Part shown: in pieces, positions 1 through 64,000 of the stretch | Position numbering within the stretch: position 1 is the stretch's first letter | Layout: the number at the start of each line of letters is the position of its first letter | Source of the DNA: an uncultured bacterium | Lineage (GTDB): Bacteria; Electryoneota; Tariuqbacteria; Tariuqbacterales; Tariuqbacteraceae | Direction of reading: 5' to 3' | DNA length: 64,000 bases | Assembly (NCBI GenBank): GCA_964421875.1 | Contig: CAYQZD010000004.1 | Coordinates: forward strand, 4,082 to 68,081 | Position numbers and translations under genes: made by a program | The notes under the pieces: model-generated | What the model was told of the DNA's origin: nothing | Seen by the model: the letters and a program-made list of their open reading frames with translations, nothing else | The model's database searches: none

Positions 1-490
1 CGAACAATTGAGGGACGCGCGTGGTTTTAAACACCGCCATTGCGAAGGGAATCCAGGCGATGGGGCAGAGCGGCCGGAACATCTCCACCAAAGGATTGAC
101 CAGCCGGTGGATGATTTTAGAACTGCCCATCATCACACCCAGCGGCACGCAAATCACCACCGCTACCAGAAATCCGAACAACACCCTGACCAAAGAGACC
201 GCAATGTTCCAAGCCAGGCTCCCGGTGCCGATGAGTTCGCTGAAAGGGTGAATCAAGACACCTACTACCGCTGTCAAGCGCGGCAATAGCGCCGGATTGT
301 CCACCATACGGGCGATAATTTCCCATAGCAGGAGGAAAAGCGCGGGCAACGCCAGGCTCTGGAGGATTTTAACAAGGTTCCCGATTTCCAGTAGTTTCCC
401 GGCGCCGTTCACTCGGGCTTGATCCAAAGTGATCGGACAACAGCATTCCGGCGCTGGCGTAACCGCGCTATCTTCTTCTCTTAGCGACAT
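1..490 (-). CDS. ABC transporter permease (binding-protein-dependent inner membrane component), partial; C-terminus lies beyond the left edge
   Basis: Minus-strand frame reads MSLREEDSAVTPAPECCCPITLDQARVNGAGKLLEIGNLVKILQSLALPALFLLLWEIIARMVDNPALLPRLTAVVGVLIHPFSELIGTGSLAWNIAVSLVRVLFGFLVAVVICVPLGVMMGSSKIIHRLVNPLVEMFRPLCPIAWIPFAMAVF..., a typical TauC/SsuC-like permease N-terminus. ATG at 490-488 overlaps the stop of the upstream SBP gene. Not in the ORF table because it runs off the window. Confidence 0.6.
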   Translation of the reverse strand, partial: MSLREEDSAVTPAPECCCPITLDQARVNGAGKLLEIGNLVKILQSLALPALFLLLWEIIARMVDNPALLPRLTAVVGVLIHPFSELIGTGSLAWNIAVSLVRVLFGFLVAVVICVPLGVMMGSSKIIHRLVNPLVEMFRPLCPIAWIPFAMAVFKTTRVPQLF

Positions 491-1613
491 TGGCGCGCGC
501 TTCCTTGATTAGCGACAGGTCGAGGAGGGTGTCGCAGATTTCTTTATCGCTTTTTTTATGCAGGCTGCCCTTGATATGACCCAGGTCATCCATCGCCTTC
601 GCCCAGGTGCAAATCCCCTGAAGCCACTTCTCGTCCGGGTCGGTGGAATAGCCGGAAGTGGGGATGGAGTTCTCTTCCACCGCGATGGAAGTGCCTATCC
701 ATTTGGAAGCGGATTGGACGGCGATATCCTGATCCCGGTTCATATAGTCGGTGGCGATTACGATGAGTTCGAGGAATTTAACCACCTGCTTCCGTTTCTC
801 CTTGACCACATCGTTCATCGCTCCGATACAGCAGCAGGGGTGGTCTTTCCACAATCCCGGCGGCAGGTCGTTCAAGTCGGCGATACACTTGCCGATATTC
901 TTCTCCTCCGCCAGGGCGCAGAAGGGATTGTTGCAGACATAGGCGTCGATGATGCCGTCCCGCAGACCGGGATTGAGCTGCTTGGCGCCTTTCATATTCA
1001 CCAGCAGCACGTCAGCCTTGGTGTTCTTGGCGTCATAGGTGTAATCGATACCCTCGTGGTCCATCGCCGCCTGGAATATCAGGAGGGCGATGGCTTTTGG
1101 TGCTTTGAAACCGACCTTGACCGGGGCGTCGCATTTTTTCACATAATCGACAAAGCCCTTCCAGTCGGTGGTTTTATCCCGGAGATTCTTCCCCACCACC
1201 AGCATATCGCCTTTGTTGTGAAGCGGCGAGATGATTTTCATCGGAGTTCCCTTGTCGGTAAAAAAAGCCACCGCCGCCACCCCTCCAAAGCCGACGTCGA
1301 AGGTTCCCTGCGCCATAGCGGTGGGCATTTTGGAACCGCCGCCGGCTTTGTAAAGCTCCAATTCACAAATTAGTTTTTTCCCGTCGTAGAGTTCGTAAAG
1401 CGTTTTAGGGCGGACCTCCTTAAGGTAGATACCATAGTCCTTCTTGAACATATCGCCGTTCAAGGCGGCGACATAGAGAGCGGTGTGGTGGTCGTGCCCC
1501 ACATGCCCCACTTTCAACACCGGCGTTTTCTTACAGAAACCGGCGATTGGGGACATCACGGCAATGAGCGCTGCCAGAGCGGCGAACGCAAGGATTTTGG
1601 GTAGTTTTTGCAT
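468..1613 (-). CDS. ABC transporter substrate-binding lipoprotein, NMT1/THI5-like (nitrate/sulfonate/taurine SBP family)
   Basis: 381 aa. Signal peptide with lipobox (IAGFC). Overall SBP-like composition with an HVGHDHH motif. Directly upstream of, and overlapping, the permease gene. Confidence 0.65.
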   Translation of the reverse strand: MQKLPKILAFAALAALIAVMSPIAGFCKKTPVLKVGHVGHDHHTALYVAALNGDMFKKDYGIYLKEVRPKTLYELYDGKKLICELELYKAGGGSKMPTAMAQGTFDVGFGGVAAVAFFTDKGTPMKIISPLHNKGDMLVVGKNLRDKTTDWKGFVDYVKKCDAPVKVGFKAPKAIALLIFQAAMDHEGIDYTYDAKNTKADVLLVNMKGAKQLNPGLRDGIIDAYVCNNPFCALAEEKNIGKCIADLNDLPPGLWKDHPCCCIGAMNDVVKEKRKQVVKFLELIVIATDYMNRDQDIAVQSASKWIGTSIAVEENSIPTSGYSTDPDEKWLQGICTWAKAMDDLGHIKGSLHKKSDKEICDTLLDLSLIKEARANVAKRRR

Positions 1614-2080
1614 AGAGACCTCTCAAAATTAGATGCACCAGGTTATTTAGGGAAACGCTATTTTTAAACCGCTAACCGGCTGAAAAAGCCGCGATAACAG
1701 GCTTTTGTGCGGATATGCTGAATCCTGGACGCACTAAGAGAGACCGCCCGCAAGCGAAGCTTGTAAGTTTGCAATAGGTTGAATGAAAAGTGGCGATGCG
1801 AATACGGGGGTTGAGGGGAATTCGAGGTTGGAGCCTTTGGCGAGGGTACTAAATCACCGTATAAGACAGGTGACACAACCAGCAAATCCACCGGACAACG
1901 CCCTTTTCGTGGTTTCGCCTTTCAACCAGCTACACTGGCTTAGCCGGGCGCGTCATGTGGATTTTAATAAAAACAAGCGCATATGCGTTCAATTGGTGTT
2001 TTGATTATACTAATTTACGAAATATATGTCTTTTTAGTATAAGATGCAATAAATTGTGCAACTTTTTTTTGGGAAGAAAT

Positions 2081-2139
2081 GATGGTTGGTAATCGGCAGT
2101 CGGCAGTCGGTGGTTGGTAGTCGGTAGTTGGTAGTTGGC
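2081..2139. repeat. tandem heptamer repeat (GGYRGTY x ~8: GATGGTT GGTAATC GGCAGTC GGCAGTC GGTGGTT GGTAGTC GGTAGTT GGTAGTT)
   Basis: Direct reading; strict 7-nt periodicity. Lies just 3' of the stop of minus-strand gene 2155-3477. Confidence 0.8.
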
Positions 2140-2154
2140 ATATAAGGTGGAATC

Positions 2155-3477
2155 TCATTCCACCGTTCTTGTCCGCAAATTCAGGAGGCCGGCGCAGTAT
2201 TTTAATTCTTCGGCAATATCGGCGAAGGCGCAGACCAAATGGTTGCCGAGCAGGTTTTCCCGCAGCCTTTTGCTGGAAGGGATATTTACACGGATTTGGG
2301 TGTGGCAGGTGGGCAGTCGTGGGGAGGAGACTGTCTCGCCGGGGCAAATGCAGATATCATTCAGGTCGTTGCCGATGCGGACGAGGGTAACGATTTCCTT
2401 TAGAGGCAGGGAGACCTGAAGCGAAATCCCCGCGCCGGTCTCGTGGTGAGGCTTAAAGCTATAATCCAGCTTCCTCGGACCCGCCCCGCAGGGAGCGGTG
2501 CAGTGCACTAAATCGAGGTAATCCCCATTGTGAATAATGGGATTCCCCATCCAGAGCAGGTTCCCTCCCAACGCTTTCACCAAAGACATCGTTACAGCGG
2601 CATCAACGTCGCCTTCGCAGGCGGCGATGTAGCGCTCCGAACGGTTCAACGCGCTAAGCGCCAAACATCCCGTAGTCCCCAACCGCGGTATAAGGTCGAA
2701 GCAGGCGAGTGCGAGCCCTTCCGCCTCATACTCCTCCAGCAGTTTCTCCAGCCCGTATAAGACTGCGCAGGCTTTGGTTACGGTTTGCGTGTCGATACTT
2801 TTATTTCCGGAGCCGCCCTCAATCCAGGAGCGGGCGCATCGCGCGGTTTCGGATTGGGGAGCCTCGGCGACTATATCGTAAAGCTCTTCCAAAGCGAGGG
2901 GAAGGATTTCCACGCCTAAGGCTTCTTTGAAACGCTCCGGCTCCCGGCAGCTATTGACCACCCAGGGTTCCGTGGGACCTATCTGCAGAATTCTGCTGTG
3001 ATTCAGGCGCTGAACAGATCGAAATGCTTTACTATAACAGCGCCATTCAACCTCGCTTCCTATCCAGAACACCTTCCGATGTCTCATCCTGAGATGCGCG
3101 TAGAAATCCGTCGAAGCGGGGTGGGCGTTGGCTGAGAGCAGCGCTCCGGCGGTTTCTTCGGGCAAGCCGATTTCCGGGAGGTAAGCGTTGAGCAAAGCTA
3201 TCGATTTGAAATTTTCCGACAGCCGAATCATCCAATTCTGCACTCCCCCGCTGAGCGGCAGGAAAACAGCGTGTTTAGCGCCGGACTGGGAACAGGCAGC
3301 TTCCATCTCATCGTCGGAATGAATTAGATGGAAACGGAGGTTCTCTCCATCTTCCCCCTCGATTATTGCAGAAAATGAGCGCTTAATAACCTCCAGCAAA
3401 CGATTCAATTTGCTTTCCTCGCCCCAGTATCGCGGGGAAGCGAAGGCAAATATATCAAGGGGATATGACGATGGCAT
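2155..3477 (-). CDS. sugar isomerase-like protein (tentatively L-fucose/L-arabinose isomerase family); function uncertain
   Basis: ORF 2155-3510. Preferred ATG at 3477 sits behind an AGGA RBS. About 440 aa with no signal peptide. Family assignment rests on weak recall of fucose-isomerase C-terminal-like motifs (LVHCTAPCGAGPRKLDY). Confidence 0.3.
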   Translation of the reverse strand: MPSSYPLDIFAFASPRYWGEESKLNRLLEVIKRSFSAIIEGEDGENLRFHLIHSDDEMEAACSQSGAKHAVFLPLSGGVQNWMIRLSENFKSIALLNAYLPEIGLPEETAGALLSANAHPASTDFYAHLRMRHRKVFWIGSEVEWRCYSKAFRSVQRLNHSRILQIGPTEPWVVNSCREPERFKEALGVEILPLALEELYDIVAEAPQSETARCARSWIEGGSGNKSIDTQTVTKACAVLYGLEKLLEEYEAEGLALACFDLIPRLGTTGCLALSALNRSERYIAACEGDVDAAVTMSLVKALGGNLLWMGNPIIHNGDYLDLVHCTAPCGAGPRKLDYSFKPHHETGAGISLQVSLPLKEIVTLVRIGNDLNDICICPGETVSSPRLPTCHTQIRVNIPSSKRLRENLLGNHLVCAFADIAEELKYCAGLLNLRTRTVE

Positions 3478-3497
3478 AGTTGTCCTGTATATAAGTT

Positions 3498-3527
3498 TGC
3501 AGGTTGGCAAGTTAGCAAGTTAGCATT
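3498..3527. repeat. tandem octamer repeat (GTTGGCAA GTTAGCAA GTTAGCAT)
   Basis: Direct reading, between genes 3477 and 3874. Confidence 0.6.
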
Positions 3528-3641
3528 AAATGCAGGGCGGGTCATTCAGATCCGCCATTTAAATGTTCCGGCAGGTCTTGCGCGCTGAAGGCGGGTGTGA
3601 ACTGCCAGTCTTCAAGTCTTCAGACCGTATGAATTTAGCTT

Positions 3642-3752
3642 TATGAAGTTATAAGCAGAATTGTCATTCCGGCGTAGCCGGAATCCCTCCGGAAAAGAAG
3701 GATTCTGGCTCGCTGCGCGGCCAGAATGACGCGTTTACTTCATATCGGTAAA
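3642..3752. repeat. MITE-like palindromic element, copy A (~110 bp: outer TATGAAGT...ACTTCATA inverted repeat; inner GTCATTCCGGCG-CAG/TAG-CCGGAATCC ... GGATTCTGGCTCGC..GCGGCCAGAATGAC double hairpin; tail CTTCATATCGGTAAAGTGT)
   Basis: Direct reading. Copies at 9069, 17947, 32155, 35150 and 63148 share 70-100% of this sequence. Confidence 0.8.
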
Positions 3753-3801
3753 GTGTCACGGCAAGTCAAAACATTTTATACAGGTGTACAAGCAAACACC
3801 C

Positions 3802-3860
3802 GGCGGAATAAGATTCCGCCCTACTATCTACCGACCGCCGACTACCAACTACCGACTGCC
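3802..3860. repeat. hairpin GGCGGAAT-aag-ATTCCGCC, then CTA, then tandem heptamers (CTACCGA CCGCCGA CTACCAA CTACCGA CTGCC), immediately 3' of the stop of minus-strand gene 3874-6186
   Basis: Direct reading. The same hairpin sequence recurs at 6282-6300. Confidence 0.8.
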
Positions 3861-3873
3861 TGTCTCCCGCCCT

Positions 3874-6186
3874 TCACTTCAATTCAAGTTCATCCCGCCA
3901 ATACCGGGCTTTGCCCACGCCATACTGGTCGGAACTGCCGTCGAAGGCGAGTCCGAACAGCGAGGGGGCTTGCTCGAAGATGACCTGACCGTTATAAACC
4001 GCTTTTGAAACGTTGACCACGGTGAATTTCAGCCGCTTCCCCGTCCTGACGGTGAAGTAAAAGTCGGCGTTGGTTTCCAAACCGCCGTAAACGATGCGGC
4101 CGGATTCGTAGGTGTATTTGGGGCGGCGGTAATCGCGTACTATGTCCATCCTGAGGTCGCTTTTGAGGCCCACTTTGATGATCTTACCGGAACATTCAAT
4201 TGTTAAAGCCAATCCCGCGTCAAGGGGCTGAGTTTCTAACACGCTAATGCGGTCGAGCCAGCGCGAAGGATTTTCATCCGCCGGATGGGGGATTAAAACC
4301 GTAATGAAACCTATATGCTGGCCGAGTTCGAAATGCTGGGCGGTATACTGGCAGATAGCGTATTCATCCTGATAGTAACGGCGCTCTGGTTCGACCGACT
4401 CGAAGCGGTAATGAGTCTGCGGGAAGTATATCAGTAAACTGTTATCAGTGTCAAGTCCGATGTTCCTCAAAGAATCGTATTGGGTGTCGTACCAATGGTC
4501 TCCTTGCGCGGTAATTTTCCGGGTGTGCCAGAGGTTGGCGGCGGTAAGATAACCTTCCCGGACAGCTTTCAGAATGTCGAAGACGACGAACATTTCGGGA
4601 TTCTTAATATAAACAATCACCCGGTCCCATTGATAGCCCATTTTGTCGTCGAGGAGGCGGGTGCGGGAGTAATCGAATTCCTCAAAGGTGAGGAAATCCA
4701 CTTTTTGGGTGCGGACCTGCCGGTAAGAGCCGGCGTTGCGCATAAATTCCAATACCGGCTGACCCGGAACCGCGGAATGTTCCTTGGTGTCTAAACGGTA
4801 TTCCCCTTCTTTCTGACCAAACCAGATTTTTTCAGGGCGCACACAGAGCCGGTTGTGGAAATAATCGGCGCGGTAAGCCCCGTAAGGCCCCGATGGCATA
4901 TAGTCGCGGTAACCCCCATCGTGGAGCAGGACAGAGCCTTTGTGCATCAGCAGGGCGATGGAATTTTCATCGGAATGGCCGTGTGTCATCTTCTCCTCTT
5001 CCACCGGAATGCCGTCCCGGAGGTAATCGCGGAAGAGCAGACCTCCGTCCCCCTCGTCCCGGTAGTTGAGCAGCATATAGGTCGCTTCACTATCCCAGCC
5101 ATTGCGGAAAACGATTTTCTTACCCTGCACATCCTCCATCACCTCCATGCTCAATTCCTCCGGCGCCTGGGGGATAATATCGTCCGCCGCCCAGTTGTAA
5201 CAGTCGAACAGGATATAAGCTAACCCGGTGCGCCGGACCTGGCTGAAGTCGATGAATTTATCGGCAATGACCGCCGCCGCCCATTTTAAACGGGCGTCGC
5301 GGTAATGCGCCGCAGCGGCTTCAAAGAAGGCGAGAAAGCGGTCCCAGTTGGCGCGCCAGACCGAGTCGCCGAAATCCGGTATCATCCCGTCGGGGCACAT
5401 CAGATAAAGGTAGTATTGCGCGTAGTAATACATTTCCGGAGTTCTGAATAATTCCCTCATCCGCTCTTTGACCTCGGCGTACCCCAGCAGGCTGTAAAGC
5501 CAGATAGCGTTGTAGAGGGAGGCGTCCTCGATTTCCCAATTGCCCCAGTTGTCGAAAGCCAGGGCGCGTTCATAAGCGCGCCAGTTAGGAGCGCGGGGAT
5601 GGTCAGGGAGGGCTTTCACCGCCCAGGCGAGGACTTCGGCGCGCAAGGCGGCGCGGTTCATTGCCCCCCATTCCTGGGACTGCAGGGTATAATCGATGCT
5701 GTGGGCGATGGTCTCTTCTATCTTTTTCCGCTGGGATTTGCTCAAGAGCCCGGATTCCTTCAAGACGCAGTAAGCGCGGATATAGCGCATCGCGGTAAAG
5801 AAATCGGGCAGGGCGGGAACGCCTTGCGTATAATCAGGGCGGAGGGCGGCGGCGTCCGGGGGGAATTCCCGGCGGTAACCGCCGTAGGTGAGCAGAACCT
5901 TTTCCGCGCGGCGGGCGTATTCCTGATTCGATTCCAGTTTATACAGTTCAGCGTAGATGGCAGCCATTTCCAGAAATCGGGATGGTGGGCGGTATCCCCA
6001 GATGGTGTAGGGATTGAATTTTTCGCGCCATGCCTCTTCCAGGGAATCGTAATGTGTCCAGACCCAGCCGGCGGCGGCGCGGGCGAATTCGAGGTATTCC
6101 GCGCGGGGAGTGGGCGCGGGATTTTCCGCTGTTGCGATGGATGATAGCAGCAGTATAATGATAATAATCATCAGTGTATTTCGCAT
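3874..6186 (-). CDS. secreted polysaccharide-lyase-like protein, tentatively heparinase II/III family
   Basis: 770 aa. N-terminal signal peptide (MRNTLMIIIIILLLSSIATA). A large alpha-helical N-terminal half is followed by a beta-rich C-terminal half containing an HGHSD motif. Size and architecture fit a Hepar_II_III-like lyase. Confidence 0.4.
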   Translation of the reverse strand: MRNTLMIIIIILLLSSIATAENPAPTPRAEYLEFARAAAGWVWTHYDSLEEAWREKFNPYTIWGYRPPSRFLEMAAIYAELYKLESNQEYARRAEKVLLTYGGYRREFPPDAAALRPDYTQGVPALPDFFTAMRYIRAYCVLKESGLLSKSQRKKIEETIAHSIDYTLQSQEWGAMNRAALRAEVLAWAVKALPDHPRAPNWRAYERALAFDNWGNWEIEDASLYNAIWLYSLLGYAEVKERMRELFRTPEMYYYAQYYLYLMCPDGMIPDFGDSVWRANWDRFLAFFEAAAAHYRDARLKWAAAVIADKFIDFSQVRRTGLAYILFDCYNWAADDIIPQAPEELSMEVMEDVQGKKIVFRNGWDSEATYMLLNYRDEGDGGLLFRDYLRDGIPVEEEKMTHGHSDENSIALLMHKGSVLLHDGGYRDYMPSGPYGAYRADYFHNRLCVRPEKIWFGQKEGEYRLDTKEHSAVPGQPVLEFMRNAGSYRQVRTQKVDFLTFEEFDYSRTRLLDDKMGYQWDRVIVYIKNPEMFVVFDILKAVREGYLTAANLWHTRKITAQGDHWYDTQYDSLRNIGLDTDNSLLIYFPQTHYRFESVEPERRYYQDEYAICQYTAQHFELGQHIGFITVLIPHPADENPSRWLDRISVLETQPLDAGLALTIECSGKIIKVGLKSDLRMDIVRDYRRPKYTYESGRIVYGGLETNADFYFTVRTGKRLKFTVVNVSKAVYNGQVIFEQAPSLFGLAFDGSSDQYGVGKARYWRDELELK

Positions 6187-6281
6187 TATATTCGGTTTCT
6201 CCGATTTAAATTCGATAAAGTCATCAAGTCAACAAGTCGGCAGTTCGACGAGTCCCCCGCTCGAAGACCACCCTCTTTTCG

Positions 6282-6366
6282 GCGGAATGAGATTCCGCCC
6301 TACAAGCCACCAAGCACCAAGCACCAAGCACCAAGCACCAAGCACCAAGCACCAAGCACCAAGCAC
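6282..6366. repeat. hairpin GGCGGAAT-gag-ATTCCGCC, then CTA, then (CAAGCAC/CCAAGCA) x 8 tandem heptamers, immediately 3' of the stop of minus-strand gene 6378-6824
   Basis: Direct reading; eight perfect copies of CACCAAG. Confidence 0.85.
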
Positions 6367-6377
6367 TATTCACCAGT

Positions 6378-6824
6378 TCACCGCTTCACCGCCACCATCA
6401 TAATTTCCACCAGAGCGTCGGCGGGGATACGGGACACTTCAAGCACGGCGCGAGCAGGATAATCCCCTTTGAAAAATTCGGTGTAGATGGTGTTGAATTC
6501 GGGATAGCGCTCCATATCGTTCACAAAAACCTGGCACTGGACCACGTCATTCAGGCTGAAGCCGGCGGTTTCGAGGACTGCTTGCTGGTTTTTCAGCGCC
6601 TGGCGGGCTTGAGCGGCGAAGCCTTCGGCCAGTTTGCCGGTGGCGGGGTCGAGGCCTATTTGTCCGGCGAGGTAGAGGGTGTTCCCCACCCTGACAGCCT
6701 GGGAATAGGGACCGATGGCGGCGGGCGCATTGGGCGATACGATGATTTCGCGGGATACGACCTCCCGCTCGTCGCAACTATAAATTAAAAGTGAGGCAAC
6801 AAATATGGGAATAAGTCTATTCAT
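6378..6824 (-). CDS. ridA: RidA/YjgF/TdcF family protein (reactive enamine/imine deaminase) with lipoprotein signal
   Basis: 148 aa. Lipobox LIYSC. Motifs AIGPYSQAV and YPARAVLEVSRIP are characteristic of RidA. Confidence 0.8.
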   Translation of the reverse strand: MNRLIPIFVASLLIYSCDEREVVSREIIVSPNAPAAIGPYSQAVRVGNTLYLAGQIGLDPATGKLAEGFAAQARQALKNQQAVLETAGFSLNDVVQCQVFVNDMERYPEFNTIYTEFFKGDYPARAVLEVSRIPADALVEIMMVAVKR

Positions 6825-7129
6825 ATAATAGTCCTCCTTAATTTTATAGATTTATTATAATGCCGGGTTTGAAAAAGCCAACCTACAGATGCGCAACAAA
6901 CCTAATGCAGCAAATTAGTTGTTTGCGCGCACGTATTTTAAATTATCACAATTATCAAAATAATCAAGAATGTAAATTAATTATCTACCTGCGATACTCA
7001 ACGATACAGCGGGAAGCTGTTTCATTCTTTCGCGGTAAAACTTGAAGATAAGGATATAATTTGTTATATTTTTCACCATCTTAACTATAAACAGAACACT
7101 TTGAGATATTCATAGACACAGGAAGCATT

Positions 7130-8737
7130 GTGAGCGACGAAAACACTCAAACAGCAGCGAAAGAGCCTAAGGGGAAACGCGTTTTTGGGCGGACTTTCTG
7201 GTGCCTCAACGGCATCGAAATGTGGGAACGGCTGGCGTATTTCGGGATGCGCAGCGTGGTTCCGGTTTACATCATGCAGGCGGACAATCCCGGAGGACTG
7301 CATTTCACAGCGGCCGATAAAGGGATAATCTACCTGTTCTGGTTTCTGTGTCAATCGGTTTTACCGATGTTCACCGGGGGGTATGCTGACAGGTACGGCT
7401 ACAAAAAAACTCTGTTCGTGTCGGTGACGATGAACATCATCGGCTACATAATGATGGCGAACCTGCGGACTTTTCCCGGTTTTTTCGCGGGAGTGCTGGT
7501 GCTGGCCTGCGGTACGGCATTATTCAAACCGAGCCTTCAGGGATCGCTGGCTCAGAACCTGACAAAGGCCAATTCCTCGGTCGGATGGGGAATATTTTAC
7601 TGGGTGGTGAACATTGGCGCGGCCATCGGACCGTTTTTAGCTGATGTGATATTGGTAAACGCTTATACTCACAATCCTGACGGATTCTTTTTCAAGATTT
7701 TTGGCGCGGTCCGTTCGCAGTCTTCCTGGCGTTCGCTGTTTACAGCATCGGCGGTGATAACCTCATTCAATTATCTGATGATGCTGACCTATAAGGACGT
7801 CCCATCGGGAGCGTCGAAGAAGGAAAATCCACTGCAGGTATTTGTCCTCACCATCAAGAATATCGTGGAACCGCGCTTGATCGCGTGGCTGCTGATTATG
7901 TCCTGCTTCTGGCTTATGATGTATCAGGTTTGGGATTTGCATCCCAATTTCATAGAGGATTGGATAGACAGTTCGGCGCTGGCGACTCATCTGCCCTGGA
8001 AAATGGAGACCGACCGCGGGGTGATGGTTCCTCAGCATATAATGCTCAATCTCAATGCGCTCTGGATAATCTGCTTCATGGTGCCGATATCCTGGATGGT
8101 CAGGCGGATGCGGGTATTGGAGTGTATGATATTCGGGATGGCGCTGGCGACAGCCGGGACTATAGTCAGCGGTTTCACCAGTGTGGGCTCGATTTTCCTT
8201 TTGGGGATAGTCTTCTTCTCCACCGGCGAGATGATGACCGGTCCTAAAAAGAACGAATACCTGGGATTGATAGCCCCTCCGGGGAAGAAAGGATTATTTT
8301 TAGGCTATGTGAACATCCCTGTGGGCATCGGAGGCGGATTCGGCGCCATGCTGGCGGGTTTGCTGTATGGACGCTACGGCGAGAAGGCGACTCTGGCGAT
8401 GAAATACATGGCTGAGAAGACGCAGTTCGGTTTGTCCAAAGGCTGGGACGGAAAAATATCTTCGCTGGAAAGCACATTGGGAGTAACGCGGTCCGGTGTG
8501 TTCGATGAAATGGGACAAATAACAGAGCCGGGAGCTTTCCATAAGCTGCTGGAGGTGTTAAGACTGGAGACCGCGAATCCGGATTTAAGCGCTGTAGAAG
8601 TTACGCGTCTGCTGTGGGACACATATAATCCGCAGTTTCACGTTTGGATTCCCTTCGCCGCCATCGGCATGATAGCCATCATTGCATTGGTGATATTCAG
8701 CCGGATGGCGCGGAAGTGGTCGGATATGGATGCGTGA
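7130..8737 (+). CDS. POT/PTR2 family proton-dependent oligopeptide transporter (MFS)
   Basis: 535 aa. GTG start with an AGGAAG RBS. N-terminal EMWERLAYFGMRS matches the POT ExxERFxYYG motif. Multiple TM segments. Confidence 0.7.
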   Translation: MSDENTQTAAKEPKGKRVFGRTFWCLNGIEMWERLAYFGMRSVVPVYIMQADNPGGLHFTAADKGIIYLFWFLCQSVLPMFTGGYADRYGYKKTLFVSVTMNIIGYIMMANLRTFPGFFAGVLVLACGTALFKPSLQGSLAQNLTKANSSVGWGIFYWVVNIGAAIGPFLADVILVNAYTHNPDGFFFKIFGAVRSQSSWRSLFTASAVITSFNYLMMLTYKDVPSGASKKENPLQVFVLTIKNIVEPRLIAWLLIMSCFWLMMYQVWDLHPNFIEDWIDSSALATHLPWKMETDRGVMVPQHIMLNLNALWIICFMVPISWMVRRMRVLECMIFGMALATAGTIVSGFTSVGSIFLLGIVFFSTGEMMTGPKKNEYLGLIAPPGKKGLFLGYVNIPVGIGGGFGAMLAGLLYGRYGEKATLAMKYMAEKTQFGLSKGWDGKISSLESTLGVTRSGVFDEMGQITEPGAFHKLLEVLRLETANPDLSAVEVTRLLWDTYNPQFHVWIPFAAIGMIAIIALVIFSRMARKWSDMDA

Positions 8738-8832
8738 TGATGGTGGTTAGTGGTTGGTGGTTGGTGGTTGGTGGTTGGTGGTTGGTGGTTGGTGAATGGT
8801 GATTGGTGGTTGGTGGATAGTGGATGGTGGTC
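8738..8832. repeat. (TGGTGGT)n-type tandem heptamer tract, ~13 units with variants (TAGTGGT, TGAATGG, TGATTGG, GGATAGT), starting at the stop codon of gene 7130-8737 and followed by a terminator hairpin
   Basis: Direct reading. Confidence 0.85.
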
Positions 8833-8882
8833 ATTGTTCAGAAGTTGATTGCTAATAATTATAGATGAGTGATAAATGTAAA

Positions 8883-8912
8883 GGCGGGAATCAATCCCGC
8901 CTTTTTTGTTTG
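8883..8912 (+). terminator. rho-independent terminator (GGCGGGAA-tcaa-TCCCGCC followed by TTTTTTGTTTG)
   Basis: Perfect 8-bp GC-rich stem followed by a T-run, downstream of the POT gene and its heptamer repeat tract. Confidence 0.7.
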
Positions 8913-9068
8913 TACTTCAGCAATCTGCGTGAATATAACTTGATTATTAAGCGAAAATACATATATTATCTGAAAATGTTGAGCGATACTAGGGAATAAT
9001 CTAAAACACGCCTCTATTTTTTCTAAAATAGGGAATATCACTATAGCCTTTACAAGCAATTACCTATA

Positions 9069-9140
9069 TCGTCATTCCGGCGCAGCCGGAATCCCTCCGG
9101 GAAAGAAGGATTCTGGCTCGCTTCGCGGCCAGAATGACGC
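9069..9140. repeat. MITE-like element copy B (core double hairpin only)
   Basis: GTCATTCCGGCGCAGCCGGAATCCCTCCGGGAAAGAAGGATTCTGGCTCGCTTCGCGGCCAGAATGACG. Confidence 0.8.
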
Positions 9141-9231
9141 TTGCGCATTGTATAGATTAAGTTATACCACATCTTGAAATTATATACGTTAACTCCATAA
9201 TATTAAACAAATTGGGGGGAGGAGATTTGAT

Positions 9232-11253
9232 ATGAAGTTTAATACTTATTTACGTTTACTTATTGTTATCGCTCTTTGCAGCGTCGCAGTACTGGTGACT
9301 TCCTGCGGGAAAAAGGAAGTGGCGCTAATCCCCCGCGATGTGATTTTCGGCAATCCGGAGAAGGTATCGCCCCGGCTTTCCCCGGACGGGACGATGCTGG
9401 CTTACGTCGCGCCCTACGAAGGGGTGCTGAATGTCTGGGTCAGGACCATCGGCGAGGAGGACGACCGGGCGGTCACCAAGGACGACAACCGCGGCGTCCG
9501 GCGCTATTTTTGGGCGGAGGACAATCTGCGCATCCTCTACCTGCAGGATGTGGGCGGCAACGAGAATTGGCGGCTTTACGGGATTCACCTGGAGACCGAT
9601 TCGGTTAAGGATTACACCCCGTTCGATGAGGTTCAGGTTCGGATAGTGGACCGCAACAAGCATTTCCCCAACGAACTCTTGATATCGATGAACAAGGAGA
9701 ATATCCAGTTTCACGATGTTTATCATTTGGATTTGACCAGCGGGGAATTGAAGATGACGGCTCGGAATCCGGGCAATTACGTGGGCTGGGTGACGGACGC
9801 CGAGTTCAAGGTTCGGGGAGCTTTAGCCGCCAACGCTGAAGGGGGAATGGAGCTGATGGTTCGGGATAACGAGGAATCGACCTGGGAGAAGAAAATCGTC
9901 TGGGATCAGGACAACAGCCTCACCAGCGGGCCGGTGTGTTTCACTTTAGACGGCAAATCGATGATACTCATCGACTCGCGCGAGGTGAATGCGGGGAGGC
10001 TTATCAAGTATGAAATCAAGACTGGCGCCATTAGAATCATCGCCGAGGACCCCACTTACGACGTCAGCGACGCGATGATACATCCCGACACCTACGAGGT
10101 GCAGGCGGTGGCTTTCACCAAGGAGCGTGAGGTGTGGACCGTTCTGGACAGCGCTATCAAGGCGGATTTCGAAGTCATTTCCAAGCTGGACCGGGGTGAT
10201 TACGGCGTTAGCAGCCGGGACAACGCTGACAAGACCTGGCTGGTCTATTTCCGCGCCGACAATGGGCCTATCGCCTATTACGCTTACGACCGCGAGAGCA
10301 AAGCGGGGAAATTCCTGTTCCACCACCGTTCGGAATTGAACAATTATCTATTAGCGCCGATGGAGCCGATTTCTTTCGAATCCCGCGACGGCTTCACCAT
10401 TCACGGTTACATCACTTATCCTCCGGGCAAGGGCCGCAAGAACCTCCCGCTGGTGCTGAATGTTCATGGAGGACCTTGGTACCGGGACACCTGGGGCTAC
10501 TATCCCGAAGCGCAGTGGCTGGCGAACCGGGGCTATTGCTGCCTACAGGTTAATTTCCGAGGATCCACCGGCTACGGTAAGGAATTTTTGAACGCGGGCA
10601 ACAAGGAATGGGGCGGTAAAATGCAGAACGACCTCACCGACGCGGTGGAATGGGCAGTAGCTCAAGGTATCGCCGATGCGGAGCAGGTGGCGATATACGG
10701 CGGCTCCTACGGAGGCTACGCCGCGCTTGTGGGAGCGACCTTTACGCCGGACTTATACTGCTGCGCGGTGGACATAGTGGGACCCTGCAACCTCATCACC
10801 TTCATTCAGACCATTCCGCCTTACTGGATGCCGCTGATGAGCGTTTTTAAGAAGCGTGTAGGGGATTTGGAGACAGAAGAGGAAATGCTGTGGGAACGTT
10901 CGCCGCTGTCCAAGGCGGACAATATCAAAATACCGATGCTGATTGCGCAGGGCGCTAACGACCCTCGGGTAAATCAGGCGGAATCGGAACAGATTGTGAA
11001 GGCAATGGCGGACAAAGGGCTCGATTACGAATACCTGTTGTTCCCGGATGAAGGGCACGGTTTCGCTAAACCCGACAACCGCCTGGCTTACTATGCGTCG
11101 GCGGAACAGTTCCTGGCTAAACACCTGGGCGGCCGCTATGAAGAAGCGGGGCCTGAAGTTCAGAAAAAACTGGACGAGGTGAGGAGCGAACCTGCGGAGA
11201 CAGAAGAAGCAGAAGCCGAGGAAGAGACAGCAGAGGTTCCGGAAGAGGAATAG
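9232..11253 (+). CDS. S9 family serine peptidase (prolyl oligopeptidase/dipeptidyl aminopeptidase-like) lipoprotein
   Basis: 673 aa. Lipobox VTSCG. N-terminal beta-propeller-like region, C-terminal alpha/beta hydrolase with the GGSYGG nucleophile motif and DEGHGF. Strong RBS (GGGGGAGGAG). Confidence 0.85.
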   Translation: MKFNTYLRLLIVIALCSVAVLVTSCGKKEVALIPRDVIFGNPEKVSPRLSPDGTMLAYVAPYEGVLNVWVRTIGEEDDRAVTKDDNRGVRRYFWAEDNLRILYLQDVGGNENWRLYGIHLETDSVKDYTPFDEVQVRIVDRNKHFPNELLISMNKENIQFHDVYHLDLTSGELKMTARNPGNYVGWVTDAEFKVRGALAANAEGGMELMVRDNEESTWEKKIVWDQDNSLTSGPVCFTLDGKSMILIDSREVNAGRLIKYEIKTGAIRIIAEDPTYDVSDAMIHPDTYEVQAVAFTKEREVWTVLDSAIKADFEVISKLDRGDYGVSSRDNADKTWLVYFRADNGPIAYYAYDRESKAGKFLFHHRSELNNYLLAPMEPISFESRDGFTIHGYITYPPGKGRKNLPLVLNVHGGPWYRDTWGYYPEAQWLANRGYCCLQVNFRGSTGYGKEFLNAGNKEWGGKMQNDLTDAVEWAVAQGIADAEQVAIYGGSYGGYAALVGATFTPDLYCCAVDIVGPCNLITFIQTIPPYWMPLMSVFKKRVGDLETEEEMLWERSPLSKADNIKIPMLIAQGANDPRVNQAESEQIVKAMADKGLDYEYLLFPDEGHGFAKPDNRLAYYASAEQFLAKHLGGRYEEAGPEVQKKLDEVRSEPAETEEAEAEEETAEVPEEE

Positions 11254-11331
11254 CGCCGAACAGGCAATTAATTGTAATACAGTAATTTACCATTAGTTTG
11301 CTGTGATTGCAGGAAAATAGAGAGAGTTAAA

Positions 11332-11375
11332 GGGCGTCTCTGCGGAACTGAAGTTTTAGCGGGACGCCTTTTTTA
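11332..11375 (+). terminator. putative terminator hairpin (GGGCGTC ... GACGCC followed by TTTTTT)
   Basis: GC stem with a long loop followed by a T-run, downstream of the S9 peptidase. Confidence 0.4.
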
Positions 11376-11433
11376 GGAAGTGTCAAGTAACAAGTGTGAA
11401 AGTAACAAGTATATATAGCAGAAAAGGCAGACA

Positions 11434-12798
11434 TTGACAGACAACGAAGGGGACAAGAAAGACCTCAGCCTTAAAGAATCGCTGAGTATTTTATTCAGGG
11501 CTTCCAAGGGATTCTGGCTGGTAAATATGATAAACTTCGGGGACGGGATAGCGTATTTCGGGATACTGACACTGCTGACCCGTTTCTTGGGAACACGACT
11601 GGATTTGCCGGACACTACTACGGGCCTCAGCGTGTCGATGTATACGGGGATGGTGACGTTGTTTATGTTCGGCGGGGGATTTGTATCGGACAAGCTGGGA
11701 GTGCGGCGGGCTTTGGGCTGGTCGCTGTTCGTGATACTGCTGGGGCGGATACTGCTGGCGGGGGCGCCGATGGGATTGGAGGGGGGATTCGCCAAGTATT
11801 CGGCTTGGCTGGGATTATTGCTGGCGGCTTTGGGGACGGGAGTGCTGCAGCCGGCTCTATACGCCGGAGTCAAGGAGTACACCGATTCGCGCACCGCCAC
11901 CATCGGATATGGTCTGCTCTACTCTATTATGAACTTAGGGATTGTGGCGGAAACCTTTGTCTCGCCTTTCATCCGCACCGGAGGCACCTTTCTCAACCTG
12001 GGATTTACTGAAATCATCGGGCTGGGCTGGGGGATTGACGGGGTGTATTGGACGATGGTATCGGTGACTGGGCTGATGCTGTTCCTGCATCTTTCACTGT
12101 TCACACGGCGGGTGGAGGCTACCGACCGGCAGGTGGTTGAGGAGCCGCAGGTGGATAAACCTCAGTTTACGTTGAAGCAGCGGATAATGGAGCTGCCGTT
12201 TTTGGACCCGCATTTCATGTTTTTCATCTTCATTCTTCTGCCGGTCAGAACTATTTTCGCGCACGATTTCCTGACGATGCCGGACTATATTTTCCGGGAG
12301 TTTCCGGCGGAGGTGGGGGCGAAATTCGAATGGATACACGGTCTCAATCCGTTGATAATCGTGATATTCGTCCCGACCATCGCGGCTGCTACGCGCAAGG
12401 TGAAGATAATCAATATGATGATTATCGGGACCTTAATCACGGCGACCATACCGTTCATTTTAACGCCGGGACCGAGGCTTTGGACGCTGCTCACTTATGT
12501 TATCATCTACTCGCTGGGGGAAGCGGTTTGGTCATCGCGTTTCCTGGAGTATGTGGCGGATATGGCGCCCACGGGGAGGGTGGGGGCTTATATGGGGCTG
12601 GCGGGGATACCGTGGTTTATGGCGAAGTTCACCACGGGCTTTTATTCGGGATCGATGCTGGAGAAGTTCGTTCCGGAGAACGGTCCTCACGACAGCGGGA
12701 CGATGTGGGGGATATACGCCTGCATTGCGTTGATAAGCCCGATATGCCTGATTTTAATGAGAAAGTGGCTGGAAAAGGGGCGGCATACCAGTGGGTGA
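11434..12798 (+). CDS. MFS transporter, POT-like (degenerate PTR2 signature)
   Basis: 454 aa with about 12 TM helices. GGGFVSDKLGVRRALGWSLFVILLG resembles the PTR2_1 signature. The annotated start is TTG at 11434; a downstream ATG (MINFGDG) would truncate TM1. Confidence 0.6.
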   Translation: MTDNEGDKKDLSLKESLSILFRASKGFWLVNMINFGDGIAYFGILTLLTRFLGTRLDLPDTTTGLSVSMYTGMVTLFMFGGGFVSDKLGVRRALGWSLFVILLGRILLAGAPMGLEGGFAKYSAWLGLLLAALGTGVLQPALYAGVKEYTDSRTATIGYGLLYSIMNLGIVAETFVSPFIRTGGTFLNLGFTEIIGLGWGIDGVYWTMVSVTGLMLFLHLSLFTRRVEATDRQVVEEPQVDKPQFTLKQRIMELPFLDPHFMFFIFILLPVRTIFAHDFLTMPDYIFREFPAEVGAKFEWIHGLNPLIIVIFVPTIAAATRKVKIINMMIIGTLITATIPFILTPGPRLWTLLTYVIIYSLGEAVWSSRFLEYVADMAPTGRVGAYMGLAGIPWFMAKFTTGFYSGSMLEKFVPENGPHDSGTMWGIYACIALISPICLILMRKWLEKGRHTSG

Positions 12799-12837
12799 TT
12801 TTAGTGGTTGGTGGTTGGTGGTTGGTGATTAGTGTTT
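12794..12837. repeat. tandem heptamers (GTGATTT TAGTGGT TGGTGGT TGGTGAT TAGTGTT TGGTGGT) overlapping or following the stop of gene 11434-12798
   Basis: Direct reading; same TGGTGGT family as 8738-8832. Confidence 0.75.
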
Positions 12838-12921
12838 GGTGGTTATGTCGACTTGTGCGGTAGAAACAAACTTTTCGTTGCCACAGAATCGCTGTCCCAT
12901 AATGTTCGTAATTTTTGTAGA

Positions 12922-13590
12922 ATGTCCGATGAGGTTATGAAAACCGCTTATTACACATCGACTACAATTGATTCGTCGGCTCGAGCTATTCTGAATGAAA
13001 CTGCAGGATTAAGAAGATATCATGAATCCGGCTTAAAACTCGACGAATGCGCCCTGCTCATCATCGATATGCAGAGCTATTTCCTTGATGAACAATCGCA
13101 CGCCTTCGTCCCCAGCGCACTACCGATTGTGCCTCGTATCAAGCGTCTGGCGGAGTTATTCACCGCGCGCGGTCTGCCGGTAATCCTGACCAGACATTCC
13201 AACACCGGCGAGGACGCGAGGACGATGGGGAGCTGGTGGAGCGATTTGATACGCAGAGACGATATTCTAAGCGAAATAATCGCTGACTTCGATTTCGACA
13301 ATGCTTTAGTGGTAGATAAGACTCAATATGACTCATTCTACGGTACCAGGCTGAAAGAAATCCTGACGGACAGAAAGACCAAACAAGTTGTCATTACCGG
13401 CGTGTTGACTCACCTTTGCTGCGAAACCACCGCCCGTTCGGCGTTTATGCGGGGATTCAATGTAATATTCCCGGTCGATGGAACCGCCACTTACGATATT
13501 GGTTATCACAAAGCGACCTTTCTCAACGCTTCGCACGGGTTCGCAGTCCCGACACTCATCGACACTTTGATTAAACGATTCGATGGTTAG
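12922..13590 (+). CDS. isochorismatase-family cysteine hydrolase
   Basis: ALLIIDMQSYF and ITGVLTHLCCETTARSA are hallmark isochorismatase motifs. The ORF table starts at 12832; the ATG at 12922 (MSDEVMK) is preferred. Confidence 0.8.
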   Translation: MSDEVMKTAYYTSTTIDSSARAILNETAGLRRYHESGLKLDECALLIIDMQSYFLDEQSHAFVPSALPIVPRIKRLAELFTARGLPVILTRHSNTGEDARTMGSWWSDLIRRDDILSEIIADFDFDNALVVDKTQYDSFYGTRLKEILTDRKTKQVVITGVLTHLCCETTARSAFMRGFNVIFPVDGTATYDIGYHKATFLNASHGFAVPTLIDTLIKRFDG

Positions 13591-13600
13591 GGTTTGACCG

Positions 13601-14491
13601 ATGTACGAAGCTGCAATCATCGGCGGCGGGCCTGCGGGAATCGCAGCAGCCATACAACTGAGAAGATACTACATAAACCCGTTACTCTTAGAATACGGAG
13701 AAATCGGCGGTTTGCTGCTCAACGCCAACCTGGTGGAGAACTATCCGGGATTTGCCGAAGGCATTCCGGGAGTAGAATTAGTTGATTTATTCAGAATACA
13801 CTTGTTACAGGCGGACATCGAAGCGGTTCGCGAAAAAGTGACTTCGGTGGACTATGTAAAAGATAAATTTAGGATAGAAACGAATTCGGGAGTTTACGAA
13901 TCGAAAACGCTGGTAATCGCTTCCGGCACCAAAGCTAAGCCTTTCGACCTGCCTTACGATTCGGCGGAAATACTCCGAAAAGTCTATTCCGAAATATATC
14001 CGCTTATCGAAGAGAATGGTAAGACTTTTATCATTGTAGGCGGGGGGGACGCGGCTTTCGATTACGCCCTCAATTTAGCCCGGCGGAACAAGGTCTTTAT
14101 CCTCAATCGCAGCGGCACGGTCAAATGCAATGCGGTTTTGTGGGAACGGGCGTCGGAATCTGCGGATATCGAGTATCTTACACTCATCCAGCTGTCGGAT
14201 ATTCACTGTAAAGCAAACAGACTCGTCATAGTATGCCGGGAAAAATCCCATAACGCTGTTAGGTCATTGGAAGCTGACTATATTATCACCGCAGTTGGCA
14301 GAGAACCAAATCTGGACTTCATTGGAAGCGGATTTAAGGACAAAATCGAAGCATTATCTGCGAAGGGGCTGCTACATTTCGCCGGCGACGTCAGGAACGC
14401 GTTATACCGCCAAACCGCAATCTGCGTGGGTGACGGAGTGATGGCGGCGATGAGAATTAACAATATTTTACGGACCAAACTCCACCAATGA
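13601..14491 (+). CDS. thioredoxin-reductase-like FAD/NAD(P)-binding oxidoreductase (no CxxC redox motif seen)
   Basis: AIIGGGPAGIAAAIQL dinucleotide-binding motif and a second GGGDAAFDYA Rossmann motif. TrxB-like fold without the active-site cysteines. Sits 10 nt after the isochorismatase gene; its stop overlaps the next start (ATGA). Confidence 0.65.
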   Translation: MYEAAIIGGGPAGIAAAIQLRRYYINPLLLEYGEIGGLLLNANLVENYPGFAEGIPGVELVDLFRIHLLQADIEAVREKVTSVDYVKDKFRIETNSGVYESKTLVIASGTKAKPFDLPYDSAEILRKVYSEIYPLIEENGKTFIIVGGGDAAFDYALNLARRNKVFILNRSGTVKCNAVLWERASESADIEYLTLIQLSDIHCKANRLVIVCREKSHNAVRSLEADYIITAVGREPNLDFIGSGFKDKIEALSAKGLLHFAGDVRNALYRQTAICVGDGVMAAMRINNILRTKLHQ

Positions 14492-15438
14492 AGATATTAG
14501 GCAGCGTCGGTAACGAAGAAATCGCAACGGTTTACATCGCTGAAAACGAAACGGGGAGATTGTTGGAATTTGCGGAATCGGTTCAACCGCCCATTCCACT
14601 GGAGGATAAGTGGGTACTGCTGGTTTCGAGTCTTTACGGCTGTCCGGTGGGATGCAAGTTTTGCGATGCGGGGGAGTTTTACCGGGGAAAGCTCACCGCC
14701 GAGGAGATTTTCGCGCAAATCGACTATATGGTGAAGCGGCGGTTCCCTCAGAGGAAGATACCCGTTAAAAAATTTAAGATTCAATTCGCGCGGATGGGGG
14801 AACCGGCTTTGAATCCTAACGCGCTTGAAGTCCTGGAGCGGCTGCCGCGCCGTTACGATGCGCCGGGATTACTACCGACTTTATCGACTGTCGCGCCTTT
14901 GGGAACGGACGGTTTTTTTCAAGGCTTGTTGGAGATAAAAAAGGAAATGTATCCGTTAAACTTTCAGCTTCAATTCTCGGTCCACAGCACCGACGCGCGG
15001 GCTCGGGATGAATTAATTCCGGTGAAGAAATGGGATTTGGCGAAAATAGCGGAATACGGCGGGGATTTTTTCGATGCTGGAGGGCGGAAAATCACGTTGA
15101 ATTTCGCACTGGCGGAGGGCGCGCCGCTGGACTGCGATTTGCTAAGGGAAATGTTTTCAGTCGATAAGTTTTTGGTGAAATTCACCCCGGTCAATCCCAC
15201 GGTTCGCGCCTATTCGAACCGCATCGATTCCCGCATATCCCCCCATAACGCCGATTACGATTTTATCGGAAGGCTTCGCGATTTGGGATACGAGGTTATT
15301 TTAAGTATCGGGGAACTGGAGGAGAATAAAATCGGCAGCAATTGCGGTCAATACATCGGCGCTTATCTGCGTTCGGGAAAAACGCTGTCCGAAGGGTATG
15401 AATACCAGGTCGAATGGGATAGTCTGATTGGCGATTGA
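14488..15438 (+). CDS. radical SAM enzyme, RlmN/Cfr-like methyltransferase fold (short form lacking the RlmN N-terminal domain)
   Basis: CPVGCKFCDAG CxxxCxxC motif, preceded by VSS as in RlmN VSSQVGC. MGEPALN (RlmN MGMGEPL), TLSTV, and a C-terminal GSNCGQY matching the RlmN mCys355 region. The position equivalent to RlmN Cys118 is Leu. Confidence 0.65.
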   Translation: MKILGSVGNEEIATVYIAENETGRLLEFAESVQPPIPLEDKWVLLVSSLYGCPVGCKFCDAGEFYRGKLTAEEIFAQIDYMVKRRFPQRKIPVKKFKIQFARMGEPALNPNALEVLERLPRRYDAPGLLPTLSTVAPLGTDGFFQGLLEIKKEMYPLNFQLQFSVHSTDARARDELIPVKKWDLAKIAEYGGDFFDAGGRKITLNFALAEGAPLDCDLLREMFSVDKFLVKFTPVNPTVRAYSNRIDSRISPHNADYDFIGRLRDLGYEVILSIGELEENKIGSNCGQYIGAYLRSGKTLSEGYEYQVEWDSLIGD

Positions 15439-15547
15439 CGCTTAGCGGCAGGCGGCTTGTCCTCCTTGGACGGGAAAGAATCGATGGTAAACGACACTGG
15501 TATTAGCATCCTATAAATACAATCACCACAAACAATTCGGGGGAAAT

Positions 15548-16690
15548 ATGCGGGGAATATTCACTATCCGGAGGAGGTTGAAGCTCCTCCCTGCTCTATC
15601 GGCTGCAGCCGCAATGGCGTTGTTCGGGGGAGGGGCGGCTTGGGCAATGCCGAATATAGCGGTGGACTATGGACAGCATTGCGCATTATGCCATCACGAT
15701 CCATCGGGCGGAGGACCGCGGACATTGTATGGCAGTCAATTCGCGGCGCGGAATGAACTCGCCACCTGGACCGATCAGGAGTTGAACTTAGAGCAGGATT
15801 TCGATCCGCAATTGAACGACTGGCTGACGCTGGGAGCGGACCTGCGGATTCTCTACACTAATTTCGAGAATGCCCCTTCCAGCGGAACGCGGATTATGCA
15901 GGGGGCTTTGCATTTGACGGCTCAGCTTCATCCCAAATTCAAGTTCTATTTCAGCAAAGACTGGAACCTGGATTATCAGGCGGCGGCGATAGCGAACATC
16001 CTGCCCTGGGACGGCTATCTCAAGGCGGGGCGTTTCCTTCCGACCTACGGGATCAGGCCGGACGACCATACTACCTTTATTCGGGACGGATTGTTCGGAG
16101 GGGCGTTTTACACCGACACCGGGATTGAGGTTGGCTTTCAGCCGGAGGGCTGGGATTTCACCGCCGGATTGTTGAACGGGACTTCGAGCGGATTCAACGA
16201 TAACCGGCGTTATGCTTTGACTTTCCGCGGAGCGCGGCGGTTTCGAGCGGGGGATTTGAATCTGTTGGCGGGAGGTTCGCTGTATGGCGACGACTATGCA
16301 GACGAGGGCTGGGAAACGCTGTGGTACGGCGCTTTCTACGGATTCAGCTACCATGGATTCACCTACATCGGCGAGGTGGATATTACTGAAAACCACCCCT
16401 CCAGCTTGTATGATTTAGGGCTACCGGGTAATCCAAAGGGATTAGTCAGCTCCCAGGCGCTCTTCTATCAGGTATTCAGAGGATTCTACGCCAAGGCGGG
16501 GCACGATTTTCACGATTACAATATCGACTATGAAACGGGGTCGGCGCAGCGTTTCACCCTGGGAGCGCAGTGGTTTCCGCTGGGATTTTTAGAACTTCAA
16601 GCGAACCTAAGACTGCGGCAGACCAGCGATATAGACGGAGACACTAAAGATACGGTCGAATTCGACGCGCAAATTCATCTATTTTATTAA
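15548..16690 (+). CDS. fused monoheme c-type cytochrome / outer-membrane beta-barrel protein (Cyc2-like candidate)
   Basis: 380 aa. Signal peptide, then a single CALCH heme-binding motif about 45 aa in. The remaining ~330 aa have alternating hydrophobic/aromatic beta-strand character and a C-terminal HLFY aromatic end typical of OMP barrels. Confidence 0.45.
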   Translation: MRGIFTIRRRLKLLPALSAAAAMALFGGGAAWAMPNIAVDYGQHCALCHHDPSGGGPRTLYGSQFAARNELATWTDQELNLEQDFDPQLNDWLTLGADLRILYTNFENAPSSGTRIMQGALHLTAQLHPKFKFYFSKDWNLDYQAAAIANILPWDGYLKAGRFLPTYGIRPDDHTTFIRDGLFGGAFYTDTGIEVGFQPEGWDFTAGLLNGTSSGFNDNRRYALTFRGARRFRAGDLNLLAGGSLYGDDYADEGWETLWYGAFYGFSYHGFTYIGEVDITENHPSSLYDLGLPGNPKGLVSSQALFYQVFRGFYAKAGHDFHDYNIDYETGSAQRFTLGAQWFPLGFLELQANLRLRQTSDIDGDTKDTVEFDAQIHLFY

Positions 16691-17313
16691 TGGGGGACAA
16701 AATGTTAAATAGTTTTCCAATTCTGCTGACCGCCGCCCTCTTGACAGCGGCGGCTTTCGGGGGTGAAATCGTCTTCACGGTGGAGCCGGGCGACTACCAG
16801 AACGTAACATTTCACTCCAAAGCGCCGCTGGAATCATTCGAAGGTGTGACAAACCAAATTTTCGGCAGCATTCAGGTGAATCTGGACAGCCTGGCGGGAG
16901 CGTCAGCGGTAATCAAGGTGGATATGCAGGCGCTGGATACCGGTATCAATCTGCGAAATAAGCATATGCGCGACAACCATCTGCATACGGCGGATTATCC
17001 CTTCGCGGAATTCAGTTTAAAGCGGATTGAAGGCGCGGGGAACCTTAAAGAAGGGGAAGCGGTCGAGTTCAACGGCATTGGCGATTTTACACTGCACGGC
17101 GTCACGCGGGAGATTTCGGTTCCACTGAGGGTAAAATTCCTGACAGATGGGAGGGACACTCCGTTGGAAACGGCGGGTAACGCTCTTCATATCAAGGGAG
17201 AATTCCAGGTGAAATTGTCCGACTATGAGGTTCCGCGTCCGAAGTTTTTGGTGATGAAACTGAACGAAGTCCAGCGGGTGACGATTGAGTTGTGGGCGAA
17301 GGGGGGTGAGTAG
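16690..17313 (+). CDS. YceI-family periplasmic protein (polyisoprenoid/quinone-binding lipocalin-like)
   Basis: Signal peptide. VTFHSKAPLESFEGV matches the YceI signature. Alternative ATG at 16702 lies behind a GGGGGA RBS. Confidence 0.75.
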   Translation: MGDKMLNSFPILLTAALLTAAAFGGEIVFTVEPGDYQNVTFHSKAPLESFEGVTNQIFGSIQVNLDSLAGASAVIKVDMQALDTGINLRNKHMRDNHLHTADYPFAEFSLKRIEGAGNLKEGEAVEFNGIGDFTLHGVTREISVPLRVKFLTDGRDTPLETAGNALHIKGEFQVKLSDYEVPRPKFLVMKLNEVQRVTIELWAKGGE

Positions 17314-17314
17314 G

Positions 17315-17713
17315 ATGAGGCGGATGGCGTTCTTCTTGGCGGTGGCGGCGTTAGCGGCGTTTATCATCCTCTCCTGCGAAGATATGGGGGAAGATGTCGT
17401 CGTCTCCCCCAATGCGTCGGGAGATACCACGGACTGGGCGGAGGTCCAGCCCATATTCCAACAGCACTGCGTAAACTGCCATAATCCGTCTAATTTGGGC
17501 GGGGGATTGAACCTGGAAACTCACGCCGGAGTTCTGGCCGGGGGTAATCATGGAGCAGCGGTGGTTCCGGGGAATCCTGACGGGTCGCTACTGGTGCGGA
17601 CGCTGGAGGGGACTTCAGCCGAGGTATCGCAGATGCCGTTAGGGGCGCAGGCGCTTTCGGCTGCGCTAATCGCTGTGGTGCGGGATTGGATAGCTGACGG
17701 CGCGGGAGGGTAG
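17315..17713 (+). CDS. small c-type cytochrome lipoprotein with PSCyt1-type domain
   Basis: ATG at 17315 (MRRMAFFLAVAALAAFIILSCE lipobox) one nt after the YceI stop. CVNCHNPSNLGGGLNLETHAGVLAGGNHGAAVVPGNPDGSLLVRTL matches the PSCyt1 pattern CxxCH...LxL...GG..G..VPG.P..S.L. Confidence 0.7.
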   Translation: MRRMAFFLAVAALAAFIILSCEDMGEDVVVSPNASGDTTDWAEVQPIFQQHCVNCHNPSNLGGGLNLETHAGVLAGGNHGAAVVPGNPDGSLLVRTLEGTSAEVSQMPLGAQALSAALIAVVRDWIADGAGG

Positions 17714-17715
17714 GC

Positions 17716-17838
17716 TGCGACTTTCGATTTGTGATTTGCGATTTGCGATTTGCGATTTGGGAAAGGGGGATTTGATATTTTGGGGTCGATTGTTTAGATT
17801 AGATAGACTTGCGATTTGTGATTTGTGATTTGTGATTG
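17716..17838. repeat. two blocks of (GATTTGC/GATTTGT)n tandem heptamers (17716-17760 and 17808-17838) after the stop of gene 17315-17713, followed by a G-rich tract and a TTAAGCGGATT/AATCCGCTTAA inverted repeat
   Basis: Direct reading. Confidence 0.8.
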
Positions 17839-17946
17839 GGGAATGGATGGGGATGGTGGTGGGAACAATTGAGATTCACAGGGAATTAAGCGGATTAAGC
17901 AGATTAGGAGGCTGAAAAATCCGCTTAATTGGGTAACATTTACTGA

Positions 17947-18029
17947 TATGAAGTGTATTCGTCATTCTGGCTGCGAAGCAAGCCAGAATCCCTCTTCTCC
18001 CGAATGACACTGTATTTACGACTTCATAA
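17947..18029. repeat. MITE-like element copy C (reverse orientation, missing the first hairpin)
   Basis: ATGAAGTGTATTCGTCATTCTGGCTGCGAAGCAAGCCAGAATCCCTCTTCTCCCGAATGACACTGTATTTACGACTTCATA. Confidence 0.65.
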
Positions 18030-18144
18030 CACCAAAAGTCTTACATTTACAGATATAATTATAGAATAAACATAACCAAGGAGAATCAAACTGGAAACGC
18101 AAACTCCCATCAAGATTAAGAAGAAACACCCGCCGGGTCTGCCG

Positions 18145-19875
18145 GTGCTGTTTTTGACCGAGATGTGGGAGCGGTTCAGTTTTTACTGTATGCTCTCCAT
18201 CCTGGCGCTCTATATGAGCGAGACCTTCGTGCGGGGGGGATTAGGTTTCGACACCTTCAGGACGGGCCAGGTTTACGGGCTCTATGTGGGGCTGGTTTAT
18301 TTCACGCCGCTGATAGGGGGGATGATTGCAGACCGGCTGTTAGGCATCCGCAAGACCATCATCGTAGGCGGGCTGTTTATGATGGCGGGGCATTTCCTGC
18401 TGGGGCTGATATTGTTCCCCGCTTCGGGGACGCCGCTGTTCCATATGGGTGATTTGAAGCATCCGGAAGCGTTTTTTGTCAAATTAGAGCGGTCTGACAC
18501 GCCGATGGCGGAATATATCAGATCCAACATCAGCGGCGACACTCGGGTATTGTTGGAGGATTATTCCGACTTTGCGGGAGACGCCGCCACCGCCGCTATG
18601 ACCCTGGACTATCAACAACCGATTTTCGACGCATTGTATCCCGCTTTTTTAAATGAAATGAACCGCATTATTCAAACGGAATTGGTTTACGACGAGGAAC
18701 GCTTTGAGGGAGTGGCTTTAAGCCCGGAAATCCGGGCGCAGCTTGAAGCGCCGCCGGAGGGTATGGAACTGGCAAAGCTGAATCGCGAGCTATTGATGGC
18801 GGCTTATCCGGGGGAGATTAAGGGGAAACCGTTCCATTTCGGTTTCAGTCCGCTTATGTTCTTCTTCGCAGCGCTGGGGTGCCTGATTATCGGGAACGGG
18901 TGTTTCAAGCCCAACATTTCCACGATGCTGGGGAATCTCTACCGGGATTTGCCGGAGAAGAAGGACGATGCTTACAATATCTTCTATATGGGTATCAACT
19001 TAGGGGCGTTCTTTTCACCCCTTGTGGCGGCTTCGCTGCGAAGTCTGCACCCCATACACGGCTGGCACTACGCGTTCGGCGCGGCGGGGATAGGGATGAT
19101 AATTTCACTGGTAACATTCACGCTATTCCAGAAGCATGTGCGCGCTGGTGAGAATGTCAGCGGGGGGAACATCGACCAGGCTGGCACCGGCAAAGAAGTA
19201 GAACTCACGCCGATACAGGCTCGGAAGCGGGTGATGGCGCTGTTGGTGATATTCGGGGTGGTGATTTTCTTCTGGATGGGATTCCACCAGAACGGTCTGA
19301 CCTTGAATTTCTGGGCGCGGGACAACACGCGCACCACGCTCAGCCCCGAACTTTTCCAGTCGGTGAATCCGCTGTTCATCCTACTGTTCACCCCGCTGGT
19401 GGTGGGCTTTTGGAACATCCTGCGGCGGCGGAAACTGGAACCTTCAACCGCTTCGAAGCTGGGAGTGGGGATGATACTCACCGCCGGGAGTTTCGCCATT
19501 ATGGCCTTCGCGGCTTTGTCAGGAGGGAATATCGGGCGGGTGAGCGTGTCCTGGCTCATCAGCGCTTACGCAGTTATTACGTTGGGTGAGTTGTGCTTAT
19601 CGCCGATGGGGCTTTCGCTGGTGTCGAAGCTGGCGCCTTGGAAGATACGGGGGATGATGATGGGGGGCTGGTTCGCGGCGACCGCGATTGGTAATTATCT
19701 TTCAGGTTTCCTGGGCAGTTTCTGGGACACGCTGATACACAGCACTTTCTTTACGATATTGGTGGGGACTTCGTTGTTTGCGGCGGCGCTGCTGTTCGTG
19801 TTCCTGAAGTTTTTAAATCCGATAATCAAGGAGGCTGAGGAGCAGGCGCGATCGGCGGCGGAAGAAAGCGCGTGA
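18145..19875 (+). CDS. POT/PTR2 family di-/tripeptide:proton symporter
   Basis: TEMWERFSFYCMLSILALYM is the canonical ExxERFxYY motif. 576 aa with many TM helices. The annotated start is GTG; the true start could be a non-ATG codon further upstream (in-frame to 18076, AAGGAG RBS at 18078). Confidence 0.8.
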   Translation: MLFLTEMWERFSFYCMLSILALYMSETFVRGGLGFDTFRTGQVYGLYVGLVYFTPLIGGMIADRLLGIRKTIIVGGLFMMAGHFLLGLILFPASGTPLFHMGDLKHPEAFFVKLERSDTPMAEYIRSNISGDTRVLLEDYSDFAGDAATAAMTLDYQQPIFDALYPAFLNEMNRIIQTELVYDEERFEGVALSPEIRAQLEAPPEGMELAKLNRELLMAAYPGEIKGKPFHFGFSPLMFFFAALGCLIIGNGCFKPNISTMLGNLYRDLPEKKDDAYNIFYMGINLGAFFSPLVAASLRSLHPIHGWHYAFGAAGIGMIISLVTFTLFQKHVRAGENVSGGNIDQAGTGKEVELTPIQARKRVMALLVIFGVVIFFWMGFHQNGLTLNFWARDNTRTTLSPELFQSVNPLFILLFTPLVVGFWNILRRRKLEPSTASKLGVGMILTAGSFAIMAFAALSGGNIGRVSVSWLISAYAVITLGELCLSPMGLSLVSKLAPWKIRGMMMGGWFAATAIGNYLSGFLGSFWDTLIHSTFFTILVGTSLFAAALLFVFLKFLNPIIKEAEEQARSAAEESA

Positions 19876-20275
19876 TAGAATATGGTTGGTTCATCCGGAA
19901 AATGGGTAGTTCAAATAACTCAAAGATAAACAGGTAGATGATGTATTTTTAAAATGAACTGATATGATTTGCATTTTATATTTATTTTACATATATTTTT
20001 TCATACTTTATCTGTTGAATACTAGTACTTAAAATTCAATAACATAGCTACATGTTAGAGTATGTTAGTTGTATAAACAGAAAAATGTACCCGGGCCAAA
20101 TCTGTTAATAATTTCATCAATTCCATGTGTTTAGCTAAATTACGAAGATTACCTTTTTCCTTGATGAAATAATTTATAATCTTGTGTCAAAACGAAAAAT
20201 ATTGGAACATCCCATGCATATAGTTGCAACCATTTCCGAATTGTCTAAGTAAAATAAATTGGGAGGTATACCGCC

Positions 20276-20896
20276 ATGGCTGATTCTGGAAAAATAATTG
20301 AAGCATTAATCCAAATTCTAGCATTGGCCGGAATTGGTTTATTTGGTAAAGCTCTGTGCCATTTTTGTACTTATATGAAGGATCTGAATAGACTAAAAAA
20401 ATTGATCATAGAGAGTAGGCCAATTCCACCAGGTCTTTGGCAAAGAATGAGGAAGCGTGAAGGATTTAGACGAGATGAACATATAACAGGCCATTATCTG
20501 ATAATAGCTTCAATGATTTACCTGTTAAAACTAGTCGTTGGAACTAATGAGTTGGGATTAAACTTCTTCACAATATCGATCGATAATAATAATACAAGAA
20601 CTCTGATAATAACAATCATCATACTTCTTGGCTTAATCCTTGGTTATATTGTTGTTCGTTTAGGTAACATCGATGCACATGGTACAAAAGAAAAAATAGT
20701 ATCAAAAAAGCAATTTATTAGTAATAAGGATGTTGCGGAAAGTAAGAAAACCTATAAGCCAATATCTAAATCTAATAAAATCAGCTTCATTCCATTCTCA
20801 ATCTTTCATGTAGTAAACACAATTGGGGTCGCTTCACTTAGCGTATCTTATTATATAGCTGATAATTTATTAAAGTTTTCAATACCCGGAGGTTGA
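20276..20896 (+). CDS. hypothetical 4-TM membrane protein (AT-rich island 1)
   Basis: GGGAGG RBS. Four predicted TM helices. No recognisable family. Low-GC codon usage. Confidence 0.5.
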   Translation: MADSGKIIEALIQILALAGIGLFGKALCHFCTYMKDLNRLKKLIIESRPIPPGLWQRMRKREGFRRDEHITGHYLIIASMIYLLKLVVGTNELGLNFFTISIDNNNTRTLIITIIILLGLILGYIVVRLGNIDAHGTKEKIVSKKQFISNKDVAESKKTYKPISKSNKISFIPFSIFHVVNTIGVASLSVSYYIADNLLKFSIPGG

Positions 20897-20897
20897 A

Positions 20898-21200
20898 ATG
20901 TTGACTCCCCTGTTATTTTTTGCCTTGCTTGGCATAATAATTGTTGTTTTCAGTATTCTTATAGACTTAGCTTTCAAAAAGTCTTTTGCAGCTAGGAAAA
21001 GGTTCCTTGTAGGAATACTACGAAAAAAAGCCTCAAAACTCACACCAGACAAGTATGCACTTACCTATTTTGCGCCAAAAATTGACAAGAGTGATTCTCC
21101 AGAAGACGGAATAGTAAAAAGTATTTCAAAAGATAATTTAGGGTTAGTGCAAGAGGAATTCATAAAGATCTTTATAAAAAACCTGAAGAGTAAAAACTAG
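20898..21200 (+). CDS. hypothetical small single-pass membrane protein (AT-rich island 1)
   Basis: GGAGG RBS, one nt after the previous stop. N-terminal TM helix, then a Lys-rich tail. Confidence 0.45.
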   Translation: MLTPLLFFALLGIIIVVFSILIDLAFKKSFAARKRFLVGILRKKASKLTPDKYALTYFAPKIDKSDSPEDGIVKSISKDNLGLVQEEFIKIFIKNLKSKN

Positions 21201-21229
21201 GTTTATTAAAAAAAGCAAGAGTACATACT

Positions 21230-21979
21230 ATGTCTGATTTAAGTAATCCCCGTTATCAATTTTTATCTGGAACATATGATTTAATAATATCAGAATCTTT
21301 AATTCATCGTGTCGATATGTTTCCATTTCCTAAGTTTCACGAAAATCAAATATCTGAAGAGGAGTTAGGGGAACTAGCAGATAGATTATCTGGAACGATT
21401 GAATATTCCAGTAATTTGCCTGATGATATATACAGTTCAATCACACATGTGGATGGCCAAGCCAACATTGTGATTAATATAAATCATGGACCAGCAGTAA
21501 TCTGGTTTTTATTAGGTCATGAAATCGGACATCTTTGGCTGCACCCCAGACTAGATCTATTTGATGTGGTAGAGTTTAGCGATATTAAATCCAGGGCATT
21601 AATACCTGAAATTAAAAAGAATGGGGAGAATTGGGATTACATACCATATAAGGTCTTAGAAGATGAAGCTAACTATTTCTCAATATGCACTTTTGTCCCC
21701 TTAAGTAAAATGGTTGAATGGTATCGTAAAGGTTCATTATGCACATCTTTTCTATCGCAGTGGGTTTTAAAATGTCTAATGGATTCGGGGAAAATTTCTA
21801 AGGAACATGATGATGGTTCTGAACGAACACCATCTAGAAGACTTGTCCAAAGGATGCGCGGCATAATGCGCAGTTTTAAGTTACGCCTTGAAATAAATAA
21901 ATTGATATTTGCGGATAGTAATGAAATGCCTAAATGGGACGATTCATTTCTTGAAGACAATTTTGTAGGTAGGGAATGA
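21230..21979 (+). CDS. HExxH zinc-metallopeptidase-domain protein, ImmA/IrrE (DUF955)-like
   Basis: LLGHEIGHLWLH fits the ImmA/IrrE HEIGH signature. No HTH partner seen. AT-rich. Confidence 0.45.
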   Translation: MSDLSNPRYQFLSGTYDLIISESLIHRVDMFPFPKFHENQISEEELGELADRLSGTIEYSSNLPDDIYSSITHVDGQANIVININHGPAVIWFLLGHEIGHLWLHPRLDLFDVVEFSDIKSRALIPEIKKNGENWDYIPYKVLEDEANYFSICTFVPLSKMVEWYRKGSLCTSFLSQWVLKCLMDSGKISKEHDDGSERTPSRRLVQRMRGIMRSFKLRLEINKLIFADSNEMPKWDDSFLEDNFVGRE

Positions 21980-22012
21980 TTATACAAATCTATTATTAGA
22001 ATAAGGTTTAGA

Positions 22013-22048
22013 AAATCCCCCATTGATTATGGAGGATTTTTTATTTTA
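22013..22048 (+). terminator. terminator hairpin (AAAATCCCCCA ... TGGAGGATTTT followed by a T-run) ending AT-rich island 1
   Basis: Near-perfect inverted repeat followed by TTTTTTATTTT. Confidence 0.5.
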
Positions 22049-22096
22049 AACAGACTTCGGAGTGGATTTTTCTTCTTCCCCTATTGTGATTGGTAA

Positions 22097-22498
22097 TCAA
22101 TCCACCTTCACCATACCCAAATCGACAGGCCCACAGAATGAGGATTCGGCGAGGGAGATTTTAGGGAGCGCCGGAGTGAAATTCTGCGGTATAACGGAGG
22201 GGGGGCTTTTCTGCGTTATGTTCGAAGCCGCGAATCCGGCGAGGAATCCTGCGACGAAGACCGCGGCAACTTTCAATATAATCAGCCTGGGGCTTGTTTT
22301 CGATCCCGGCAGGGGTATGGGAGGAGCGATACTCTTCATTTCCGCGCCGCCGATGGTTTCAAGGTCGGATTCAATCCGCGCCAGTTTTTCCCGGCACTGA
22401 GCGCATTCGGTTAGATGCCTGTCGATTTCCATCCCTTCTTCAACTTCACATAATTTCAACGCTGATCGAATCAGGGCGCTATCGTCAAGGTGCTTCAT
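22097..22498 (-). CDS. anti-sigma factor, zf-HC2 type, single-pass membrane protein
   Basis: HLTECAQCREKL putative Zn-finger (HxxxCxxC), then a TM helix (LIILKVAAVFVAGFLAGFAA). Start overlaps the ECF sigma stop. Confidence 0.6.
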   Translation of the reverse strand: MKHLDDSALIRSALKLCEVEEGMEIDRHLTECAQCREKLARIESDLETIGGAEMKSIAPPIPLPGSKTSPRLIILKVAAVFVAGFLAGFAASNITQKSPPSVIPQNFTPALPKISLAESSFCGPVDLGMVKVD

Positions 22499-23031
22499 TT
22501 CAACACTCCGTTTCTCTTAAGTTCCTCGCGGCAGGCTTTGACCGCGTAAAATAAGCGCGATTTGACAGTTCCCAGGGGGACGCCGGTGATTTGGGCGATT
22601 TCGCGGTAATCGCGCCCTCCGTAGAAGCGGAGGACGAGGATATCCCGGTGTTCATTCGTGAGCGTGTTAACCGCTTTCACAATCAGACTATCCCTTTCCT
22701 GTAACAGAATATCCTCCAAGGGCGAGGGGGCATTGTCGCTGTAGTCCTCCCCCTCGAGGCCGGGATTTCGCATTTGCCGCTTCCTTTCCTTCAGCGCCAG
22801 TCGGTAAGCGATGGTGAAAAGGTACGATTTCAGTTCACCCCGCCGGTGCTTGATTTCGCCCTTGAAGAGACGGATGAAGGCTTCCTGGGTGATATCGCGA
22901 GCGGAATCCGCCGACCCGGTGATGAGCGCCATCGACTTCGAGAGGGACTCGGCGAATTTCTCCACCAGCGTCTGCCAGGCGGCTTCACTCCCCGCTTTGG
23001 CTGTATTCAGACACTCCCAGTCGGATATCAT
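22495..23031 (-). CDS. RNA polymerase ECF-type sigma-70 factor
   Basis: Region 2 and region 4 features (DILVLRFYGGRDYREIAQITGVPLGTVKSRL). Preferred ATG at 23031 gives an ATGA overlap with the upstream lipoprotein gene. The ORF table extends to 23283. Confidence 0.8.
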   Translation of the reverse strand: MISDWECLNTAKAGSEAAWQTLVEKFAESLSKSMALITGSADSARDITQEAFIRLFKGEIKHRRGELKSYLFTIAYRLALKERKRQMRNPGLEGEDYSDNAPSPLEDILLQERDSLIVKAVNTLTNEHRDILVLRFYGGRDYREIAQITGVPLGTVKSRLFYAVKACREELKRNGVLK

Positions 23032-24305
23032 TCCAGATAGCTCCGGTTTCGACACCATTCTTTTATTTCGGGGAAGGCGGCGTAACCGCTCCAGAATTGT
23101 CCCATATAGTCTTTTATGTTCTGTTTCAAGAGCGCTTCGAGGTGTTCTTGGTACCAGTGAAACAGCTTCAAAACGTTTTTGCTCGCAGGCTCCTGCGATT
23201 CCAGTAAAGCCGCTATGGTGGCGGCGTAGTTCACCGCCAGGTTCCTGCCGACCGAACCCTCCTTGGCGTGACGCAGGTTCCATCCATCCATTCCGGCGGT
23301 GCGGAAGTCCTGAAGCAGTACGCGTACGGCTTCACGGTAATAATCCTGACGCGGCTTACCGGGCGGCGCCGCCAGGGTTACCAGCCCCAGGTTGACTCCT
23401 TTTTCCCGGTATTCATCGACCACCCTGGTAGAGTACATTGTGGAGGCGAGGTAAACCGGACGGCTCTCGCGGGCGGCGGCTTCAATCAGCCTCACAATCA
23501 AGGTGTCGCCGTACAGTCCGGCAGCGGGTATAAGTTTTTTCCCCTCCTTATACTCCTTTTTTACCGTTTCGCGCAGTTCGGCGAGCTTGCTTTCGGTGAT
23601 GAAGGCGGGAACCCCTTGTTCAATCATCAAAGCGGGATACCAGTCGGTGTTGAGCAGGGAACGGTTGACGATTCGGATTTCCGGTCTGATGTTCAATATC
23701 CGGGTCAGCATCCAGCCGGGATAGGTGTCCATATCCCCGTTGGTGATAAGTATAGCGTTTTTTTCCATCAATGCAAACATATTGTAGGAATAATCCATCA
23801 CCGCGTCGTTGACCGCGCCGTTGTCAAGCAGCCGTTTTAAAGCGAGGTCCATCTTTTCGAATTCCTTCTGGTTCATATAGTTGCCCACTAAAGCGAACCA
23901 GGGGTCCATATATTCCGGGTCGAGTTCAGCGGCTCGCTCCAGCAGCCGGATACCCTCCAGGTTGTTGTCCATCCCGTGTTTCAGCAGTCCCGCCAGGTAG
24001 AGGATGGTGGGATTCGCCGGGTATTTTTTCAGCCCCTTCGCCAGCATTGGCTCATACTGCTTGTCCCCAGCGTAGCGGGCGGCGTACATCCAGTTGGCGT
24101 AGGCGTCTTCGGAGGGGTAAGCATGATAGTAGTCTTTCCAAAGGCCGGCTAATTTTTCATAGGTTTCCCGTTCATAAACGATTTGGCGTTTGCTCACGAT
24201 TTTTTCGGGTCTGACCACCTGGTCTGCGCTTTGCCGGCAGCTTATGATGAAGAATGCCGCCGTTAGGAAAGCGATTGCCGCGGTTTTTGGGGTTATAAGT
24301 CTCAT
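23028..24305 (-). CDS. TPR-like repeat lipoprotein, first gene of the ECF sigma/anti-sigma operon
   Basis: Preferred ATG at 24305 (MRLITPKTAAIAFLTAAFFIISCRQ lipobox). TPR-like helical repeats. Unknown C-terminal domain. Confidence 0.5.
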   Translation of the reverse strand: MRLITPKTAAIAFLTAAFFIISCRQSADQVVRPEKIVSKRQIVYERETYEKLAGLWKDYYHAYPSEDAYANWMYAARYAGDKQYEPMLAKGLKKYPANPTILYLAGLLKHGMDNNLEGIRLLERAAELDPEYMDPWFALVGNYMNQKEFEKMDLALKRLLDNGAVNDAVMDYSYNMFALMEKNAILITNGDMDTYPGWMLTRILNIRPEIRIVNRSLLNTDWYPALMIEQGVPAFITESKLAELRETVKKEYKEGKKLIPAAGLYGDTLIVRLIEAAARESRPVYLASTMYSTRVVDEYREKGVNLGLVTLAAPPGKPRQDYYREAVRVLLQDFRTAGMDGWNLRHAKEGSVGRNLAVNYAATIAALLESQEPASKNVLKLFHWYQEHLEALLKQNIKDYMGQFWSGYAAFPEIKEWCRNRSYLE

Positions 24306-24627
24306 TTTGGGATTCCTCGATATTATTCGGTAATTGTAACTATATATATAATCCTCGAGGTGGTTGATTTGTTCAATGGAAAATGTGTTTGAATCACGAG
24401 AAGAGACTCGAATCACGAAAGATACGAAGAGATGCGAAGGCGGACTTAACTGGCTCGCCTTTTGTTCTTATTCCCTTGACTTTTAGGGAAATTATGGATA
24501 TAATAGACAAGAGGTTCGACTACGATCAATTCGAAATGATCTTCCGCAAGTAATCAGTTTTCTGTTCATTTGTCCGCAATAAAGCATCATTAGCCGCACT
24601 TTCAAACTCAATTAGGAGGACCGGGAA

Positions 24628-26484
24628 ATGAAAGGGCTGTTTCTGTATATTTTTCTGTTCTCGGCATACGCCGCAGCCGCTTTGGCGCAAGCGCCGGATA
24701 CCCTGTGGACCTGAACATATGGCTGGAACTATGATGAGAGAGCCTATGCTGTACAACAGACCAGCGACGGCGGGTTTATAATCACAGGCAGAACCGAATA
24801 CTATGGGCGTTATTTTGATGTCTATTTAATTAAAACCGACAGGCAGGGGAATGAGCTATGGTATCAAGTAATAGGTGGAGGAAATGTAGATTGTGGCAGA
24901 AGCGTTCAACAAACATCGGACGGCGGGTATGTCATAGCGGGATATACCCATTCTTTTGGCGCTGGATATATTGATGTCTATTTAATCAAAACCAACAGTT
25001 TCGGTGATACGACTTGGACTAAAACCTTTGGCGGAAGCGATGAAGATGGCGGTTACAGCGTTCAGCAGACCAGCGACGGCGGATTTGCAATCGCAGGATA
25101 TACCTATTCTTTAAGCGCAGCCGGTGGGACTGATGTTTATTTAATAAAGACCGACGCGCAAGGGAATCAATTATGGTATCGAACCTTCGGAGGCAGCCAT
25201 AACGACAAAGCCTACAATATTCAGTTGACCTTTGACGGCGGATTTATAATCGCTGGCAAGACAGTTTCCTTTGGCGCTGGTAATGGAGTCTATTTAATCA
25301 AGACCGACGCGCAGGGGAATGAACAATGGAGTCGAACCTACGGTGAAGCCTTATCGGTAGATGAAGGTTGGTGGGTTCAGCAGACCAGCGATAGCGGATA
25401 TATTATTACGGGAGGAACCAGAATAGGCACTTCACCTGATTATAACCTTTACTTAGTAAGGACTGATGCGCAGGGGAATGAACAATGGAGTCGAGTCTTC
25501 GGTGGGAATGAACTTGAAAATGGCAGGAGCGTTCAGCAGACCGATGACGGGGGATTCCTAATCGTAGGGTACACCACTTCTTACGGCGGAGGTGAGTCTG
25601 ATGTCTATTTGATTAAAACCGATAATTACGGCAATACTTCCTGGACTAAAACAATCGGCGGAATTGGTCACGATAGTGGTCAAGGCCTTGAGAAGACCAG
25701 CGACGGCGGATTTGCAATCGCCGGATTAACCAGTTCTTATGGCGCAGGTGGGTATGATGTCTATTTAATCAGGCTGGCGTCTTTAAAATTGACGCTGTCT
25801 TCACGAACAAATCCCGTTCAAATCCTCTCCGGCGGAGGCAGTTTCAATTTTGAGGCGGAGATTATTAATTACACCTATAATCCAATCACCTTCGACGCCT
25901 GGACCGAAGTTGTTCTTCCCGATGGAAATACTTACGGGCCGCTCCTTATGCGCGAAAATCTCTCAATTCAAGGCCGACAGACAATCATGCGCGCCAGGAT
26001 AGTCCAGAATGTCCCCGGATATGCGCCGCCGGGAAATTACCGCTATGTCGGTAAAGTCAGAATTAATCCGGATTCAGTTATTTCTTCGGATTCCTTCCAT
26101 CTCGTCAAACTTCCCGGTGAGAATTCGCCCGGGCATAATCAGGATTGGGATGTTTACGGCTGGTTCGACGAGGGTGAATCACAATTCAGCATACTTAAGG
26201 ACAATGGTCGCAGAGTGCGGGGACTCTGCGACACATTCAGCGCTTCGCCTAATCCTTTCAACCAGCGTTCGCTGGTCTCATTCAGCCTCAAGCGCGAAGG
26301 GTTAATCCGTTTGGCGGTGTATGATGTGTCGGGGCGGGAAGTCGCGGCGCTGGCGGAAGGCTGGTATCCGGCGGGGCATCATTCGATGCTTTTCGATGCC
26401 TCCGGCATGGCCAGTGGCGTTTATTTCGCGCGGCTGGAGGCGGGGGATTTTTCACAGGCAAGGAAATTGCTGCTGGTGAAGTAG
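24628..26484 (+). pseudogene. T9SS-sorted secreted protein with about eight ~47-aa propeller-like repeats, interrupted by one in-frame TGA at 24712-24714 immediately after the signal peptide
   Basis: AGGAGGA RBS. ATG at 24628 gives MKGLFLYIFLFSAYAAAALAQAPDTLWT then TGA. The same frame continues for 590 aa through the repeat units (GG[FY]xIxGxTxSxGxGxxDxYLIKTDxxGNxxW[ST][KR]T[FY]GG) to a T9SS CTD (VSGREVAALAEG...SGVYFARLEAG...LLLVK). The TGA falls where the other repeats have an Arg/Lys codon (CGA/AAA). Confidence 0.6.
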
Positions 26485-26548
26485 CTGCAAGCTCTTAGCT
26501 GCTAGCTGCAAGATGCAAGCGGGCAGGGCGGTTCGGTGAATGACCCGC
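26485..26548. repeat. tandem heptamers (GCTGCAA GCTCTTA GCTGCTA GCTGCAA GATGCAA GCGGGCA), then GC hairpin GGGCGG-ttcggtgaatgac-CCGCC, immediately after the stop of gene 24628-26484
   Basis: Direct reading. Confidence 0.75.
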
Positions 26549-26599
26549 CTTATACATTCCCACGCTGGAGCATGGGAACGAGAAGAGCAATCCCCTACC

Positions 26600-27058
26600 C
26601 TATTTACATTCATGCATATTGTATTCCCAGAGGACATTTACTATTAACCATCTGCCGTCGCATTTGGCTAAATGCAGGTAATCCACGCACTCCCGGGTAA
26701 CGGCTTTAACACTGGCGGTGTTGCGGTTGACGTCCAGGATAATGACCTTGTTCTTCCGCTTTTCCCCATTCTGTAGTTTGCCGTATCCCGCTTCAGTGTA
26801 TTCCACCAGATTGGAGGCGGAAAGATGCCTGAGGACGGTTCTGCCGGTTTTAAAATCCCGGTCCACCGCCCTTTCCGCCAGGTCAGGGTGAAGGCTTCTT
26901 TTCACTCTGTCGGAATCCCCTTCGTACCACCCTTCGATATAGTCCAGTGTGGTTTTTTCGATGTCCGCTTTCTCCTTAGCAATGTTCAGGTTTTCATCCG
27001 CATAAACAGTACCGGAGATAATGAACAATACAACCATCGGGAAGATTAATTTTCTCAT
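26600..27058 (-). CDS. secreted small protein, NTF2-like/SnoaL-like fold (tentative)
   Basis: 152 aa. Signal peptide. IEGWYEGDSDRVKRSLHPDL is reminiscent of lumazine-binding/NTF2-like domains. Confidence 0.35.
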   Translation of the reverse strand: MRKLIFPMVVLFIISGTVYADENLNIAKEKADIEKTTLDYIEGWYEGDSDRVKRSLHPDLAERAVDRDFKTGRTVLRHLSASNLVEYTEAGYGKLQNGEKRKNKVIILDVNRNTASVKAVTRECVDYLHLAKCDGRWLIVNVLWEYNMHECK

Positions 27059-27118
27059 AGTATTTTCTCCTGCATAGGTGAGCAGTGTTTATAGCTATCA
27101 GATATTCTGTTAGATTAT

Positions 27119-29527
27119 TTATTCATACCGCAGTGAGTCAGCAGGATTCGCGGCTGCGGCTCTGAAAGACTGCAGACTGACGGTCAGCAGCGCAATCACA
27201 ATCGCCGCCAAACCCGCTGCGGGAAAGGACCACATCCAATCGACGAACCTGATGCGATAGGCGAAGCTTTCGAGCCAGCGATTCATCGCGAAGTAAGATA
27301 GTGGCCAGGCTATTAGATTCGCCAGTCCTACCAGCAGTAAAAACTCCCCGGACATCAGCCTTACTATACCAGCCACTGTCGCCCCCAGGACTTTGCGGAT
27401 ACCGATTTCCTTGGTGCGGCGTTCTGCGGAATAGGTGGACATCCCAAACAATCCCATACAACTGAGGAAAACGGCGAGCAGGCTGAAATAGAGAATGATA
27501 TTCCCCAGCCTGCGGTCGGCGCGGTACCTGCGGTCGAAAATTTCATCGATAAAGAAATAATGGAAGGGGCGTTCCGGATTCCTCTCTCTCCACTTTTCCT
27601 CCAGTCCTTTTATGGTTCCGGCGACATTTTCAGGCGTTATCCTGACTAAAACCGATCTGAACTCCGAGGCGTTCATTCCGATAATCATCGAGGGGATTTC
27701 GCTGTGGAGCGACTGCTGATGGAAGTCTTTCACCACGCCGACAACCGAGCGGTTGAGCGTTGTAAAGCCGGTGTCTGTAATCACCGAGCATAAAATCTTT
27801 TTTCCCAAGGGCTCATCCCAGCCGAATTTCATTGCGGCGGTCTGGTTGATTAGGATAGATTCCGTGACATCGGTAGGCATCTCATTCGAGAAATTCCTGC
27901 CGAGAACCAGCTCCATCCGAATCGTTCGGAGATAATACGGGTCGATATCCAGTATATTCATCGTCTGGGGCTTATCTTCGGCGAAACCTTCCGGGAAGGT
28001 AATCGCCAGCCTGCAGCCTCCACCAGGCACGAAGGAGGCGGCGGCCGCATTAAGAACGCCAGGCACGCTCTTCAACTCGTTTCTGAAGGAATCCATCGAC
28101 CGTTTGATTTCCTTACCGATACGGGGAATCACCAGCACTTGTTCGCTGCTAAATCCCATTTCTTTGTTTTTCACATACATCAATTGACTATAGACGGTCG
28201 ATGCGCCAATGATAAGGGCGATGGAAATGGTGAATTGGAGTACGACCAGGGCGATATGGAGCTTCGTTTTAGGAGAGCCAGATGCGGTCCCTCCCTGTAT
28301 AATTTTCACCGGTTGGAAGGCTGATAGAATCAGCGCCGGATAGCTACCTGCGATGAATCCCACTAGCAACGGCAGGCAAAGCAGCGCCGCCAGCAGATAG
28401 AGCTGTCCCAGCGCATCGAACGTCAGCCGTCTGTCGGCTAAGGAATTGAAGAAGGGGAGAGCTATCTCAATCAGGAGAACTGCCAGCAGGACAGCGAAGA
28501 GGCTGAAGAGTATAGTTTCCACTATTAGCTGCGCGATTAAATTGCTTCTACCGGCTCCGAAGGTTTTCCTCACCGCCACTTCTCGGGAACGCACTCCCGC
28601 TCGGGCGGTGGTGATATTGATATAATTCATACAAGCTATGATGAGAATCAGCGTCGCTATGGCGGTAAAAATATAAACGTAAGTAATTGAACCGTTGACG
28701 CCGATTTCGGCGGCGAGGTTGGAATGCAAGTGAATGCTGGTCAGGGGCTGGAGGAAACATTTCAGGGTAGCGCCGGATGATTTTAAGGGTTCTCCCATAT
28801 GTTTATCCACGAAGCCGGGCAGTTTCTGCTCGAATTCACGATAGTCGGTGTTATCGGCAAGGAGGAGATAGGTGAAGTATTGAATATTGAACCACATCTC
28901 CATTTCGGCGCGTTTGACCGCATACTGCGTTTCAATGGAGCGGAGCATATTGAAGGTGAAATGTGAATTGCGGGGGATGTTCTCCACCACGCCGGTCACG
29001 GTGAAATCGGTTTCACCGTCGAACTTCAGCGTTTTTCCCAGCGGGTCTTCATCGCCGAAGTATTTTTCCGCCATTTCCCTGGTGATTACCACGGTATAGG
29101 GAGTATTCAGCGCGGAATTGGGGTCTCCGGCGAGGAAGGGGAAGGTGAATACCTGGAAGACGGAGTTGTCTGCGTAACCTATGTATTCTTCTCGGAACAG
29201 CTTGTCTTTGTACTTCACGGCGGCGCTGCCCAAAGGGCTGATTCGGGCGGCGTTCACCACTTCGGGGTACTCTTCGATGAGCCGCGGCGCCGCCGGCACC
29301 ATAGAGATGGCGGCGATGAAGGGCGAGCCGAAATTCGCGTCGACGCAGAGGCGGTGGATATTATCTGCGTTAGTGTGGCGCTTATCGAAGCTGAGTTCGT
29401 CCATTACCCAGAGCATAATCAGGATACAGCACGCCATCCCGATAGCCAGTCCTAAGATGTTAATGACCGAGTACAGCTTGTGCCGGAGCAGGCTTCTTAT
29501 TGCCGAGGTTAAATAGTTTTTTAACAT
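27119..29527 (-). CDS. ABC transporter permease, FtsX/MacB-type, double-FtsX ~800-aa form (paralog 1 of 4)
   Basis: 802 aa. N-terminal MLKNYLTSAIRSLLRHKLYSVINILGLAIG, C-terminal AAANPADSLRYE. Two MacB periplasmic domains plus two 4-TM FtsX blocks. Confidence 0.85.
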   Translation of the reverse strand: MLKNYLTSAIRSLLRHKLYSVINILGLAIGMACCILIMLWVMDELSFDKRHTNADNIHRLCVDANFGSPFIAAISMVPAAPRLIEEYPEVVNAARISPLGSAAVKYKDKLFREEYIGYADNSVFQVFTFPFLAGDPNSALNTPYTVVITREMAEKYFGDEDPLGKTLKFDGETDFTVTGVVENIPRNSHFTFNMLRSIETQYAVKRAEMEMWFNIQYFTYLLLADNTDYREFEQKLPGFVDKHMGEPLKSSGATLKCFLQPLTSIHLHSNLAAEIGVNGSITYVYIFTAIATLILIIACMNYINITTARAGVRSREVAVRKTFGAGRSNLIAQLIVETILFSLFAVLLAVLLIEIALPFFNSLADRRLTFDALGQLYLLAALLCLPLLVGFIAGSYPALILSAFQPVKIIQGGTASGSPKTKLHIALVVLQFTISIALIIGASTVYSQLMYVKNKEMGFSSEQVLVIPRIGKEIKRSMDSFRNELKSVPGVLNAAAASFVPGGGCRLAITFPEGFAEDKPQTMNILDIDPYYLRTIRMELVLGRNFSNEMPTDVTESILINQTAAMKFGWDEPLGKKILCSVITDTGFTTLNRSVVGVVKDFHQQSLHSEIPSMIIGMNASEFRSVLVRITPENVAGTIKGLEEKWRERNPERPFHYFFIDEIFDRRYRADRRLGNIILYFSLLAVFLSCMGLFGMSTYSAERRTKEIGIRKVLGATVAGIVRLMSGEFLLLVGLANLIAWPLSYFAMNRWLESFAYRIRFVDWMWSFPAAGLAAIVIALLTVSLQSFRAAAANPADSLRYE

Positions 29528-29542
29528 AAAATAACTACAAAT

Positions 29543-32020
29543 TTATTCATATCTCAGCGATTCCACCGGATTGGCGGCGGCGGCTTTAACGGAATTATAG
29601 CCGGCGGCTGTCAGCGCCAGCGCTATAGTCATGAGCGCCGCAAAAGCGAAGGTTCCCACTCCGACACTTATCCTGAAGGGGTAGTATTGGAGGAAGTCTT
29701 TCATCATCAGATAGGCGATGGGAAAAGCCAAGACATTAGCGATGGCTATTAAAATGATGAATTCCTTCGAAAGCGCGGCAACAATGCCTTGCACAGACGC
29801 GCCCAAGATTTTTCTGATACCGATTTCCCTCGTCCTTCGAGCGGCAGTATAAGACACTAAACCGAATATACCGAGGCAGGCGATAGCTATGGTCAAAAGC
29901 GACAGCGCGAAAAACATTTTCATCTGCCCCCTAAGTTCGCTGTAATTACGGTCTATCTCTTCATCCAGGAAGGAATAGATAAAAGGTTCGCCTGGCAGTG
30001 TCGTTTCCCAAACCCGGCCGATTTCGTTCAACGATTTTTTGATATCTCCCTGCGGCAGTTTGACTGACAGGATTTTTGCCGCATCAGGTCTCAGTCTGAT
30101 AAGGGAAATTGGTTTGTAGTAATAATCGAGAGTGGTTCCCTGGAAATCTTCCACCACTCCGACGATTTCATAAAATTTATCTTTGCCGTACAGCCGGTAT
30201 CCCACCGGATTATCCGCGTCTAAAGCCTTGGCGCCAGTCTCTGTAATCAGCAGAGCATGGTTTATATCGGCGGGGGAGTTTTGGTCGAATTCTCTGCCCT
30301 GAGCAATCTTCAAATTGAACACATTCAGGAAATCATAATCCGTATCGAAGAGCTTTACCGTAATCCGGTTCTCATCCAACCTCTCTTCGCCGGTGTAAAA
30401 TCCATAGAAGCTGTAACCTCTTCTTCCCGGAGGGGAGTTTGATACAGTAGCTGAAACCGCATCGGTCTTCCTTAGAATCTCATTTTTAACCAGTTGGCAG
30501 TTTTCAACTGTATTTTCCCCGTCGAAATCGAACACTACGATGTTCTCCTTATCGAAACCAAGGTTTATTCCCAATAGAAAATGGGTCTGTCGATAGATAA
30601 CGATAGCGCATAGAATGAACACGGCGGTGATTCCGAATTGAAATACTACCAGACACTTACGCAATAGCGACTTTGTCGATTTAACGCTGGTTTTGGTTTG
30701 AAGGATCGTCAGCGGACTGAAACGTGACAGGTAGAGCGCAGGATAGAAACCTGCGGCGACGCCCACCAATACCAGCAGCGCCGCGACCGCCGCCATCATC
30801 CAGGGACTGCTGTAGAAATCGACAAACATTTGACGGGGAAGCGAATCCTGAACGCTTATCTTAAAAAGTTCATAAAGCCCAATGCTGACTATAAGGGAAA
30901 TAAAAGTAATGATTATGGACTCGCCCAGAAACTGAGCGATAAGTTGTTTTCGATAGGCTCCGAATACTTTTCGGATTCCAACCTCCCTGGTGCGTTCAGC
31001 GGTTCTGGCGGTAGCGAGGTTGATAAAGTTAGCGACGGCCTGTACTAACACAAAAAGCGCCACAATCCCCATCGCAATGATAACCGACACCTCGCCCATC
31101 GGATCCAGTTCGTTCTGTCTGTTGGATAAAAGGGAACTGAAATAGACTTTTTTCAGCGGTTGCAGCGATAGGGTGTAGTTCGCTGCGGTAGAGGATTCTA
31201 ATAAGTTTGAAGCGAATCCCGGAAGTTTTTCCTCCACTGCGCCGGGGAGAGCGTCCTTTCGCAGCAGAAGATAAACGTAATCGCTGCCGTAGAAGTTCCA
31301 GGCTTGGATATCCTCGCCGATTCTATCCAGCGTGGAATAGGACACGATGAAATCGGTTTTTAGCTGGGTGTTCTGGGGTATATCCCGCAAAATTCCTGCG
31401 ATACGGCATTCGAAGCGGTCGTTGATGCGGACGACCTTGCCTATAGGGTTCTGCCCTGGGAAATACTCGCCGCGCGCTTTTTCGCTGATAAATACTGTGA
31501 ACGGTTCGTCCATCGCCGAAGGGGAGCCTTGAATCAGGGTGAAGGAGAATACTTGAAAGTAATGGGGATCGGCAAAAATCATTATATTGTGGTGAGCATA
31601 GGCTTGCCCTGCGTATTTGTCCTTGATAAGAAAACGTTCGTTATCGATTTTCAGGTTGTCTATTCTTTTAATCCTAAAAACGGCGGCGCTCTCGACTTCG
31701 GGTATTCCGTCAGCTATGGCTTTTCCCATTGTCCCCATAGTTTTAGCGGAATGGATATGGGTGATTTCATATTCATCGCTCCCGCCAAACCGACGTATAA
31801 TATCCAGTTTCTCATCGGGTTTCAGCCGGTAACTTCCGTTCACCCGGTATATCGATTTCTTATTCTTATGAATATCCTCGAAACTGAGTTCATATACAAT
31901 GTTACCCACCACTATCAAGCAGAGCGAGAGACCTATGGCGAGACCGAAGATGTTTATGACAGTATATATTCCGTGCTTTTTTAAATTTCTAAGGGCGGAA
32001 ATCAGGTAGTTTTTCAGCAT
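29543..32020 (-). CDS. ABC transporter permease, FtsX/MacB-type (paralog 2 of 4)
   Basis: 825 aa. Same termini pattern (MLKNYLISALRNL ... AAANPVESLRYE). Confidence 0.85.
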   Translation of the reverse strand: MLKNYLISALRNLKKHGIYTVINIFGLAIGLSLCLIVVGNIVYELSFEDIHKNKKSIYRVNGSYRLKPDEKLDIIRRFGGSDEYEITHIHSAKTMGTMGKAIADGIPEVESAAVFRIKRIDNLKIDNERFLIKDKYAGQAYAHHNIMIFADPHYFQVFSFTLIQGSPSAMDEPFTVFISEKARGEYFPGQNPIGKVVRINDRFECRIAGILRDIPQNTQLKTDFIVSYSTLDRIGEDIQAWNFYGSDYVYLLLRKDALPGAVEEKLPGFASNLLESSTAANYTLSLQPLKKVYFSSLLSNRQNELDPMGEVSVIIAMGIVALFVLVQAVANFINLATARTAERTREVGIRKVFGAYRKQLIAQFLGESIIITFISLIVSIGLYELFKISVQDSLPRQMFVDFYSSPWMMAAVAALLVLVGVAAGFYPALYLSRFSPLTILQTKTSVKSTKSLLRKCLVVFQFGITAVFILCAIVIYRQTHFLLGINLGFDKENIVVFDFDGENTVENCQLVKNEILRKTDAVSATVSNSPPGRRGYSFYGFYTGEERLDENRITVKLFDTDYDFLNVFNLKIAQGREFDQNSPADINHALLITETGAKALDADNPVGYRLYGKDKFYEIVGVVEDFQGTTLDYYYKPISLIRLRPDAAKILSVKLPQGDIKKSLNEIGRVWETTLPGEPFIYSFLDEEIDRNYSELRGQMKMFFALSLLTIAIACLGIFGLVSYTAARRTREIGIRKILGASVQGIVAALSKEFIILIAIANVLAFPIAYLMMKDFLQYYPFRISVGVGTFAFAALMTIALALTAAGYNSVKAAAANPVESLRYE

Positions 32021-32154
32021 TATCTTATTCCAGAATATTGACGGTGGTTTTCAGTTTGGAGAGTCCGCAGGTGTATTAAATAAGGCTCTTCTCCAATTTT
32101 GATTCAAGTATCCAATACAGCTCAAAGCCAGGGCATCAGCAAAAAAACTTGCTT

Positions 32155-32238
32155 GTCATTCCGAGCGAATGCCGGAATCCAGTTTCATTATTGAAAGAGA
32201 TTTTCCTGGACTCTCGCTTTCGCGGGAGTGACATACGA
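32155..32238. repeat. degenerate MITE-like element copy F
   Basis: GTCATTCCGAGCGAATGCCGGAATCCAG ... GGACTCTCGCTTTCGCGGGAGTGACATACG retains the hairpin skeleton. Confidence 0.4.
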
Positions 32239-32295
32239 TCGGACAATCATTTTTGTTATCGGTATAACTCTGTTTGCCGAAGCTATTCTCACATA

Positions 32296-32556
32296 TCACG
32301 CATCGCGTTTTCGGAACATTATGGGGACGCTGTCGCCGATGGGAGCGCCGATTTGCACCAGACGCCAATCCCTGTCGCGCTCGTTCAGGACGCGTTTGAT
32401 GGTCTTGATTTTATCAGAGGTAGAGGGATCAAGTTCTTCCCACTCAACAATTTCAATGCGATATTTCAATTTGCGGTTTTTTCCGTTGATGGTAACATCG
32501 ATTTCGATGTTCTGTTCGGCGTCATAGGTCGGTATTTGGATGACGACTTCACGCAT
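32296..32556 (-). CDS. small hypothetical protein (86 aa) inserted between permease paralogs
   Basis: Intact ORF with a Lys/Glu-rich beta-like sequence. Adjacent to a degenerate MITE-like copy. No family recognised. Confidence 0.3.
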   Translation of the reverse strand: MREVVIQIPTYDAEQNIEIDVTINGKNRKLKYRIEIVEWEELDPSTSDKIKTIKRVLNERDRDWRLVQIGAPIGDSVPIMFRKRDA

Positions 32557-32601
32557 ATTTTTTTACCTCACAGGGCTTATGCCTCCGATATAGTGTCTCA
32601 C

Positions 32602-35052
32602 TTACTCATACCTTAACGATTCCACCGGATTGGCGGCGGCGGCTTTCAGGGAATGGTAGCTTACCGCGATTAAAGCGACCGCCACCGATATGGTCACCGC
32701 CATCAAGAAAATCCAGGCCTCTATTTCGGTTCGATAGGCGAAATTCCTCAACCATCGATTCATCACTATCCAAGCTAAGGGAGCAGCTACAATGTTTGCG
32801 ATGATTACCATAACAATGAACTGTCGAGACATCAAGCGCAGGATATTTGACGTTGCCGCTCCTAAAACTTTACGGATACCAATCTCTCTGGTGCGTTTGG
32901 AAGCCGCTAATGAGGTCAAGCCAAACAATCCCAGGCAGGCTATCAGGAGGGAAAACACAGTTGAATACCGGACAATACTGCGCCATCGCAGTTCGGCGGC
33001 ATATTGTTCAGCCACACGGTCATCGATGAACTCGTAACTGAAAGGCATACCGGGGGCAATTTTCTTCCATGCGGTTTCCAGAGCTTTGAGTGTTCCCGGA
33101 ATATCGTTTCCATCAATCCGCGCCGCCATATGGTTGTAACTGCTGAGATAGCCATTTCTGGTTATATGAAATACCAATGGCTCTATTTTCCGGTGAAGTG
33201 GATAATAATGGAAATCTTTCACCACTCCAACCACAACAGCGTCTTTGAATCCTCGAGGCAGTTTTTGACCGAGGGGATTTTCCCAGCCGAAAGCTTTTAC
33301 CGCAGCTTGATTGACTATTATTGCGCCATCGCGGTCCGATGGATATTCCGGGGAAAAATTTCTCCCTTTCAGCAACTCAATCCTCATTGTCGGTATATAA
33401 TTGTGGTCAACCCAGTTGATATAAAAATAAGGGTTTGAAATTTCGGATTGACCGAAGGAGGCGTTATTCCTGATGTTCTCTCCGACATTCATACTGAGAC
33501 CATCCTCTTCAATGGTAATCCGCAGCCAGGACTCGCCGAACCCGTAGGCGCAGCCCGCGACATCAACCACGCCGTTATGGTTTCCTAACTCTGTTTGGCA
33601 GCGCCGGACAATTCTTTCCGCCTCTTCGCCATCGGTCCCCAGCGGAATAGTCACCACCGAATCGCGGTTATAACCCAAATCGCTCCCCCGCATATATTTC
33701 ATCTGTGAAGATATGATAAAAGTGGTGAGAATGAGGAAAACCGAGATGGTAAACTGAAACACTACCATTCCCCGGATGAGCAAGCTGCCTCCGCCGATTT
33801 TTATTTTACCCCGGAATATCGCCGCCGGCGCCAGGCTGGAAAGCAGCGCAGCCGGGTAAACGCCTGATACGAAGGCGGTAACGATGGTCAAACCTGCCAG
33901 CGCCGGAATCACGCTCCAGCCTGAAGACAGAGTAAGCTCCAGACGTTTCTGCGCCAGGTTGTTGAAAGCGGGCAGGAACAGTTCAGCCAGCACAATTCCC
34001 AGCATCATAGCGATGAGGGTGAGCAGGAGCGATTCCCCCCAGAACTGCTTCATCAACTGCCCGCGCTGCGCTCCCAGCGCTTTTCGCAGTCCCACTTCCC
34101 GGGTGCGGCTGGCTGAGCGTCCCACCGCGAGGGTAGTAAAATTGATACAGGCGATGAGCAAAACTGCCAGAGCAATGGCTGAGAGAATGTAGGAATACAC
34201 CGGATTGCTGTTAGGCGCAATCAATCCATCATACATGGGATTAAGGTGTATATCGGTCAAAGGCTGCAACAAATATCGGCGGGGAGAGCCTTTCTGTCCG
34301 TCGGAAAATAAGCTCCGGGTGAATAAAGTCAGTTTGCCTTCGAATTCCGCGGCGCTTACGCCCGGCTCAAGTTCCAGCAAGGTCTGCATTATCGATATAT
34401 TCCAACTGTCTAACATGCGCTCAGGATAAACATAATTCAACAATTCCAGAGGGATAAGGATATTATACTGGATACTCGAATTGCCGGGGGCTTCATTAAC
34501 AACGCCGGTAACCTTCACATCTACCTGCTCAGCTCCGAGTATAAGTGATAGAGTTTTTCCAATAGGATTTTCGTCCCCGAAATATTTCCGGGCGATTTCA
34601 GGGGTGATGACGGCTGACTTTGGGTCATTCAATACAGTTCCGGAGCTGCCCTGGAGGAGACTGAAGGAGAGCATTTTAAAGAAACCGGGGTCGATATGAA
34701 TCACCGACTCGGTAAATGAATTTTCGCCGCGGCTGACCACATAATTCGAGCCGTCGGTGATGCGGACCGCGTTAACTACCTGGGGAAAATTCGCCAGAAG
34801 CTCCGGCGCTATTAACTTGGTGACCGAAGGGGAGCGAACCGGCTCTTCACCGGGCGGCTCTTCGACCCGTATCAGCCGGTAAATGCTGCCCTCTTTCTTA
34901 TGAAACCGGTCGAAGGATAATTCATCCCTCACATAGAGGAAGATCAGCAGACAACATGCGAGTCCTACGGACAAACCGAAAATGCTAATGAGCGAATGGA
35001 GTCTGCCTCGTGTAAGGCTGCGCAAGGCGACTATGAGGTAGTTTTTAAACAT
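32602..35052 (-). CDS. ABC transporter permease, FtsX/MacB-type (paralog 3 of 4)
   Basis: 816 aa. MFKNYLIVALRSL ... AAANPVESLRYE. Confidence 0.85.
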   Translation of the reverse strand: MFKNYLIVALRSLTRGRLHSLISIFGLSVGLACCLLIFLYVRDELSFDRFHKKEGSIYRLIRVEEPPGEEPVRSPSVTKLIAPELLANFPQVVNAVRITDGSNYVVSRGENSFTESVIHIDPGFFKMLSFSLLQGSSGTVLNDPKSAVITPEIARKYFGDENPIGKTLSLILGAEQVDVKVTGVVNEAPGNSSIQYNILIPLELLNYVYPERMLDSWNISIMQTLLELEPGVSAAEFEGKLTLFTRSLFSDGQKGSPRRYLLQPLTDIHLNPMYDGLIAPNSNPVYSYILSAIALAVLLIACINFTTLAVGRSASRTREVGLRKALGAQRGQLMKQFWGESLLLTLIAMMLGIVLAELFLPAFNNLAQKRLELTLSSGWSVIPALAGLTIVTAFVSGVYPAALLSSLAPAAIFRGKIKIGGGSLLIRGMVVFQFTISVFLILTTFIISSQMKYMRGSDLGYNRDSVVTIPLGTDGEEAERIVRRCQTELGNHNGVVDVAGCAYGFGESWLRITIEEDGLSMNVGENIRNNASFGQSEISNPYFYINWVDHNYIPTMRIELLKGRNFSPEYPSDRDGAIIVNQAAVKAFGWENPLGQKLPRGFKDAVVVGVVKDFHYYPLHRKIEPLVFHITRNGYLSSYNHMAARIDGNDIPGTLKALETAWKKIAPGMPFSYEFIDDRVAEQYAAELRWRSIVRYSTVFSLLIACLGLFGLTSLAASKRTREIGIRKVLGAATSNILRLMSRQFIVMVIIANIVAAPLAWIVMNRWLRNFAYRTEIEAWIFLMAVTISVAVALIAVSYHSLKAAAANPVESLRYE

Positions 35053-35149
35053 CTTTCTAAGTCATTCGATGAGTTTTCGTAAATCCTGCTTTGGTCAAAC
35101 TGAAAGAAAACGATATTTTATAAGACAATAGGTATCTGTAGCGATAAGC

Positions 35150-35252
35150 GAAATTGTCATTCCGGCGCAGCCGGAATCCTTCCGGAGAAGAGGGATTCTG
35201 GCTTGCTTCGCAGCCAGAATGACGTATACGCTTCATATCAGTAAAGTGTTAC
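35150..35252. repeat. MITE-like element copy D (full length, with CTTCATATCAGTAAAGTGT tail), between permease paralog 3 and the acyl-CoA dehydrogenase gene
   Basis: AAATTGTCATTCCGGCGCAGCCGGAATCCTTCCGGAGAAGAGGGATTCTGGCTTGCTTCGCAGCCAGAATGACGTATACGCTTCATATCAGTAAAGTGT. Confidence 0.8.
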
Positions 35253-35259
35253 AACATTT

Positions 35260-36453
35260 TTAATACGACCGGGGCAGATTCAGTGAATGCTCGGCAATCT
35301 GATTGAGTATCAGGGCGTTGCTGATGGGCGAAGTTTTCAGCAGGCGAGCCGCTTCCAGCAGATGGATGATGCCATAATCTTCATCGAATCCCTTCCCGCC
35401 AAATGCGTCGATGGCGGCATCGACCGCTTTCATGGCAGTCTCGGCAGCGAGGTATTTGGCTGAATTGGCGGATTCCGCGATACTGGCAATTTCCGCTTCC
35501 CGGTCGAAGAGGCAGGCTGCTCGGTGAGTCAGCAGACGCGCCGCTTCAATTAGTATGAACAAATCCGCCAGCGGATGCTGGATTGATTGGTATGCCCCGA
35601 TGGGGGTGTCCTTGAATACTCTGCGCTCCCTCGCGTGCCCGCAGGCTTTTTCCAGGCAGTATCGGCTGATTCCGACAGCCATTGCGGCGGCGAGAATTCG
35701 CTCCGGATTGAAGACGTGGAAGAGGACTTTCGCGCCCTGGTGTTCTTCACCGATCAACCGTGAATCTGGAACGTATACACCGTTAAACCGAAGTGCATAC
35801 TGCGTCATTACCCCTTCGCCGCGCGATGGAACCGGTGTAATTTCTATCCCTTCCGCATCCTTATCGATGATGAATACCGAGAGTCCGTAGGTTTTGGACA
35901 ATCCTTGATCAAGACAGTCCTTCAGGGATTTAGTTCGAGTAATCAGGATAAGATGGTCGGAGATATCCACGCCGGAGATGTATGTTTTCGAGCCGTCGAT
36001 TAGGTAATCACCGTCCTTCTTCTCAGCGATAGTATCAATATTAAAGACGTTAAAGCCCGCTCTGCTTTCAGTGGCGGCAATAGCGGTCTTAATCTCGCCC
36101 GCAGCGATGCCGGGCAGGAAGTCGCTTTTTAATTCCTCGGAGCCGAATTTGTCGATGCCGGCGGCTGTCATCGTGGTGAGTATAGGCCTGAAGGAATGAA
36201 GGCTTACTGCGCCCAATTCCTCCATCACCACCGCCGCGGCGAGCAGTCCTCTACCGTTTCCGCCGAGTTTTTTCGGGATTAGAAAACCTTGAAAGCCCAA
36301 ATCCGCCAGTGTATTCCAGACTTCGTCGAGGGCGGCTTTTTGCCGCGCGGGGGCGTTGAGGGAGGAATGTCGGGATATTATCTTCTCAAACGCCCCCCGC
36401 GAAGTCCGTTTCAATTCCAATAGGCTTTCATCGAAAGAGAAATCCAGATCCAT
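35260..36453 (-). CDS. acyl-CoA dehydrogenase family protein
   Basis: 397 aa. ACAD N-terminal, middle and C-terminal domain features (GFNVFNIDTIAEKKDGDYLIDGSKTYISG; C-terminal helical domain). Sits inside the permease array next to a MITE-like copy. Confidence 0.7.
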   Translation of the reverse strand: MDLDFSFDESLLELKRTSRGAFEKIISRHSSLNAPARQKAALDEVWNTLADLGFQGFLIPKKLGGNGRGLLAAAVVMEELGAVSLHSFRPILTTMTAAGIDKFGSEELKSDFLPGIAAGEIKTAIAATESRAGFNVFNIDTIAEKKDGDYLIDGSKTYISGVDISDHLILITRTKSLKDCLDQGLSKTYGLSVFIIDKDAEGIEITPVPSRGEGVMTQYALRFNGVYVPDSRLIGEEHQGAKVLFHVFNPERILAAAMAVGISRYCLEKACGHARERRVFKDTPIGAYQSIQHPLADLFILIEAARLLTHRAACLFDREAEIASIAESANSAKYLAAETAMKAVDAAIDAFGGKGFDEDYGIIHLLEAARLLKTSPISNALILNQIAEHSLNLPRSY

Positions 36454-36491
36454 ATCGATTCTCGAATTTTTCTATTATCTTAAACCATTTA

Positions 36492-38855
36492 TCATTCATA
36501 TCTCAGCGATTCCACCGGATTGGCGGTGGCGGCTTTGATGGATTGGAAACTGACGGTCAGCAGCGCCAGCGCGCAGACTGCCAGAGCCGCAGCGGGAAAT
36601 ATCCAGAGCCAGCTTCCCAGCCCGATCCTGAAGGCAAAGTTTTGGAGCCAGATGCTCATCAGGAAGTAGGCTAAGGGCCAGGCGATAAGATTGGAAATAC
36701 CCACCAGAATCAGAAATTCCCTGGAAAGCAGACCTACGATGCTTGAGACGGTCGCACCTAACACCTTTCGCACGCCGATTTCCTTGGTGTGCCTTTCAGC
36801 GGAAAATGAGGCCAATCCGAATAATCCCAGGGATGATATCAGTATTGCCAGCAAGGCGAAGCTGCTAATCAAGCCATTGAACCGCTCGGTTCCTCGGTAC
36901 AATCGCTCGAATTCTTCGTCGAGAAAATGATATTCGAAAGGGAATTCAGGATTAAACTTTTCGACGGTTCGCTTGATATAAGCGATAGTTTCAGAAAGAT
37001 TATCCGGCCGGGTGCGGATGAATATATATTTATAATCGTATATTTCGGGGTGGGCGACGATAATAAGCGGTTCTATCCGGCGGTGTACCGGTTTGAAATG
37101 GAAGTCTTGAACGACTCCGATGACTTTGTATTGGGTGGACCAATTGGACAGGGTCTTTCCAACCGGTGATTCCATTCCCATTATCGCGGTGAAACTCTCG
37201 TTGATGACCGCTTCGGTGCGTCTTCCGGTTAGTTCAGGTTTGAAAAACCGTCCCTGAGTCATCTGAATTCGGAAGGTCTCCGTAAAATCGTGGTCAACGT
37301 TCAGGTAAGTTACCAGTGGATTGACATTAGGGTCTCGACCTTCCCATTCCCAATCCTGTCCGTTCCAATACACGCCTGTTGGAGAATGCGAGGATACCGT
37401 TACATTCAAGATTCCGGGGCGCTGCAGTAGTTCGCTTTTGACCGATTCATAGCTGTCCTTCAGGCTGCCTTCAATCGGAATATGAATAATATGTTCCTTC
37501 TCAAAACCCAGGCTCTTGTTCTTCATATAGTGTATCTGCAAATAAACTACTGCGGTGGATACTATGAGAATGATGGAGATGGTGAATTGAAGCACCACCA
37601 ACACTTTTCGGGGATTGGTGGATCTCGAATCCGCGTTCAGCGCCCCTTTCATTACATAAACCGGCTTGAAGGCTGCAAGGATAAACGCCGGATAACTGCC
37701 GGCGAGGAGGCCGGTGACGATCGCAATTGCCAACGTTCCTATAATCAAAGCGCTGTTACCCAGATAGTTCAGTTCAAGCGGCTTATTCACCATCTGTCGA
37801 AAGGTCGGCATGAAAAGTTCCACCATAAAAATCGCTGCAATCAAAGCCGCCATCGTCAATAACACTGCTTCACCAAGATGCTGCCGGATTAGTTGCCCGC
37901 GCTGCGCTCCCACGACTTTTCGTAGTCCCACCTCCCTGGCTCTTTGAGAAGAGCGGGCAGTGGTGAGGTTCATAAAATTGATACAGGCGATAGCCAGAAT
38001 GAAAACGGCGATAATGATGAACAAATTCATCCTGGCGGCTCTACCCCACATTTTCATATAAATGTCTTTAAAGGGGTAAAGAACAGGTTCGAGGATGGTC
38101 TCTGGGTGAGACTGTATAATCCTGTCTTTGATTTTTTCGTTTATCAATTCATAATCCGCACCCGGCTGGATTTCGACATAGGTGCGGAAAGCGAGGTTAT
38201 ACCAGGTATCGATGAAATTCTGCCGGTAGAGAACGCGGGTAAATTCCAGGGGTATCCAGATGTCGAAGCCAAAGATAGAATTTTGGGGGATGTCCTGCAT
38301 CACTCCTACGATTTTAAAATCGTATTGATGGTTAAGGGTTACAATCCTACCTAAAGGGTCTGTTTCCCCGAAATACTTATCGGCGACGGATTTCGAGATG
38401 ACCATTACATACATACCGGAGAAAGCCTCCTCCGGATTCCCTGCAACGAAGGGGAAGGTGAAGAGACGAAAAATCTCGGGATCAGCCATCTGAATATTTT
38501 CTCTAAACCTGATGTCGCCGCAGGTGACCAGAGCTTCACCTTGTCCGTTCTGGAACCTGGCCGCTTCAATGATTTCAGGGTATTCCGCTTTCAACGCAGG
38601 GCCTACCGCCGGCGGCGAACCGCTGCCAAGGTGCCTTTCACTTCCATATTGCTGCCAAGTGCGAATGGTGTACAGACCGTCTTTTTTTTCGTGAAAGCGG
38701 TCTATACTCATTTCATCCTGCACCCAGAGAAATATCAAAATCCCGCAAGCGATGCCCAGCGCCAGACCGAAGATATTAATGAAGGAATAGACTTTATGCC
38801 GCAGGAGGTTCCTTACGGCGATTTTGCAGTAATTGACAAACAAGATCAAGACCAA
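36492..38855 (-). CDS. ABC transporter permease, FtsX/MacB-type (paralog 4 of 4)
   Basis: 787 aa. IAVRNLLRHKVYSFINIFGLALG ... ATANPVESLRYE. Confidence 0.85.
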   Translation of the reverse strand: MVLILFVNYCKIAVRNLLRHKVYSFINIFGLALGIACGILIFLWVQDEMSIDRFHEKKDGLYTIRTWQQYGSERHLGSGSPPAVGPALKAEYPEIIEAARFQNGQGEALVTCGDIRFRENIQMADPEIFRLFTFPFVAGNPEEAFSGMYVMVISKSVADKYFGETDPLGRIVTLNHQYDFKIVGVMQDIPQNSIFGFDIWIPLEFTRVLYRQNFIDTWYNLAFRTYVEIQPGADYELINEKIKDRIIQSHPETILEPVLYPFKDIYMKMWGRAARMNLFIIIAVFILAIACINFMNLTTARSSQRAREVGLRKVVGAQRGQLIRQHLGEAVLLTMAALIAAIFMVELFMPTFRQMVNKPLELNYLGNSALIIGTLAIAIVTGLLAGSYPAFILAAFKPVYVMKGALNADSRSTNPRKVLVVLQFTISIILIVSTAVVYLQIHYMKNKSLGFEKEHIIHIPIEGSLKDSYESVKSELLQRPGILNVTVSSHSPTGVYWNGQDWEWEGRDPNVNPLVTYLNVDHDFTETFRIQMTQGRFFKPELTGRRTEAVINESFTAIMGMESPVGKTLSNWSTQYKVIGVVQDFHFKPVHRRIEPLIIVAHPEIYDYKYIFIRTRPDNLSETIAYIKRTVEKFNPEFPFEYHFLDEEFERLYRGTERFNGLISSFALLAILISSLGLFGLASFSAERHTKEIGVRKVLGATVSSIVGLLSREFLILVGISNLIAWPLAYFLMSIWLQNFAFRIGLGSWLWIFPAAALAVCALALLTVSFQSIKAATANPVESLRYE

Positions 38856-38892
38856 TTTAATTTAAAGAGTATGCCTGAAAAAAACACTCAGC

Positions 38893-39582
38893 TTAAACGT
38901 GAAATTTTCCGTTGAAGTTTTCGGAGACAATATGCCCGTCGAACAGGTGCACGGTGCGATGGGCGTATTCAGCGTAGGCTGGTGAGTGAGTCACCATTAT
39001 TATGGTTGTCCCGCCTTCGTTCAATTCGGTTAGTAGCCTCATCACTTCGTCACCGTGAGTGGAATCGAGGTTGCCGGTGGGCTCGTCCGCCAGAATCAGC
39101 TTGGGCTGAGCGACCACAGCCCGGGCTACAGCCACACGCTGCTGTTGGCCGCCCGAAAGCTGCTGGGGGAAGTGATTCTTGCGGTGCATAATCTCCATCT
39201 GTTCCAGGATTTGGTTCACCCGCTCTTTGCGTGCGGCGGTTTTCATTCCCAGATAGAGGAGGGGCAGTTCCACATTTTCATAGACGGTGAGCTCATCGAT
39301 GAGATTGAAGCTCTGGAAGACGAAACCGATGTTCCGTTTTCTGAGATTGGCGCGCTGGCGTTCGGAATAACGTGAAACCTCTTCTTCTTTGAAGAAGTAT
39401 TCCCCATCGGTGGGATTGTCCAGCATACCAAGCAGGTGCAGCAGGGTCGATTTCCCGCATCCTGAAGGCCCCATCACAGCGACGAATTCTCCGGATTCGA
39501 TGCCGATGTTGACATTTTCCAGAGCGGTGGTTTCGACTTCCTCTGTGGTGTAGATTTTTTTCAGGTTTTTGGTTTTTAGCAT
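38893..39582 (-). CDS. ABC transporter ATP-binding protein (MacB/LolD-like)
   Basis: Walker A GPSGCGKST, ABC signature LSGGQQQRVA, Walker B ILADEPTGNLD. Confidence 0.9.
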   Translation of the reverse strand: MLKTKNLKKIYTTEEVETTALENVNIGIESGEFVAVMGPSGCGKSTLLHLLGMLDNPTDGEYFFKEEEVSRYSERQRANLRKRNIGFVFQSFNLIDELTVYENVELPLLYLGMKTAARKERVNQILEQMEIMHRKNHFPQQLSGGQQQRVAVARAVVAQPKLILADEPTGNLDSTHGDEVMRLLTELNEGGTTIIMVTHSPAYAEYAHRTVHLFDGHIVSENFNGKFHV

Positions 39583-39631
39583 TATATGACTCCTTGGTTG
39601 ACGTCATTTATTGATAACATAGATTTGACAG

Positions 39632-40882
39632 TTATTTCAGAATCAGCTTGTCCATATCGCCGAAGTTGTCATAGGAGGAGGTGATGACCTTTTCTCCGGA
39701 TTCGAGTCCCTCCAGGACTTCGTAAACCTCGGGATTTTGCCTGCCGAGGTTTATTTTCCTTTTTAAAGCGAAATCTCCGGAGGGATCGACCACGAAGACC
39801 CATCTGCCGCCGGTTTTCTGGTAGAATCCTCCCCGGTCGAGGAGAACAGCCCGGGAAAGGTCTCCCAATTCGAGGCGGATGTGGAGGGTTTGTCCGCGCC
39901 GGATTCCTTCAGGTTGTTTACCCAGAAATTCCATGTCCACTTCGAAGCGCCCTTCTATCACTTCCGGGTATATTTTCCTTATCACCAATTGGTATTGATT
40001 GTCGGAGAAGGAGAAATGCCCTTTGAGTCCGATTTCAATTCTGGAGATATAGTGTTCATCCACTTCCACCCGGACTTTGAAGCCGTCGAGTACGTCAATC
40101 TGCCCCAGCCTTTCGCCGCGGGATTTGGACTGGCCGATTTCGGCGTTAAGGGAGGTTAGGTGCCCTGAGACCGGTGCTTTGATGACCAGGTTCTCCAGGT
40201 TTTGTTTGACTATCGCCAGATTGGTTTCCATCCGCTGGAGGGAGGCTTCGAGCTGTTCAATCTGCGCGGCTCTAAAGACGGAGTCCTGCCGGTGGGATTC
40301 CAAGGTTAAATCGCGGCTTTTGACCAGATGTTCGTACTCGTCGCGGGCTTCTTCATAGTCCAGGTCGGAGATGAGGTTATTTTTCTTCAGTTCCGCGAAA
40401 TTGTCGAAAACTCGCTTTTGCCGCTTTATTCCGTGGTCCAAATCGAGTAATTGGGCGCGCATTCTGAGGAAGTTCTGCTCCATCGCCAGGCGCGTGTTGC
40501 GGAGATTGTTACTCTGCTGAAAAAGCTCGGCTTCGCGGTACATAATATTGAGCAGGAGGTCGGTGTTTCCCAACCGCAGGATTTCATCGCCCATTTTTAC
40601 GTAGCTTCCGGCCTCGAGGAAAATCTTCTCCACCCTGCCTCCTTCGACAGCATCGAGGTACACAGTTTTTATCGGCACCACGGCGCCGGTGACGGGGATG
40701 AATTCCTGGAATTCGTCTTCGGATACAGTAGAGATGGTGATGCGTTCGGTTTTAACGTTCAGCTTCCTGCTGTGGTCGCCGAAAATAAAGGTGTACAAGA
40801 CGGCGAGAATCAGCGCCGCAGAAAACGCTATCCCCACGATTTTCTTTGGGGTGAAACGTTTCTTCTTAATTATTCTATCCAT
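39632..40882 (-). CDS. HlyD-family efflux periplasmic adaptor (membrane fusion protein)
   Basis: 416 aa. N-terminal TM anchor, long coiled-coil region, beta-barrel/MP domains typical of MacA/HlyD adaptors. Confidence 0.8.
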   Translation of the reverse strand: MDRIIKKKRFTPKKIVGIAFSAALILAVLYTFIFGDHSRKLNVKTERITISTVSEDEFQEFIPVTGAVVPIKTVYLDAVEGGRVEKIFLEAGSYVKMGDEILRLGNTDLLLNIMYREAELFQQSNNLRNTRLAMEQNFLRMRAQLLDLDHGIKRQKRVFDNFAELKKNNLISDLDYEEARDEYEHLVKSRDLTLESHRQDSVFRAAQIEQLEASLQRMETNLAIVKQNLENLVIKAPVSGHLTSLNAEIGQSKSRGERLGQIDVLDGFKVRVEVDEHYISRIEIGLKGHFSFSDNQYQLVIRKIYPEVIEGRFEVDMEFLGKQPEGIRRGQTLHIRLELGDLSRAVLLDRGGFYQKTGGRWVFVVDPSGDFALKRKINLGRQNPEVYEVLEGLESGEKVITSSYDNFGDMDKLILK

Positions 40883-41052
40883 ATCGCCAGTGGAGATTTA
40901 GTGCGGTTTAAAGATAAGTTCTCCCTTGTGGATGTCCCGCAGAAGTCATAATAGACCAGGACGAAGGTGATGATGACCGCCAAAGCGGCAAGGAGCGCCA
41001 GCCAGGGAAATTTCCGCGAGGCGCATTGTTTATTTTTTACCGATAATTCCAT
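40870..41052 (-). CDS. possible small membrane peptide (60 aa) at the head of the efflux operon
   Basis: ORF begins about 17 nt downstream of the predicted sigma-54 promoter TSS. One hydrophobic helix (WLALLAALAVIITFVLVYY). Overlaps the HlyD start by 13 nt. Could instead be non-coding leader. Confidence 0.25.
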   Translation of the reverse strand: MELSVKNKQCASRKFPWLALLAALAVIITFVLVYYDFCGTSTRENLSLNRTKSPLAIWIE

Positions 41053-41080
41053 ATCTCAGCTCTGATTTCACCTCAATAAA

Positions 41081-41096
41081 AGCAACAAAGGTGCCA
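41081..41096 (-). promoter_or_regulatory. sigma-54 (RpoN) promoter, -24/-12 elements TGGCAC-N5-TTGCT, reading into the HlyD/ABC/FtsX operon
   Basis: Reverse complement of 41081-41096 is TGGCACCTTTGTTGCT, a perfect match to the TGGCAC-N5-TTGCW consensus. Sits about 30 nt upstream of ORF 41052 and next to the divergent NtrC-family regulator gene. Confidence 0.6.
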
Positions 41097-41496
41097 TTGA
41101 CATAGATAGATTCGATTCGGAGCGGATAGTACGGTGACATTATCTTTCAAATCTGAGATACTTGTCATTCAATCCAATTAATTACAATGAGATAGTTGTT
41201 GTCATATTCGTTATATCGCTCATTCAGAATTCTATCTATACCAAAAACCTTTCCCCTGTCAATCCACTCGAATGATACTTACGGCGTGCGGTTCCGTACA
41301 ATGATGTTCGGAATCGGACGTTTATTCGGAGTGGTTGATGAATCTATCGACTAAAAACAGTTCGCCGACGCTGGGAACAATTATTGTAGAGTTGGTTATT
41401 GTAATCCAAAACTGACAAGCAGGCCTCGGCTGAATTTGTCAATTATGGTAAAACATTATATATTGAGTTTATCATTAAACACCGGAGGATGAAGCA

Positions 41497-42873
41497 GTGA
41501 CGAAAAAGCTGGGCAAGGTTCTCTTGGTCGACGATAACGAGGACATTTTAATTGCCGGCAAACTGCTGCTCAAGCAGCATTGCGAACAGGTTGACACCGA
41601 GAAGGACCCCAACCTCCTCCCCACTCTGATAAGAGATGAGAATTATGATGTCATCCTGCTCGATATGAATTTTACCCAGGATGTCACCAGCGGCCGCGAG
41701 GGATTTTTCTGGCTGGAGCGAATACTGGAAATCGACCCTATGGCGGTGGTGATACTGATAACAGCTTTTGGGGATGTGGAGATGGCGGTGCGGGCAATCA
41801 AGGCGGGCGCAACGGATTTTGTGCTGAAACCGTGGCAAAACGAGAAACTCCTGGCAACCTTATCCTCTGCGATAAGTTTAAGACGTTCCCGCTTGGAGAT
41901 AGACAGACTCAAGTCCCGCCAGATGCAGCTCAGCGCGGATATAGACCAGAAGTTCCACGATATTATCGGAGTCAGCCCGGAAATGCGGGCGCTGTTCAGC
42001 GCTATCGACAAAGTGGCAAAAACGGAGGCCAACGTCCTGATATTAGGTGAAAACGGGACCGGCAAGGAACTCGTGGCCAGGGCGCTGCACCGGAGTTCAA
42101 AGCGGTCGGACGAAGTTTTCATCGGCTTGGATATGGGCGCTATCCCGGAGGGTCTATTCGAAAGCGAGCTGTTCGGTCACGAAAAAGGGGCTTTCACCGA
42201 CGCCAAGACCGCCCGCGCGGGGCGGTTCGAGGTGGCTTCGGGGGGGACGCTGTTCCTTGACGAAGTGGGCAACATCCCGGTTCCGCTGCAGTCCAAACTG
42301 CTTCGCGTGCTGGAGGAGCGGAAATTGTTCCGGGTGGGTTCCAGCAAAGCGGTGGAAATCGACATCCGGCTGATTTGCGCCACCAATATGAATTTGAGCG
42401 GGATGGTGAGCGGGAACGAATTCCGCCAGGATTTGCTTTACAGAATCAACACGGTCGAGATAACTCTGCCGCCGCTTCGCAATCGAAGAGAGGATATTCC
42501 GCTGCTGGTGGAGCACTTCGTAAAAATCTATTCCCGGAAGTATAAAAAGGATATCGAAGTGGTGAGCCCGGGGGCAATGTCCAAGTTAGTGGGATACAGC
42601 TGGCCGGGCAACGTTCGTGAACTTCAGCATGCAATGGAGCGGGCGGTAATCCTGTCTGAAAGCTGCGTTTTGGAACCTATCGATTTTCTATTATCGCTAA
42701 AAGATGAAACGCCTGACAGGGCGATTTTCCCTGATTTAAACCTGGAACGCGTGGAAAAGATGGTATTGAGGCGCGCGTTGTCCAAACACCGGGGGAACAT
42801 AACCAGAGCGGCGGAGGAATTGGGATTGACCAGAACCTCCCTTTATCGGAGGATGGAAAAATATGGTTTATAA
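41497..42873 (+). CDS. sigma-54-dependent response regulator (NtrC family: REC + AAA+ sigma-54 activator + Fis-type HTH)
   Basis: GTG start behind a GGAGGA RBS. LLVDDNEDIL receiver domain, GENGTGKELVARALH Walker A, GAFTDA/ESELFGHEKGAFT sigma-54 interaction motifs, C-terminal HTH. Confidence 0.9.
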   Translation: MTKKLGKVLLVDDNEDILIAGKLLLKQHCEQVDTEKDPNLLPTLIRDENYDVILLDMNFTQDVTSGREGFFWLERILEIDPMAVVILITAFGDVEMAVRAIKAGATDFVLKPWQNEKLLATLSSAISLRRSRLEIDRLKSRQMQLSADIDQKFHDIIGVSPEMRALFSAIDKVAKTEANVLILGENGTGKELVARALHRSSKRSDEVFIGLDMGAIPEGLFESELFGHEKGAFTDAKTARAGRFEVASGGTLFLDEVGNIPVPLQSKLLRVLEERKLFRVGSSKAVEIDIRLICATNMNLSGMVSGNEFRQDLLYRINTVEITLPPLRNRREDIPLLVEHFVKIYSRKYKKDIEVVSPGAMSKLVGYSWPGNVRELQHAMERAVILSESCVLEPIDFLLSLKDETPDRAIFPDLNLERVEKMVLRRALSKHRGNITRAAEELGLTRTSLYRRMEKYGL

Positions 42874-44218
42874 GAATTTCAAACTAAATTGCGCTATTCG
42901 AGTGATATTGGCGGGGGCGTCGGTCAGCCTTTTCTTCTATCTTGTTTTCCAAACCTCGCTCTATATGACGGCGGTGATTGTGGGATTACTGGCACTGTAT
43001 CAGTTTTACGCCATATTCCGGTATATAGAAAAAACCAATGTTATTTTAGCGCGTTTTCTGGATTCAATCAAGTACTCCGATTTTACGCAGAGTTTTACCA
43101 CCGGTCAGAAAGGAACCGCTTTCGAGCGGCTTCATCAAGCTTTCAACGGTGTGATTACAGAATTCAAACGGGCTCGCAGCGAAAAGGAGGAACATTTTCA
43201 TTACCTCCAGACTGTGGTTCAGCATGTAGGCGTGGGATTGATCGCTTTCAACGCCAAAGGAGAGATTCAACTCATCAATAACGCTGCCAAGCGTCTATTG
43301 AAAATCCCTTCTCTGAAAAACATCAGCCAGTTATCGGCGCTAAGCGCCGAATTATCGGAAAAAATCCTCGAAATGAAGGGCGATAGCCGCGAACAGGTTA
43401 AAATCCAGCGAGAAAGGCAGTCGCTTCTGTTATCGCTGCAAGCCACTAAATTCGCTCTGCATCAGGAGGGTTATACACTGGTCTCGCTGCAGAATATCCG
43501 TTGGGAGTTGGAGGAGAAGGAGATGGAAGCCTGGCACAGTTTAATCAGGACTTTGACGCATGAGATAATGAACTCTATCGCCCCCATATCTTCGCTGGCT
43601 TCCACCGCTAAGGAATTAATGTTGAGGCGGGAAGCTGAAGGCAATGAAAACGCCGGGGAAGATGAGCTGAAGGATACAATAACCGCCTTGAAAACGATAG
43701 AGAAACGCAGTGAAGGATTGATGGCGTTCGTGGAAAACTATCGGAAACTCTATCGTATTCCCAAACCCGAATTCGAGATATTCCCGGCGCAGGATTTATT
43801 CGGGAGGGTTATCCATTTAATGCGGGAAGACATTGAAAGCAAGGGCATCGGTTTCAGTTATAAAATCGACCCTGAATCGCTGGAACTTACCGCGGATCCC
43901 GCTCTGATTGAACAAGTGATGATTAACCTGCTTAAGAATTCGGTAGAGGCTATCGGCCATCGCAAGGATTCAGCCATAGAAATATCGGCGGAAATCGACG
44001 AGATTGGCTCACCTATAATAATCGTCAAGGACAACGGTCCCGGTATCCAGCCGAACAATCTGGAGCAAATCTTTATCCCCTTTTTCACCACCAAACCTGA
44101 CGGTTCGGGTATAGGCTTAAGTTTATCCAAACAGATAATGCGCCTGCACGAGGGCGCCTTGGATGTATCCTCTTTCCCCGGCGCCGACACCGTTTTCACG
44201 TTGCGCTTCAGGCAGTAG
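42863..44218 (+). CDS. sensor histidine kinase (membrane-anchored; HisKA + HATPase_c)
   Basis: Two N-terminal TM helices. H-box LTHEIMNSIAPI. N, G1 and G2 boxes (VKDNGPGI, GSGIGLSL). Overlaps the regulator gene by 11 nt. Confidence 0.85.
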   Translation: MVYKNFKLNCAIRVILAGASVSLFFYLVFQTSLYMTAVIVGLLALYQFYAIFRYIEKTNVILARFLDSIKYSDFTQSFTTGQKGTAFERLHQAFNGVITEFKRARSEKEEHFHYLQTVVQHVGVGLIAFNAKGEIQLINNAAKRLLKIPSLKNISQLSALSAELSEKILEMKGDSREQVKIQRERQSLLLSLQATKFALHQEGYTLVSLQNIRWELEEKEMEAWHSLIRTLTHEIMNSIAPISSLASTAKELMLRREAEGNENAGEDELKDTITALKTIEKRSEGLMAFVENYRKLYRIPKPEFEIFPAQDLFGRVIHLMREDIESKGIGFSYKIDPESLELTADPALIEQVMINLLKNSVEAIGHRKDSAIEISAEIDEIGSPIIIVKDNGPGIQPNNLEQIFIPFFTTKPDGSGIGLSLSKQIMRLHEGALDVSSFPGADTVFTLRFRQ

Positions 44219-44327
44219 CCGCGGCTGGATGCCGGGATAGAGTCCGCTGGTTGATCAGGCGAGGTAAGGAATTCTCCGGGTTTCTTGACAATATCGATAG
44301 AATTTCGTATATTGTGTTCGCCATTGA

Positions 44328-44400
44328 CGCGGGGTGGAGCAGTTGGTAGCTCGTTGGGCTCATAACCCAGAGGTCGCAGGTTCGAATCCTGCCCCCGCTA
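44328..44400 (+). tRNA. tRNA-Met (CAT), initiator-type (fMet-like)
   Basis: CGCGGGGTGGAGCAGTTGGTAGCTCGTTGGGCTCATAACCCAGAGGTCGCAGGTTCGAATCCTGCCCCCGCTA is nearly identical in architecture to E. coli tRNA-fMet: unpaired position 1:72 (C1 x U72), three consecutive G:C pairs in the anticodon stem, anticodon CAT. The 3' CCA is not encoded. Confidence 0.85.
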
Positions 44401-44504
44401 CAATAGGAGGCCGGTTTATAGTAGCCGGTCTCTTGCATTTCAGTTATTCAAAAACGGTCTCTATTAGTCAAGCCCCTGCAGTACAGTACAGAATTTAAGT
44501 AATA

Positions 44505-44533
44505 AAATCCCCGCCGGATTCCGGCGGGGATTT
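44505..44533 (-). terminator. rho-independent terminator for the T9SS cargo gene (perfect palindrome AAATCCCCGCCGGAA/TTCCGGCGGGGATTT followed by a T-run on the minus strand)
   Basis: 14-bp perfect inverted repeat. The minus-strand reading is followed by TTTTATT. Confidence 0.7.
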
Positions 44534-44540
44534 CTCATTC

Positions 44541-44586
44541 GAAACCTGTGACTTGAGGCTCGCAACTCGAATCTCGCGACTCGCAG
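44541..44586. repeat. tandem heptamers ending in CGA on the coding (minus) strand (GCTGCGA GTCGCGA GATTCGA GTTGCGA GCCTCAA GTCACAG), between the stop of gene 44587-47121 and its terminator palindrome
   Basis: Direct reading of the reverse complement. Confidence 0.7.
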
Positions 44587-47121
44587 CTACTTCACCAGCG
44601 CCATCTTCTTAACAGCGCTGAAGCCCTCCGTCTCAAGCTTATAAAAGTACACGCCGGAAGCCAGTTTCGAGCCGTCGAAAACAACACTGTGACGCCCAGC
44701 AGGTATCTCGCCGTCCACCAGCGCCGCCACCTCGCGGCCGGTGATGTCGAATACTGTCAGTAACGCTTTACCAGCCTTAGGCAGCGCGAAGCTGATTGAG
44801 GTGGTGGGATTGAAGGGATTGGGTGAGGCCGCTGTTAGAGAGTATTCCGCGGGCAATCCCGAAGAAACGGGGTCGAATGACCCCTCGCCGAACCAGCCTT
44901 CAACCTCCCAGCCCCGGTTGTGGGCAGACGCCGCATCGCCTATCAACTTTGCGAATGTGAAATTATCGGTGTCGATAATGACAGATGGATGAGTTCCGGC
45001 GTTACCCACATAAGTGTAGCTGCCGGGGGGAGCGTTGCCGGGCACGGTTTGCGATACAATCCGCATCACTGTCTGCCCGGGAGCGATGGGGATGCCGGTG
45101 CGCAGAATCAGGGGTCCGAAGGTTGAACCGTTAGGCAGAATCACTTCGGTCCAGCCGTCGAAGACCTGCGGGTCGTTGGAGTTGTTGAAAATTTCGGCGT
45201 CGAAAACGAAACTTCCGCCGCCGGAGGGTATCACAATCGGCGGATTGTGCGGGGTCAAAGTGACATTAAGAGGCGGACCGCCGCCGGGATGGTATATCCT
45301 CACTCCGGTCTGGTTAGCGGGAATCCATAAGCCCGCACCATTGAAGCAAAGCTCAAGACCCTGAGAACCGTCTTGATTCTCCACACCTACAGTGCATGAA
45401 GTGTAATCCTGTACGTTGTTGTACATAAACTCAATGGTGCCGTCCGCATATATAATTGCTTCGCAGGTTGCGGCGCCAATCGCGCTGTAGAATAGAACAT
45501 TTTCAAATTCGCAAATCCAGCGGTCGTTCTGAGTGTCGTTATAGACCCATATCGTCCCGCCCTGGCTGGGATTGAGGTCGTCCCAGAGCAGAGCCAGCAG
45601 GTTTTCGGGTTCACCCGGTGTCGGAATCATAGTATTGTTGTAGGCGGTCGAAGTGGAGGTAAAGGAGAGGAATCCGTTGGAACAGATTCTGATGTCGGTG
45701 AAATCCTCCGTGGGTCCGGCTCCGGGATAGAAGGGGAAGGAGAAACCCAGCGGATAAGGCCCGAGATTCTGGTCGTCGCCGGTGATGCCGGAGTTGGCTC
45801 CGATGGTGTTGATTTCCACCCAGTCATAGTTGACAGCTTCCCACAGATATACCGGGGGACCTGGGACAAACACAGGCGGCGCTTCAGCGATTTCTCCCAC
45901 GCCGGAAGCATTGTAATATGCTACGCCGTAAACGTAATTTCCCTGGTAGTTTGGATTGTCAGTGTAATTAGTGTTAGTGCCTGGTAAATCGGCGATTTCG
46001 CTGCCGTCACGGTAAACCTTCTGCCCGGTCCAGGAGCCTGCAGGCCAGTATCCGCCGTGCGCGCCGGCGGCTGGCGCGGTCCAGCCTATCACGCATTGCA
46101 AAGTATCAGGGTTGGTAGTGATGTTGGAGGGCGGTCCGGGAGTGTCGAGACCTATCCAGGCGGAAGCGTCAGCCGCAGGGCTGTCGCCGGAGTCGTTGAA
46201 AGCGATAATGTGATAATCGTACATACCCGTTGCAGGAACTGAATTGTCATCGTAGCTGGATTGCTGACCAATTTGAACATTGGTCATTGTGGTCAATGAA
46301 TCTTCACCGCGGAAAATTTTTACTCCGTCCAAGTCGGTCAGGGGCGCGCCTCCGAAGGTGGAATCGGGATTGGTCCAGGAAAGCGAAGCGCGGAGTTGGG
46401 CTTGATTGTGAGCGACAGTGAAGTTTTCCGGGGCTTGAGGCGCGTGGGGACTAGTAGGATTTCCGGTGACGATGACCTGGGGATAGGCGTACCAGTCGGT
46501 CCGGGTGTTGTTACAGGTAGGGCTGGGGGGATAACCGGCGATTGTGGCCGGATTGCCGGTGATGAGCGCGCCGAAAGATGCGGGGAAGGGAGGTCGAACT
46601 GTGTTACCGCAGGCATAACCGCAGGTGTTAAGCCAGGCGGTTCCGATGTAGTAATAAGATCCCGAATCGAGCTGCACATTCCGAACTCCGGAGGAACACC
46701 ATATCTGAGTGCCGGGACCTATGTTGTCGATGGTGACGGAATCGATAAGGTTATAGTTCCCCACCAATGCGGGACCCTGATAAACGATGAAGCACATCGG
46801 CATCGCCACCTGGGGACTGAGCTGCAAACGGTGCTCATATAGATTCACAGTGCTGTCAACCCGGAAAATGTTACCCCGGTCGCGGTTAGCGCCGGAATAA
46901 AGCCTTTCCCAGGAACCGAAGGTCTCTTCAACCAGCACATCGGTTCCTCCCTGGAACCATTGCCCCGGAGCCCCGTCTGTCACCGGGACGCCCTGAATCA
47001 AGTCGTCAGCGGTGATTTCTATGGCGGCTTTGGGCAGCCACGAATCCGCCCGGTCTGCCCCGGCGCAAGCTGCCGCCGTTATCAAAAGAACGGCTAAAGT
47101 CAAATACGATATGTTGCGCAT
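44587..47121 (-). CDS. large secreted T9SS cargo protein (844 aa) with FN3-like repeats and a conserved ~130-aa domain shared with CDS 56076-57914
   Basis: Signal peptide MRNISYLTLAVLLITAAACA. C-terminal T9SS sorting domain (ALLTVFDITGREVAALVDG...SGVYFYKLETEG...MALVK). Confidence 0.75.
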   Translation of the reverse strand: MRNISYLTLAVLLITAAACAGADRADSWLPKAAIEITADDLIQGVPVTDGAPGQWFQGGTDVLVEETFGSWERLYSGANRDRGNIFRVDSTVNLYEHRLQLSPQVAMPMCFIVYQGPALVGNYNLIDSVTIDNIGPGTQIWCSSGVRNVQLDSGSYYYIGTAWLNTCGYACGNTVRPPFPASFGALITGNPATIAGYPPSPTCNNTRTDWYAYPQVIVTGNPTSPHAPQAPENFTVAHNQAQLRASLSWTNPDSTFGGAPLTDLDGVKIFRGEDSLTTMTNVQIGQQSSYDDNSVPATGMYDYHIIAFNDSGDSPAADASAWIGLDTPGPPSNITTNPDTLQCVIGWTAPAAGAHGGYWPAGSWTGQKVYRDGSEIADLPGTNTNYTDNPNYQGNYVYGVAYYNASGVGEIAEAPPVFVPGPPVYLWEAVNYDWVEINTIGANSGITGDDQNLGPYPLGFSFPFYPGAGPTEDFTDIRICSNGFLSFTSTSTAYNNTMIPTPGEPENLLALLWDDLNPSQGGTIWVYNDTQNDRWICEFENVLFYSAIGAATCEAIIYADGTIEFMYNNVQDYTSCTVGVENQDGSQGLELCFNGAGLWIPANQTGVRIYHPGGGPPLNVTLTPHNPPIVIPSGGGSFVFDAEIFNNSNDPQVFDGWTEVILPNGSTFGPLILRTGIPIAPGQTVMRIVSQTVPGNAPPGSYTYVGNAGTHPSVIIDTDNFTFAKLIGDAASAHNRGWEVEGWFGEGSFDPVSSGLPAEYSLTAASPNPFNPTTSISFALPKAGKALLTVFDITGREVAALVDGEIPAGRHSVVFDGSKLASGVYFYKLETEGFSAVKKMALVK

Positions 47122-47356
47122 TTTACACCTCGAGTTATTTAGGATTACTGTATTTCAGTTGTTGGCGATTGCGAAATACAGGGCTTTATCGAGGCTCAAC
47201 ACAGTATCAAATGCACCCTATCGTTTATATAATACAAAGAGAGGTTCAAAGAGTCAAGCGATGATTCGATAATATATCATTCTTTTGATTTTTCGCGTGC
47301 TATCGAAAAACGCAGATTATTGCGTGAGGCGCGGGGGAATAAGATACCGCTGTTTT

Positions 47357-47392
47357 GAATATTAAAAACGCCGGCTCGGAAACGAGCCGACG
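47357..47392 (-). terminator. rho-independent terminator ending the AT-rich three-gene island (GCCGGCTCG-gaaa-CGAGCCGAC; minus strand followed by TTTTTAATATT)
   Basis: GC-rich hairpin whose minus-strand reading is followed by a T-run, 50 nt downstream of the gene 47444 stop. Confidence 0.6.
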
Positions 47393-47443
47393 GTGGTGTT
47401 TATATAACAAAACTATAGTATGATCAATTTCTAATAAACATAG

Positions 47444-47884
47444 TTAATTGCGTTCAATTATTTCTTTTTTCGCTAAAACAGCTAAAGCGCTTCTTATCAT
47501 CTTTTTAGTAGGCTTCTCTTCTTTAGCCAACAATAATAAATTTCCATGATAAATGTTACCTTCAATAGCTCTTCTTTCATAGCCAAATGTCTCCTTAAAT
47601 CCACCAAATTGCAGATCTAGTTCATTCCTTTTTATTTTGGTTAGTCCAGCGGGAAATCGTAATTCACCAATTTCGTTTTTCTGGCAAAGCGTAAAATCCA
47701 TAGCCTTATCATCATCCTCCCAATTTATAGAACATTCCTCAAAACCATCGTTTCTCTCTGTGGCTCGCGTGAATTGGAACGCATCTAAAAAAACGGTCTT
47801 CCCACTGCTCGTAAGCTTAATATGATTCTTTGAACTTATACCCCGAATTAACTTACCCGGAAGATTATCTTTGGTAGTACTCAT
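47444..47884 (-). CDS. hypothetical protein C of AT-rich island 2 (146 aa)
   Basis: ATG at 47884. Overlaps the upstream gene by 20 nt. No family recognised. Lys-rich. Confidence 0.5.
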   Translation of the reverse strand: MSTTKDNLPGKLIRGISSKNHIKLTSSGKTVFLDAFQFTRATERNDGFEECSINWEDDDKAMDFTLCQKNEIGELRFPAGLTKIKRNELDLQFGGFKETFGYERRAIEGNIYHGNLLLLAKEEKPTKKMIRSALAVLAKKEIIERN

Positions 47885-48458
47885 ATAGTAGAAAAAAGTT
47901 GATTATATTAATCAATAAGTTAGTATCAGTTTTATTGAAATATCCATTTATTTTCATATAACCTAAATTCTCGTTGGATACTAAATACCAACCTGATTTT
48001 TCAGTATCATCCTCAAAACAAAATCCAAATCTATAATCAGGGAATATCCATTCAATAGACACGGATTCTTCATCCTCTGATAAATGAAAATAACCAAGAC
48101 TCCTGACATCAATACCTTGATTAATTATGAATAATAAATCATTCTTTAAAGTTGACAAAAAGCTTATAGCCTGCTCAGAAAGTTTTTGATTATAAGATTT
48201 CCGTATTTCCTCAATTACTTCATTCAGTTGCGCCATCCTTTCAGGATAGGTATAGCAGATTATAGAGTTCCAAGAAGATTTTGCGAAACTTCCTCTTGTA
48301 TTCGCCTCAAGAATTGGGCTTTCATATCCCTTAAAATGCTGATATGGAAATGCATCTGCATCATCCCTATCACAGTGTTTTTCAAAGTTAAAATCTTTTT
48401 CCCAGAGTTGTGATGGAGTTGTTCCGGTATCTAATTTTTGTGCTACATTTAAGCTCAT
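47865..48458 (-). CDS. hypothetical protein B of AT-rich island 2 (197 aa)
   Basis: ATGA overlap with the upstream gene stop. Acidic, aromatic-rich. No family recognised. Confidence 0.5.
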   Translation of the reverse strand: MSLNVAQKLDTGTTPSQLWEKDFNFEKHCDRDDADAFPYQHFKGYESPILEANTRGSFAKSSWNSIICYTYPERMAQLNEVIEEIRKSYNQKLSEQAISFLSTLKNDLLFIINQGIDVRSLGYFHLSEDEESVSIEWIFPDYRFGFCFEDDTEKSGWYLVSNENLGYMKINGYFNKTDTNLLINIINFFLLYEYYQR

Positions 48459-49243
48459 ATTTCTTTTGGCTCCATAGCGTTGTGCAGTTCTTCAGTAATA
48501 CACCATCTTATTAAGCGAGATGCTTGTTTGTTGAAATAGTCAAGCTTTTCCATAATAAGTTCAATATTATTGTCAATTTCTTTACTAATATAGAAATCAC
48601 TATCGATAACAAAGCACTGCTCATTTTTGGGATTCGGAACAATACCTGTCTTTATTTTAACTGTACTACCATTATTTGAAAGACTCATTTTATAACTGGA
48701 TTCGAAGTTTTCTATCTCCATACCTATGTCAGATGAACTTAGAAAACCCAGTAAATACTCATTTAGTAATTCATTCCAATTACTGTTTTCTAAGCTAAGT
48801 TCGGAACGTTCGATTACATCTATATACCTAAGTCCTATTCGGGTAAAATAAGAAGGCGAATAAACCTGCTGTAATGCATTGACGACCTTTTCAAGTTTTT
48901 CTCTAAATATTTCCCATTTTTCATAGCTAATCGTGGATAATGCCACAAAAGTTCTCGTTAGATTGACTCTCCAAGAATCATCTTTTGATTTAAATGCATA
49001 GTTCTTATTTTTCTTAAGGTTTGAGAACATCTGTGGCGCGAATTCGACGAATTCAGACGGTATTTGCTCATTACTCGGTTCCTCACTTTCTTCGAAATTA
49101 GGAAACTCGACTCTTAACAATTCTTGAAAATCCGCAGGGATTTCAGAATCTATTTTCAATATCGGAGGAAATTTTAATTGACATACCACTAATTTTAAAG
49201 GATTATGACTATAGATAACCCTTTTTACATCGGGGAAAGGCAT
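48455..49243 (-). CDS. hypothetical protein A of AT-rich island 2 (~262 aa); recalls the uncharacterised sporadically-distributed TIGR04255-like family (memory-based, unverified)
   Basis: Preferred ATG at 49243 (MPFPDVKRVIYSHNPLKLVVCQLKFPPILKI) behind an AGGAAA RBS. The ORF table extends to a TTG at 49315. Confidence 0.5.
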   Translation of the reverse strand: MPFPDVKRVIYSHNPLKLVVCQLKFPPILKIDSEIPADFQELLRVEFPNFEESEEPSNEQIPSEFVEFAPQMFSNLKKNKNYAFKSKDDSWRVNLTRTFVALSTISYEKWEIFREKLEKVVNALQQVYSPSYFTRIGLRYIDVIERSELSLENSNWNELLNEYLLGFLSSSDIGMEIENFESSYKMSLSNNGSTVKIKTGIVPNPKNEQCFVIDSDFYISKEIDNNIELIMEKLDYFNKQASRLIRWCITEELHNAMEPKEI

Positions 49244-49390
49244 TTTAAGGTTTCCTAATATAAGGATATAGATGGGATTATAAACATAATGTTGAACATA
49301 CACTATATTAAACAAAAAGTCAAGTTTTAGGTTCCATATGTTCTACAGAAATATCAGTCACTTCGGAATGTTGAGATAAATATCACAATC

Positions 49391-51424
49391 CTACTCCCCC
49401 TCCCCCATATACTTATCGAACCAAGCGTGGTCCCATTTCATTTTCGCCAGGCGGTGCTTGTAGGTGGAAAGGCCGTGATGCGCGCCGGGGTAAATTATCA
49501 GTTCGCAGGGGACATCGAGATAATGATGGAGCGCTCGAAACAGCGCTTTGCTGTGAGAAGGGGGCACTCGGGGGTCGTCCCCGCCCACATGAATCAAAGT
49601 CGCGGTCTTAATACCCGGTTTCAAAGAATAAAGGGGTGAAGCGCTCCGGTACAGGTCCGGATTCTCCCAGGGCAAACCCTGCTGGAAGTTAATCACGTGC
49701 CCCGGCGTGTCCTCCTCGCCCCACTGCATCGCCATATCGATAATCCCCGCGCCGCTGGAGGCGACTTTGAAACGGTTGGTGGCAAGCAGGCAGTTGGTGA
49801 GGTACCCGCCGTTGCTCCAACCCATCACGCCCAGTCGTCCCGGATCGGCGATACCGCGTTCGATTAACGCGTCCACCCCAGTGAGTATATCCTTCACATC
49901 GTAGTCGTTTTCGTGCCCGACAAGGTCGGTCATAAACTTGTCGCCGTAGCCAGTGGAGCCGCGGTAATTGGGGGAAAACATCGCGTATCCTTTAGCCGCA
50001 AAAGCGGCGCGGCCGTAAATCCAGAAGAGGAAGCAGTATTTTTCCGAAGCGGTCGGTCCGCCGTGCAGATTAACCAGCAGAGGCAGCTTTTCACCGCCCT
50101 TGTAATCGGGGGGAAGTTCGAGGATGCCTTCCACCGTGTCGCCTTCGGCTCCCTGCCACTTGACAATGGAGATTTGGGGCAGTTTCCAGGCGTCATACTG
50201 GGGATTGACATTGGTGATGCGATTGAACTTTCCCCTGGAATTGTATAGCGCCAAATCGCGGTAATAGGTCATCTCACTCTGTATCGCGATGAGTCCGCCC
50301 TTCGTCCCTATAAAATCGAAACCGTCGATAACCACATCCCCCGGCGTGAGAGTTTTGCTGGCGCCGGTTTTACAGTCGATGGCGTAAATCAGCGTGCGCG
50401 CTTTATAGTCTCCGAGGAAACAAATCGTCTCCTTGCCGGGGAGCCATTTGAGCCCTCCCACCGCCGACGCTATCGGGGGCCTCTGCAGTCTGCGGATTTT
50501 AACATCTCCGCTCCTGCCGAATCCCGCGACCAGGATTTCCATCGGGTACCCGTCGAAGTCGACAGTGAACGCCAGCTTATTCCCGTCACTCGACCAGGCG
50601 AGGTTTCCCAACCAGCCGTAAGGGGAAGGGGCGTCCTCGCGCCACAGCTTATCCGGTAAAGTCTGCACTTCCCCGGTGGAAACGTCGAACACTTCCACCT
50701 CGGAGCCGCCTTCGTGTGAGATTAGTAACTCGTCCGGGTCGGTAATCATCGCCACCTTTTGCCCGTCCGGCGACACTTCGAAATATCGAATGAAGCGCTC
50801 CGAGGCGACAAGTTTGGTTTCGCGCCAGGTTGTGAGGTCAAGCTTCCAAAGCTCAGACGCTTGATAGATACCGCGGCCGAACTCGAGTTCATCTTTGTAT
50901 TCTGAGCGAAGTTCCTTCCACTCATCGATAACGCGGTCCTTGCTCTTAGTAAAGAAAATGGTGAAACCGTCATTTAACACCTGATAGTCGTCGATTCCAC
51001 CCGGAACTCGGGTTATCGGCTTAAGTTCGCTGCCGTCAGAGCGGATATTCCACACCTGGGATTTGCCGTCGAAAGGTGGATTTTTCTCGCCCTCGCGTTC
51101 GAAATGACCGACGAAGTAGATTGTCTTCCCATCCGGACTCCATTGCGGATTGTATTCATTACCCATATCGGAGGTCAATCTCAGGACAGCCTTGGTTTTG
51201 GTGTCCGCCATCCACAAATCGTAGTTGCGTCCGTCCTTCTGCTTGTCCCAGCGGTATTCGACATAGGCGGTATGTCTGCCGTCGGGGGAAGCGGCGCAAT
51301 CCATAATGAAAGCTTGAGTCAGGTAGTCCGCATAATCGATGTCGTGGTCCCGCTCCACGCTTTGACTGAAAGCGGCGGCGGCCAGAATAACAGTTAAAAG
51401 TACTAACCAGCGGAGGTTCTTCAT
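49391..51424 (-). CDS. S9 family serine peptidase with N-terminal TolB-like beta-propeller (secreted)
   Basis: 677 aa. Signal peptide. GWSNGGY nucleophile motif. HGGP and DDPRVP motifs of the prolyl oligopeptidase family. Confidence 0.85.
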   Translation of the reverse strand: MKNLRWLVLLTVILAAAAFSQSVERDHDIDYADYLTQAFIMDCAASPDGRHTAYVEYRWDKQKDGRNYDLWMADTKTKAVLRLTSDMGNEYNPQWSPDGKTIYFVGHFEREGEKNPPFDGKSQVWNIRSDGSELKPITRVPGGIDDYQVLNDGFTIFFTKSKDRVIDEWKELRSEYKDELEFGRGIYQASELWKLDLTTWRETKLVASERFIRYFEVSPDGQKVAMITDPDELLISHEGGSEVEVFDVSTGEVQTLPDKLWREDAPSPYGWLGNLAWSSDGNKLAFTVDFDGYPMEILVAGFGRSGDVKIRRLQRPPIASAVGGLKWLPGKETICFLGDYKARTLIYAIDCKTGASKTLTPGDVVIDGFDFIGTKGGLIAIQSEMTYYRDLALYNSRGKFNRITNVNPQYDAWKLPQISIVKWQGAEGDTVEGILELPPDYKGGEKLPLLVNLHGGPTASEKYCFLFWIYGRAAFAAKGYAMFSPNYRGSTGYGDKFMTDLVGHENDYDVKDILTGVDALIERGIADPGRLGVMGWSNGGYLTNCLLATNRFKVASSGAGIIDMAMQWGEEDTPGHVINFQQGLPWENPDLYRSASPLYSLKPGIKTATLIHVGGDDPRVPPSHSKALFRALHHYLDVPCELIIYPGAHHGLSTYKHRLAKMKWDHAWFDKYMGEGE

Positions 51425-51942
51425 TTATATCTCCTGATTAACAGATTTTAAGTAAAATTTAAATGTATTTTTACAAGTTAAGTCGAATTATTGACATTTT
51501 CAAATGTCATAAGGCTTTGGAGGTCGGAAGAATCATACTTATAATTTGAAAGAGCTGTTTCCCTGCTTGTTTTCATATCATAATCCGATTCAATGCTTTT
51601 ATAACTAGATTCCATAGCGCAAATAGACCGACACACTCCCTCAGCATCATCAAGCGCTACTACTTGTTCGAATGCTGGAATAATCAATAAAAAACTGTAC
51701 TGTGAATTTTTCTATTGCATATTCCCTTCTTTTCATTTATATTCAATGATATAAGTCTCAATTCTTTTTAATTCCTTGACACCTATTCCTCGCTTTACCC
51801 CGAATTCACCAAATACTCTGACTCAACGCAAATAGAATAGTATAAAATCGACAACAAAACTCCCGCAGAAATGTCGGATTTTTTTATTTATCCACATCAT
51901 ATTTTTTTCCCAGGGATAATCTCACATTGAGGAGGTTTATCT

Positions 51943-54900
51943 ATGCAAAAACCCCGTATACTAATTGTTTCAGATGTGCCTGGAATCTCAAAGGAAATCA
52001 GGAAATTCCTGGTGCAGATAGGATACGAAATCAGCGGGATCGCGAGTTCCGGTGAAGCTGCAATAAAACATACCGAGGAACACACCCCTGACATAATCCT
52101 CATCGACATTGAGATGAAAGGAGAAATTGACGGAATGGAAGCCGCCGAAAACCTCAAAAAAAATCTCAATGTCCCTATCATTTATTTGACCGATTACTCT
52201 GATAAAAACACTATCGAGAGAGCTAAAGCTTCACCGCCCAACGGATACATCCTAAAACCGTTCACCGTGAAGGAAATTGAGACTTCGATTGAAATAGCCC
52301 TGCAAAATCACAGTGTTGAACGGAAACTCCGCGAAAGCGAAGCGAACTACCGCAGGGTGGTGGAAAACGCCACAGAAGCCATTTTCATCACCGATAAGAA
52401 CGGCAATATTAAATACGCGAATCCCGCCGGCTTGAAAGTTTCATGCTATACTCTTGATGAGCTAAAAAAACTCAATTACCTGGATATCGCCTCGCCGGAA
52501 TATCGGAAACGCCTGCAATTTCATTATATGCGCCAGTTTTTAAAGTTAAAGCCCGTTAGTTATATCGAATATCCTTACATTAACAAAGAAGGTAAGACTC
52601 TGTGGTTAGCTCAAAACTCTACGTTACGGATGGAAGGTGATAAGGTAATAGGGTTTGAAATCGTTACTCGGGATATAACCGAGCGGAAAAACATGGAGGT
52701 GGCTTTAAGGTCAAGCGAGGAGAGATACCGGATAATCACAGAAAACACCAGTGATTTAATCGCAATCACTACTTTCGACAGGAAAGTGAAGTACTTATAT
52801 TTAAGTCCTTCTAACCTAAGATTGCTGGGGTATAAGCCTGAAGAATGGTTAGGAAAATCAGCCCTTGACGCCATTCATCCAGAAGACAAGAAAAGGCTGG
52901 CGCCGCTCTTAGGGAGATATATTAATATGAAAAAGAACATATTATTAAGCCGACGCATGAGCGAGATATTCGAGAATATTGAATACAGGATGAAAGACAA
53001 AACCGGAGAGTGGAGATGGCTACAAAGCACCGTCAACGTAATCGACGACAGGCTCCTTTTTGTGACAAAAGACATAACCGACCGTAAGCGGACGGAAAAG
53101 GAGCTTCAGGAATCGGAAAGGAAATACAAGACCATTGTCGAGGATTCTTCAATAGGTATTTATTACAACGACTTCTCAGGAAATTTTCTTTACGGAAATA
53201 AGAAGGCGGAGGAGTTGATTGGCTATAAACGGGAGGAATTAATCGGGAAGAATTTCTTGAAATTAAAATTACTTGACGCCACAGGAATTTCGAGGGCAAT
53301 CAAGCTTCTGGCTCTGAACAGAATCGGCAAACCGACAGGGCCCGATGAGTTTAGATTAGTCCGTAAGGATGGAACACAAATCACGGTAGAAATATCCACC
53401 AGAATGCTCACCATTAACCAGCAAAAAGTCGTTATGGGGATGGTGCAGGATATCACTGAACGCCTCCGTATGGAGAAAATGCAGTTGGTCTTATATCGTA
53501 TCGCGAATTCAGTGAACACGGCAAAGAATATGAATGAACTCTATAAAACAATCCATTCGCAGCTGGGAATAATCCTCAACACCACTAATTTTTACATCGC
53601 TCTTTATGATAAGGACACCGGTATTATTCAACTGCCCTATGTTGTTGATGAGAAAACCGAAATTATTCACTTCCCAGCTAAGAAAACGCTTACTTATCAT
53701 CTAATAAAGAATAATAAACCACTACTAGTGACGGAAAAAGAAATATCCGGGATGGTGGAAACAGGTGAGGTCGAGTTGGTCAGTTCCAGGCCGCAGGTAT
53801 GGCTGGGAGTGCCGCTTGAAGTGGAGGGCGAGGTTGTAGGCGCAGTAGTGCTTCAAAGTTATACCGACCCGCATCAATATACAAATAAAGACCTTGAACT
53901 CCTTAAATTTGTATCGAAGCAAATAGCTCTCGCTATTGAGCGGAAACGTTCGGAAGAAGCGATTCGAGACGCAGAAGAGAAATACCGTTCGCTGATAGAG
54001 AACTCCGACGATGCAGTCTATCTGCTGGTCGATGATAAATTCGAAGTCATAAACAAAAGATTCTCAGAGTTGTTCGGTCTGAAAATCGAGGAGATTCAAT
54101 CCCCCGATTTTGACTTTAGAAACTTAGTCGCGCCCGAAAGTATGGAAATAATCGAAGAGAGGGAACGGATTATCACCCAAGGAGAATCTCCCCCTTCCCA
54201 GTATGAATTCACCGTAGTCTCTAAAAAAGGTAAACGGATCGAAGTTCAAGCGTCGGTGACTTACGTCCCCTATAAAGGGAAGACCGCAACGCAGGGAATT
54301 ATCAGAGATTTAACCGAAAGAAAGAGACTGGAGGACCAATTGCGCCAGGCTCAAAAACAGGAAGCTATCGGCGCTCTGGCTGGTGGAATCGCCCATGACT
54401 TCAACAACCTGCTGGCGGGGATTATGGGCAGCGTGGAATTGGCTATGAAGAAACTGGGCCAAGGGCACACTATCAATGAACTGCTTGAGCGGGCCGCAAT
54501 AAGCGCAGAAAGGGCATCGGAACTGACAAGCCAGCTTCTGGCTTTCGGCAGCCAGCGAATGGAAAAGCCCCTGCCCTTGAATATCAACGAATGTATCGAT
54601 GAAGCATTCCAGTTATTGAGGCGCACTATCAGTCCCTTAGTGGAGATGAAGAGCGATAAGAATCCAAGCGTGCGCACGGTCAAAGGGGACGCCGGTCAGT
54701 TGAGTCAGGTCTTAATCAACCTGATACTGAACGCGCGTGACGCAATGCCCGAAGGCGGAGTTGTTTTGGTAAAAAGCGACAATGTTACTATCGACCAGGA
54801 CTATAGCGCCAACCACCCTGAAACGGAAGCGGGCGAATACATCTGCCTTTCAGTCTGCGATAACGGCGTTGGCATACCCTCCGATGTTCTACCCCACATC

Positions 54901-55476
54901 TTCGACCCGTTTTTTACCACCAAAGATATCGGTGAAGGCACAGGATTGGGGCTGGCGATGGTTTACGGGATAGTCAAGGGGCACGAAGGTTGGATAGATG
55001 TGGAGAGCGCAATGGGCCGGGGGACTACTTTCAAGCTTTATTTCCCGACGGTGGAGGAAAAACCTGCGCATCCGGTTGAACTAAAAGCGTCGGATATGGT
55101 GGGAGACAGCGAAACGATTCTCCTGGTTGACGACGAAGCTGTAGTGCGAGAGATGGGGAAATCGATTTTAGAAAGCTTCGGCTATAAAGTATTACTGGCC
55201 AATGATGGATTTGAAGCTATGCAGGTTTACGAGAAAATGATGGATAAAATCGAATTGGTGATTCTGGACCTGCTGATGCCTAAAAGGTCCGGTAAAGAAA
55301 TACTCAAGGAATTACTGATCACAAATCCGAATTTGAAGATAATTATTTCCAGCGGATATAGTCAGATTGGGGTAATCCAGAACTTGTTGGAAATCGGAGC
55401 CAGGGGATTCATTCCAAAACCTTATCACATCAATGAAATGCTGAGTTTAATCAGGAAAGTGTTAGAAGGAAAGTAA
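51943..55476 (+). CDS. hybrid sensor histidine kinase/response regulator (REC - multiple PAS - GAF - HisKA - HATPase_c - REC)
   Basis: 1177 aa. GGAGG RBS. N-terminal receiver (ILIVSDVPG...DIILIDIEM). Repeated PAS blocks (TERK/TDRK linkers). GAF-like region. H-box [14 protein letters not shown]. HATPase G-boxes. C-terminal receiver ([11 protein letters not shown]...ILDLLMP). Confidence 0.85.
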
Positions 55477-55485
55477 AAATCCGGT

Positions 55486-55959
55486 TCAATCTGAATCCGG
55501 CTTAGCATTACGCAGGATTTCCAGGAGTTTCTTGCGGTTTGCCTGGGAGATTTCACGGCCGGAGAGGGCGATACCGGGGGTTTTTCGCGCCAAGGCTCTG
55601 AGTTCGGAGACTTTCAATGAGGACAAATTATACCGCGCTAACTTCGGAGTATCGGGACGCGCAGCTCTCTCTTTAAAGATAACCTCCGCTTCACACTCCT
55701 CGTGAGGGCGGGGGATGACGTGAGTCGATATCAGCTCGCCGGCTTTGTCCGCAGCGGCGGCTCCGGCGGAAACGGCGGATTTAACCGCACCAACTTCACC
55801 GGTAACCTTGACCAGCACCAATCCTCCGCTGGAAAGTTCGTATCCCCGAAGGATAACCTTGGCGGCTTTGACCATTGCGTCGGCGGCTTCCACCGCGCCC
55901 ACAAAGCCGCGGGTTTCTATCATACCCAGGGCTCGATTATGGGGAAGCGGTTCTTTCAT
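55486..55959 (-). CDS. bacterial microcompartment shell protein, BMC-H domain, with ~65-aa C-terminal extension
   Basis: [26 protein letters not shown] ... [24 protein letters not shown] ... THVIPRPH is a near-canonical PduA/EutM/CcmK fold sequence. The extension [38 protein letters not shown] resembles a Rho-N/SAP-like helix-extended-helix motif. Confidence 0.8.
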
Positions 55960-56075
55960 CCAGAGAATGAAATATTTAGACTTACAATCAGCTTAAAGCT
56001 CTTCAACTCTTTTTTCCATATATCTATACAATGTATGAATTTGAAATCAAAATAACAAGTATAAGGTAATAAAAA

Positions 56076-57914
56076 TCATTTCATATAAAGCACCCTGGCG
56101 GTTTTCACATTTCCGCCGGACTGCGCTTTGATGAAGTAGACGCCGGAGGTCAATCCCTGCGGATTCCAATTCACAGTGTGGACACCTGAATGCAACCGCC
56201 CCTCAAAGAGTGAACCAACCTCCCCGCCCTGAACATTGTATGCTTTAACAGAAACCTCAGCCGCATCACTTAGATTGAAACGAATGACTGTTTCCGAGTT
56301 GAAGGGATTGGGTGAAGTGGAGAATTTAAAACCGACGCTTTTTTTCTGCAAGGTGATTATTTTCTCTACCGGCAAGCCGCCGCCCCTCGCATCGCGCCTG
56401 ATGAAGGCGATTCCCACCGAATCGGGGACATTGCGGCTATAGTTGTGGACTATCATAATGCCCCTGGTGCCGGTTTCGTTTTCGATGCCTACGGTGGCAG
56501 AGAAAGGATTCATCACCTCCGGATACTGGAAACTTATAGTTCCGTCCGGGAACAAAATAACCTGGAAAGTCTCATATTCCGCCGTTCCCACACGAGGCAT
56601 TTCGTAAAATTCAACAACAAACCGGGTGGGATTGTGATAGAGTTTAGTGAAAATGTGCCGGGGTTTACCGGTGGGGTCGAACCGGTCCCAGAAGGGAGCG
56701 ATGATGTTGTTGGGCTGGGTGTCACAGGGGATGGGAGTGTCCCAATATGACGGCGAATAGTTATTGAAAGCGATGAATCCATTGGAACAGACATACAATG
56801 TGTCGTAGGTATTGTCGTAAAAGGGGAAGGTGAAGCCGATGGGGATGGGGTCGGTGAATTCGTTGGCGACCGAGGGCCACCACTGGCCTAAAACCCTTAC
56901 ATCATCGTGCCAGTAGAACCTGGTCCTGACCCAGTCATAGTATCCGTCGCCCTCGTCGGTGTATCTCATAACGCGCAGGTGGCTGAGGTCGCCCACGAAA
57001 AGGTGGTGTCCGGCTACGGTTACATCCTTGGTGCCGGAAAACAGCGGGGGGAATGTACTGAGCCATTCAGGTTCGGTGATATCGGTGACATCGAACATTT
57101 TCGCCCCTTCAGACCAATTTCCTAAGAATACCCGCTCATTGGCATATTCGATATAGCGGTCGAGGGAAATCGGATTGCGAAAGTAAACAAGGTTAGGCAT
57201 ATAGGGATTACTAACATCGACCACGGCGAATCCGTATCTATAGGTGGCGAAATACACATATTCCTCGTCTTTAGTCAGCCAGGGATATTGACTCGAAGGA
57301 ATAGGAAGAAAGGAGACGTAAGCGGGATTTTCCGGAATGGAGATATCCCAAATCTCCAGCCCTTGATGATGTATTCCCAAATACATGTAGTTTTCGCTGA
57401 GTTTTATACTATATGCGCCCCCATTCATGGATACTCTCGCGACTTGAATTGGATTCAGCCTATCCTCAATATTGAAAACGACAACACCGCCGTTATAATC
57501 GGTAACATACAAGTAATCACCGCGAGCTTCAAGGTCGACAGCATTTTGCCGGGCTGTGGTTTCTCCCAAATAAGTAACGAGCGGTAAGTTTTGGAGGTCC
57601 ACCATATGCACGCTATATGACGACCCGCCGCCGGAACAGTAGAGAGTGTTTTCCGCAACCGTGAAATAGCAGGGAAAGGGGAAAAATAAGCTTGAAACCA
57701 TGGTTGGTATTGAGGGATCTAAAACGTCTGCGACTATCATCTGCACCGGATATTTGCAGACGAAACAGTAATCACCATAAGCGCGGAGATGCCTCCCGTT
57801 ATCCAGATCGGGGATTTCCATCCGCCCCACTTCCCACATCTGGCAAAAACCTGTTGACGCGGTAAGCGCCGCTAACACGATTACAGTAAGCGATTTCATG
57901 ATGCTATCCTCCAT
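56076..57914 (-). CDS. T9SS cargo protein (612 aa) with LVIVD-type beta-propeller repeats and the ~130-aa domain shared with CDS 44587-47121
   Basis: Signal peptide. Repeats YLYVTDYNGGVVVFNI, YMYLGIHHQGLEIWDIS, YVYFATYRYGFAVVDVS. C-terminal T9SS CTD (AEVSVKAYNVQGGEVGSLFEG...SGVYFIKAQSGG...VLYMK). Confidence 0.7.
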   Translation of the reverse strand: MEDSIMKSLTVIVLAALTASTGFCQMWEVGRMEIPDLDNGRHLRAYGDYCFVCKYPVQMIVADVLDPSIPTMVSSLFFPFPCYFTVAENTLYCSGGGSSYSVHMVDLQNLPLVTYLGETTARQNAVDLEARGDYLYVTDYNGGVVVFNIEDRLNPIQVARVSMNGGAYSIKLSENYMYLGIHHQGLEIWDISIPENPAYVSFLPIPSSQYPWLTKDEEYVYFATYRYGFAVVDVSNPYMPNLVYFRNPISLDRYIEYANERVFLGNWSEGAKMFDVTDITEPEWLSTFPPLFSGTKDVTVAGHHLFVGDLSHLRVMRYTDEGDGYYDWVRTRFYWHDDVRVLGQWWPSVANEFTDPIPIGFTFPFYDNTYDTLYVCSNGFIAFNNYSPSYWDTPIPCDTQPNNIIAPFWDRFDPTGKPRHIFTKLYHNPTRFVVEFYEMPRVGTAEYETFQVILFPDGTISFQYPEVMNPFSATVGIENETGTRGIMIVHNYSRNVPDSVGIAFIRRDARGGGLPVEKIITLQKKSVGFKFSTSPNPFNSETVIRFNLSDAAEVSVKAYNVQGGEVGSLFEGRLHSGVHTVNWNPQGLTSGVYFIKAQSGGNVKTARVLYMK

Positions 57915-57959
57915 TATGACTGGATAACTAATGTCTGCTTTCAGTAAAATTTGTCAGCA

Positions 57960-58886
57960 TTATTTGGTTTTTCTCACCCAAAAACTCCCCGGTTTGGTAA
58001 TCCCTTCCACATAAGTAGGGAAAGCTCTTTTAAGCGGTTCCGGATGTTTAAGATTCATATAATTCCCCGCCCAGAGGACTTCGAAGCTGTCGTTGAAAGC
58101 TAAGAAAGCCTGCAATAGATACTGCTCGTTCCAGAACCGGAACCGATCCCGCACCCATTCTTTAGGGTATTCTTGGGGAAGAAAGATGTCGTGGATATGG
58201 ACGATGACTCCCCGTTTTAATCGGGGGAGGATTTCCAGGTATTCGCACTGCACATCCCCCCCGATTTTCAGGACGTGGCTGGAGTCGATGAAGAGAATAT
58301 CGCCCTCCCGCAGGTCCTCGAATTCACTCAGGGGAACCTCCTGCACTCTGGCTTGGATGAAGCGGGACAGCCCGGGTATCCCGGCTTTGAGGAATTCTCT
58401 GGGGTAGGGCTCGACAGCGATGAACTCACATTCAGCGCCCTCTTCAGCATTCTTCCGCGCCGCTTGCGCGGAGAGTAAAGTTGAATAGCCGGAGCCTATC
58501 TCCATCATTTTCTTAGGCTTGAAATGGCGAATCATACAATAAAGGATTTCTCCGTCCACAGGACCGAAATCAGGGCAGTTCAGGTAGTACCGGTTAGGGT
58601 TGGAGGTCTTTTCGCGGGGGAAAGCGCCGTATTCAGCGCTATAATCAGCGGCGAACGCTTTCAATAGCTCAATCTGCGCCTCATCCCGGAGGTCGATTCC
58701 CGTCATTTCGGTCTGTTTGTCCCAAAGGTCATCCCTCAACTCGCGGCTGTTGGGGATGGGCATATAATAATGGCTGGGAGTGATGTGCACTCCCAACCGC
58801 TCGAAAAATAAATATACGGCTTTGGCTATTCGGTTGAAAACTCCTTTTTCGATACAATTCAATAAGCTCAAATTAATAATCCTCAT
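57960..58886 (-). CDS. class I SAM-dependent methyltransferase (Methyltransf_24/TylF-like)
   Basis: MEIGSGYST motif I. DILFIDSSH. 4-nt overlap with the upstream cargo gene. Confidence 0.6.
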   Translation of the reverse strand: MRIINLSLLNCIEKGVFNRIAKAVYLFFERLGVHITPSHYYMPIPNSRELRDDLWDKQTEMTGIDLRDEAQIELLKAFAADYSAEYGAFPREKTSNPNRYYLNCPDFGPVDGEILYCMIRHFKPKKMMEIGSGYSTLLSAQAARKNAEEGAECEFIAVEPYPREFLKAGIPGLSRFIQARVQEVPLSEFEDLREGDILFIDSSHVLKIGGDVQCEYLEILPRLKRGVIVHIHDIFLPQEYPKEWVRDRFRFWNEQYLLQAFLAFNDSFEVLWAGNYMNLKHPEPLKRAFPTYVEGITKPGSFWVRKTK

Positions 58887-60481
58887 TTAATCAGTAAGAC
58901 TCGTTGTATGAGGCTTTTACTTACGGTTTCTATTCTTACAAAATATATACCTGAAGGCAGGTTTTCCGCGTTCCATTCCACTTCTCCGATTCCGGCGGGC
59001 TGGTTCCCGGCGAGAATGTCCGCCGCCTCCCTGCCCTGCAAATCGAAGGCTTTCACCGAAACGAATCCCTCCTGTGGAATGGTGAAGGAGATGCGGGTGG
59101 AGTTGTTGAAGGGGTTGGGGGAGGCGGAAAGTGATAATCCTGTAAGTTCATAATTCTTTTCGGCTTTTATCGGTTCATTTTCTTCCCATCCGATAAGCTG
59201 CCAGTCGCCAAGATATTCTTCATCGGGGTGTCCGCTCGCGGCTTTCACGAACATAAACGAGTCCCGGTCTTCTATATCATAGGGATGATCTCCGACCAAA
59301 CCTTCTACTCTATAGAATCCTGCCGGCGCGCGGCTTGGAACATAAAAACGTAATTCACGATATAAAGTGTCATTGGGAAAAATAGTCAGATTTTGATAAA
59401 GTGTAAAAGGATCGAGAACTTGTCCGTTTGGTACATACACAATGAACCATAAGTCAAATTGAGTGTTGATTCTGGTGCTGGTTACCTGCACCCCAAATCT
59501 CACCCAGCCTCCCCCCGCCGGGATTATTATAGGGGGATTTAGGGGGAAAAGTTGAATCTCTAATTCGCCCTGCGGAGTCTGGTCATAATAGAGAGCTCCG
59601 ATATCGGAACGCGTGCTGTCAGGATCCATTCGGGTGGGATCGCCGGTGTCGATGCAAGGAGAATTCTCCAGTAAGAAGTAGGCCTCCGCCCCTGTCCCGC
59701 CAACGAACAAAGGGTCAACATAGATGTTGCTGTCGCCGGGGATGCAATTATACCAAGCCATCCTGTTGCCGTAATTGCAGTTATAGTCAAGCAGAGAATT
59801 GGTCGGAGTAACTCGGGGCCAATAGAAAACTCCTCTTTCGTTGTTGAAAGCGGTAATATTATTCACAAACACAAAATCGGAATCGCTCCAGCAAACCATA
59901 AAACCGTCATAGATATAGCAATTGACCAATGTATTATTTATTATATCGATATATCTGCTGTAAGGCATAGGCCAATCGGCGTCGATATAGATGTTAGCGT
60001 ATCTGTTGTTTGCGATAATGTTAAAGTACACATCCACTCCAAAACATTGCTGTATTTCCAAACCACAACCAACTGGGTCATTACAATCATGCAGATAATT
60101 TTTTAAAATACTGACTTTATAACAATTCCTCACTACTATACATTCATCCCAGCAGTTGCGGATTTCAAAACCTTGGATAATACAATGGCTGGAATTGTAC
60201 ATTTCGATTCCACGGAATACATTCCGACCGTCGATAGTACAAACATCCGGTTCAAGAAAACCGGAGCCGGTCAGAGTCACGCCATTAAGACTGTCAATAT
60301 AAACATTCTCCTCATATAAGCCCGGCGCAACTTGAATCTCATCGCCATACACAGCCGAATCCACTGCCGCTTGAATTGTGGGATATTGCGCTGGCACATG
60401 GAGGATATCGGCGTGCGCGGTGAATAAAACAAACAACAGGATTGATGCGCATAGGATTGAAAAACGCATTTCGACCTCCAA
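58883..60481 (-). CDS. T9SS cargo protein with right-handed parallel beta-helix (pectate-lyase-like fold) domain
   Basis: Signal peptide. Repeated NN[TI]I..N beta-helix rungs. T9SS CTD (GFVSVKAFDLQGREAADILAG...SGIYFVRIET...VLLIK). Confidence 0.7.
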   Translation of the reverse strand: MEVEMRFSILCASILLFVLFTAHADILHVPAQYPTIQAAVDSAVYGDEIQVAPGLYEENVYIDSLNGVTLTGSGFLEPDVCTIDGRNVFRGIEMYNSSHCIIQGFEIRNCWDECIVVRNCYKVSILKNYLHDCNDPVGCGLEIQQCFGVDVYFNIIANNRYANIYIDADWPMPYSRYIDIINNTLVNCYIYDGFMVCWSDSDFVFVNNITAFNNERGVFYWPRVTPTNSLLDYNCNYGNRMAWYNCIPGDSNIYVDPLFVGGTGAEAYFLLENSPCIDTGDPTRMDPDSTRSDIGALYYDQTPQGELEIQLFPLNPPIIIPAGGGWVRFGVQVTSTRINTQFDLWFIVYVPNGQVLDPFTLYQNLTIFPNDTLYRELRFYVPSRAPAGFYRVEGLVGDHPYDIEDRDSFMFVKAASGHPDEEYLGDWQLIGWEENEPIKAEKNYELTGLSLSASPNPFNNSTRISFTIPQEGFVSVKAFDLQGREAADILAGNQPAGIGEVEWNAENLPSGIYFVRIETVSKSLIQRVLLIK

Positions 60482-60515
60482 AACAGAATTTTGATTGATG
60501 CCAATTAGTATTTCA

Positions 60516-62096
60516 TTACTTCATCAATAACACTTTATACGCAGCGACCTGCCCCCGATATTGAATTTTAATAAAATAAATCCCGGAGGGCAGTCCGGCG
60601 GCGTCCCAGTAAACAGATGATGTCCCGGCTTCACCCCGCCCGGAGAACAGTTCCGCAGCCTTCCGGCCCAGCGCGTCATAAGCCGCGATTTCCAGATAAC
60701 CGGACTCGGGTAATGAGAAAACAACCTCGGTGATGTTGTTGAAGGGGTTGGGGGAAGCGGTGACCGAATATCCGTTTTGTGTTGATATTACCATAGGAAT
60801 TTCGTATTTTTCTTTTTTTCCCCATCCCCATATCTTGCAGAAAGCTGATGCAGAAAACTCCCCACTATCATAAGGCTGCTTATAGAATGAGAAGGAATCG
60901 CTGTCGACAATCTCGTTCGAGTACCGTCCCACCATTCCCACCAACCAATAGGTCCCCGACATAGCTATTGGGGATATTTCCATGGTGAGGGTTCGATGCA
61001 TAGTCCCGTTTCCGGGAAGGAATAGTCCCTGCCGCAGTATCATCGGAGAAATCACATATCCGGAAGGGAGATTTAACGCACTCCAAGCGTCGAAGCGCGA
61101 GTAGGAAGAGGAATTATTCTGAATAGTAACATTGAACTGGAAAGAATCGCCGCATACGGGAATCACTATGGGTGGATTTACCGGTTCAAGCTCAATGCTG
61201 AGGTCGAGCTGTCCGGATTGCTGAAAATAGAATGCGCCCATATCTGAACGAGTAGAGTCTGGGTCCATTCGAGTGGGGTCACCCGCGTCAATGCAAGGGG
61301 AGTTAGGCTGCAGAAAATACGCCTCCGCACCGATTCCGCCAGTGAAACACGGATTAGAATGCATACATCCTACTCCGGGAGTCAATCTTACCCAATTTGT
61401 CCCACCGTTTCCAAAAACATCGTTATAACTAGTTATTGCGCCATATTGGTTAACTGTACTTTCAACTCCATCATCATTATTGTAAGCGACAATGTTATTG
61501 ACAATCTGTAATCCGGTAGAATTATTTCGTATTAATATTCCATTAGCGTTTGATATACCGTTACTATAAACAATTGTATTATTGATAATCCTGATAAAAT
61601 TGGAGTTAAGCGCCCAAAGATTGGTATATCCATTCCTTTCGGCAACACAATGATGGATTAGTATATCTTCACTCCCTTGCATTGAAACAGCCACAGAATA
61701 GTCCTGGTAATTATCATGCGCATAAATATTTGAAATTCTAATCTTATTAGAATACCAGACTCTCACACCTTGAAAAACTCCGGCAATTTCAAAGTCGCTG
61801 ACACCGCAATCATAACAATTATTAAAAGTGATACCGGAAACACTTGAACCGCCGAATGCGATTATTGTCCGATTCGCCCCTAAAAAACCATTGCCTCTAA
61901 TGACTATTCCCGATTTGCTGTTTGCAGTAGCTGGATAATAAATTCCCGACGCAACTACAATTTCATCGCCCGGCTGAGCGGCATTGACAGCTTGTTGAAT
62001 AGTAGGGTATTGTGCAGGTACGTGGAGGATAACGGCGTTGAGTGTATAGAGAGGAGCGAAAACTACTAATGTAATTAGGAAGAAATGTCTAAACAT
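60516..62096 (-). CDS. T9SS cargo protein with parallel beta-helix domain (paralog of 58883-60481)
   Basis: Shared N-terminal motif LHVPAQYPTIQ[AQ]AV..A..GDEI.VA.G.Y with its neighbour. Beta-helix rungs. T9SS CTD (LEIAAYDALGRKAAELFSG...SGIYFIKIQYRG...VLLMK). Confidence 0.7.
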   Translation of the reverse strand: MFRHFFLITLVVFAPLYTLNAVILHVPAQYPTIQQAVNAAQPGDEIVVASGIYYPATANSKSGIVIRGNGFLGANRTIIAFGGSSVSGITFNNCYDCGVSDFEIAGVFQGVRVWYSNKIRISNIYAHDNYQDYSVAVSMQGSEDILIHHCVAERNGYTNLWALNSNFIRIINNTIVYSNGISNANGILIRNNSTGLQIVNNIVAYNNDDGVESTVNQYGAITSYNDVFGNGGTNWVRLTPGVGCMHSNPCFTGGIGAEAYFLQPNSPCIDAGDPTRMDPDSTRSDMGAFYFQQSGQLDLSIELEPVNPPIVIPVCGDSFQFNVTIQNNSSSYSRFDAWSALNLPSGYVISPMILRQGLFLPGNGTMHRTLTMEISPIAMSGTYWLVGMVGRYSNEIVDSDSFSFYKQPYDSGEFSASAFCKIWGWGKKEKYEIPMVISTQNGYSVTASPNPFNNITEVVFSLPESGYLEIAAYDALGRKAAELFSGRGEAGTSSVYWDAAGLPSGIYFIKIQYRGQVAAYKVLLMK

Positions 62097-62120
62097 CGCA
62101 ACACCCCGCAGATTTTTGGA

Positions 62121-62768
62121 TTACTTTTTTAAAGCGAAGTAATATTGCGATACGAAAAAATCCCGCAATAAAGTCAGTGTAAAGATATTAATAGTTTTCT
62201 CAGGTAAACGTAATCTATTACCTGATTTGACAACTGTGAAACCAGCTTCTTGAAATAAGTTATAGGCCGTCTTTTTTGTAAAAAATCTTAGATGCGTTCG
62301 GTCTAAAATACCTTCATCTTTATATTCCCAGTTTCCCAAGAATACTAAATCGAACAGAATCCGCCAATTCCTAATATTAGGAAGGCTTACAACAATCTGA
62401 CCATCATCTCGTAATAAAGTGTATGCATTCTTTAATAGTCTTAATGGATTAACAAGATGTTCTAAAATATCACCGCATATAATCAAATCGAATGAATCTT
62501 CTTTAAACGGCAATGGCTGAGTATTTAAATCAACTTCAAATGCATTATCCAGTATTTCCTTTGCCTTCACTACCGATTTACTGTCGATTTCTACACCGGC
62601 AGCATATTCAGCTTGGAAATAATCTTTAAAAAACCGGCCTGTATATCCTTTTCCGCATCCTACATCCAAAATAGAATGCGGTTTGGTTGTAACATACGGT
62701 ATTAATTCCTTTCTGATATGGGAATAATAATCCTCGATTTGCTCTTTAGGATTCAGGAACGATGGCAT
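62121..62768 (-). CDS. class I SAM-dependent methyltransferase (Methyltransf_11/23-like)
   Basis: ILDVGCGKGYTG motif I. LIICGDILEHL motif. Start overlaps the stop of the BMC-H gene. Confidence 0.75.
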   Translation of the reverse strand: MPSFLNPKEQIEDYYSHIRKELIPYVTTKPHSILDVGCGKGYTGRFFKDYFQAEYAAGVEIDSKSVVKAKEILDNAFEVDLNTQPLPFKEDSFDLIICGDILEHLVNPLRLLKNAYTLLRDDGQIVVSLPNIRNWRILFDLVFLGNWEYKDEGILDRTHLRFFTKKTAYNLFQEAGFTVVKSGNRLRLPEKTINIFTLTLLRDFFVSQYYFALKK

Positions 62769-63073
62769 TAAATCTCTCCGGTCGATTCTCCCTGCTTCTG
62801 CGGAATTATCATCTCCACTTCCTGGTGAGGCCTGGGGATGACGTGGACTGATACCAGTTCGCCAACCTTATCGGCGGCGGCGGCGCCGGCGTCGGTGGCG
62901 GCTTTGACCGCTCCCACATCCCCCCTGACGAACACGGTAACATATCCCCCCCCGATTTTTTCCTTACCGACCAAGGCTACCTTGGCGGCTTTGACCATAG
63001 CGTCGGCGGCTTCGACCGCGCCGACCAGCCCCCTGGTTTCAATCATTCCCAGGGCTTCCATTACTAAGGCCAT
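62768..63073 (-). CDS. bacterial microcompartment shell protein BMC-H (PduA/EutM/CcmK-like), 101 aa
   Basis: [79 protein letters not shown] aligns almost residue-for-residue with PduA. Confidence 0.85.
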
Positions 63074-63147
63074 ATAATTCCCCGAATTTATCTCGGTTAA
63101 ACTTTATTCCTATAAAATATCAATATAAGTTAGTGAAGCGCCACAAT

Positions 63148-63282
63148 TAAATTGTCATTCCCACAAGTGAACGAAGTGAACACGTCGGGAATCTGAACCT
63201 GAAATCTCACTGCTGTCAGATTCCGGACAAGCTGGAATGACAGCAGTGATGAAGCTAACTTCATATAGATAAAGTGATACAC
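63148..63282. repeat. MITE-like element copy E (divergent interior; conserved AAATTGTCATTCC start and GGAATGAC...AACTTCATATAGATAAAGTGATAC end)
   Basis: Direct reading. Hairpins ATTCCC..GGGAAT and TGCTGTCAGATTCC../GGAATGACAGCA. Confidence 0.6.
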
Positions 63283-63434
63283 TTTAAATTGTGTATCGTT
63301 TCAACATAATAATTATTTAGGACTTTGTCAACAATTTCAGAAAAAAAATCCCGGACCTAAAAACAACTATGATTGAACGCAGCTGACTCCGCCTTTTTGA
63401 CTTTTAAGTAAATCTTATCTAAATTATTCAGATT

Positions 63435-64000
63435 ATGAATCTTCAAAATGAAAATCTACACGATTTCAAAGCGCTCTATTTTGTCAGCGACGCCCACCTT
63501 GGCGCGCCTTACGGTGTCAGCGAAGAAGTCAAGCGGCGCAGACTGTTCGCCTTTGGCGGGGGAATCGCAAGCCCTGACACGCACCTTTTCATCATCGGCG
63601 ACCTCTTCGATTTCTGGTACGAATGGCGGCGCGCTATTCCAAAGCGGCATTTCCGCGTGCTGCGGGAAATCGCCTCCTGGGTAGATCGAGGGCTGAAGGT
63701 GCATTACCTCCCCGGCAACCACGATTTCCGCCTGGGAGGATTCCTGGAGCGGGAAGTCGGGATGCAAACCTATAAGGAGAAGCTGGACTTCACTGCCGCC
63801 GGGAAACGTTTTCACCTGTTCCACGGCGACGGATTACGGAAATCCGACATAGCATACCGCTGCCTGAAGAAAGTCTTCCGGAATCCGATAAATCAGTGGC
63901 TTTTCCTTCTGATTCACCCCGATTTGGGACTGAAAATCGCAGACACTTCCAGCAAGACCAGCCGGATTTCACAGTCTAAAGAGCGTGAGTTAGTGAAAGA
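63435..64000 (+). CDS. LpxH-like calcineurin-type metallophosphoesterase (UDP-2,3-diacylglucosamine diphosphatase family), partial; runs off the right edge
   Basis: Own translation from the ATG at 63435: MNLQNENLHDFKALYFVSDAHLGAP...LFIIGDLFDFWYEW...HYLPGNHDFRLGG...HLFHGDG. Matches LpxH motifs (DLHL, GDLFE/D.W, GNRDF, HGD). No stop within the window, so absent from the ORF table. Confidence 0.65.
   Translation, partial: MNLQNENLHDFKALYFVSDAHLGAPYGVSEEVKRRRLFAFGGGIASPDTHLFIIGDLFDFWYEWRRAIPKRHFRVLREIASWVDRGLKVHYLPGNHDFRLGGFLEREVGMQTYKEKLDFTAAGKRFHLFHGDGLRKSDIAYRCLKKVFRNPINQWLFLLIHPDLGLKIADTSSKTSRISQSKERELVK

Follow-up and report, generated by a model that had tools for sequence, protein, structure and literature searches.

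A widespread, horizontally transferred three-gene operon headed by a TIGR04255 gene and ending in a predicted ADP-ribosyltransferase-fold protein

An AT-rich block of three minus-strand genes

The window analysed here, a stretch of 64,000 nucleotides of contig CAYQZD010000004.1 from an uncultured bacterium of the Electryoneota, contains an AT-rich block between a T9SS-cargo gene and an S9 peptidase gene, with three genes referred to below as A, B and C (Table 1). The GC fraction of 47393-49390 was 0.329, as compared with 0.488 for the window mean (z = -3.6 among the 2-kb segments of the window) and 0.55 for the flanking genes. In 400-nt segments over 47200-49400, the values were 0.29-0.35, and those on either side were 0.54-0.58. 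Similarly, the GC3 of genes A, B and C was 0.30, 0.26 and 0.31, respectively, whereas it reached 0.63 in the T9SS-cargo gene and 0.68 in the S9 peptidase gene. The block, which the original prediction had judged by eye to be AT-rich, is thus distinct from its background. The three tightly packed genes with an ATGA and a 20-nt overlap, described in the same prediction, agree with the coordinates, and the GC-hairpin terminator at the end of the island was found, with a 10-bp stem (47392..47369; 8 G-C pairs, loop TTTC) and a T run.

The listed open reading frame of gene A reaches upstream to a TTG codon; we took the ATG at 49243 as the start codon instead, since the homologs retain M1 and the MPFP N-terminus. 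The public record annotates gene C only as an 85-aa fragment. Promoter-like consensus sites numbered 14 in the region, as compared with 9.1 expected from shuffles. Neither flanking direct or inverted repeats, nor tandem repeats, nor Rfam RNAs were found in or around the island. A tRNA-Met gene at 44328 is not adjacent to it.

Table 1. Positions of the three genes and associated signals in the window
Feature	Coordinates	Strand	Remarks
AT-rich block	47393..49390	.	Between T9SS-cargo gene (start codon 47121) and S9 peptidase stop (49391)
Promoter-like TTGACT-17-TATGTT	49295..49323	-	52 nt 5' of gene A start; consensus match only
Gene A	48455..49243	-	262 aa; TIGR04255 protein, constant first cassette gene; NCBIfam match
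Gene B	47865..48458	-	197 aa; putative neutraliser or adaptor of C; overlaps A through ATGA (4 nt)
Gene C	47444..47884	-	146 aa; predicted ADP-ribosyltransferase-fold effector; 20-nt overlap with B
Intrinsic-terminator-like hairpin and T run	47359..47392	-	52 nt past gene C stop

Co-inheritance of the trio and exchange of the downstream pair

Gene A matched NCBIfam TIGR04255 over profile positions 2-252 of 252 with 161.9 bits (cut-off 30; E 2.4e-47), so that the family assignment tentatively offered in the original prediction proved right; the NCBI, JGI and RefSeq records of its homologs also bear this name. TIGR04255 is an old family, labelled as sporadically distributed and of unknown function. 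Our literature search found no paper mentioning TIGR04255 (IPR026349, CHP04255) and no description of the cassette. Relatives of gene A were present in 364 species genomes, and A-family genes on 29 IMG/VR viral contigs. A match of gene A to phrog_5464 (E 3.5e-4) was set aside as noise.

Genes B and C at first looked like orphans, as word-indexed searches gave only the window's own proteins, but tblastn and HMMs applied to the loci found through A recovered both families. The original prediction needs one correction here: B and C belong to no curated family, but both have many homologs, and always in the same operon. In line with that prediction, profile searches gave no housekeeping-family match for any of the three proteins.

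We counted 92 complete copies of A-B-C, distributed over about 20 bacterial lineages and two archaeal phyla, and the trio is thus syntenic elsewhere, in unrelated phyla, as the interpretation of the block as a cassette had demanded. Of the 80 best genome loci in the search started from A, approximately 38 had B and C directly downstream. When the search was started from C, B was present in every one of the 63 metagenome loci that extended far enough upstream, and A in 51 of 53. The divergences of A, B and C were correlated pairwise (r 0.81-0.83; B-C, r 0.81), a level reached in 0 of 2000 Mantel permutations. These data indicate that A-B-C is an obligate, co-inherited unit. B and C in particular are small, adjacent (the overlaps within the operon are 4 and 20 nt) and inherited together, as are the gene pairs of type II toxin-antitoxin systems.

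The same data bear on the explanation that the three frames arose by chance in AT-rich junk or decayed DNA. The points entered on its side are that stop-free frames in AT-rich DNA are few by chance and that the public annotation of C is so short; against it stand hundreds of homologs for all three genes, the conservation of motifs, gene order and overlaps, and predicted structures with a pLDDT of 88 for A and 96 for C. We give this explanation practically no credence, as the homologs and the synteny already refute it.

The way in which the unit decays is also informative. In three independent loci, C was frameshifted or truncated with A and B intact, and no locus kept C after loss of the conserved domain of B. 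The family of B was found only downstream of TIGR04255 genes; two loci retain B-C without A. The decay pattern is consistent with toxicity of C and its neutralisation by B, although the counts are small.

We found that the pair downstream of A is exchangeable, while A is constant. In a second type (35-37 loci), A is followed by a protein of approximately 110 aa and a QDCDL-motif protein of approximately 195 aa. Comparison by hhalign showed no relationship of these two proteins to B and C, respectively, so that these variants replace B and C and are not diverged orthologs of them. In a third type, A is followed by a protein of approximately 165 aa and an HNH nuclease (Pfam HNH, 24.1 bits). A further variant occurs in Burkholderia phages and on a Rhizobium plasmid; plasmids of Acinetobacter, Vibrio, Chroococcidiopsis and Rhodococcus carry A, an HTH regulator and a protein of approximately 275-305 aa, the last of which is replaced by an IS element on the Rhodococcus plasmid. 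The effector types in the third position thus comprise ART-fold, HNH nuclease, QDCDL-motif and GLTC-motif proteins. Gene A, with invariant Arg and Asp motifs, is the best-conserved and the sole constant component of the cassette.

Predicted folds and conserved residues

The predicted structure of gene C (pLDDT 95.8) has the split beta-sheet of ADP-ribosyltransferases (ARTs), suggesting that C folds like ADP-ribosylating toxins and represents a new small ART-fold family. The residues conserved among the homologs, which form 495 sequence clusters, archaea included, are R14-G15, E50xS52xxW55xD57, G80, Y102-E103-R104 and N110xY112-H113-G114-N115. R14 and E103 are nearly invariant and S52 is invariant; they fall on consecutive predicted strands, with spacings of 38 and 51 residues, and in the model their order resembles that of the R-S-E class of ARTs. 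Y112-H113-G114 is like the H-G motif found in H-Y-E enzymes, yet stands late in the chain.

Neither gene C nor 30 relatives matched the ART, RES, DarT or Tpt1 models of Pfam, which counts against a toxin-antitoxin or abortive-infection role of the cassette. More broadly, the window protein and 30-32 relatives gave no match in Pfam, NCBIfam, PADLOC or PHROG, and profiles of 30 and 113 sequences gave none among PDB sequences. A match to AriA (E 0.0065) was a single hit at noise level, and weak single matches to DUF6265 and Thoc2 in the searches with the cassette proteins were likewise set aside.

Alternatively, the block could be an accessory operon with a non-toxic C, which would be either a Tpt1/KptA-like NAD+-dependent enzyme for RNA/DNA-end processing or capping, with an ATP-dependent A in nucleic-acid repair or modification, or a non-catalytic ART-fold protein. 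We regard this alternative as improbable. Tpt1 requires an N-terminal RNA-binding lobe. With only 146 aa, gene C is too short to hold this lobe as well; in this, and in the missing Tpt1 match, it differs from the two-lobed Tpt1/KptA enzymes.

In gene B, the N-terminus varies, whereas the C-terminal domain (EWIFxDFRIGF...SGWYLVSN) is conserved; B evolves fastest of the trio (mean divergence 0.72). The window protein and 30-32 relatives gave no match in Pfam, NCBIfam, PADLOC, PHROG or PDB sequences, and B constitutes a new family. No recognisable antitoxin or DNA-binding domain was detected in B, which counts against a toxin-antitoxin or abortive-infection role of the cassette. The model of gene A (pLDDT 88) matched the folds of guanidino kinases, AdoMetDC, TBP and similar proteins, suggesting a guanidino-kinase-like fold.

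Genomic context, proposed function and relation to known systems

The cassette had a lower GC than its own flanks in 70 of 71 loci, and its neighbour genes differ between loci. A Thermodesulfobacteriota MAG and a MAG of the Anaerolineae share 78% identity in A and likewise in C, a comparison that rests on MAG binning. The block is therefore a self-contained three-gene operon that has been transferred horizontally and belongs to a widespread kind, in agreement with the horizontal acquisition proposed at the outset. In P2-sized Burkholderia phages, the A-family copy lies between the integrase and a toxin-antidote pair, and another copy adjoins a multiubiquitin-ThiF system and an IS110 element. 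Some copies stand directly 5' of a restriction-modification gene of the MmeI type, behind which lie TIR/Schlafen or ThsA-macro genes; the ThsA neighbours are Thoeris-like. The flanks of the type found in the window are mostly housekeeping genes, with defence genes in a minority only, and enrichment in defence islands is therefore not demonstrated.

On balance, we lean towards the view that the cassette is a tripartite toxin-antitoxin or abortive-infection module. The original prediction of a defence or toxin-antitoxin-type cassette gains support, as an inference, from the predicted ART fold of C, the swapped pairs, and the phage, plasmid and defence-gene contexts. Two further null results count against this view. 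No homologs of C from cassettes of the window's type were found in sequenced plasmids or cultured phages, and PADLOC-DB v2.0.0, which includes the CmdTAC system as PD-T4-9, gave nothing above noise (E of 0.006 or more), whether with the proteins of the window or with 20 from the other variants.

A plain addiction module, stabilising mobile DNA by post-segregational killing, with A as a mere operon regulator and no role in phage defence, would have an identical architecture. The copies on conjugative plasmids and temperate phages are consistent with such a module, as are the many chromosomal copies amid housekeeping genes and far from defence genes. However, to be the best-conserved and only constant part, with invariant Arg/Asp motifs, would be unusual for a mere regulator, and some copies directly adjoin genes of the restriction-modification, TIR and ThsA-macro kinds. 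We consider this explanation unlikely, though to be taken seriously. Addiction and phage-defence roles are not mutually exclusive.

For the tripartite toxin-antitoxin or abortive-infection module, we infer toxicity of C, neutralisation by B, a role of A in control, and an anti-phage function, as follows. C would be an NAD+-using toxin, acting either by ADP-ribosylation of a nucleic acid or a protein or by consumption of NAD+, and B, made from the overlapping upstream frame, would hold it inactive. A may bind a phosphorylated or nucleotide ligand on its open beta-sheet (RxGLRY, DxD) and may thereby couple a trigger, e.g., phage infection, to effector release. More tentatively, and with clear reservations, TIGR04255 might be the ATP- or nucleotide-binding, guanidino-kinase-like sensing or enzymatic core of undescribed tripartite immune (abortive-infection) systems of bacteria and archaea, which would travel on phages, plasmids and islands and employ exchangeable adaptor-effector pairs (ART-fold toxin, HNH nuclease, probable cysteine hydrolase, HTH-linked effector), with the window holding an ART-type member.

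The present data give TIGR04255 a context, at the head of a three-gene operon with an exchangeable effector in the last position, which in the window belongs to a predicted ART-fold family. Should the cassette prove to serve in defence or as a toxin-antitoxin system, it would add a widespread family (364 species genomes with a relative of A), a new small ART enzyme, and a constant component of a new type, whose fold is kinase-like.

TAC systems generally combine one constant component with different toxin-antitoxin pairs. CmdTAC, according to the paper on it (PMC11618068), is a toxin-antitoxin-chaperone anti-phage system, in which the third protein senses infection and controls toxin release. 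The cassette resembles CmdTAC in being a three-gene operon with a small, here predicted, ADP-ribosyltransferase effector, a neutralising partner, here putative, and a third protein. It differs in that the third component is a TIGR04255 protein with a predicted guanidino-kinase-like fold, encoded first, rather than a SecB-like chaperone; SecB was absent from the fold matches of A, and PADLOC gave no match for any protein of the trio. Gene C has no detectable sequence similarity to known ARTs. As compared with DarTG, the RES-Xre pairs (ParST, MbcTA) and Tse2-Tsi2, the cassette has no macrodomain, Xre-HTH or Tsi2-like partner, and no DarT toxin paired with a macrodomain antitoxin as in DarTG; it also has an extra, obligatory first gene that these ART-fold toxin-antitoxin pairs do not have, and C matches neither the RES nor the DarT Pfam model. 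In terms of its predicted fold, A places phosphagen (guanidino) kinases and the protein-arginine kinase McsB among the closest known systems. In the modular defence systems CBASS, retrons and Lamassu, the core is constant and the effectors can be swapped. Although A is unrelated to cyclases, reverse transcriptases and SMC proteins, and the middle gene of the cassette switches together with the effector, the cassette resembles these systems in that one conserved gene, A, is combined with different types of effector at one position.

An AT-rich block of three packed genes

The 400-nt windows across 47200-49400 had GC contents of 0.29-0.35, as compared with 0.54-0.58 on either flank, and the block 47393-49390 (GC 0.329; whole window, 0.488) fell 3.6 standard deviations under the mean of 2-kb windows. 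The GC3 values of its genes A, B and C (0.30, 0.26 and 0.31, respectively) were likewise far below those of the neighbouring T9SS-cargo (0.63) and S9 peptidase (0.68) genes. These data bear out the original prediction of an AT-rich block, and the three packed minus-strand ORFs with ATGA and 20-nt overlaps, as well as the G-C-rich hairpin at the island end, were found as it had described them. An explanation of the island genes as chance ORFs was refuted. No element-end repeats, tandem arrays or Rfam RNAs were found in or around the island. Beyond the T9SS-cargo gene, at a distance of about 3 kb, there is a tRNA-Met gene, which does not stand out as an integration site.

The window has just one further region of equal AT-richness, at about 20-22 kb. 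This second island (20001-22000; GC 0.32-0.34, GC3 0.26-0.34) carries three tightly packed genes, two of which encode small proteins predicted to span the membrane. The third product, of 249 aa, contains an HEIGH (HExxH metallopeptidase-like) motif and had no sequence match in the PDB. This island, too, may have been acquired as an accessory cassette. An intergenic stretch further along is AT-rich (GC about 0.33), and the adjoining gene for a 1177-aa hybrid sensor kinase/response regulator (GC 0.45, GC3 0.52) lies below the neighbouring genes in GC.

Coordinates of the features described, in the window and in retrieved homologous loci (L numbers)
Feature	Coordinates	Strand	Details
Gene A	49243..48455	minus	262 aa
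Gene B	48458..47865	minus	197 aa; ATGA overlap with A
Gene C	47884..47444	minus	146 aa; 20-nt overlap with B
Hairpin	47392..47359		10-bp stem, 8 G-C pairs, T run
Promoter-like site	49323..49295		TTGACT-17-TATGTT
tRNA-Met	44328-44401	plus
Second-island ORFs	20276-20896, 20898-21200, 21230-21979	plus
AT-rich intergenic stretch	51425-51942
Hybrid sensor kinase gene	51943-55476
L003	1786-2225		C frameshifted; A and B intact
L063			C truncated; A and B intact
L084 = L183 (KSB1 MAG)	11387-11716		C cut before NPYHGN; A and B intact
L148	276-1378		IS630-like transposase in place of A and start of B
L060 (type-2 example, among L023-L082)	6779-7150, 7171-7770
L053 (type-2 example, among L023-L082)	6800-7141, 7146-7733
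L101, L103, L105, L106, L108			viral HNH variant; A 21-28% identical
L118	3483-5513		Burkholderia phage vB_FKKS3
L119	4001-6174		Rhizobium plasmid pCB3060_2
L088	10001-19382		Poribacteria-like lineage
L121	8001-16795		Poribacteria-like lineage
L026, L034, L039			Poribacteria-like lineage

Co-inheritance and mobility of the trio

Word-indexed searches returned 644 homologs of A at about 50% identity, in KSB1, Zixibacteria, Desulfobacterales, Anaerolineae, Dehalococcoidia and others, and only the window's own proteins for B and C; a pattern scan, with each species represented by one genome, detected relatives of A in 364 genomes. The closest A homolog (63% identity) lies on a 2.3-kb contig of identical architecture, with overlaps of -4 and -20 nt, where B and C are 42% and 51% identical to the window proteins. 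Among the 80 best genome loci, tblastn and iterated HMMs identified B in 38 loci and C in 33 ORF-chain calls, always immediately downstream of A; in three Poribacteria loci, tblastn also detected C, there preceded by a longer gap. When 1.84 billion cluster representatives were scanned in full with HMMER, 495 relatives of C emerged, nearly all free-standing and about 140 aa long.

The association was also examined in reverse, starting from C in metagenome contigs. B was present in 63 of 63 C loci with at least 450 nt upstream, and A in 51 of 53 with at least 1 kb upstream; the two exceptions were an IS630-like insertion removing A and a B-C pair lacking A. Neither B nor C is an orphan, and the trio recurs elsewhere, with 92 complete copies counted. 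Its hosts include Anaerolineae, Thermodesulfobacteriota, Acidobacteriota, Planctomycetota, Bacillota, Bacteroidota, Ignavibacteriota, Gemmatimonadota, Fibrobacter, NC10, Poribacteria and others, as well as two archaeal MAGs (Thermoplasmatota and Methanobacteriota). The pairwise divergences of A, B and C were correlated (r 0.81-0.83; Mantel 0/2000), A being the slowest to diverge (mean 0.53) and B the fastest (0.72), with C at 0.60.

Of 71 loci, 70 had a cassette of lower GC content than the flanks (mean difference 0.09). Between a MAG of Thermodesulfobacteriota and one of Anaerolineae, the A proteins had 78% identity, as did the C proteins. The genes flanking the A-B-C cassette (type-1) were heterogeneous and mostly housekeeping, with a minority comprising type IIG restriction-modification, MADS, DISARM-methylase, AriA-like and AbiEii-like ATPase genes, and one phage portal gene. 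DUF4377 matches occurred in 5 of 149 flanking ORFs of type-1 loci. In a Poribacteria-like lineage, the cassette lies directly upstream of a gene for an MmeI-type restriction-modification protein of about 1200 aa; this adjacency is fixed and the left flank conserved. Since relatives differ beyond the MmeI-type gene (TIR_2 and Schlafen/AlbA versus ThsA-macro and a transposase), the locus looks like a variable defence island. Other copies lie between ordinary genes. A possible enrichment of the cassette in defence islands is suggested.

Predicted properties of A, B and C

The tentative link of the first gene to the TIGR04255 family was right, as A matched this model over its full length, scoring 161.9 bits where the cut-off is 30. 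A had no Pfam family and no sequence relative in the PDB, and a literature search found no paper mentioning TIGR04255 or its InterPro names. The fold of A is, in the predicted model, a pseudo-twofold alpha/beta sandwich with an open antiparallel sheet, and such a sheet binds ATP in the kinases, ligases and synthetases among its fold matches. Across 97 family members, 17 of them only 20-30% identical, R135-x-G-L-R139-Y140, D214-x-D216 and P48 were absolutely invariant, the two longer motifs lying on predicted strands 135-144 and 209-219. The fixation of two Arg and two Asp on the predicted sheet suggests a putative phosphate- or metal-binding site.

C carries conserved polar residues that look catalytic (R14-G15; E50-x-S52-x-x-W55-x-D57; G80; Y102-E103-R104; N110-x-Y112-H113-G114-N115), and the window protein has every one of these motif residues. 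The public NCBI record gives C as an 85-aa product from M62, without R14-G15 and the ExSxxWxD motif; since that start would drop the first two motifs, the 146-aa product, which is Logan's call and the conserved form, is right. C had no match to any ADP-ribosyltransferase (ART) Pfam model, and structure prediction indicates that it is an ART-fold protein. The fold comparison gave values of 6.9, 5.9 and 4.9 for Tpt1/KptA, 6.4 for the T6SS toxin Tse2, 5.1 for AvrPphF, 5.0 and 4.1 for RES toxins, 5.0, 4.9 and 4.0 for DarT, 5.0 for TreX, 4.6 for CARDS, pertussis S1, ArtA and Scabin, 4.5 for NarE, 4.2 for MbcT and SdeC, and 4.1 for OspC3. The candidate residues R14, S52 and E103 occupy consecutive predicted strands, with spacings of 38 and 51 residues, in an order like that of R-S-E class ARTs, such as cholera toxin (R7, S61, E112). 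The YHG motif of C recalls the H-Y-E class, but comes late in the chain.

B begins with a variable N-terminus, which is probably disordered, continues with a helical section and ends in a conserved C-terminal domain (E136-W137, R143, G145, S155, W157); it had no known match in Pfam, NCBIfam, PADLOC, PHROG or PDB sequences. It lies directly upstream of C and overlaps it, and is swapped out whenever C is swapped out. This placement and joint replacement, together with the fastest evolution and strict co-occurrence, would be expected of a cognate neutraliser or adaptor of C. Among the decayed copies, C was broken with A and B intact in three (L003, L063 and L084), no locus had an intact C after loss of the conserved domain of B, and two loci kept B-C without A. 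Although the numbers are small, this pattern fits a putatively toxic C that would need B, and not A, for its neutralisation.

Exchange of downstream genes and comparison with known systems

Among the 80 best genome loci, those in which A was less than about 43% identical carried another downstream pair (type-2), namely a protein of about 110 aa (37 loci) and one of about 195 aa (35 loci) with invariant QDCDLxxD, ERYHF and SPYLEH motifs, in hosts including cyanobacteria, Acidobacteriota, Planctomycetota and Nitrospira. Profile-profile comparison found these proteins unrelated to B and C, and they had no Pfam or PADLOC match. On IMG/VR viral contigs, the genes after a more distant A encode a protein of about 165 aa and an HNH-type nuclease of about 225 aa with CxxC...DHxxPK...CCxxCNxRK motifs (HNH match of 24.1 bits in L103, above the cut-off; weaker in two others). 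Seven Burkholderia phages carry a cassette between an integrase and an annotated toxin-antidote pair. The third proteins of the phage copy L118 and the Rhizobium plasmid copy L119 are related, share a GLTC[SA]T motif and are possibly cysteine hydrolases; L119 adjoins a multiubiquitin-ThiF-DUF6527 system and an IS110 element. In Acinetobacter, Rhodococcus, Vibrio and Chroococcidiopsis plasmids (L120, L207, L208, L209), an HTH regulator is annotated at the middle position, and the third gene encodes a hypothetical protein of 275-305 aa (L120, L208, L209) or is replaced by an ISL3 element (Rhodococcus). Conflict systems such as CBASS, retrons, Lamassu and TAC typically keep one component constant and exchange the enzymatic effectors behind it.

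A rival explanation, a Tpt1-like operon for nucleic-acid end modification or repair, is disfavoured by the small size of C, by the exchange of effectors and by C having been lost repeatedly. In our preferred reading, the island is a mobile cassette of the toxin-antitoxin or abortive-infection type with three parts: C would act as an NAD+-dependent effector with an ART fold, B would be its cognate neutraliser or adaptor, and A a conserved ligand-binding or enzymatic component linking a trigger to effector release; a pure addiction module is a rival that overlaps this explanation. The defence or toxin-antitoxin-type reading originally proposed is supported as far as sequence analysis reaches. 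Neither the cassette, its proteins nor any variant had a match in PADLOC v2, and "undescribed" is used here in the sense of not found in the searches made. Two of the cassette's protein families are undescribed in the resources searched, and the third is named but uncharacterised. The cassette is widespread in bacteria and archaea, and is small enough for direct testing.

The closest characterised analogue in logic is CmdTAC, which combines a chaperone that senses the phage capsid, an antitoxin that is degraded and an ART toxin that modifies mRNA (PMC11618068). As compared with CmdTAC, A is not SecB-like, the gene order is different and there is no sequence relationship. On the preferred reading, the cassette would belong to the modular toxin-based conflict cassettes, a known kind of system.
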